Source: Candidatus Thorarchaeota archaeon
GTDB taxonomy: Archaea; Asgardarchaeota; Thorarchaeia; Thorarchaeales; Thorarchaeaceae
Assembly (NCBI GenBank): GCA_003345595.1
Contig: PRDI01000047.1
Location: forward strand, 1-17,926
Reading direction: 5' to 3'
Length of the DNA: 17,926 bases
Shown: positions 1-17,926 of the stretch, in pieces
Position numbering within the stretch: the first letter of the stretch is position 1
How the letters are laid out: each line of letters opens with the position of its first letter
Position numbers and translations under genes: made by a program
The notes under the pieces: model-generated
Told to the model about the DNA's origin: nothing
Seen by the model: only the letters and a program-made list of their open reading frames with translations
Database searches by the model: none

Positions 1-36
1 ACCACCGATAAGCGAAGTGTTTTGGGGAGCCCCGCA

Positions 37-753
37 ATGCAGACGATAGACATGATCGTTCGAGAAACACATGTGGGTCTTTGGTACTTAGTCGTAGGGT
101 ACTACTTCTTCCTCTTCATCTTCCTGTTGTTCTTTCGTTGGCGCAAGACCCGAAACCCATTCCAGCTCGCCATGGCATTATTCTTCCTTCTGCTTGCGGT
201 GGGACGAGTGTTCTACTTCATAGCCGATTTCTATGCTGATCCCACGTCTCTCTATGGTGGGCTTCCTGCATTGGGAATAACGCCTTACTTCGCCGACGGA
301 ACATCGTTCCTCAAGGCAGGTGCGTTCTTTGAGTGGTCGGGACTTGCCATATTGTCTGCGACAGCCGGCTTCATGATATTCGGAAACCGTGTGGCGGAGA
401 TTGCATTTGCGATACCTGCATTGGGAATAGCCATTGTCTTGGGGCTGGTACCCCTAGACCCAGTGGTCAGGATCGGACTCTCAGGAGGAGCAGGGGCAAT
501 ATACGCTCTTTTCATACCTTTGCTGTTTTGGTATCTGGCATGGCAGTCGGGTGGTCTGTTGCGTAGATCGAACTTCCTGCTCGGCCTGGGATTCATGGTG
601 TTATTTGCAGGCCGGGTTGTATCCGCGGGACGGCACTATCTCGCAGATGCCGTATTTGGTTCCTACACGATACCGGGAATTCTTGCCCCAGGTCTGATAG
701 TGATCGGCCTGATACTCATCGCTGTCGGTAACGAGTGGGGTCAGGCTCAGTAG
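37..753 (+). CDS. Seven-transmembrane integral membrane protein of unknown function
   Basis: About 7 hydrophobic segments. ATG at 37 preferred over TTG at 22. No TM7 lysine, so not a rhodopsin. No soluble output domain. Confidence 0.8.
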   Translation: MQTIDMIVRETHVGLWYLVVGYYFFLFIFLLFFRWRKTRNPFQLAMALFFLLLAVGRVFYFIADFYADPTSLYGGLPALGITPYFADGTSFLKAGAFFEWSGLAILSATAGFMIFGNRVAEIAFAIPALGIAIVLGLVPLDPVVRIGLSGGAGAIYALFIPLLFWYLAWQSGGLLRRSNFLLGLGFMVLFAGRVVSAGRHYLADAVFGSYTIPGILAPGLIVIGLILIAVGNEWGQAQ

Positions 754-802
754 CGTCGACAGTCACTGTCCAGTACCCTGGACACCAGAGCCCGAGCTCT
801 AC

Positions 803-1444
803 TCAGTGACCTATCTCTTTCCACTCGAGCATCTTCATATCTTCGAGCGTCTGCGTTGCCTTCTGGACGTCCTTGAGTGGCTTGCCTAGCTGGTCTGCAA
901 TCGCCTTGGTCGTGAGCTTTCCTTTGCACATCTGTGCGACCTCAAAGGCATCTTGACTGAGCTGACCTAGCCTCACGAGTATAGGTGAAACCCTCCCCTT
1001 CAACACGGGCACAATGATTCTCTTCTCTGACGCGTGTCCGTCCTTGGTGATTTCATCCAGTCTCTTAACGAACTTCTCAAAGGGTTCAAGGTTGCCGTCC
1101 CAGTCCACCAAGACATCACGATAGGCCGCGACAAACTCGTGATTCACGTCAGAGAGTACAGCCATGGCAGCATTCGTGTCGTCAGTCTTGTCCACCGTGG
1201 CTGTTACAATCACATTGTCCTTCAGAGCCAAGCATATGTCAAACTGTCCGAAATCTATCGTGTGAACACGGTTGCCGTCGCTGAGTTCGCGTCCAAACTG
1301 AATGAGGGCGGTCAGAAAACCACTGATGAGGTTGGGGTCCATGTCCGCAGTACCATACTTCCTGTCGAGGACACAAAGACCGCTGTCAGCAATCAGGATG
1401 TAGACCGCTTGAAGCAACGTAGGTTTCTCCGCTTCTAGACTCAT
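803..1444 (-). CDS. Longin-domain protein with C-terminal winged helix (Asgard-type eukaryotic signature protein)
   Basis: N-terminal AVYILIADSGLCVLDRKY...DPNLISGFLTALIQFGREL...IDFGQFDICL fits the longin beta-beta-alpha-beta pattern. C-terminal EVAQMCKGKLTTKAIADQLGKPLKDVQKATQTLEDMKMLEW fits a wHTH. Confidence 0.8.
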   Translation of the reverse strand: MSLEAEKPTLLQAVYILIADSGLCVLDRKYGTADMDPNLISGFLTALIQFGRELSDGNRVHTIDFGQFDICLALKDNVIVTATVDKTDDTNAAMAVLSDVNHEFVAAYRDVLVDWDGNLEPFEKFVKRLDEITKDGHASEKRIIVPVLKGRVSPILVRLGQLSQDAFEVAQMCKGKLTTKAIADQLGKPLKDVQKATQTLEDMKMLEWKEIGH

Positions 1445-1464
1445 TCGCGGTTATTGTTTCTTGC

Positions 1465-1471
1465 TTTATAT
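1465..1471 (-). promoter_or_regulatory. Putative TATA box for the longin gene (probably leaderless transcript)
   Basis: Minus strand reads CGAGAAGTC-ATATAAA about 21-27 nt upstream of the ATG at 1444. Confidence 0.5.
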
Positions 1472-1567
1472 GACTTCTCGTGCCAAACCCGTCTATTCTG
1501 TGTTCTGCTCTCTGATGGTCGCTCCGCATTGCTCCTCATAGTCTTCTTTCTCTTTGAGCGACGAGGC

Positions 1568-1574
1568 TTTAAAT
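1568..1574 (+). promoter_or_regulatory. Putative TATA box for the tRNA-binding/MazG operon
   Basis: TTTAAAT about 32-38 nt upstream of the ATG at 1606. Confidence 0.45.
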
Positions 1575-1605
1575 CGACCTTGGCCTCTGGTTTCCGCAGT
1601 GAGCA

Positions 1606-2307
1606 ATGGTGGACACTGCAAAGGACTCTCGAGTGCTTGTTCTTGAGGACGCCCTACGTCGCCTTAACGAAATAGTCGACAACAGGAAGATGAGAGTGCA
1701 TCTTGACTACACGAGGATGAGTGAGATCCTCAAGGCCGCAGGAACTCTTCTGTATCAAGTGAAGTACTCGTACGTGGAGCCGAAGTCCTTAGCAGAGATG
1801 GATGCTACAAAGAGGCTCGTGTCTGCCGTTGCTGATGTTGCTAGTATACGCGAGACCGCAGTCAAGGCCAGCGCATATAGACCAAAGACCACAAAGGAGA
1901 TCGAAGTGACTGCCGAGTTCAGCTATGCGGTTCGAATCGTGCAGGGTTTTCCCCGAAGAATGCAGGAGTGCGGCGACGACCCAGCATATGCAGTCGACAT
2001 CTTAGCGCTTGAAATCACCGAACTGTGCCCTGTGGAAGGGTCCAAGAACCTGACCGAGTGCAGATGTACCGATGGGTCCCGTGTCTGGCATGTCGTGACC
2101 AACATCAGAGGTCTCAAACAGGGGGTGAAGCTGCCATGTGCAGTCCTCCCTCCAGTCGACATGATGGGCGTCGTCAGTGAAGCGATGTTCCTCGCAAGTG
2201 AGCCCCTTCAACCGTCGGTTAAACTGGGTACAATCACTTCATTGTCCACGTCGGCATTGGATCAAGCTAGGGCTCATGTACTTAATATCATAAAGAGGAT
2301 GGTCTGA
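1606..2307 (+). CDS. Archaeal tRNA-binding protein with helical N-domain and C-terminal EMAP/Trbp111 OB fold (COG2517-like)
   Basis: N-terminal DTAKDSRVLV and VKYSYVEP motifs. C-terminal AVDI...NLTECRCTDG...VVTNI...AVLPPVDMMGVVSEAMFL is the tRNA_bind signature. Confidence 0.85.
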   Translation: MVDTAKDSRVLVLEDALRRLNEIVDNRKMRVHLDYTRMSEILKAAGTLLYQVKYSYVEPKSLAEMDATKRLVSAVADVASIRETAVKASAYRPKTTKEIEVTAEFSYAVRIVQGFPRRMQECGDDPAYAVDILALEITELCPVEGSKNLTECRCTDGSRVWHVVTNIRGLKQGVKLPCAVLPPVDMMGVVSEAMFLASEPLQPSVKLGTITSLSTSALDQARAHVLNIIKRMV

Positions 2308-2646
2308 ATGGAACTGTCCGATCTTCAGGAAACCTTCGCCAAGTTCGAGCACGAACGAGGCTGGGACAAGTTTCCAGCCTCACAGGTCTTTGCCCACCTG
2401 ATCGAGGAGTTGGGCGAGGTTTCCCGACACATAACAGTTGAAGAGGGCTACAAGGCGGTGGGTCTTGGCCATGAAGCTCCCAAAAAGGAGGAATTAGCGC
2501 GCGAGTTCGCGCAGGTGACGTCACTCTTGTTTCAGCTGGCGAACCACTTCAAAATAGACATCGAGAAGTGTGTTCAGGCTGAGCTCGAAGTGATGAAGGA
2601 CAGGTTCCCTGCTAAGGAATGGGCCAGTTACATGGCTAAGCGCTAG
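2308..2646 (+). CDS. MazG-like nucleotide pyrophosphohydrolase
   Basis: HLIEELGEV...ELAREFAQV...LANHFKID matches the all-alpha NTP-PPase motifs; the usual EFAD Asp is Gln here. Starts directly after the upstream stop (TGA-ATG). Confidence 0.85.
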   Translation: MELSDLQETFAKFEHERGWDKFPASQVFAHLIEELGEVSRHITVEEGYKAVGLGHEAPKKEELAREFAQVTSLLFQLANHFKIDIEKCVQAELEVMKDRFPAKEWASYMAKR

Positions 2647-2891
2647 GAAACCCGTCTGATTGACTCCAATCCGAAGGTCACAACTATGCGGATGACATCT
2701 TCCAGCTCTCTCAGATTCTTGCTGACATAGTCATTGACTTGTTCCGCATCATGAGCCACCAGTATCAACAGAACATCAAACTCTCCAGTCGTCAGCCACG
2801 CTTCCGAAACAATCGAGTCATTGATGACCTTCTTGACAATGTCCTCGTCACTCCCTGGTGCGACCGACAAACTAACAAAGGCGGTGATCAT
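2643..2891 (-). CDS. Stand-alone Lrp/AsnC ligand-binding (RAM) domain protein
   Basis: MITAFVSLSVAPG...EAWLTTGEFDVLL...LRELEDVIRIVV. 82 aa with no HTH. Confidence 0.85.
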   Translation of the reverse strand: MITAFVSLSVAPGSDEDIVKKVINDSIVSEAWLTTGEFDVLLILVAHDAEQVNDYVSKNLRELEDVIRIVVTFGLESIRRVS

Positions 2892-3047
2892 TCCGGCAGA
2901 GCCTCCTCTGGCAACTTCGTTTTAGTTGCGGCCAGACGACTTTTCCATCTCTAATTAGGCAACGTATCATGCGTAGTATTTATGGAGTTTTCGAACGTGA
3001 CGTAGAACTCCAAAGAAACAGCCGTAGCTGGCTCTGCGACCGAGTCA

Positions 3048-3479
3048 CTACTTCCTCTTCTTGTGGGCCTCGAGAGCTTTCTTGGCCATGTCTTCAAGAT
3101 CCTTTGTCGCCGCAAGGAGTCCTAGTGCCTTGTTCTGGACAGCCTTAATGTTCTTCTCTTTTGCCCACTGCGCAAGTCCAGTGACGAGGGGGCCCAATGC
3201 TGTCTTTGCAGCCTCCACAGTTCCAACAGCTTTGCCGAGAAGTTCAATTCCCTGGTCCTTGTTCGTTCCTGCCTCAGCAACTCTGAGCCACACTAGACCG
3301 TGAATCATGTAAAGTGCATCAAGCATGAGCGTCGGGGACTTCGGATTCTCTTGCACCTTCTTAATGAGTCGCTCCTGTCGACTCTCGAATACCTCCTTGA
3401 AGTACTCGAAGGCTTTCTTGTCGTTGCCCCTGTCAAGCTCAATGATGCCTTTCTGTAGCTTCTCATCACTCTCAGACAT
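3048..3479 (-). CDS. Hypothetical all-helical protein with TPR-like N-terminal hairpin
   Basis: LQKGIIELDRGNDKKAFEYFKEV resembles a TPR. Amphipathic helices throughout. GGAGTG upstream of the ATG. Confidence 0.7.
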   Translation of the reverse strand: MSESDEKLQKGIIELDRGNDKKAFEYFKEVFESRQERLIKKVQENPKSPTLMLDALYMIHGLVWLRVAEAGTNKDQGIELLGKAVGTVEAAKTALGPLVTGLAQWAKEKNIKAVQNKALGLLAATKDLEDMAKKALEAHKKRK

Positions 3480-3668
3480 GCTGAAGCACTCCCTGACTGG
3501 GTTTGTTTACCGCGAGAAGACCTGATTGTGTTATTATGGGTTTCTACTCTTGATGAATTGAGCTGTAGTTTCCTTCGCTAGGGGCTCGGAACGTTTATCG
3601 GGGGGATTCCTGCCGCTCCTAGCCTACTGCGTTTACCGCCGAAGTCCAGATTGGAGGTTGTCGTAGGA

Positions 3669-5261
3669 TTGACCCGGTCTACCTTCACATTTCAGGAACT
3701 GAAGAGAACAAACCATCAAGAGATAAAGGAGATACAGGACAGAAAGTTCAGGGCCTTCATCAGGTATCAGGTCTGGCCCAATCACCCTTATTATCGCAAG
3801 CTCTTCAAGCAGATGAACATTGACCCATTCAACATAACGTGCATCGAAGACTGGGCGAAGTTCAAGATTCCTCTTGTGAAGAAGGCCGAATACAAGGACA
3901 ATCTCAGGTCCTTCGTACTGAACCCGTCTGAGGTAGATGGAGCAAGTCGACCGCCTGCAGAGATTGTCAGGACTCTGATGACATACTCAAAGGAGACCGG
4001 ACATGACGCCGACTACAGTTTTATCCGAAACAATGGCGTCAAGGTCAAGCTACATGTCGGGTCCAAGGGAGCTATGGACCGACTGAAAGAGCGAATGACT
4101 TACATGTACGCGCCGCTCCAGTTCTGGCTGAGTTCAGGTCGAGCATCAGGTCTTCCATCACCCGTCTTTCTCACGCGATATGATCATGACATGCTGTATC
4201 GGAACTGTGTGAAGGTCGGACAGATGGCAGTTGATCCCTGGGTGCCCAGCGGCTGGGAACTTGTAAGCATGAATCTGTTTCCTTACGCTCCTCACCTCGG
4301 CTGGCATGCGGTCAACCTTGGTCTGAGGCAGATGTCCAAGTTTTATGTAGCCACGAGTGCAGGCGGCGCAATCCCGACTGAGAAGCTTGTCGAACTGGCC
4401 AAAGTCTTCAAGGCCAATGGATTCGCTGGCATGCCAAGTTACTTGAGAAACCGCTTCTTCAAAGCCATGGCTGAGGCAAACTACACTGCGCCTGAGAAAG
4501 TAGTTGTTCTGCTCGCCGGTGAGAAGATCTATGACCGTGTTGTTGGAGACATTGTTCAAATACTAAGTGACAAAGGTGCAAAAGAGGTCCGCGTCATCGG
4601 GGGGTATGCGTCTTCCGAGAGCAAGATATCCTTCGCAGTACAGTGCGACTACAAAGGTCCCTATCACAATGTCAGCCCTCTGGAGATGTCATTCGACTTC
4701 GTGAAGCTCAACAAGGACGGTTCCTACGATTTCGTTGGCGAGAACGAACCTGGACACGTGACTCTCTTCCACTTGGACGGCACTGGCACTATCTTTGAAG
4801 GATTCCTGTTGGGTGATCTTGCATCGCGACATGAAAATGCGAAGTGTTCTATCTGTGGCATGGATGGACCCTTCTTCTGGGACATCGGCCGCGAGAATGA
4901 CGCTGAAGCACAGATTGCTGTAATGGGTCTGGCCGAGAAGAAGGTCAAGGGTGCGACCGTGAATCTGACAGCCCTGAGGACAGACATACTTAGCCTCAGA
5001 GACGTCGAGGAGGTTCAGGTTGAAGTCGCAAAGGAGGACATGAATGATCCGTACAGCATGGATGTACTGAACATGTATGTCGCCCCGCGTGGACCAGTAA
5101 CGGGCAACTATGACTCGTTAGTGTACGAGATCCAGAGGATCACGAAGAATGCTACTGAGATAACTCCGAGAGTCGTGATTACCGCTTTCGAGGATTTGAT
5201 GGAGAAAGCTGGCGGCCTGAAGTTCATGGAGATTGCGGATGTCCGTCCGAAGCCAGCATAG
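3669..5261 (+). CDS. Phenylacetate-CoA ligase (PaaK)-like adenylate-forming enzyme, divergent
   Basis: HPYYRKLF, IPLVKK, SSGRASGLP (P-loop-like), GMPSYL, LLAGEK, GYASSE, LLGD, CSICG, IGRE, KVKG. TTG start at 3669 follows GGAGG; the ORF is open from 3651. Confidence 0.75.
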   Translation: MTRSTFTFQELKRTNHQEIKEIQDRKFRAFIRYQVWPNHPYYRKLFKQMNIDPFNITCIEDWAKFKIPLVKKAEYKDNLRSFVLNPSEVDGASRPPAEIVRTLMTYSKETGHDADYSFIRNNGVKVKLHVGSKGAMDRLKERMTYMYAPLQFWLSSGRASGLPSPVFLTRYDHDMLYRNCVKVGQMAVDPWVPSGWELVSMNLFPYAPHLGWHAVNLGLRQMSKFYVATSAGGAIPTEKLVELAKVFKANGFAGMPSYLRNRFFKAMAEANYTAPEKVVVLLAGEKIYDRVVGDIVQILSDKGAKEVRVIGGYASSESKISFAVQCDYKGPYHNVSPLEMSFDFVKLNKDGSYDFVGENEPGHVTLFHLDGTGTIFEGFLLGDLASRHENAKCSICGMDGPFFWDIGRENDAEAQIAVMGLAEKKVKGATVNLTALRTDILSLRDVEEVQVEVAKEDMNDPYSMDVLNMYVAPRGPVTGNYDSLVYEIQRITKNATEITPRVVITAFEDLMEKAGGLKFMEIADVRPKPA

Positions 5262-5302
5262 AAACTGCAGAACCTATCTCATCGTGTTACACGACAGAGC
5301 AG

Positions 5303-5308
5303 TTATAA
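5303..5308 (+). promoter_or_regulatory. Putative TATA box for the 5345 membrane protein gene
   Basis: TTATAA about 37-42 nt upstream of the ATG, in a short intergenic gap. Confidence 0.4.
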
Positions 5309-5344
5309 GGCCCTCACAGTAAATGCCCAACCGGAGGCGCAACA

Positions 5345-6280
5345 ATGGAGGTAGACTCAGGTCAAGGTCCGGTTCCGTCCGGGCCCTCGGAACCCAACTT
5401 TGTCGTCGGTGCATTTGGTCTAGTTTCAAGAACATTCAGTCTGTGGGCGCGAAAGTTGCTCAGCTACACTGCGATTTCCGCATTGGCCGGTATAGGCTTT
5501 ATCGCAATACAGGTAGCTGTCTTTTGGGCCATCTTCGGCATCTCTGGGCTCGCGAACGTGGGAAACGTGAGCACTGATCCTTTCGGGGTCCTTACGGACT
5601 TCCTGCTGTACGGAAGCGCGGGTGCCAGTTTCGTAGTGACTCTGATACTGATGCTGATTGGCATGGTGATTTACGCAGTAGTAGGTGGTGCTGTGACAAA
5701 GCTGGCACTTGATAACTATGGATCTCCAAATGCGGGCTCTGCAGGTGCTAGTGTTGGTTTTGCAGTGCACCGAATGACAACTCTCATCGGTGCACAACTG
5801 ATACTAGGCTTAGTCCTGTCAGCCATAATGACTCCTGCCCTCATCATACTCGCGGTGATTCCATTGGATCCGTACAACCCTGCCTTTGCACAGTACGCAA
5901 TGACACTCTTGGTTGTTTTGCTTGTTAGCGTCATCGTATTGCTTTATGTATCGGTTCGAATCCGACCGTTTATTGGAGTGGTAATAGCAGAGGACTCCTC
6001 AGCCGTGGGATCAATCAGGAGGGCATTCAGTCTCACAAGTAGGTGTTTCTGGCATATCTTTGGGGGAACACTTCTGTTGGGAATCAGCACGGCGATTGTG
6101 GGGCTTGTGATTAGTATGATCCTAACTCCAGCGTTAATCTATTCCCCAATCTTGGGATTTGTCGTATTGGCGGCATTGTCAGCGACCGTGATCAATCCCC
6201 TAGACTATGTGTTTCAGGGAGTGCTCTACAAGGACCTATCATCAAGAACCTCCTCTCAGAAACAGCAGCAGTGGTGGTAG
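5345..6280 (+). CDS. Polytopic membrane protein (DUF975/YciC/GDPD-membrane-domain-like)
   Basis: About 6 TM segments. The pattern VVIAEDSSAVGSIRRAFSLTSRCFWHIFG...LYKDL is typical of this family. Confidence 0.75.
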   Translation: MEVDSGQGPVPSGPSEPNFVVGAFGLVSRTFSLWARKLLSYTAISALAGIGFIAIQVAVFWAIFGISGLANVGNVSTDPFGVLTDFLLYGSAGASFVVTLILMLIGMVIYAVVGGAVTKLALDNYGSPNAGSAGASVGFAVHRMTTLIGAQLILGLVLSAIMTPALIILAVIPLDPYNPAFAQYAMTLLVVLLVSVIVLLYVSVRIRPFIGVVIAEDSSAVGSIRRAFSLTSRCFWHIFGGTLLLGISTAIVGLVISMILTPALIYSPILGFVVLAALSATVINPLDYVFQGVLYKDLSSRTSSQKQQQWW

Positions 6281-6343
6281 TGCACGGAGTCCAGGCTTGC
6301 GGCCTGGACCGTGACAAGGTCAAATCCATTCGAAGTGTGTCTG

Positions 6344-6709
6344 TCACCTGAACCGGGCCTTTATGTCCGGTTGGAGCAGATAGATCACGATCACGATCGA
6401 GAGCAGAACACTTACCCAGCCAGAGCTTCCTAAGCTGACAATGAGCCCTAGAATGTTGAGTAGCACTGCCCATGTCCATGCCCAAGATCGAAGGTTCAAG
6501 AGACCTAGGCCGATATAGAAGCCTATGAGGCCTATGACTATCACGACGATACCGATTGCCGCCAGCAATGGGAAAATCGAACCCACAAGCAATCCTGCTG
6601 CGCCGCTCGCAAGTAGTACAATAGATTGCAGGAACTGCAAGATCGCTATCAGCGTGACCCCAAGAGGTCTTTCACCGCTCCGACTAGACTGGGTTCCTTC
6701 TCCAGCCAT
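6344..6709 (-). CDS. Small 4-TM membrane protein (RPLGVT...GLLNLRSWAW family)
   Basis: ERPLGVTLIAIL, GLLNLRSWAW and IYLLQPDIKARF. ATG at 6709 preferred over the GTG at 6769. Confidence 0.8.
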   Translation of the reverse strand: MAGEGTQSSRSGERPLGVTLIAILQFLQSIVLLASGAAGLLVGSIFPLLAAIGIVVIVIGLIGFYIGLGLLNLRSWAWTWAVLLNILGLIVSLGSSGWVSVLLSIVIVIYLLQPDIKARFR

Positions 6710-6860
6710 AGGTATCTCTGCCAACAGTTGTTCCTCCGAATAAAGGAATCCTAGTCCGGGCTTCCTCACATTCCTATTATGCCTATCGTGACTGTGCTCA
6801 GTCCCAAGATTCGATAGTGGTGACTCGGGTGAGGACTATCGAACATAGTCATGATAGTCC

Positions 6861-8228
6861 TCAAGCTTCCGGCTTGCTCTGTTTCCTGAGCTTGTGTTTC
6901 TTGACGAAATCGGTCAGGACATCGAGGAGGTCTGGTTTCCCTATCTCCTGAAGATCATACCTTACTCTGGTGCTTGGCTTGTTGATTTTCAGAAGACGCG
7001 TCAGGTCAATAGGCGTCCCCACAACAATGGCGTCCACGTCTGCTTTGTTAATGGTTTCTTCAAGTTCCTTCATCTGTGCCTTTCCATAGCCCATGGCAGG
7101 CAGTACTTCTCTGAGATGCTTGTACTTCTCGAACGTGGCTTGAATCGTGCCGACAGCGAATGGTCTGGGGTCAACAATCGTGGCACCACACTTGCGTGCG
7201 GCAATGTATGCCGCTCCGTATGGCATGCCACCATGTGTGACAGTTGGACCGTCCTCAATGGCGATGACTCTCTTACCCCGAATCACGGATACATCCCCCA
7301 CACTCAGAGGAGAGGCGGCATCAATAACGATTGCCTTAGGGTTCACTCTCTCTATGTTCGCCCTCACCTTCTCGACGTTTTCATAGTCTGCTGTGTCAAT
7401 CTTGTTTATGATGACAACGTCTGCCATTCTCAGGTTTGTTTCGCCGGGATAGTACGTGACTTCGTGACCTGCTCTATGTGGGTCGGTCACGACAATGAGT
7501 AAGTCGGGCTTGTAGAAGGAGAAGTCGTTGTTTCCACCGTCCCACGTGATGACGTCTGCCTCTTTCTGCGCCATGTCGAGGATCTTGCCGTAGTCGACGC
7601 CTGCGTAAAGAGTCACTCCCGCGCTAATCATCGGCTCATACTCTTCACGTTCCTCAATCGTGCAATTATAGCGGTCCATGTCAGCCAGCGTGGCATACCT
7701 CTGTGCTATCTGTGTTGTCAGATCCGGATCGTAAGGCATGGGGTGTCTGACGTTTACTGGCTTGAAACCCATCTGGACAAGCAGAGTGTTGATCTTCCTG
7801 GATGTCTGGCTCTTCCCGCATCCAGTCCTGACCGCACACACGGCAATAACCGGTTTGTTGCTCTTCAGCATCGTGGTCTTGGGACCCATGATTCTGAAGT
7901 CTGGACCAAGAGAGTTCACCCAAGCAATCTTGTGTCCGACTGTTTCGTAGGGCAGATCGGAGTAGGCTAAAACACACTGATGAACATCAAACTTCTGTAT
8001 GAGTTCTGGCAGCTTATGTTCGGGGTATATCTTGATACCCTTGGGATAGAGCTTCCCTGAGAGCTCTGGGGGATAGATTCTGTCCTCTATGCCGGGTATC
8101 TGCTCCGCAGTGAACGCCACAACCTCGTACTGTTCGTTGTCCCTGAAGAAGACGTTGAAGTTATGGAAATCACGGCCCGCTGCGCCCATGATGATTACCC
8201 TAGTCCTGCTCATTGATTTCGCCGCCAT
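6861..8228 (-). CDS. COG2403 P-loop ligase, arginine synthetase ArcE-like (often annotated as cyclic 2,3-diphosphoglycerate synthetase or GTPase)
   Basis: GAAGRDFHNFN N-terminus, AVRTGCGKSQTSR P-loop, RHPMPY, TIEEREEYEP, WDGGNND, INKID, EDGPTVTHGGM, LPAMGY. GGAGG SD upstream. Confidence 0.85.
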   Translation of the reverse strand: MAAKSMSRTRVIIMGAAGRDFHNFNVFFRDNEQYEVVAFTAEQIPGIEDRIYPPELSGKLYPKGIKIYPEHKLPELIQKFDVHQCVLAYSDLPYETVGHKIAWVNSLGPDFRIMGPKTTMLKSNKPVIAVCAVRTGCGKSQTSRKINTLLVQMGFKPVNVRHPMPYDPDLTTQIAQRYATLADMDRYNCTIEEREEYEPMISAGVTLYAGVDYGKILDMAQKEADVITWDGGNNDFSFYKPDLLIVVTDPHRAGHEVTYYPGETNLRMADVVIINKIDTADYENVEKVRANIERVNPKAIVIDAASPLSVGDVSVIRGKRVIAIEDGPTVTHGGMPYGAAYIAARKCGATIVDPRPFAVGTIQATFEKYKHLREVLPAMGYGKAQMKELEETINKADVDAIVVGTPIDLTRLLKINKPSTRVRYDLQEIGKPDLLDVLTDFVKKHKLRKQSKPEA

Positions 8229-8504
8229 TGCATGAACCTCCTGGTTGGTCGGCCGACGAGCCTTTGTCGTACGTAATAAGCTATTGGTGTTGTCAAGCTC
8301 TCTTCACTCGGAAGGACGAACTCGCTCTTGGATTTGAGTTGGGCTTGAGTCCGTCGAAAAATGAGACGCCAAAAAACCGAGCTATTGGTTTCTAGAACCT
8401 CCTTTCGCAAAATCGAAACATAATAACAACATCTAAATACGCCGGGTCGGTAACGGTTCCAGAGCTGCCTTGAGGAGACTATTCCGAACTGTCGGGGTGA
8501 AACA

Positions 8505-9056
8505 TTGAAGCTCGTGGACCTTGCTCAGGAGTCGATACGTCTGCTTGAGGAGTCCGGTGCCCAAGGTATCCGAAGCGATGTTCTGGCTGAGAAGCTCCAG
8601 AGTCCCAAGCGGAGAGTCTACGACATCGTTGCCATCCTCAAGGCTCTGGGCTTCGTATCTACAAAGCGCAGGTCTGACGGCACCACTTTGACATGGGTAG
8701 ACCCTAGGGCCGGTCTGGTTGAGCGTGCTCAGTATGAGGACCTCAAGGCGAATCTTAGCGAAGCAGTAATGACGAAGAACAAGCTCCAAGACCAAGTCGC
8801 AGAGCTGAATGAGCGACTGCGTGTCGCACGAACCAAGATTCGAAAGGAAACCACGACAGTCGAAACTGTTCGTAAGGCAGAGTTCGATACGACTCAACTT
8901 CGGGTTCGGCCTGTATCCAGCTTGGGGTTCAAGAGGGTGACCGACTCAGGCATGGAAGTAGTCATCGAAACTCAGGATCCGGGAATGACAGTAGATCCTT
9001 CAGTTATGGGAGTCGATGAGGCCGAGGCCGTGATCCGTAACTTGGAGCGCGTATAG
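8505..9056 (+). CDS. E2F/DP-family winged-helix transcription factor-like protein with coiled coil
   Basis: LAEKLQSPKRRVYDIVAILKALGFV...LTW matches the E2F/DP RRxYD signature and is followed by a heptad coiled coil. TTG start preceded by GGGGTGA. Confidence 0.75.
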   Translation: MKLVDLAQESIRLLEESGAQGIRSDVLAEKLQSPKRRVYDIVAILKALGFVSTKRRSDGTTLTWVDPRAGLVERAQYEDLKANLSEAVMTKNKLQDQVAELNERLRVARTKIRKETTTVETVRKAEFDTTQLRVRPVSSLGFKRVTDSGMEVVIETQDPGMTVDPSVMGVDEAEAVIRNLERV

Positions 9057-9062
9057 TCTGTT

Positions 9063-9461
9063 TCACTTCCTCGGTCTTGCGTCATGAGCCGCTCGTATTG
9101 TGACCCTTCCACCACGCCTTATCGTGCTCAGCTTTTCGAGGGTTTCATTGTTCGATGTCACCTTGCCAATCAGATTGACCGGCCCGAAGGTGTGCATGTC
9201 TTTCAAGTATACATCGAGCGAGTCTCCCAAGGGGTTGTACGCCAAGTCCCCCCGTTTGACCTCACTAGTGGCCTTGAGATTTCCCTTGGATATGCCAAGG
9301 GTCATCTTCACCTGCCCGGCTACAACCGCCGCTTTCGCAACGATGGGCAATCGGAATTTGATTTCCTCGACAATCAATGGACCCAATACTCTGTCAATAA
9401 CCGCCGTGAGAGTCAGCCCTCCCTCAAACTCAAGCTCAACGTCCAAGGCACTCTCGCTCAT
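9063..9461 (-). CDS. Cyclophilin-like fold protein (DUF369/TM1367-like)
   Basis: RLPI...SEVKRGDLAYNPLGDSLDVY...PVNLIGKV motif. ATG at 9461 preferred. Confidence 0.8.
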   Translation of the reverse strand: MSESALDVELEFEGGLTLTAVIDRVLGPLIVEEIKFRLPIVAKAAVVAGQVKMTLGISKGNLKATSEVKRGDLAYNPLGDSLDVYLKDMHTFGPVNLIGKVTSNNETLEKLSTIRRGGRVTIRAAHDARPRK

Positions 9462-9569
9462 GAGATCACTATGAGGGGATTGCACAAGCACCTTAAAATG
9501 TGCTGCGCTCCGAATATCTGCATAACCTTAATTGCGGCACGACACGAGTGACACACGGAGTGAACTGGG

Positions 9570-10697
9570 CTGCCCGAAACCAACCTAGACATCGCCTTTG
9601 TGGTAGACACAACAGGCTCAATGAAAGACGACATAGTTGCTGTCAGAGACAATCTCTTCAGCATAGTCGACAAGATAGTGGCACGGACTTCAGGGCTCCG
9701 AATCAGATTCGGGGTTGTGTCCTATCGTGATCATCCACCGCAAGACCATACCTACGTGACACGTGTGTTTGACTTCAGCAGCAAGATCAAGGTAGTGCAT
9801 AAGGAGATATCAGATCTGAACCCTTCCGAAGGTGGGGACACGCCTGAGGCGGTTGCTGACGGTCTGTATGATGCTCGAACAAAACTCTCATGGGAGAAGA
9901 GCTCATACAAGGTCCTTCTTCTAGTGGGGGATGCACCCCCTCATGGAAGAGACTATAACTCACTCGCCGATGACTACTTCCCAAATGGATGTCCAGATGG
10001 ACATGACCCCAAGATAGAGGTCCAAGAGCTGAAGAAGGCGTACGGCAACACAGTTTTCATATTCGTGTGTGGATGCAATCCTCTGGTCGAACCATCTTTC
10101 AGAAGTATAGCAGAGTCTGTGGAAGACGGAAAGTACTATTCGTTGCTGAACGCACCTGAGCTGCCCGACGCGATTCTACGTATACTCGAAGGAGTGAGTG
10201 ACCTCATTGAGGAGGACCGCCGTGTCCTTGCCTACTACGCCTCGCACGATGGTTCCTTTGACTTGGTCGAGGCAGCAACTGAGCTGTCCGTGGCCCTCAG
10301 AGAGCTGAAGACATCATTATCAAGACTGATGGAGCTCGGGCGCATACCTGCGTGGCCGAAGGGTCGACCACTCGCTCCGTCTCAACTAGGTCTATCGGTG
10401 GAACTGGGTGAAGTGCCGAGCGCCCTGTTGCCCGGGAAGGCCTTCAACTACAGGATCAGAGTGAAGAATCCAAGTCCCGCGACCGCAAGTGTCAGGGTTG
10501 TTGTAACACTGGTGACATCCGAAGGAATCTCAGAGGTCGCTAACGAGTCAAGGGAGGTTGGTCCGAAGTCAGATCAACAGATTGAGTTGAAGCTAACACC
10601 AATGTCAGATGTGAAAGAGAAAGCTAGCGTCAGAGTAGAGGTCCTTTATGGGTCCAAGTCAATGGCCACCAGGATCTACGAAACGCGTATCTATTGA
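9570..10697 (+). CDS. vWA-domain protein with intact MIDAS, followed by a winged helix and an Ig-like C-terminal domain
   Basis: LDIAFVVDTTGSM, GVVSYRDH, GGDTPEA, LVGDAPPHG; then FDLVEAATELSVALRELKTSLSRLMELGRI (wHTH); then beta-rich YRIRVKNP...GPKSDQQIELKL. Start inferred at CTG 9570 (in-frame TGA at 9561, GGAGTGA upstream). Confidence 0.8.
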   Translation: MPETNLDIAFVVDTTGSMKDDIVAVRDNLFSIVDKIVARTSGLRIRFGVVSYRDHPPQDHTYVTRVFDFSSKIKVVHKEISDLNPSEGGDTPEAVADGLYDARTKLSWEKSSYKVLLLVGDAPPHGRDYNSLADDYFPNGCPDGHDPKIEVQELKKAYGNTVFIFVCGCNPLVEPSFRSIAESVEDGKYYSLLNAPELPDAILRILEGVSDLIEEDRRVLAYYASHDGSFDLVEAATELSVALRELKTSLSRLMELGRIPAWPKGRPLAPSQLGLSVELGEVPSALLPGKAFNYRIRVKNPSPATASVRVVVTLVTSEGISEVANESREVGPKSDQQIELKLTPMSDVKEKASVRVEVLYGSKSMATRIYETRIY

Positions 10698-10710
10698 GGA
10701 GTGGCTGGCA

Positions 10711-11601
10711 TTGAAGATCAGAGCAATGCGTGGGGGCGACCAGAAGGGGATTTCCTTTCTGAGCCCTTCATCGGGGGCGTCCCTTCTAGGAAACACAGTG
10801 AAGGTCTCATACGCGAACCGGTCCTTGCTCAGTGACATTCGAGCTTCCAAGAGCGTTCCCGAGGAGACAATAGTGCTCGATTCACGGCTCTTTGATGATC
10901 TTCGTCTTGAGGGTGAATCCGAGGTAGAGGTCGAAAAGGTCAATGAGCGTTTGCCGTTTTGTGAAGAGGTTGAGTTGGTGTATTGGGTGTTGGACAGGGT
11001 CGCTTCTGGGATATCGATGCGCTCAGAGGACTTCCGAGCATTCCTCGACGGCCGCATTCTGAAGACCGGTCAGAAATTCGTGCTCCCGGAGCGCGGGGTC
11101 ACGTTTAGGGTTGAACGACTTCGTCCGACCGCTGCTTCAACGCAGGCCGCTCGAGTGGGACGGAAACGGCCTCCTCGAATCGAGGTCCGTTCCGGTGAAG
11201 AAGATCGGTTGTTTCCTGCTCGAGACAAGAGTACCGTGCTTTCTTCTCTTGCCAGCACGGAAGTGCCTGAGAGTGTTGCTGAGGAGAAGGCTGACACTGC
11301 GGATAACCTGTTGCGCCGCTTGGCGGAGGTGAGCCGGGAGCTGGATGAAATCGAGACTCTTGACCTTCAGAGAAGGATTGAAAACCTCGAAGGCCGCATG
11401 TCCTCGTTGACAGGAACAGAGGGAACAGCGGCTTCGGAAACAAGCACTGGACTACGGGACCTGCCAGTTGTCTCCGGAGCACCGTCCAAGAATCTCTATG
11501 TTCGACTTAAAGAGGTAGTTGACCGCCTTGAGTCGCTGTCATCCAGACTGGAGGATTTGGAGCGCCGAATTGAAACTCTAGCTGAGAGGAAGAAGAGGTA
11601 G
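10711..11601 (+). CDS. CDC48/p97 N-domain-like protein with C-terminal coiled coils, no ATPase domain
   Basis: TTG start after GAGGAG gives MKIRAMRGGDQKGISFL, which parallels MKLEIVDGGDLKGYANL of the 16305 protein. ETIVLDSRLFDDLRLEGESEVEV and LDGRILKTGQKF...FRVERLRP are CDC48_N/CDC48_2-like. Two C-terminal heptad segments. Confidence 0.7.
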   Translation: MKIRAMRGGDQKGISFLSPSSGASLLGNTVKVSYANRSLLSDIRASKSVPEETIVLDSRLFDDLRLEGESEVEVEKVNERLPFCEEVELVYWVLDRVASGISMRSEDFRAFLDGRILKTGQKFVLPERGVTFRVERLRPTAASTQAARVGRKRPPRIEVRSGEEDRLFPARDKSTVLSSLASTEVPESVAEEKADTADNLLRRLAEVSRELDEIETLDLQRRIENLEGRMSSLTGTEGTAASETSTGLRDLPVVSGAPSKNLYVRLKEVVDRLESLSSRLEDLERRIETLAERKKR

Positions 11602-11608
11602 GTGTCAT

Positions 11609-11902
11609 ATGCCCTCTAGTGACGAAACACTGCCGGCAATAGTCGAGAGAGCCGAGGAAGTCCTCATAGTCCTCCGGAGTCTGCCTGCCAGAGTCAAGAG
11701 CCTAGAAGAACGACTTGGCATCCTGAATTCGCTGGAAAGGATTCCTCCGCAATCAGGTGTGGACAACAAAAGCCAAGTCGATCGGCCGGGTGTCGAGCAA
11801 ACCGCAAGCCTCTTGGGATTGCTCAGGGGTATGATTGACAGACTAGAACTTGAAACGGAAGCATTGGAGTTGCGGGTCAAGGCACTCGAAGTCAGCGTGT
11901 AA
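11609..11902 (+). CDS. Small protein with two coiled-coil segments
   Basis: Heptads LPARVKSLEERL and LRGMIDRLELETEALELRVKALE. Starts 7 nt after the upstream stop, with GAGGTAGGTG upstream. Confidence 0.7.
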   Translation: MPSSDETLPAIVERAEEVLIVLRSLPARVKSLEERLGILNSLERIPPQSGVDNKSQVDRPGVEQTASLLGLLRGMIDRLELETEALELRVKALEVSV

Positions 11903-11912
11903 CGACTCACGA

Positions 11913-14546
11913 CTACCGGGGTAGGAGTTTCCGTATTGCCGAAAGAAGGTAATCATCGAAGACCTGTGCAGAGAATGACCTGACCGGCACTATGCTGCCA
12001 TTGACGGACCTGAGAAGTCTGCGGGCCTCTCTGTCATCGAAGCCCTCACCAACTCCCAATAAGTCCAGCCGATATCTTTCGTGATCAGAGATGGCCTTAA
12101 GGAAGGGTGCGCTTTCTTCCTCTTGGCCACCCAGTTTGCTTCCTATCAGAACTACCAGTGTTGGTCTGTCTTTGCCGAAGTCTTCAAGAAGCTCTGCTAT
12201 CGAGCGGTAAGCAACAGACACATTGAGTCTTCCACCAACGTCTCGCGCAGCATCGAAGATAGACAACAGAAGTGAGGTCATGACCTCGTGAGATGGCAGG
12301 TCTTCGGCGAATTCGGCCGAAGCTTGGACTGAGTTGCCTTTCTGAATACAGTACTTGTGAGCCTGTTCGGAAACCACAACAAACCCGAGGTGTCCTTCAG
12401 TGCGGTTCACAGCCATCTGACTGATAGTCAGCAAGGAAACTAGCGCGGCCAGTTGTGCCCTCGTGATCTGTGCTTCCAAGCCAGAGAGAAACTCCGTAAG
12501 GTCGGGCATGTTGTCCATGAGTGAGGATAGCCTTCTCCGAACCGAGGCATCCGTTGACAGATTGACATCCTTCACTGCCATACTCTGATCCATGAGCAAA
12601 CACAGTATTACATTGATTTCCTCGAATGCTTCAGCCGGTCTGAAAACCAGTCCTTCGGAAGGGGCCTCACCAAGCTGTCCCGAACTCAACTCTGGTTCTG
12701 TCCGGACCAGATTCATTGTGAACCTCTGTCCTTGTTCTCCGAGGTACAACCTTGTGCCGAAGCCGAATGCACGGCCCGCGAGTGTCTTCTTAATGGAGTC
12801 TTCGTGAAGGTGTATATGCGAGGAAAGCTCCCCGCTCGTCCAAGGGTCTATTGCTTCGTAAGCGAAGATCATCTCTCGTAGATCTGCTACGTGGCCCTCA
12901 TACTTCACTAGGTCGACTGCAGCAGAGCTGTCCAGTCCGACAAGCTGCGCGTCTGGACGCGAAACCATGACTCTCCGAAGCGCTGCATCGCCTTCTGCTG
13001 CTCGTGCTGACCACCACTGGCCGCTGCCGCCTTCTAGGGCAAGAACTGTTTCGCCGTCCGAAACCCCCAAGGCCCTCATATCGTCAGATGAGATCATCAT
13101 GACACCGGGTTTGGTTTCTCGGATATCTACCGCAAAGTGGAGCCCAGATAGAATCTCTTGGGGGTTCCTGACTTGCAGACACTTGAGCACAGAAAGATCG
13201 AACTGGTTCAGGTGAGCCGGTGAATCCAGCACAGGGCCTGAAGAGTTTGTTGATGCCCTGACGAGAGTCGCGTATATGTCGTTCTTCCTTGAGCTGAGGC
13301 TCTCGGCGAATGTGCGCTTCCAGCCGGACACCCTAAGTGTCCCATCCCGCTCCACCAAGACAGCAAGGCTGGTTGCGGCCTTAGCTGATGACTCTCCCAG
13401 CGTCACCACCGCACTGCTCGCGCTGACCGAGCCTTCGTTTGACAGCATGTGGTCGACAGACAGGATATTCTGTCTTCCCTTTGTGCCCAGAAGCATGAGA
13501 ACCCTAGCCAATTCCTTCAGACATAGTCTTCCAAACTGCCCCTCGGATATGACAGTATCATCGTTGTCGACATAGCTCAGGAATGAGGGTCTTGGGGGAA
13601 GAATGGAGAGTAGATTGGTGCCCAGTATTCTCTGCAGGTCCTCCGGAGAAGCGGCCAAGTTCCTACTGAACAGGTAGCTGAGAATTTCCGAGATGCTCTC
13701 CCCTTCGTGTGTTTCGGGATAGGCGCTTGCAAACACGAGTCTAGTGGACCATGACGAATTCTGACCGTTCTTACGAAGATCGGATATGATTGCAGTAAGA
13801 GACGATATGGTTGCTCCACAGGTAAGCAGTCTTGTGTTAGGGATTTCCAGTAGCTGCGTTATCTTGGATCCCCATGTGCTGTGACTCCTGACAGCGAAGA
13901 ATAGGTTGGGACTACTTAGGCCGGTGTCCCTCAGGCCAATCAGCCATCTGAGGAGGGCGTCAGTGTCGTCAGGAGTGTTCAATTCCATGAACAAGGGCAG
14001 ACCGGATTTGATGTATTTCAGGACATCAGAACCGTTCATTCCTCTCATGATGTCCTGCAAATCGGCAGTCGTCAAGGCGCAGCCCCAACCTGGGTTGCTT
14101 CTTCGGCCATTGCGCATGTCTTGAATATGATACAGTCTTGGACTGTACGGCAGTGCGAGTGACCATCTTTGAGTGAGTTCGGAATTCCTGCCCTGCTGTG
14201 AGTCAGGGAGTGATCTTCCTGCAACTGCGATCAGGGGCCTGGCAAAGAACATGTCTACCAGCCAGCTTGCCATCGAAGGATCGAGAGTGCTGGCGCAGAG
14301 CTCGCTCAGGATTACCGGTTTCTTGAGATAGTCGTACACTCTGCGGGGGAGATACCTGAAAGCCCCCGGGTATTGAGTGGCCAAGTCGTGCAGGTGGTCC
14401 TCAACCATCGCAAAGTATGAAAGTGCTCTTCCCGGGTCGAAGACACGGACTTGTGTTCCAGCCTTGACAATGCCTAGCTGGAGCATCGCGTCCACAACGA
14501 AGAACTGCCTGATTTCGTTGCTCGCCGTGTCTTCAACCACTATCAT
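11913..14546 (-). CDS. Large multidomain protein: degenerate amidohydrolase barrel + accessory domain + CDC48-N-like domain + degenerate vWA
   Basis: Colinear similarity to both the 14713 and 16305 proteins, with metal ligands lost. ATG at 14546 follows GGAG and aligns with the start of the 14713 protein; the ORF is open from 14591. Confidence 0.75.
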   Translation of the reverse strand: MIVVEDTASNEIRQFFVVDAMLQLGIVKAGTQVRVFDPGRALSYFAMVEDHLHDLATQYPGAFRYLPRRVYDYLKKPVILSELCASTLDPSMASWLVDMFFARPLIAVAGRSLPDSQQGRNSELTQRWSLALPYSPRLYHIQDMRNGRRSNPGWGCALTTADLQDIMRGMNGSDVLKYIKSGLPLFMELNTPDDTDALLRWLIGLRDTGLSSPNLFFAVRSHSTWGSKITQLLEIPNTRLLTCGATISSLTAIISDLRKNGQNSSWSTRLVFASAYPETHEGESISEILSYLFSRNLAASPEDLQRILGTNLLSILPPRPSFLSYVDNDDTVISEGQFGRLCLKELARVLMLLGTKGRQNILSVDHMLSNEGSVSASSAVVTLGESSAKAATSLAVLVERDGTLRVSGWKRTFAESLSSRKNDIYATLVRASTNSSGPVLDSPAHLNQFDLSVLKCLQVRNPQEILSGLHFAVDIRETKPGVMMISSDDMRALGVSDGETVLALEGGSGQWWSARAAEGDAALRRVMVSRPDAQLVGLDSSAAVDLVKYEGHVADLREMIFAYEAIDPWTSGELSSHIHLHEDSIKKTLAGRAFGFGTRLYLGEQGQRFTMNLVRTEPELSSGQLGEAPSEGLVFRPAEAFEEINVILCLLMDQSMAVKDVNLSTDASVRRRLSSLMDNMPDLTEFLSGLEAQITRAQLAALVSLLTISQMAVNRTEGHLGFVVVSEQAHKYCIQKGNSVQASAEFAEDLPSHEVMTSLLLSIFDAARDVGGRLNVSVAYRSIAELLEDFGKDRPTLVVLIGSKLGGQEEESAPFLKAISDHERYRLDLLGVGEGFDDREARRLLRSVNGSIVPVRSFSAQVFDDYLLSAIRKLLPR

Positions 14547-14712
14547 TGCATCATACTCCGCAAAGGCGGCTGTCGTGGACCAACACACCAATCGATATAT
14601 CCATAGTGCAAATGGACATTATGTCGTGTCACTGACTTGAACTCGTCAGTTGACTGGCATGAGATGGTTTATCACGAGTCGGTACACCCTAGTCTGACGG
14701 AGAAGGACCCAG

Positions 14713-16227
14713 ATGCTAGTTGTCCGAGCTGTGGAAGATCAGCCGTCCCGAGGAATAAGAAGAGGTGACGTCTTCCGCATTTACTTAGTCGATGCACATC
14801 ATCACATGGGTCGCGAAGGCAGTCACAGAAACACTCCTCCAGGTGCCTATTCATATTATGCTCTACTGTGGTTTGAGCTTCGACGCATGGCCAAGGATCA
14901 ATTGGAGAAGGACAGTCTCCTTTTCGAGCCGATACGAGTGGAACCTCCGAGTCTGCCTTGGAAGTGTTTCAGCTTGAGGGACAGCTGGGAGCGAATGAAC
15001 AACGGCTGGCTAGTCGACAGGACGATAGTCTTCCCTTACTCCGATGACTACGCCAAATCAAGCGATCGCACGACTGCTTCGTTTAGACTCTCAAACGACA
15101 AGATAGCAGGTTGGACAACACATGCACCTAACTCAACGAGGCTCATCGGCTTCGCTCGAGTTGACCCTACGGATGGCAAGACCAAGAGCCCAGACGCCGC
15201 TGTCAACGAGCTGAATAGGGCGGTGAATAATCTGGGTTTGCGCGGCCTCAAGCTCCATCCTCTAGCCCAGCTATTCGTAGATGACATTCAGGACGACATC
15301 ACCAAGCGGGTGGTGGTCCGAGCAGGAGAACTCCGGATTCCAGTCATATTCGACACAAGGAACATTCGGACTGCAAGGAAGATCAAAGCTCTGGTTGATG
15401 ACATACGTTCTGATGACTCGTACGCTGATGCTCTGCGCGGCATGCGCATCATCCTCGGCCACTCCGCTATGAGTCCCGGCGATTCACTTCTTCACGAGAT
15501 TATAAGGGATCCATTGATTCACGCGGAAACGTCGGGCTTGCACGGTCAAGACATCCCCGTGTTGTTCAAGACAGCCCAGGAGCGAGTAGGAACAACTAGG
15601 GGTTCGTGGTCTGAGAAGATACTCTTTGGGACTGATTATAGCTTCCTCTCCATGCAGGCCGCGGAAGTGATACTATATCTCCTCTCGAAGTCGTTCTCAG
15701 GGACACTCGCTGACATCCAGCGCATTCTAGGGGGTAACGCTCTCTCGCTTGTGCAGAAACCGTTCACAACAGACGGTCCGAGCGGAGAAGCTCCCAGACA
15801 AGTTGTATTCAACGACGAGGATCATCGAGGTCTCGAAACTCTCGAGTCTCTTATACTGAATCTTGTCCGGAACAGGCAGTGGGACGTTGCGTCATTTGAC
15901 TTCATGATACCGCCCAGAGGAACTTGGCCCGATGTGAGACCACACCCAACCGGCGGTTTCAGTGGCGTCTACGACAACTCCTACATTATCACACTTGTTG
16001 CGAACAAAGGAGCACGTGAGGTTCACATCTGGGTGCGGCAGCAGTCTGGCAAGACCTCGACCTGCGCAATCGTAGGTTCAAGAGCCCAGCACACTCTAGA
16101 CACCACTGAGTTAGCGTTTCAGAGGGTAGATCCCTTCCTGCTCAGTACCTTGGCCGAACACAGCGTCCAGATTGAATCTGCGGACAGGATACAATCAGTG
16201 CTTCTGAGGCTGCTCGAAGTGCCATAG
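14713..16227 (+). CDS. Amidohydrolase-family (Amidohydro_2-like) metallohydrolase with C-terminal extension
   Basis: VDAHHHMG (HxH), RLIGFARVDP, LGLRGLKLHP, IILGHS, KILFGTDY, RILGGNA, plus an extra C-terminal domain of about 155 aa. Confidence 0.85.
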   Translation: MLVVRAVEDQPSRGIRRGDVFRIYLVDAHHHMGREGSHRNTPPGAYSYYALLWFELRRMAKDQLEKDSLLFEPIRVEPPSLPWKCFSLRDSWERMNNGWLVDRTIVFPYSDDYAKSSDRTTASFRLSNDKIAGWTTHAPNSTRLIGFARVDPTDGKTKSPDAAVNELNRAVNNLGLRGLKLHPLAQLFVDDIQDDITKRVVVRAGELRIPVIFDTRNIRTARKIKALVDDIRSDDSYADALRGMRIILGHSAMSPGDSLLHEIIRDPLIHAETSGLHGQDIPVLFKTAQERVGTTRGSWSEKILFGTDYSFLSMQAAEVILYLLSKSFSGTLADIQRILGGNALSLVQKPFTTDGPSGEAPRQVVFNDEDHRGLETLESLILNLVRNRQWDVASFDFMIPPRGTWPDVRPHPTGGFSGVYDNSYIITLVANKGAREVHIWVRQQSGKTSTCAIVGSRAQHTLDTTELAFQRVDPFLLSTLAEHSVQIESADRIQSVLLRLLEVP

Positions 16228-16239
16228 CGCGTGAAATCG

Positions 16240-16246
16240 TTTATAT
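16240..16246 (+). promoter_or_regulatory. Putative BRE/TATA promoter for the CDC48N-vWA gene
   Basis: GTGAAATCG-TTTATAT in the 16228-16304 gap, with GGAGG downstream. Confidence 0.5.
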
Positions 16247-16304
16247 CAACTCGGTCAGACGGAATCCTACTGCTCTCTCGGAGGAATACACCATTACAAA
16301 GAAG

Positions 16305-17582
16305 ATGAAGCTTGAGATCGTGGATGGAGGCGATCTCAAAGGTTATGCAAATCTGAACCCGAAGACTGCCGATACACTAAAGGCAGAGATGGGTTCTATT
16401 GTTCTATTTGAGGATCCTCAGAGCAGTTTCTGGGGGGCAGCTGAAGTCCGCAAGAGCGCAGAGGTCCTGCAGGACAAGATAGTAGTTGACAGCCTTGTAC
16501 TAGAGGCTTCCCTGCTAATGGAGGGCGACATGGTCGAGGTAACGCTCTATGATCAACCGATGATCGCGCTTGAGTATGTAGAGTTCGGTCTGAAGCCCTT
16601 GGCCGAGGGAGCAAACACAGAAGACCTGGTCCCAAGAGCAGCAGAGAAGGTTCACCTTCTGGAGAAGATGATTGGCGGCCGCCTCGTATATCCGGGCATG
16701 TCTTTCAACTGGCCTGAACTTGAAGTGAAAGTCGAGATAATGAATACGCGCCCTGCGCTCACTGGCAAGAGCTTTGCGAAGCTTGCCTTTGAGGCACTAA
16801 GGGACAAGACTGGTTACCAGTTTAAGACGGTGGGAATATCCACTCCTTTCAATGCAATCTTATGTATTGACACAAGTGGGTCGATGAAGACTAATGATGT
16901 GCCAGTCAAGGATGTGGCGCATGCACGAGAGGGTCTCAAAGACCTTGCGGGTGACAACCCTGATGTTCAGGCCTTTCTCGACAGGTTCGAAGAGGGATCC
17001 AATGTGAGCCGGGGTGAAGCAGCTGCTATGGCCGTGCTGCTCTACCTAGCAGAGAAGGTCGGCCGTGGATACGGGGAGAAGGTTGCTGTGATCACTTTCG
17101 AGAAGGAAGTGAGCGAGATGACTTTCATGGATCCCGAGTCTGGAGATGTGAGACCCTATGTGGAATGCACGGGCAAGGACAAGGCCTTGGGCCTCCAGAT
17201 AATAAGCACACATGTCATCGACAAGGTGGAAGAGGGTGGCACTCTGACTGACATGGGTTCAGCCCTCATCAAAGCAAGCGAAACACTGGATGCCTTTGGA
17301 GACCCCAAGAAGCCCACAATGCTGATTCTTCTCACTGATGGGATGACGACGTCCGGACCTCCTCCTCTCAAGGTCCTGAAGGAGAAGTTCCCGGATAGGA
17401 GAAGACTTGTGATGTACTGTATCGGTCTCGGCGAGCGCAGTGAAATCGATGAGGAACTCATGCTTGCCATGGCACAGTACGGCAACGGCACGTACCGCCA
17501 CGTTGACAATATGCGGGATCTGCTTGAGTGGTACGGCCGGCTTGCAAGTGAGTTTGCTGTGGTTATACGGGGAGCACAGTGA
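16305..17582 (+). CDS. CDC48-N-like domain + vWA-domain protein (intact MIDAS)
   Basis: N-terminal KGYANLNPKTADTL...KIVVDSLVLEASLLMEGDMVEV (double-psi barrel-like). vWA motifs ILCIDTSGSM, VAVITF, TLTDMGSAL, LILLTDG, YCIGLG, GNGTYRHV. Confidence 0.85.
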   Translation: MKLEIVDGGDLKGYANLNPKTADTLKAEMGSIVLFEDPQSSFWGAAEVRKSAEVLQDKIVVDSLVLEASLLMEGDMVEVTLYDQPMIALEYVEFGLKPLAEGANTEDLVPRAAEKVHLLEKMIGGRLVYPGMSFNWPELEVKVEIMNTRPALTGKSFAKLAFEALRDKTGYQFKTVGISTPFNAILCIDTSGSMKTNDVPVKDVAHAREGLKDLAGDNPDVQAFLDRFEEGSNVSRGEAAAMAVLLYLAEKVGRGYGEKVAVITFEKEVSEMTFMDPESGDVRPYVECTGKDKALGLQIISTHVIDKVEEGGTLTDMGSALIKASETLDAFGDPKKPTMLILLTDGMTTSGPPPLKVLKEKFPDRRRLVMYCIGLGERSEIDEELMLAMAQYGNGTYRHVDNMRDLLEWYGRLASEFAVVIRGAQ

Positions 17583-17585
17583 AAG

Positions 17586-17924
17586 CTACTCCCGTGGCTT
17601 CAGTGCGTCTATCAGTCCTTTGAGCGTTTCCAAGTCCATCTCACGAATCTGTTCAGCAGGAAGACCCTGAATCATCTCGGTTGGAACCATCACCAGCAGA
17701 TCAGCCTTTGCCTGACCATACTGTGTGGAGTATTCCTCCCAACGTGGATCAGACCTTCCAGTCTTGACTTCTGGCGCAGCAGCCCGACCCGATGATGGTC
17801 TCTTTGCGGTAGCCTTCGGAGGCATCTCTTCTCCTGCCTCGGGTTCTGCTTCATGCTCCTCGGCGGAGGCACCGACTAGAGCTTCCAGTTCATCAGTACT
17901 CAAACTATCAAGTATCTCTGGCGT
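17586..17924 (-). CDS. C-terminal part of a hypothetical protein; the gene runs off the window edge
   Basis: The frame stays open to the window end (..TPEILDSLSTDELEAL..). Acidic/Ala/Pro-rich linker followed by a short helical domain. Convergent with the vWA gene. Confidence 0.65.
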   Translation of the reverse strand, partial: TPEILDSLSTDELEALVGASAEEHEAEPEAGEEMPPKATAKRPSSGRAAAPEVKTGRSDPRWEEYSTQYGQAKADLLVMVPTEMIQGLPAEQIREMDLETLKGLIDALKPRE

Positions 17925-17926
17925 GA

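Follow-up and report, generated by a model that had tools for sequence, protein, structure and literature searches.

A Thorarchaeota homologue of E2F/DP transcription factors with a predicted self-pairing coiled coil and candidate E2F-type sites before thymidylate synthase

E2F factors drive the entry into S phase in eukaryotes, and the gene described here encodes, as its profile matches show, a genuine winged-helix protein of the E2F/DP type in a member of Thorarchaeota, a group of the Asgard archaea. The gene lies at positions 8505–9056, on the forward strand, of the window, i.e., the whole stretch of 17,926 nucleotides that was analysed. We consider it probable, at roughly 0.6, that this E2F-like protein acts as a homodimer that reads near-palindromic E2F-type sites and regulates the thymidylate synthase gene (thyA) and one other gene pair. 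According to the mechanism that we propose, the N-terminal E2F-type winged helix, which carries the base-contacting motif RRxYD and is followed directly by a long helix and then by a small conserved beta domain, would occur twice in the active form, as two copies of the protein would pair through a parallel coil, presenting two identical reading heads to the DNA. The homodimer would then read near-palindromic TTSGCGCS sites with the consensus TTTGGCGCGRAA. The first target would be the thymidylate synthase gene, whose divergent neighbour is the gene for the anaerobic ribonucleotide reductase and whose site lies 81–168 nt upstream, and the second target would be the divergent pair formed by an EMC3/TMCO1-like gene and a gene for a protein of 89 amino acids. 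Activation and repression would both fit this scheme, as the sign of the regulation is not readable from sequence.

The gene is a Thorarchaeota member of an already published family of Asgard E2F/DP homologues and does not define a new family. Such homologues were described as arCOG02749 in most Asgard groups, and the conservation of their base-contacting residues led to the prediction that they recognize similar DNA motifs (Eme et al., 2023; Nature 618:992, Supplementary Information 4.1.5 and ESP table). The ESP table of the same study contains PF02319 sequences of the same layout, with a winged helix, a linker or coil and a tail ending in ...IE..PG.I.EP, and a review of the archaeal cell cycle also mentions E2F homologues in some Asgard genomes ("The Archaeal Cell Cycle," 2024, PMC7617429). 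Both sources settle in the affirmative the question, raised with the original prediction, of whether the family had already been reported in Asgard archaea. According to the published description the Asgard homologues have no dimerisation domain, and no report on their target sites or targets was found in the literature searched. Studies of the archaeal cell cycle still ask whether E2F regulatory logic already existed before eukaryotes (PMC7617429). Beyond the published description, we present a predicted self-pairing coiled coil and canonical E2F-type sites that are conserved before thymidylate synthase and at a further gene pair, and both points make this question directly testable with recombinant protein and short oligonucleotides, without the need of culturing the organism.

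The open reading frame and its E2F-type DNA-binding domain

The open reading frame is real, encodes 183 amino acids from a TTG start codon, and its exact translation is identical to the one quoted in the original prediction. The frame is open for just 18 codons 5' of the start, and the TTG at 8505 is the earliest possible start codon after the stop. A Shine-Dalgarno-like GGGGTG box (8494–8499, forward strand) is located 5 nt ahead of the TTG and is found in the same place in nearly all of the 30 orthologous upstream regions. Among 30 orthologues whose start was examined, 29 begin with TTG or GTG instead of ATG, behind the conserved box, which suggests a deliberately weak or regulated initiation of translation.

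The E2F-type winged-helix domain comprises residues 1–66 (8505–8702, forward strand) and represents the sole known domain of the protein. Pfam E2F_TDP (PF02319) was matched with 36.4 bits (E 4.3e-9) against a gathering cut-off of 25.7, and with 38.2 bits in a six-frame search of the genome, and the same family was the best Pfam match, above the cut-off, in 22 of 22 diverse members. AlphaFold2 (AF2) predicted residues 1–66 with a pLDDT of 84–88 and the topology helix-helix-helix-strand-strand, using 34 homologues. The recognition-helix motif RRVYD corresponds to residues 36–40 (R36 to D40; 8610–8624, forward strand) and aligns to the RRIYD of E2F8 and E2F4. Among 22 divergent Asgard members R36, R37, Y39, and D40 are invariant, and so is the tryptophan of the wing, W64. 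The original prediction had located this motif correctly and had recognized an E2F/DP homologue, and the latter claim is sustained by the Pfam score and by the profile searches described below. Its remark that a conserved asparagine is replaced by alanine was correct as well, since Ala43, three residues past RRxYD, is invariant in the Thorarchaeota alignment and E2F8, E2F4, and DP2 carry asparagine at this position. Given this substitution of Ala for Asn, the DNA specificity of the protein may differ from that of E2F and DP.

A search of PDB sequences with the family profile retrieved E2F8 (1.8e-12), E2F4 (2e-7), and DP2 (0.0056), the remaining matches being coiled coils only. Moreover, a profile built from 34 members was run against 1.8 billion representative proteins and reached additional Asgard proteins of the family, the most distant with about 25% identity, followed by proteins of 250–536 amino acids. 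These longer hits are eukaryotic-type E2Fs, because E2F_TDP is present in 45 of 46 and E2F_CC-MB in 24, while the DP C-terminal domain was found in none of them. A word-indexed search additionally showed that more than 120 database proteins share the whole 183-residue layout at 49–91% identity, and the lengths of the orthologues are nearly all between 180 and 201 amino acids. These database relatives, where named, belong to metagenome-assembled genomes (MAGs) of Thorarchaeota or Promethearchaeota, and every one of them is annotated as hypothetical.

Candidate E2F-type sites and putative targets

The E2F consensus is TTTSGCGC, and thymidylate synthase is a classical E2F target. In the genome analysed here, thyA (C1:1677–2306, reverse strand) has a thioredoxin-like gene and nrdD as divergent neighbours, and 27 of 29 relatives keep this thyA-nrdD arrangement. 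In 20 of these 27 relatives and in this genome (21/28) the intergenic region contains one strict TTSGCGCS site and no second one, always 81–168 nt ahead of the start codon of thyA. Genome-wide, the motif was matched 299 times in 2.73 Mb, a rate at which about two sites would be expected. The thyA sites have the consensus TTTGGCGCG(G/A)AA and are often palindromic, as in TTTCGCGCGAAA and TTTGGCGCGAAA, which would suit recognition by a homodimer. The spacer of this genome contains ATTGGCGCCAC (C1:2450–2460), at 144 nt from the thyA start, with TTTGGCGGAAG further on, and the site at C1:2450–2460 represents a weaker version, ATTGGCGCC. Once the loci were matched to genus labels, at least 10 genera were counted with thyA sites, in spacers that are otherwise different, related genomes not being independent of one another. 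Loci around the E2F-like gene, taken from the same set of genomes, served as a control, and their 99.7 kb contained a single match, compared with 28 and 38 in the two target sets. Judged by their sequence, the thyA sites match the textbook E2F consensus and are not mere GC-rich boxes. No site was seen in the 300 nt upstream of MCM in this genome, and class I or II ribonucleotide reductases were not found there, NrdD being present instead. Outside the GTDB family of this archaeon, three E2F-negative genomes, two of them with 25–28% GC, had no site, and ThyA was not found in five E2F-positive genomes.

The second putative target emerged from the list of genome-wide matches, in which TTTGGCGCGGAA (C64:1017–1028) is located midway between the EMC3/TMCO1-like gene and the conserved gene for the 89-residue protein, and, when the 350 nt upstream of the EMC3-like gene were compared among orthologues, a TTSGCGCS site was present in 20 of 29 regions. 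The 89-residue protein (MMMFTRMLRRQGFYRVKNQ...; C64:612–881, reverse strand; L083, P0235) is conserved and encoded divergently to the EMC3/TMCO1-like gene, and it had no match in Pfam or the PDB. The other genome-wide TTSGCGCS matches precede unrelated genes (Roadblock/LC7, AHSA1-like, luciferase-like, and others) that share no common theme among those annotated. The sole perfect palindrome among the E2F-type sites of the genome, TTTGGCGCCAAA (C75:73864–73875; L050, 4365–4376), lies about 140 nt upstream of the gene for a FAD_binding_2 flavoprotein of the succinate dehydrogenase/fumarate reductase type, after the fumarase genes, and its position there may be due to chance.

We infer the link between the protein and the TTSGCGCS sites because RRxYD is conserved and the sites match the E2F consensus, and it should be taken as a candidate link, given that another factor could bind these sites. 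It is conceivable, although we judge it rather unlikely, that the protein is an E2F-type binder and the TTSGCGCS elements belong to another factor, the protein acting elsewhere, e.g., in autoregulation through TTCGnnAAATCG or in the organisation of DNA. Such a role would agree with the upstream region of its own gene, where an element distinct from the E2F-type site accompanies the promoter. The putative promoter of the E2F-like gene contains a TATA-like box, CTAAATAC (8433–8440, forward strand), tentatively assigned from a conserved (C/T)TAAATA or ATATATA block at equal distance in the upstream regions of the orthologues, and about 15 nt 5' of it lies the conserved element TTTCGCAAAATCGAAA (8403–8418, forward strand), with the family consensus TTCGnnAAATCG, which is present in 22 of 31 upstream regions, including this one, 103–134 nt before the start codon. 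The pattern of this own-promoter element is TTCG-nn-AAATCG, and in this genome TTTCGCAAAATCGAAA has the inverted arms TTTCG/CGAAA. The alanine that the recognition helix carries where E2F and DP have asparagine would also be compatible with another factor at the TTSGCGCS sites, as would the relative G063 (91% complete), in which no E2F-like gene was detected and yet a site is present at the EMC3-like locus. However, the elements match the textbook E2F consensus and precede a gene of a classical E2F target class, the RRxYD motif is invariant, and the TTCGnnAAATCG element shows no enrichment in the rest of the genome (8 matches versus 0–17 for permuted motifs). Because of this lack of genome-wide enrichment the TTCGnnAAATCG element defines no regulon, and it was rejected as a regulon operator. 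In one Thorarchaeota genus the own-promoter element occurs in two copies, about 36 nt apart.

The regulation of thyA by a homodimeric E2F-like protein would also bear on the origin of the eukaryotic system. The connection of an E2F-type factor with the synthesis of DNA precursors may be older than eukaryotes, with a Thorarchaeota homodimer reading the palindromic TTTSGCGCSAAA before thymidylate synthase, beside ribonucleotide reductase, and with the E2F-DP heterodimer and its target logic descending from it. We offer this scenario tentatively, as the odds seem to us somewhat against it.

The coiled coil, its predicted pairing and the C-terminal tail

The heptad stretch pointed out in the original prediction turned out to be one single helix comprising residues 74–122 (8724–8870, forward strand), with an AF2 pLDDT of 90–95, which begins 10 residues past the wing tryptophan, i.e., where E2F has its own coiled coil. 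The homodimer model of residues 66–183 had an ipSAE of 0.42, the best of three controls scoring 0.00. This dimer score is barely at the mark, which among proteins of solved structure was attained by 20 of the 30 that form a pair of one chain and by 1 of the 23 that are single chains, and coiled coils are an easy case for such models. The homodimer runs agreed in at least 79% of the contacts, with a partner pLDDT of 55–56, and the confident contacts describe an in-register parallel coil over residues 68–112, the tail being placed without confidence. Modelling hence predicts that the protein pairs as a parallel coiled-coil homodimer, in line with the earlier suggestion that it is probably a homodimer.

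The C-terminal tail is about 60 residues long, beta-rich, and similar in size to the E2F marked box. AF2 modelling of residues 118–183 defined a family-specific beta domain (8886–9050, forward strand) with strands within residues 128–165 and a helix at 171–182; the strands were assigned to residues 133–136, 142–147, 152–156, and 161–164, and the helix core to residues 172–181. The tail had a pLDDT of 82.9 when it was modelled on its own, using 66 homologues, and it was poorly placed in the full-length model. The beta-rich tail had been anticipated, and its four strands and helix substantiate it as a folded unit; the tail could contribute a further contact within the dimer, or it could be a binding module for a ligand or partner.

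The original prediction had gone further and proposed that the protein keeps the whole E2F/DP architecture, in which case the coil and the beta tail would share an ancestor with the coiled-coil/marked-box module of eukaryotes. We regard this as improbable, even though several features are what it would lead one to expect. The parts follow each other in the same order and at the same spacing, with the helix starting 10 residues past the wing tryptophan, and the family profile aligns to eukaryotic E2Fs over positions 3–118, thus covering the DNA-binding domain and the coil, and up to position 178 in the case of one protist-type E2F. Additionally, hhalign of the region past the wing against E2F CC-MB gave a local match over the coil (42 coiled-coil columns, Prob 33%, P 4.5e-4), a similarity that composition alone can give, as composition is sufficient to align coiled coils; the tail, moreover, is beta-rich and has about the size of a marked box. 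Against a retained module, the window protein had no match to Pfam E2F_CC-MB (PF16421) or DP (PF08781) at E values up to 10, and both are absent from the families listed for the 22 diverse members. When the DNA-binding domain was removed and 20 eukaryotic CC-MB regions were used in hhalign, nothing was aligned over the marked box, the local match was restricted to the coil, and the global alignment had a Prob of 3.4%. The profile of the tail retrieved no E2F or DP chain among the PDB sequences, the best match being an SH3-like domain with an E value of 0.28, and the tail model had no convincing structural neighbour either, with a best Foldseek E value of 3.5 and no Z of 2 or higher among 48,161 chains in VIA-align, which is weak evidence for a domain of about 50 residues. 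Furthermore, natural variants of 120–137 amino acids keep the winged helix and the tail and have lost the coil, a pattern that appears unlike E2F.

The tail is a family-specific module with no recognisable marked box. We keep the common descent of tail and marked box as a slight chance and do not discard it entirely, because the missing structural match is weak evidence for a domain of 50 residues. Regarding the domain order that had been proposed, the E2F-type winged helix stands, the coiled coil that follows it is sustained by modelling, and the marked box does not stand, with Pfam, hhalign, the tail profile, Foldseek, and VIA-align all failing to detect one; likewise, of the Pfam families suggested as a check, E2F_TDP was found and E2F_CC-MB and DP were not.

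Two minor observations concern the tail and the short forms. The tail motif G-x-EVVIE-x-x-x-PG-x-x-V (residues 142–165; window positions 8928–8999) faintly resembles the first strands of KH domains, the likeness being to an archaeal CPSF (PDB 2ycb) at an E value of 0.77, which is not significant. Short variants with no coil are found among the proteins P0135, P0142, P0144, P0145, P0151, and P0233, and some Asgard genomes carry two PF02319 genes (families f21, f14, f15, and f16).

Comparison with known families, distribution and gene neighbourhood

Similar to the published Asgard E2F/DP homologues, the protein is small and restricted to Asgard archaea, has PF02319 as its sole Pfam domain, and conserves the base-contacting residues; unlike in their published description, the Thorarchaeota form has a confidently predicted long helix, modelled as a parallel homodimer, and a conserved folded tail. 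With the typical E2Fs (E2F1–6) and DP it shares the RRxYD helix and the wing tryptophan, its predicted coiled coil begins at the place, just past the wing, where E2F has one, and the candidate sites match the TTTSGCGC of typical E2Fs and are located before thymidylate synthase. In contrast to these proteins, the Thorarchaeota protein has no detectable marked box, no DP-like paralogue in this genome, and alanine in place of asparagine; it ends at residue 183, with no Rb-binding or transactivation region, and it is predicted to form a homodimer instead of the E2F-DP heterodimer. The atypical E2F7 and E2F8 resemble it in working without DP, and E2F8 is its best PDB sequence match, but they carry two DNA-binding domains per chain, whereas the protein described here has one and would obtain two reading heads by the pairing of the coil.

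In TrmB proteins too, the archaeal winged helix is followed by a dimerising helix. That the protein is an ordinary archaeal TrmB/MarR-type winged-helix regulator with a convergent RRxYD is nevertheless most improbable: Pfam TrmB (PF01978) was matched weakly, with 17.3 bits against its own cut-off of 25.6, and as a sub-threshold or weak match in 19 of 22 members, and Foldseek with the full-length monomer retrieved just generic winged-helix proteins (Z-alpha, MarR, and ArsR), a result that does not discriminate, while E2F_TDP was above its cut-off in all members, the search of 1.8 billion proteins found eukaryotic E2Fs and not the very abundant TrmB proteins, the only winged-helix chains in the PDB profile search were those of E2F8, E2F4, and DP2, and the protein had no Pfam match to TrmB_C, the sugar-binding C-terminal domain of TrmB. 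A TrmB or generic winged-helix identity was accordingly rejected on the sub-cut-off score and on profile searches that lead to E2F. Two outcomes had been named beforehand as speaking against an E2F/DP homologue with a full architecture; a best match to TrmB with no E2F_TDP signal was not seen, and a tail that has no marked-box-like fold match was indeed found.

The genome analysed here (83% complete) contains one PF02319 match, and no DP-like paralogue was found in it. The full-length protein is present in 72 of the 81 genomes of the GTDB family, including 21 of the 23 high-quality ones, and nearly all genomes of this family have one PF02319 match each; the E2F-like gene is, therefore, single-copy and close to universal in the family. 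Across the phylum, PF02319 was above the cut-off in 123 of 301 genomes and 17 of 30 families, several large families having no match, and none of 14 control genomes had one. The named relatives belong to MAGs of Thorarchaeota, Helarchaeota, Promethearchaeota, and Asgardarchaeia.

The gene order is kept in Thorarchaeota, with a cobW-like GTPase gene divergent upstream and a cyclophilin-like gene convergent downstream, followed by VWA genes. The upstream neighbour (window 6861–8228, reverse strand) encodes 455 amino acids and had only a partial match to cobW/HypB/UreG-type GTPases; it is also syntenic with the E2F-like gene in the Thorarchaeota locus L014, whose orthologue is 52% identical. Further downstream, two open reading frames on the forward strand that overlap by 50 nt (window 9600–10697 and 10648–11601) encode a VWA-domain protein and a protein of 317 amino acids, whose C-terminal coiled coil bears a weak resemblance to HSBP1. 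This overlapping pair is followed by an open reading frame of 892 amino acids (11913–14591, reverse strand) for which Pfam gave no match. In MAGs of Helarchaeota and Promethearchaeota the E2F-like gene is located between a CxxCxxCC gene and a Spt5-SecE-FtsZ cluster. More generally, a CxxCxxCC (PF03692) gene adjoins the E2F-like gene at the loci outside Thorarchaeota (L015, L016, L018, and L019), with Spt5-SecE-FtsZ in two lineages. At L019 the order is TBP, the CxxCxxCC gene, the E2F-like gene, and a cyclophilin-like gene, the last being a neighbour that is also present in the window.

Follow-up and report, generated by a model that had tools for sequence, protein, structure and literature searches.

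The window is the whole 17,926-nucleotide contig PRDI01000047.1 of a Candidatus Thorarchaeota archaeon. It carries six neighbouring genes (A–F; 9570–17582), for which the analysis shows what domains they contain, which active sites are intact or dead, how far they are conserved, their synteny and a gene fusion. The features are listed below (GTDB families are numbered in the text, with f1 the Thorarchaeia and f2 a sister family).

803–1444: NPRL2-like protein
3651–5261, + strand: PaaK/F390-synthetase-like adenylate-forming enzyme, 536 aa, outside the gene set
6861–8228: CobW/HypB-like GTPase
9570–10697, + strand: gene A, vWA domain, helical linker and Ig-like beta-sandwich tail (Pfam and orthologues)
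10711–11601, + strand: gene B, Cdc48-N-like domain then a C-terminal coiled coil (BLASTP, heptad windows)
11609–11902, + strand: gene C, protein of 97 aa ending in a coiled coil (heptad windows, aa 62–97)
11913–14546, − strand: gene D, 877-aa fusion of a predicted catalytically dead hydrolase with a Cdc48N-vWA protein (AF2, VIA, BLASTP)
13593–14504, − strand: D domain 1 (aa 15–318), Amidohydro_2-type TIM barrel (VIA)
within D, − strand: D domain 2 (aa ~331–460), alpha/beta domain
~12630–13140, − strand: D domain 3 (aa ~470–640), Cdc48-N-like (profile, Foldseek)
11916–12623, − strand: D domain 4 (aa 642–877), vWA with a degenerate MIDAS (VIA)
14713–16227, + strand: gene E, metal-dependent hydrolase of the Amidohydro_2 family (PF04909 passes the Pfam cut-off, E 5.9e-13)
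16305–17582, + strand: gene F, putative Cdc48N-vWA docking protein (AF2, Foldseek, Pfam)
16305–16829, + strand: F domain 1 (aa 1–175), Cdc48/p97-N-type (Foldseek)
16833–17579, + strand: F domain 2 (aa 177–425), MIDAS-intact vWA (VIA)
17586–17926, − strand: gene G, truncated at the contig end; last 112 aa of a HEAT-repeat protein of ~497 aa

The domain content matches the initial annotation, which placed vWA domains in A, D and F (recovered by Pfam or structural alignment), Cdc48-N-like domains in B, D and F (BLASTP, profiles and Foldseek) and coiled coils in B and C (heptad windows). A regular-expression search likewise finds no Walker A/B motif in any of the six proteins.

Gene E has an intact active site, with D27, H29, H31, K180, H182, H250 and D308 invariant in 25 orthologues. 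It keeps the metal ligands of the Amidohydro_2 family (e.g. PDB 3cjp, 4dlf, 3nur, 4inf and gamma-resorcylate decarboxylase 3s4t) but differs in its additional C-terminal domain of ~150 aa, which D also has, in its obligate genomic partnership with F, and in having a dead paralogue within a fusion protein. Its best PDB sequence match has an E-value of 0.005, and the E branch of the family is very divergent.

Gene F is the most conserved protein of the set, with 77–98% identity across the Thorarchaeia genera compared, and is present in 105 of 201 Asgard genomes sampled. In the AF2 model (pLDDT 86.8, pTM 0.60) residues 1–175 adopt the p97-N fold, a double-psi barrel plus second lobe as initially proposed (Foldseek target TM-score 0.72–0.76, rmsd 3.2–3.9, ~182 columns), and of the 44 family members 24 match Pfam CDC48_N, at best with E 1.6e-9. 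This two-lobed arrangement of double-psi barrel and beta-clam is that of the N-domains of Cdc48/p97/VAT and Afg2/SPATA5 (Pfam CDC48_N/CDC48_2) and of Ufd1 UT3, and F matches the Afg2 N-domain over aa 10–147. Unlike the Cdc48/p97 family, however, the F domain is not fused to AAA+ rings, has no Walker motifs, and is followed by a vWA domain (Pfam VWA_2, E 5.5e-7). By rigid alignment (VIA) the latter scores Z ~21, and its closest matches are canonical MIDAS vWAs such as BatB, ANTXR2, ITIH, alpha2delta, TFIIH p44 and ArnB (Z ~19–21), with which it shares the DxSxS...T...D motif (D189/S191/S193/T315/D345, at least 90% conserved). It differs from these in the preceding Cdc48-N domain, in a modelled ~40-aa insertion after the MIDAS loop (hairpin plus helices, aa ~195–235), and in being cytoplasmic with no AAA+ or kinase/FHA partner nearby.

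Gene D, whose true start is Met16, aligns end to end with E and then F by BLASTP. This paralogy exceeds chance, with D residues 265–411 matching E 298–442 (E 1e-7) and the C-terminal half of D matching F (E 2e-9). In the AF2 model (pLDDT 88.4, pTM 0.83) the barrel superposes on Amidohydro_2 structures with Z 15–16.6 (VIA; 3cjp Z 16.6, 4dlf Z 16.2), and residues 642–877 form a vWA fold (4fx5, Z 19.0, rmsd 2.5, 183 aligned; VIA). For the intervening Cdc48-N-like domain, the family profile matches double-psi barrel (DPBB) designs (E 2.4e-4) and the TER94 N domain (at 477–619, E 0.22), and the 55LCC N domain gives a Foldseek target TM-score of 0.63. The higher pTM of D than of F alone suggests that the E-like part may fix the F-like domains in place. 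Orthologues of ~850–910 aa occur in f1 (38 of 43), f2, f7 and f19. The family consensus is without HxH, the barrel Asp and DxSxS, and both metal sites are lost in every family member. The loss of both sites in a fused copy of E and F argues that the active E and F work together.

The closest fold match of the F model is the front half of DEPDC5/Iml1 (Sea1), a scaffold protein of eukaryotic nutrient sensing in GATOR1/SEACIT, in which a Cdc48/NSF-N-type domain is likewise followed by a vWA/Sec23-trunk-like domain with no ATPase; the DEPDC5 NTD is NSF-N-like and the SABA domain Sec23-trunk-like (PMC8534245). DEPDC5/Iml1 chains are the top Foldseek matches of both F (~430 columns, E 2.8e-13 to 1.6e-11) and D (430–575 columns, E 2.7e-11). 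F and its dead twin D could thus be archaeal relatives of the NTD-SABA half that scaffold longin/roadblock GTPase regulators, e.g. the NPRL2-like protein at 803–1444; most Thorarchaeia MAGs are reported to have NPRL2-like longin proteins (bioRxiv 10.1101/2020.10.19.343400). A longin+wHTH gene lies 6–20 kb from D in 18 Thorarchaeia genomes, a longin homologue with a weak HTH_NPRL3 match (E 6e-4) is within 6 kb of D in f19, and a Roadblock gene immediately precedes F in seven f9/f24 loci. However, the Thorarchaeia linkage is one of whole-block synteny, and Asgard genomes contain so many longin and roadblock genes that chance adjacency is likely. Much of the DEPDC5 signal comes from the N-domain, since p97 N-D1 scores nearly as well (Foldseek E 2.3e-11), whereas the F vWA has a fully intact MIDAS and is nearest to canonical vWAs. 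F is also without the SHEN, DEP and CTD domains. At the sequence level F has no match to Pfam IML1, which is missing from the source genome at E≤10 and from the 25 family tallies listed for 44 F members; the likeness is one of fold, which need not reflect common descent. The strongest conserved neighbours of F, a hydrolase and a ligase, are enzymes and not longin GAP subunits or other GTPase regulators, and a GATOR1-like role is quite improbable.

The initial annotation proposed that the vWA and Cdc48-N proteins are adaptors that would recruit an AAA+ ATPase, CDC48 or MoxR, whose gene lies elsewhere, the amidohydrolase being the enzymatic arm. Pairing with MoxR ATPases is common among vWA proteins, and the proteasome has a vWA subunit, Rpn10; the F N-domain is a true Cdc48-N homologue, and the source genome has two bona fide CDC48 genes (contigs C7 and C112). 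In Cdc48, however, the ligands of the N-domain are cofactors and substrates and not the ATPase ring; an N-domain on its own is therefore no sign that an ATPase is recruited. Around E, F and D, the 40 loci fetched from nine GTDB families contain no AAA+ gene. The region past base 17926, to which the initial annotation pointed, also has none over 14 kb in the same-genus genome G124, and longer F relatives have no fused ATPase domain. Such recruitment is very unlikely.

The recurrent third partner is instead a GCS2-type ATP-dependent carboxylate-amine ligase, a giant protein of 1,000–1,400 aa in which Pfam recognises only the GCS2 core. ORF clustering places it a few kb or less from E and/or F in 22 of the 40 loci (six families), and tblastn also located it in f27. 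The ligase is 6 kb past F in Thorarchaeia genomes and in the source genome lies beyond the end of the window contig, its first 90 codons being at the cut end of contig C87; it was invisible to the initial annotation because the contig ends before it. In f1, f2, f6, f7 and f19, E immediately precedes F in the same orientation; genomes of f7 and f19 each have two or three paralogous E-F pairs, and the f22 order on one strand is E-ligase-F. The amidohydrolase is thus borne out as a partner, since E and F are same-strand neighbours in distant Asgard families and the ancient fusion D recapitulates both. The conserved core is therefore a trio of hydrolase E, Cdc48N-vWA protein F and giant ligase that extends across at least seven Asgard families. 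We found no paper describing this module, which appears to be undescribed so far. The six genes together with the ligase may be the Thorarchaeia version, mostly within the window, of this Asgard-wide module, a view that we hold tentatively.

Relatives of the adenylate-forming enzyme at 3651–5261 (NCBIfam FlxY E 1.3e-11, PaaK E 1.6e-6) are again found next to E-F-ligase sets in f19 and f27, two further Asgard families. In Lokiarchaeia (f9) the F homologue has an extra N-domain and no adjacent E or ligase, which indicates that F can work in other contexts. Some F paralogues in f7 and f19 likewise lack a neighbouring E or ligase and adjoin an alcohol-dehydrogenase-like gene.

Co-folding gives weak backing for an E-F complex. 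Among solved complexes 58 of 80 reach the mark, compared with two of 110 mismatched pairs, and the E-F score of 0.59 (best of three controls, 0.00) falls in the range up to 0.60 where it is reached by only seven of those 80 complexes and by both passing mismatched pairs. At least 85% of contacts recur between runs, and partner pLDDT is at least 78.

We infer that E and F act as a complex in which F would recognise the target, its Cdc48-N groove binding a peptide or small domain and its MIDAS metal an acidic residue or carboxylate, and would pass a substrate with an amide linkage to E, which would hydrolyse it. The same amide bond would be formed by the ligase, such that the trio constitutes a write/erase/recognise cycle, with a protein or peptide more likely as substrate than a free metabolite. 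D, a single-chain E+F copy lacking the metal sites, would be a non-catalytic twin (scaffold, decoy or regulator) with the same partners and no turnover; A, B and C would be lineage-specific accessory subunits contributing extra vWA, Cdc48N and coiled-coil parts, and no AAA+ unfoldase would take part. As a whole this mechanism has a little less than an even chance of being correct. The logic would be analogous to that of pupylation, where the carboxylate-amine ligase PafA and the depupylase Dop share one fold, in combining an ATP-dependent GCS/GS-type ligase, an amide hydrolase and a recognition factor. Here, however, the hydrolase is a TIM-barrel amidohydrolase and not Dop-type, Pfam recognises only the GCS2 core of the 1,000–1,400-aa ligase, and no Pup-like tag or proteasomal ATPase was found near the E-F-ligase genes.

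Characterised Amidohydro_2 enzymes are mostly small-molecule enzymes (decarboxylases, lactonases, hydratases), as are characterised GCS2 enzymes in their substrates. This precedent counts against a protein substrate and favours a metabolic role, in which a small-molecule amide is formed by the ligase and cleaved by the hydrolase, with F delivering metal to the hydrolase or assisting its assembly. vWA proteins serve in this way in CoxE, NorD and chelatase systems, and the intact MIDAS of F, the CobW/HypB-like GTPase gene in the Thorarchaeia block and the recurrence of an ANL-type ligase nearby would fit. Known vWA maturation factors, however, act together with an AAA+ partner, and none is present in the loci; the CobW-like gene was not detected in the non-Thorarchaeia loci fetched, and the Cdc48-N domain together with a dead twin that keeps the whole fold argues for protein-protein recognition. 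We regard a metabolic role as unlikely.

The genes are not scattered among relatives but stay together in five Thorarchaeia genera and one sister-family genome (loci fetched). The conserved neighbourhood agrees with the initial annotation of six subunits of one complex, but this is overstated, as A, B and C are Thorarchaeia genes among the loci examined (A also occurring in the one f2 genome) and vary between genera. Gene A (Pfam VWA_4 E 8.3e-10, VWA E 9e-6; MIDAS DTTGS...T...D) has an Ig-like tail with weak ASH, Transglut_C and DUF11 matches. Because of the in-frame TGA at 9561 and a fold that requires strand beta1, its start is placed before GTG 9600, probably at CTG 9570. Its orthologues adjoin the cluster, with 63–95% identity in the five genera and 47% in G112. 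Gene B starts at TTG 10711, preceded by GAGGAG; its N-terminal 150 aa align to the F N-domain (BLASTP E 2e-7), and its coiled coil (heptad windows aa 280–317 of the long ORF) is HSBP1-like (E 1.4e-5). In other Thorarchaeia genera the B slot holds a full N-domain+vWA protein (L040:2223–3452 and L039:16268–17437) plus a separate ~390-aa coiled-coil protein, and B is thus a derived form. Gene C has no Pfam family match. G124 has a copy with 72% identity, and in G103 the corresponding slot is occupied by a coiled-coil ORF of 96 aa. The linkage of A, B and C may simply be block synteny inherited within one family.

Only D, E and F, plus the ligase, might be functionally tied, with A, B and C neighbours by descent whose domains are shared through local duplication. 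The restriction of A to f1 and f2 among the loci examined, the differing architecture of B, the failure to detect B and C in G155, and the equal synteny of the flanking E2F-like, cyclophilin-like and CobW-like genes fit this looser arrangement. Yet A still adjoins the cluster at 47–70% identity in diverged genera where D has only 22–44%, and coiled-coil proteins (cluster c44) also accompany an E-F-ligase set in f19; the looser arrangement is somewhat unlikely. Gene G, convergent with F, is 91% identical to the end of L035:18093–19586 (HEAT_2 E 2.5e-22) and is retained downstream of F in five Thorarchaeia genera.

The MAG carrying these genes is 2.73 Mb in size and 83% complete, and the window is one entire contig (17,926 bases), assigned by its homologues to Thorarchaeota within the Asgard archaea. 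The right half contains a real and conserved cluster of seven genes (A–G), in which every module listed by the initial annotation is present and for which its coordinates of the domains in the fusion gene (D) agree almost exactly with the ranges in the structural model.

Genes of the cluster, with window coordinates and strand
9570–10697, + strand: gene A, vWA protein with an Ig-like tail
10711–11601, + strand: gene B, F-like N-domain with a coiled-coil tail
11609–11902, + strand: gene C, heptad coiled-coil windows
11913–14546, − strand: gene D, fused amidohydrolase barrel, Cdc48-N-like domain and vWA domain
14713–16227, + strand: gene E, Amidohydro_2 hydrolase
16305–17582, + strand: gene F, Cdc48-N-like domain followed by a vWA domain
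17586–17926, − strand: gene G, 3′ end of a gene cut by the contig end

Gene F encodes a Cdc48-N domain without an ATPase, joined to a metal-binding vWA domain. The window copy alone matches Pfam VWA_2 (E = 5.5e-7) and, weakly, CDC48_N (E = 0.18), and CDC48_N (PF02359) is matched by 24 of the 44 F-family members (best E = 1.6e-9). In the AF2 model (pLDDT 86.8) residues 1–175 adopt the two-lobed fold of the Cdc48/p97 N-domain superfamily, a double-psi beta-barrel plus beta-clam, as the initial annotation had predicted, and align to p97 N domain chains with target TM-scores of 0.72–0.76 (rmsd 3.2–3.9, ~182 columns). Residues 177–425 align to canonical vWA domains with Z ~21, and the MIDAS residues D189, S191, S193, T315 and D345 (DxSxS...T...D) are at least 90% conserved. 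F is among the most conserved proteins of the region (77–98% identity across the Thorarchaeia genera compared) and is present in 105 of the 201 Asgard genomes sampled.

Gene A also has a vWA fold (Pfam VWA_4, E = 8.3e-10) with a MIDAS motif, DTTGS, ahead of its tail. An ArnB/Sec23-like reading of gene A is not favoured by a phmmer search against PDB, which returns only marginal integrin-beta matches (E ≥ 0.046). There is no ATG, GTG or TTG that preserves the first vWA strand at 9561–9600, and the start left by the in-frame TGA at 9561 is likely the CTG at 9570; the layout of this region recurs in a second genome of the same genus (G124). Over its first ~150 residues gene B is alignable with the F N-domain (E = 2e-7), and heptad coiled-coil windows are found in the tail of B and in C. 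There is no NCBIfam family for A, D, E or a longin-like protein at the left end (803–1444), and F has sub-threshold matches only.

Gene E encodes a TIM-barrel amidohydrolase that exceeds the Amidohydro_2 cut-off (PF04909; 49.7 bits against 26.4). Residues D27, H29, H31, K180, H182, H250 and D308 are invariant in 25 orthologues, and E is therefore very likely a working metal enzyme.

Gene D is a fused twin of E and F that has no Pfam match. Sequence alignment pairs residues 265–411 of D with E (E = 1e-7) and the C-terminal half with F (E = 2e-9). The AF2 model (pLDDT 88.4, pTM 0.83) contains an amidohydrolase-type barrel at residues 15–318 (3cjp, Z 16.6, rmsd 3.1, 217 aligned) and a vWA domain at 642–877 (4fx5, Z 19.0, rmsd 2.5, 183 aligned). 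The Cdc48-N-like region between them (~470–640) is matched by the family profile to DPBB designs (E = 2.4e-4) and the TER94 N domain (E = 0.22), and aligns to the 55LCC N domain with a target TM-score of 0.63. Both folds are present with their metal sites gone: the consensus of 29 orthologues lacks the HxH and barrel Asp ligands of Amidohydro_2 as well as the DxSxS of the MIDAS, and no family member retains the Amidohydro_2 ligands. The ~850–910-aa frame is nevertheless intact in 38 of the 43 sampled genomes of one Asgard family (f1) and occurs in three others, and from these motif losses D is classed as a conserved double pseudoenzyme, a natural example of one retained beside its active parents. 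The D family is small, with 57 matches among 1.8 billion representatives. In another genome of the same genus (L037, G155:C3:773000-792999) D has four internal stops, and A and a CobW-like gene are split by frameshifts, all on one long contig; sequencing error looks a likelier cause of these than gene loss.

Comparison of gene neighbourhoods, by which the initial annotation had proposed to check the cluster, finds that the block holds together: five Thorarchaeia genera share the order CobW-like GTPase, E2F-like, cyclophilin-like, A, (B, C), D, E, F, HEAT, which is largely retained in one sister family. The B/C slot varies, being occupied in other genera by a full N-domain+vWA protein together with a ~390-aa coiled-coil protein and a ~96-aa coiled-coil ORF, and B and C are undetected in G155. 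The CobW-like protein (6861–8228, − strand, 455 aa) matches CobW/HypB/UreG only partially (E = 1.3e-6), and its P-loop, VRTGCGKS, is non-canonical; with 79–98% identity across Thorarchaeia genera it equals F in conservation. Next come a winged-helix protein of E2F/DP type that includes a coiled coil (8505–9056, + strand; E2F_TDP, E = 4.3e-9) and then a cyclophilin-like protein (9063–9491, − strand; E = 2.9e-7), both syntenic with the cluster in the five genera and in the related genome G112.

Three features point to binding between E and F. D fuses counterparts of both, the D model is rigid (pTM 0.83, versus 0.60 for F alone), and E lies directly upstream of F in three distant families (f6, f7 and f19), with more than one paralogous pair in a genome. 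Co-folding of E with F scores 0.59 (best of three controls, 0.00) and supports binding weakly; contacts agree between runs to at least 85%, and the partner pLDDT is at least 78. Of 80 solved complexes 58 reach the mark used, as do 2 of 110 mismatched pairs, and passing scores of 0.60 or less include only 7 of the 80 solved complexes together with both of these mismatched pairs. Given the prior from the fusion, E–F binding is taken as likely but unproven.

The initial annotation had envisaged a multiprotein adaptor system with the amidohydrolase as its enzymatic arm and an AAA+ ATPase encoded elsewhere. The multiprotein system with its hydrolase arm is retained; the ATPase is not. As had been noticed, the Walker A/B pattern is absent from the six proteins A–F; in F the N-domain is followed by a vWA domain rather than an AAA+ ring, and longer F relatives also lack an ATPase domain. 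There is no AAA+ gene in the window or in 40 related loci. Because the window ends with its contig, the region past base 17926, proposed as the place to look for AAA/CDC48, ubiquitin-system or small GTPase genes, was read in G124; this contains genes for a HEAT-repeat protein, an Rce1-like protease, NfeD, SPFH/Band 7, an ECF-like protein, DUF92, a GCS2 ligase and ABC transporters, and no AAA+/CDC48 or ubiquitin-system gene. A MoxR-type AAA+ gene adjoining a vWA gene is likewise absent from the window, the 40 loci and the G124 downstream region, and recruitment of CDC48 or MoxR is accordingly rejected.

ORF clustering of the 40 loci reveals a third constant partner, a giant ATP-dependent carboxylate-amine ligase of 1,000–1,400 aa whose core belongs to GCS2 (glutamate-cysteine-ligase family 2). 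It mostly runs convergently to F, lies ~6 kb past F in Thorarchaeia genomes and forms an E-ligase-F order on a single strand in family f22. The G124 copy (L035:9903-13346) has 1,147 aa and a CARDB-like stretch. Only the first 90 codons of the ligase are assembled in the window's own genome, at the end of a second contig (G000:C87:24459-24728), and this contig and the window's are thus probably neighbours.

Our preferred reading, held at a confidence a little short of even, is that the ligase and hydrolase E would run an amide cycle in which F would act as the recognition subunit and D as a non-catalytic twin, by analogy with the logic of PafA and Dop. No description of this gene set was found in the literature searched, where relevant statements are confined to NPRL2-like longins. 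The genomic link of F with both a hydrolase and a giant ligase, mirrored by the ancient dead fusion D, suggests a testable and undescribed enzyme-adaptor system.

Other genes recur in the wider set of loci. A PaaK-like adenylate-forming enzyme (window 3651–5261) is also found in f19 and f27. SPFH/Band 7 genes lie between F and the ligase in Thorarchaeia genomes (L035:15610-17200, with NfeD) and directly upstream of D in f19 (L043:5350-6354), a nearness that may be coincidence. In one of the paralogous sets of f19, the gene immediately before E encodes a ~180-aa coiled-coil protein (L044:818-1351, L056:1259-1822, L057:5627-6178), reminiscent of the coiled coils of B and C. Proteins of ~90–116 aa encoded ahead of E in families f7 and f19 (cluster c17), considered as tag candidates, have no GG/Pup-like C-terminus and no Pfam match.

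No known organisms are more closely related to eukaryotes than the Asgard archaea, whose conserved but uncharacterised proteins are mined for forerunners of eukaryotic machinery. The best Foldseek matches of F and D are chains of DEPDC5 and Iml1/Sea1 (E = 2.8e-13 and 2.7e-11, respectively), with both domains aligned; for F these range from 2.8e-13 to 1.6e-11 over ~430 columns, and p97 N-D1 is nearly equal (E = 2.3e-11). DEPDC5 has an NSF-N-like NTD and a Sec23-like SABA domain (PMC8534245), and the F model similarly places an NSF/Cdc48-N-like domain directly before a vWA-like, SABA-like one. F ends with its vWA domain at residue 425 and is missing the C-terminal SHEN, DEP and CTD domains of DEPDC5, and the ~750-aa Loki forms of F extend N-terminally only. 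Pfam IML1 (PF12257) has no match at E ≤ 10 in a six-frame search of the window's genome and is not among the 25 Pfam families listed for the 44 F members at the same threshold; DEPDC5/Iml1 chains are absent from the best 60 of 92 PDB profile matches of the F family and from those listed for D. A VIA rigid-body alignment of the whole F model lists only vWA domains and gives no ranking of DEPDC5 against other two-domain proteins. With p97 N-D1 nearly equal, IML1 unmatched and SHEN, DEP and CTD missing, the evidence reaches no further than architecture, and F is classed as a protein of DEPDC5-like architecture, not a DEPDC5 family member.

Were the fold match to reflect descent, the GATOR1/TORC1 nutrient-sensing branch would have archaeal roots reaching beyond the reported longin subunits. 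A fuller version, which we consider improbable, is that in F and D archaea still keep relatives of the protein behind the eukaryotic DEPDC5/Iml1 NTD-SABA, originally the recognition subunit of an ATP-dependent system (ligase plus hydrolase) writing and erasing amides on proteins, alongside NPRL2-like longins; part of the GATOR1 nutrient-sensing scaffold would then be older than eukaryotes. Several gene contexts are suggestive but not decisive: an NPRL2-like longin+wHTH gene (803–1444) within the syntenic block, NPRL2-like proteins in most Thorarchaeia MAGs as reported, a weak HTH_NPRL3 match and a longin homologue near D in f19, and a Roadblock gene preceding F in loci of Loki type (f9/f24).

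The longin protein (803–1444, − strand, 213 aa) has a longin-like domain (Pfam Longin, E = 0.007) and a C-terminal winged-helix-like tail, shows 67–96% identity across most sampled Thorarchaeia genera (50–52% in one genus), and is always 6–20 kb from D. It probably corresponds to the NPRL2-like family reported in most Thorarchaeia MAGs (bioRxiv 10.1101/2020.10.19.343400). In f9 Loki-type genomes, and once in f24, F has ~720–765 aa and carries an additional Cdc48-N-like region at its N-terminus, and the genes directly before it encode a 130-aa Roadblock/LC7 protein and a ~280-aa protein without known family (L050:8030-8422, L051:7843-8235, L053:7778-8170 and four more loci). The long F of f9 is followed by actin and a CHAT-like gene.
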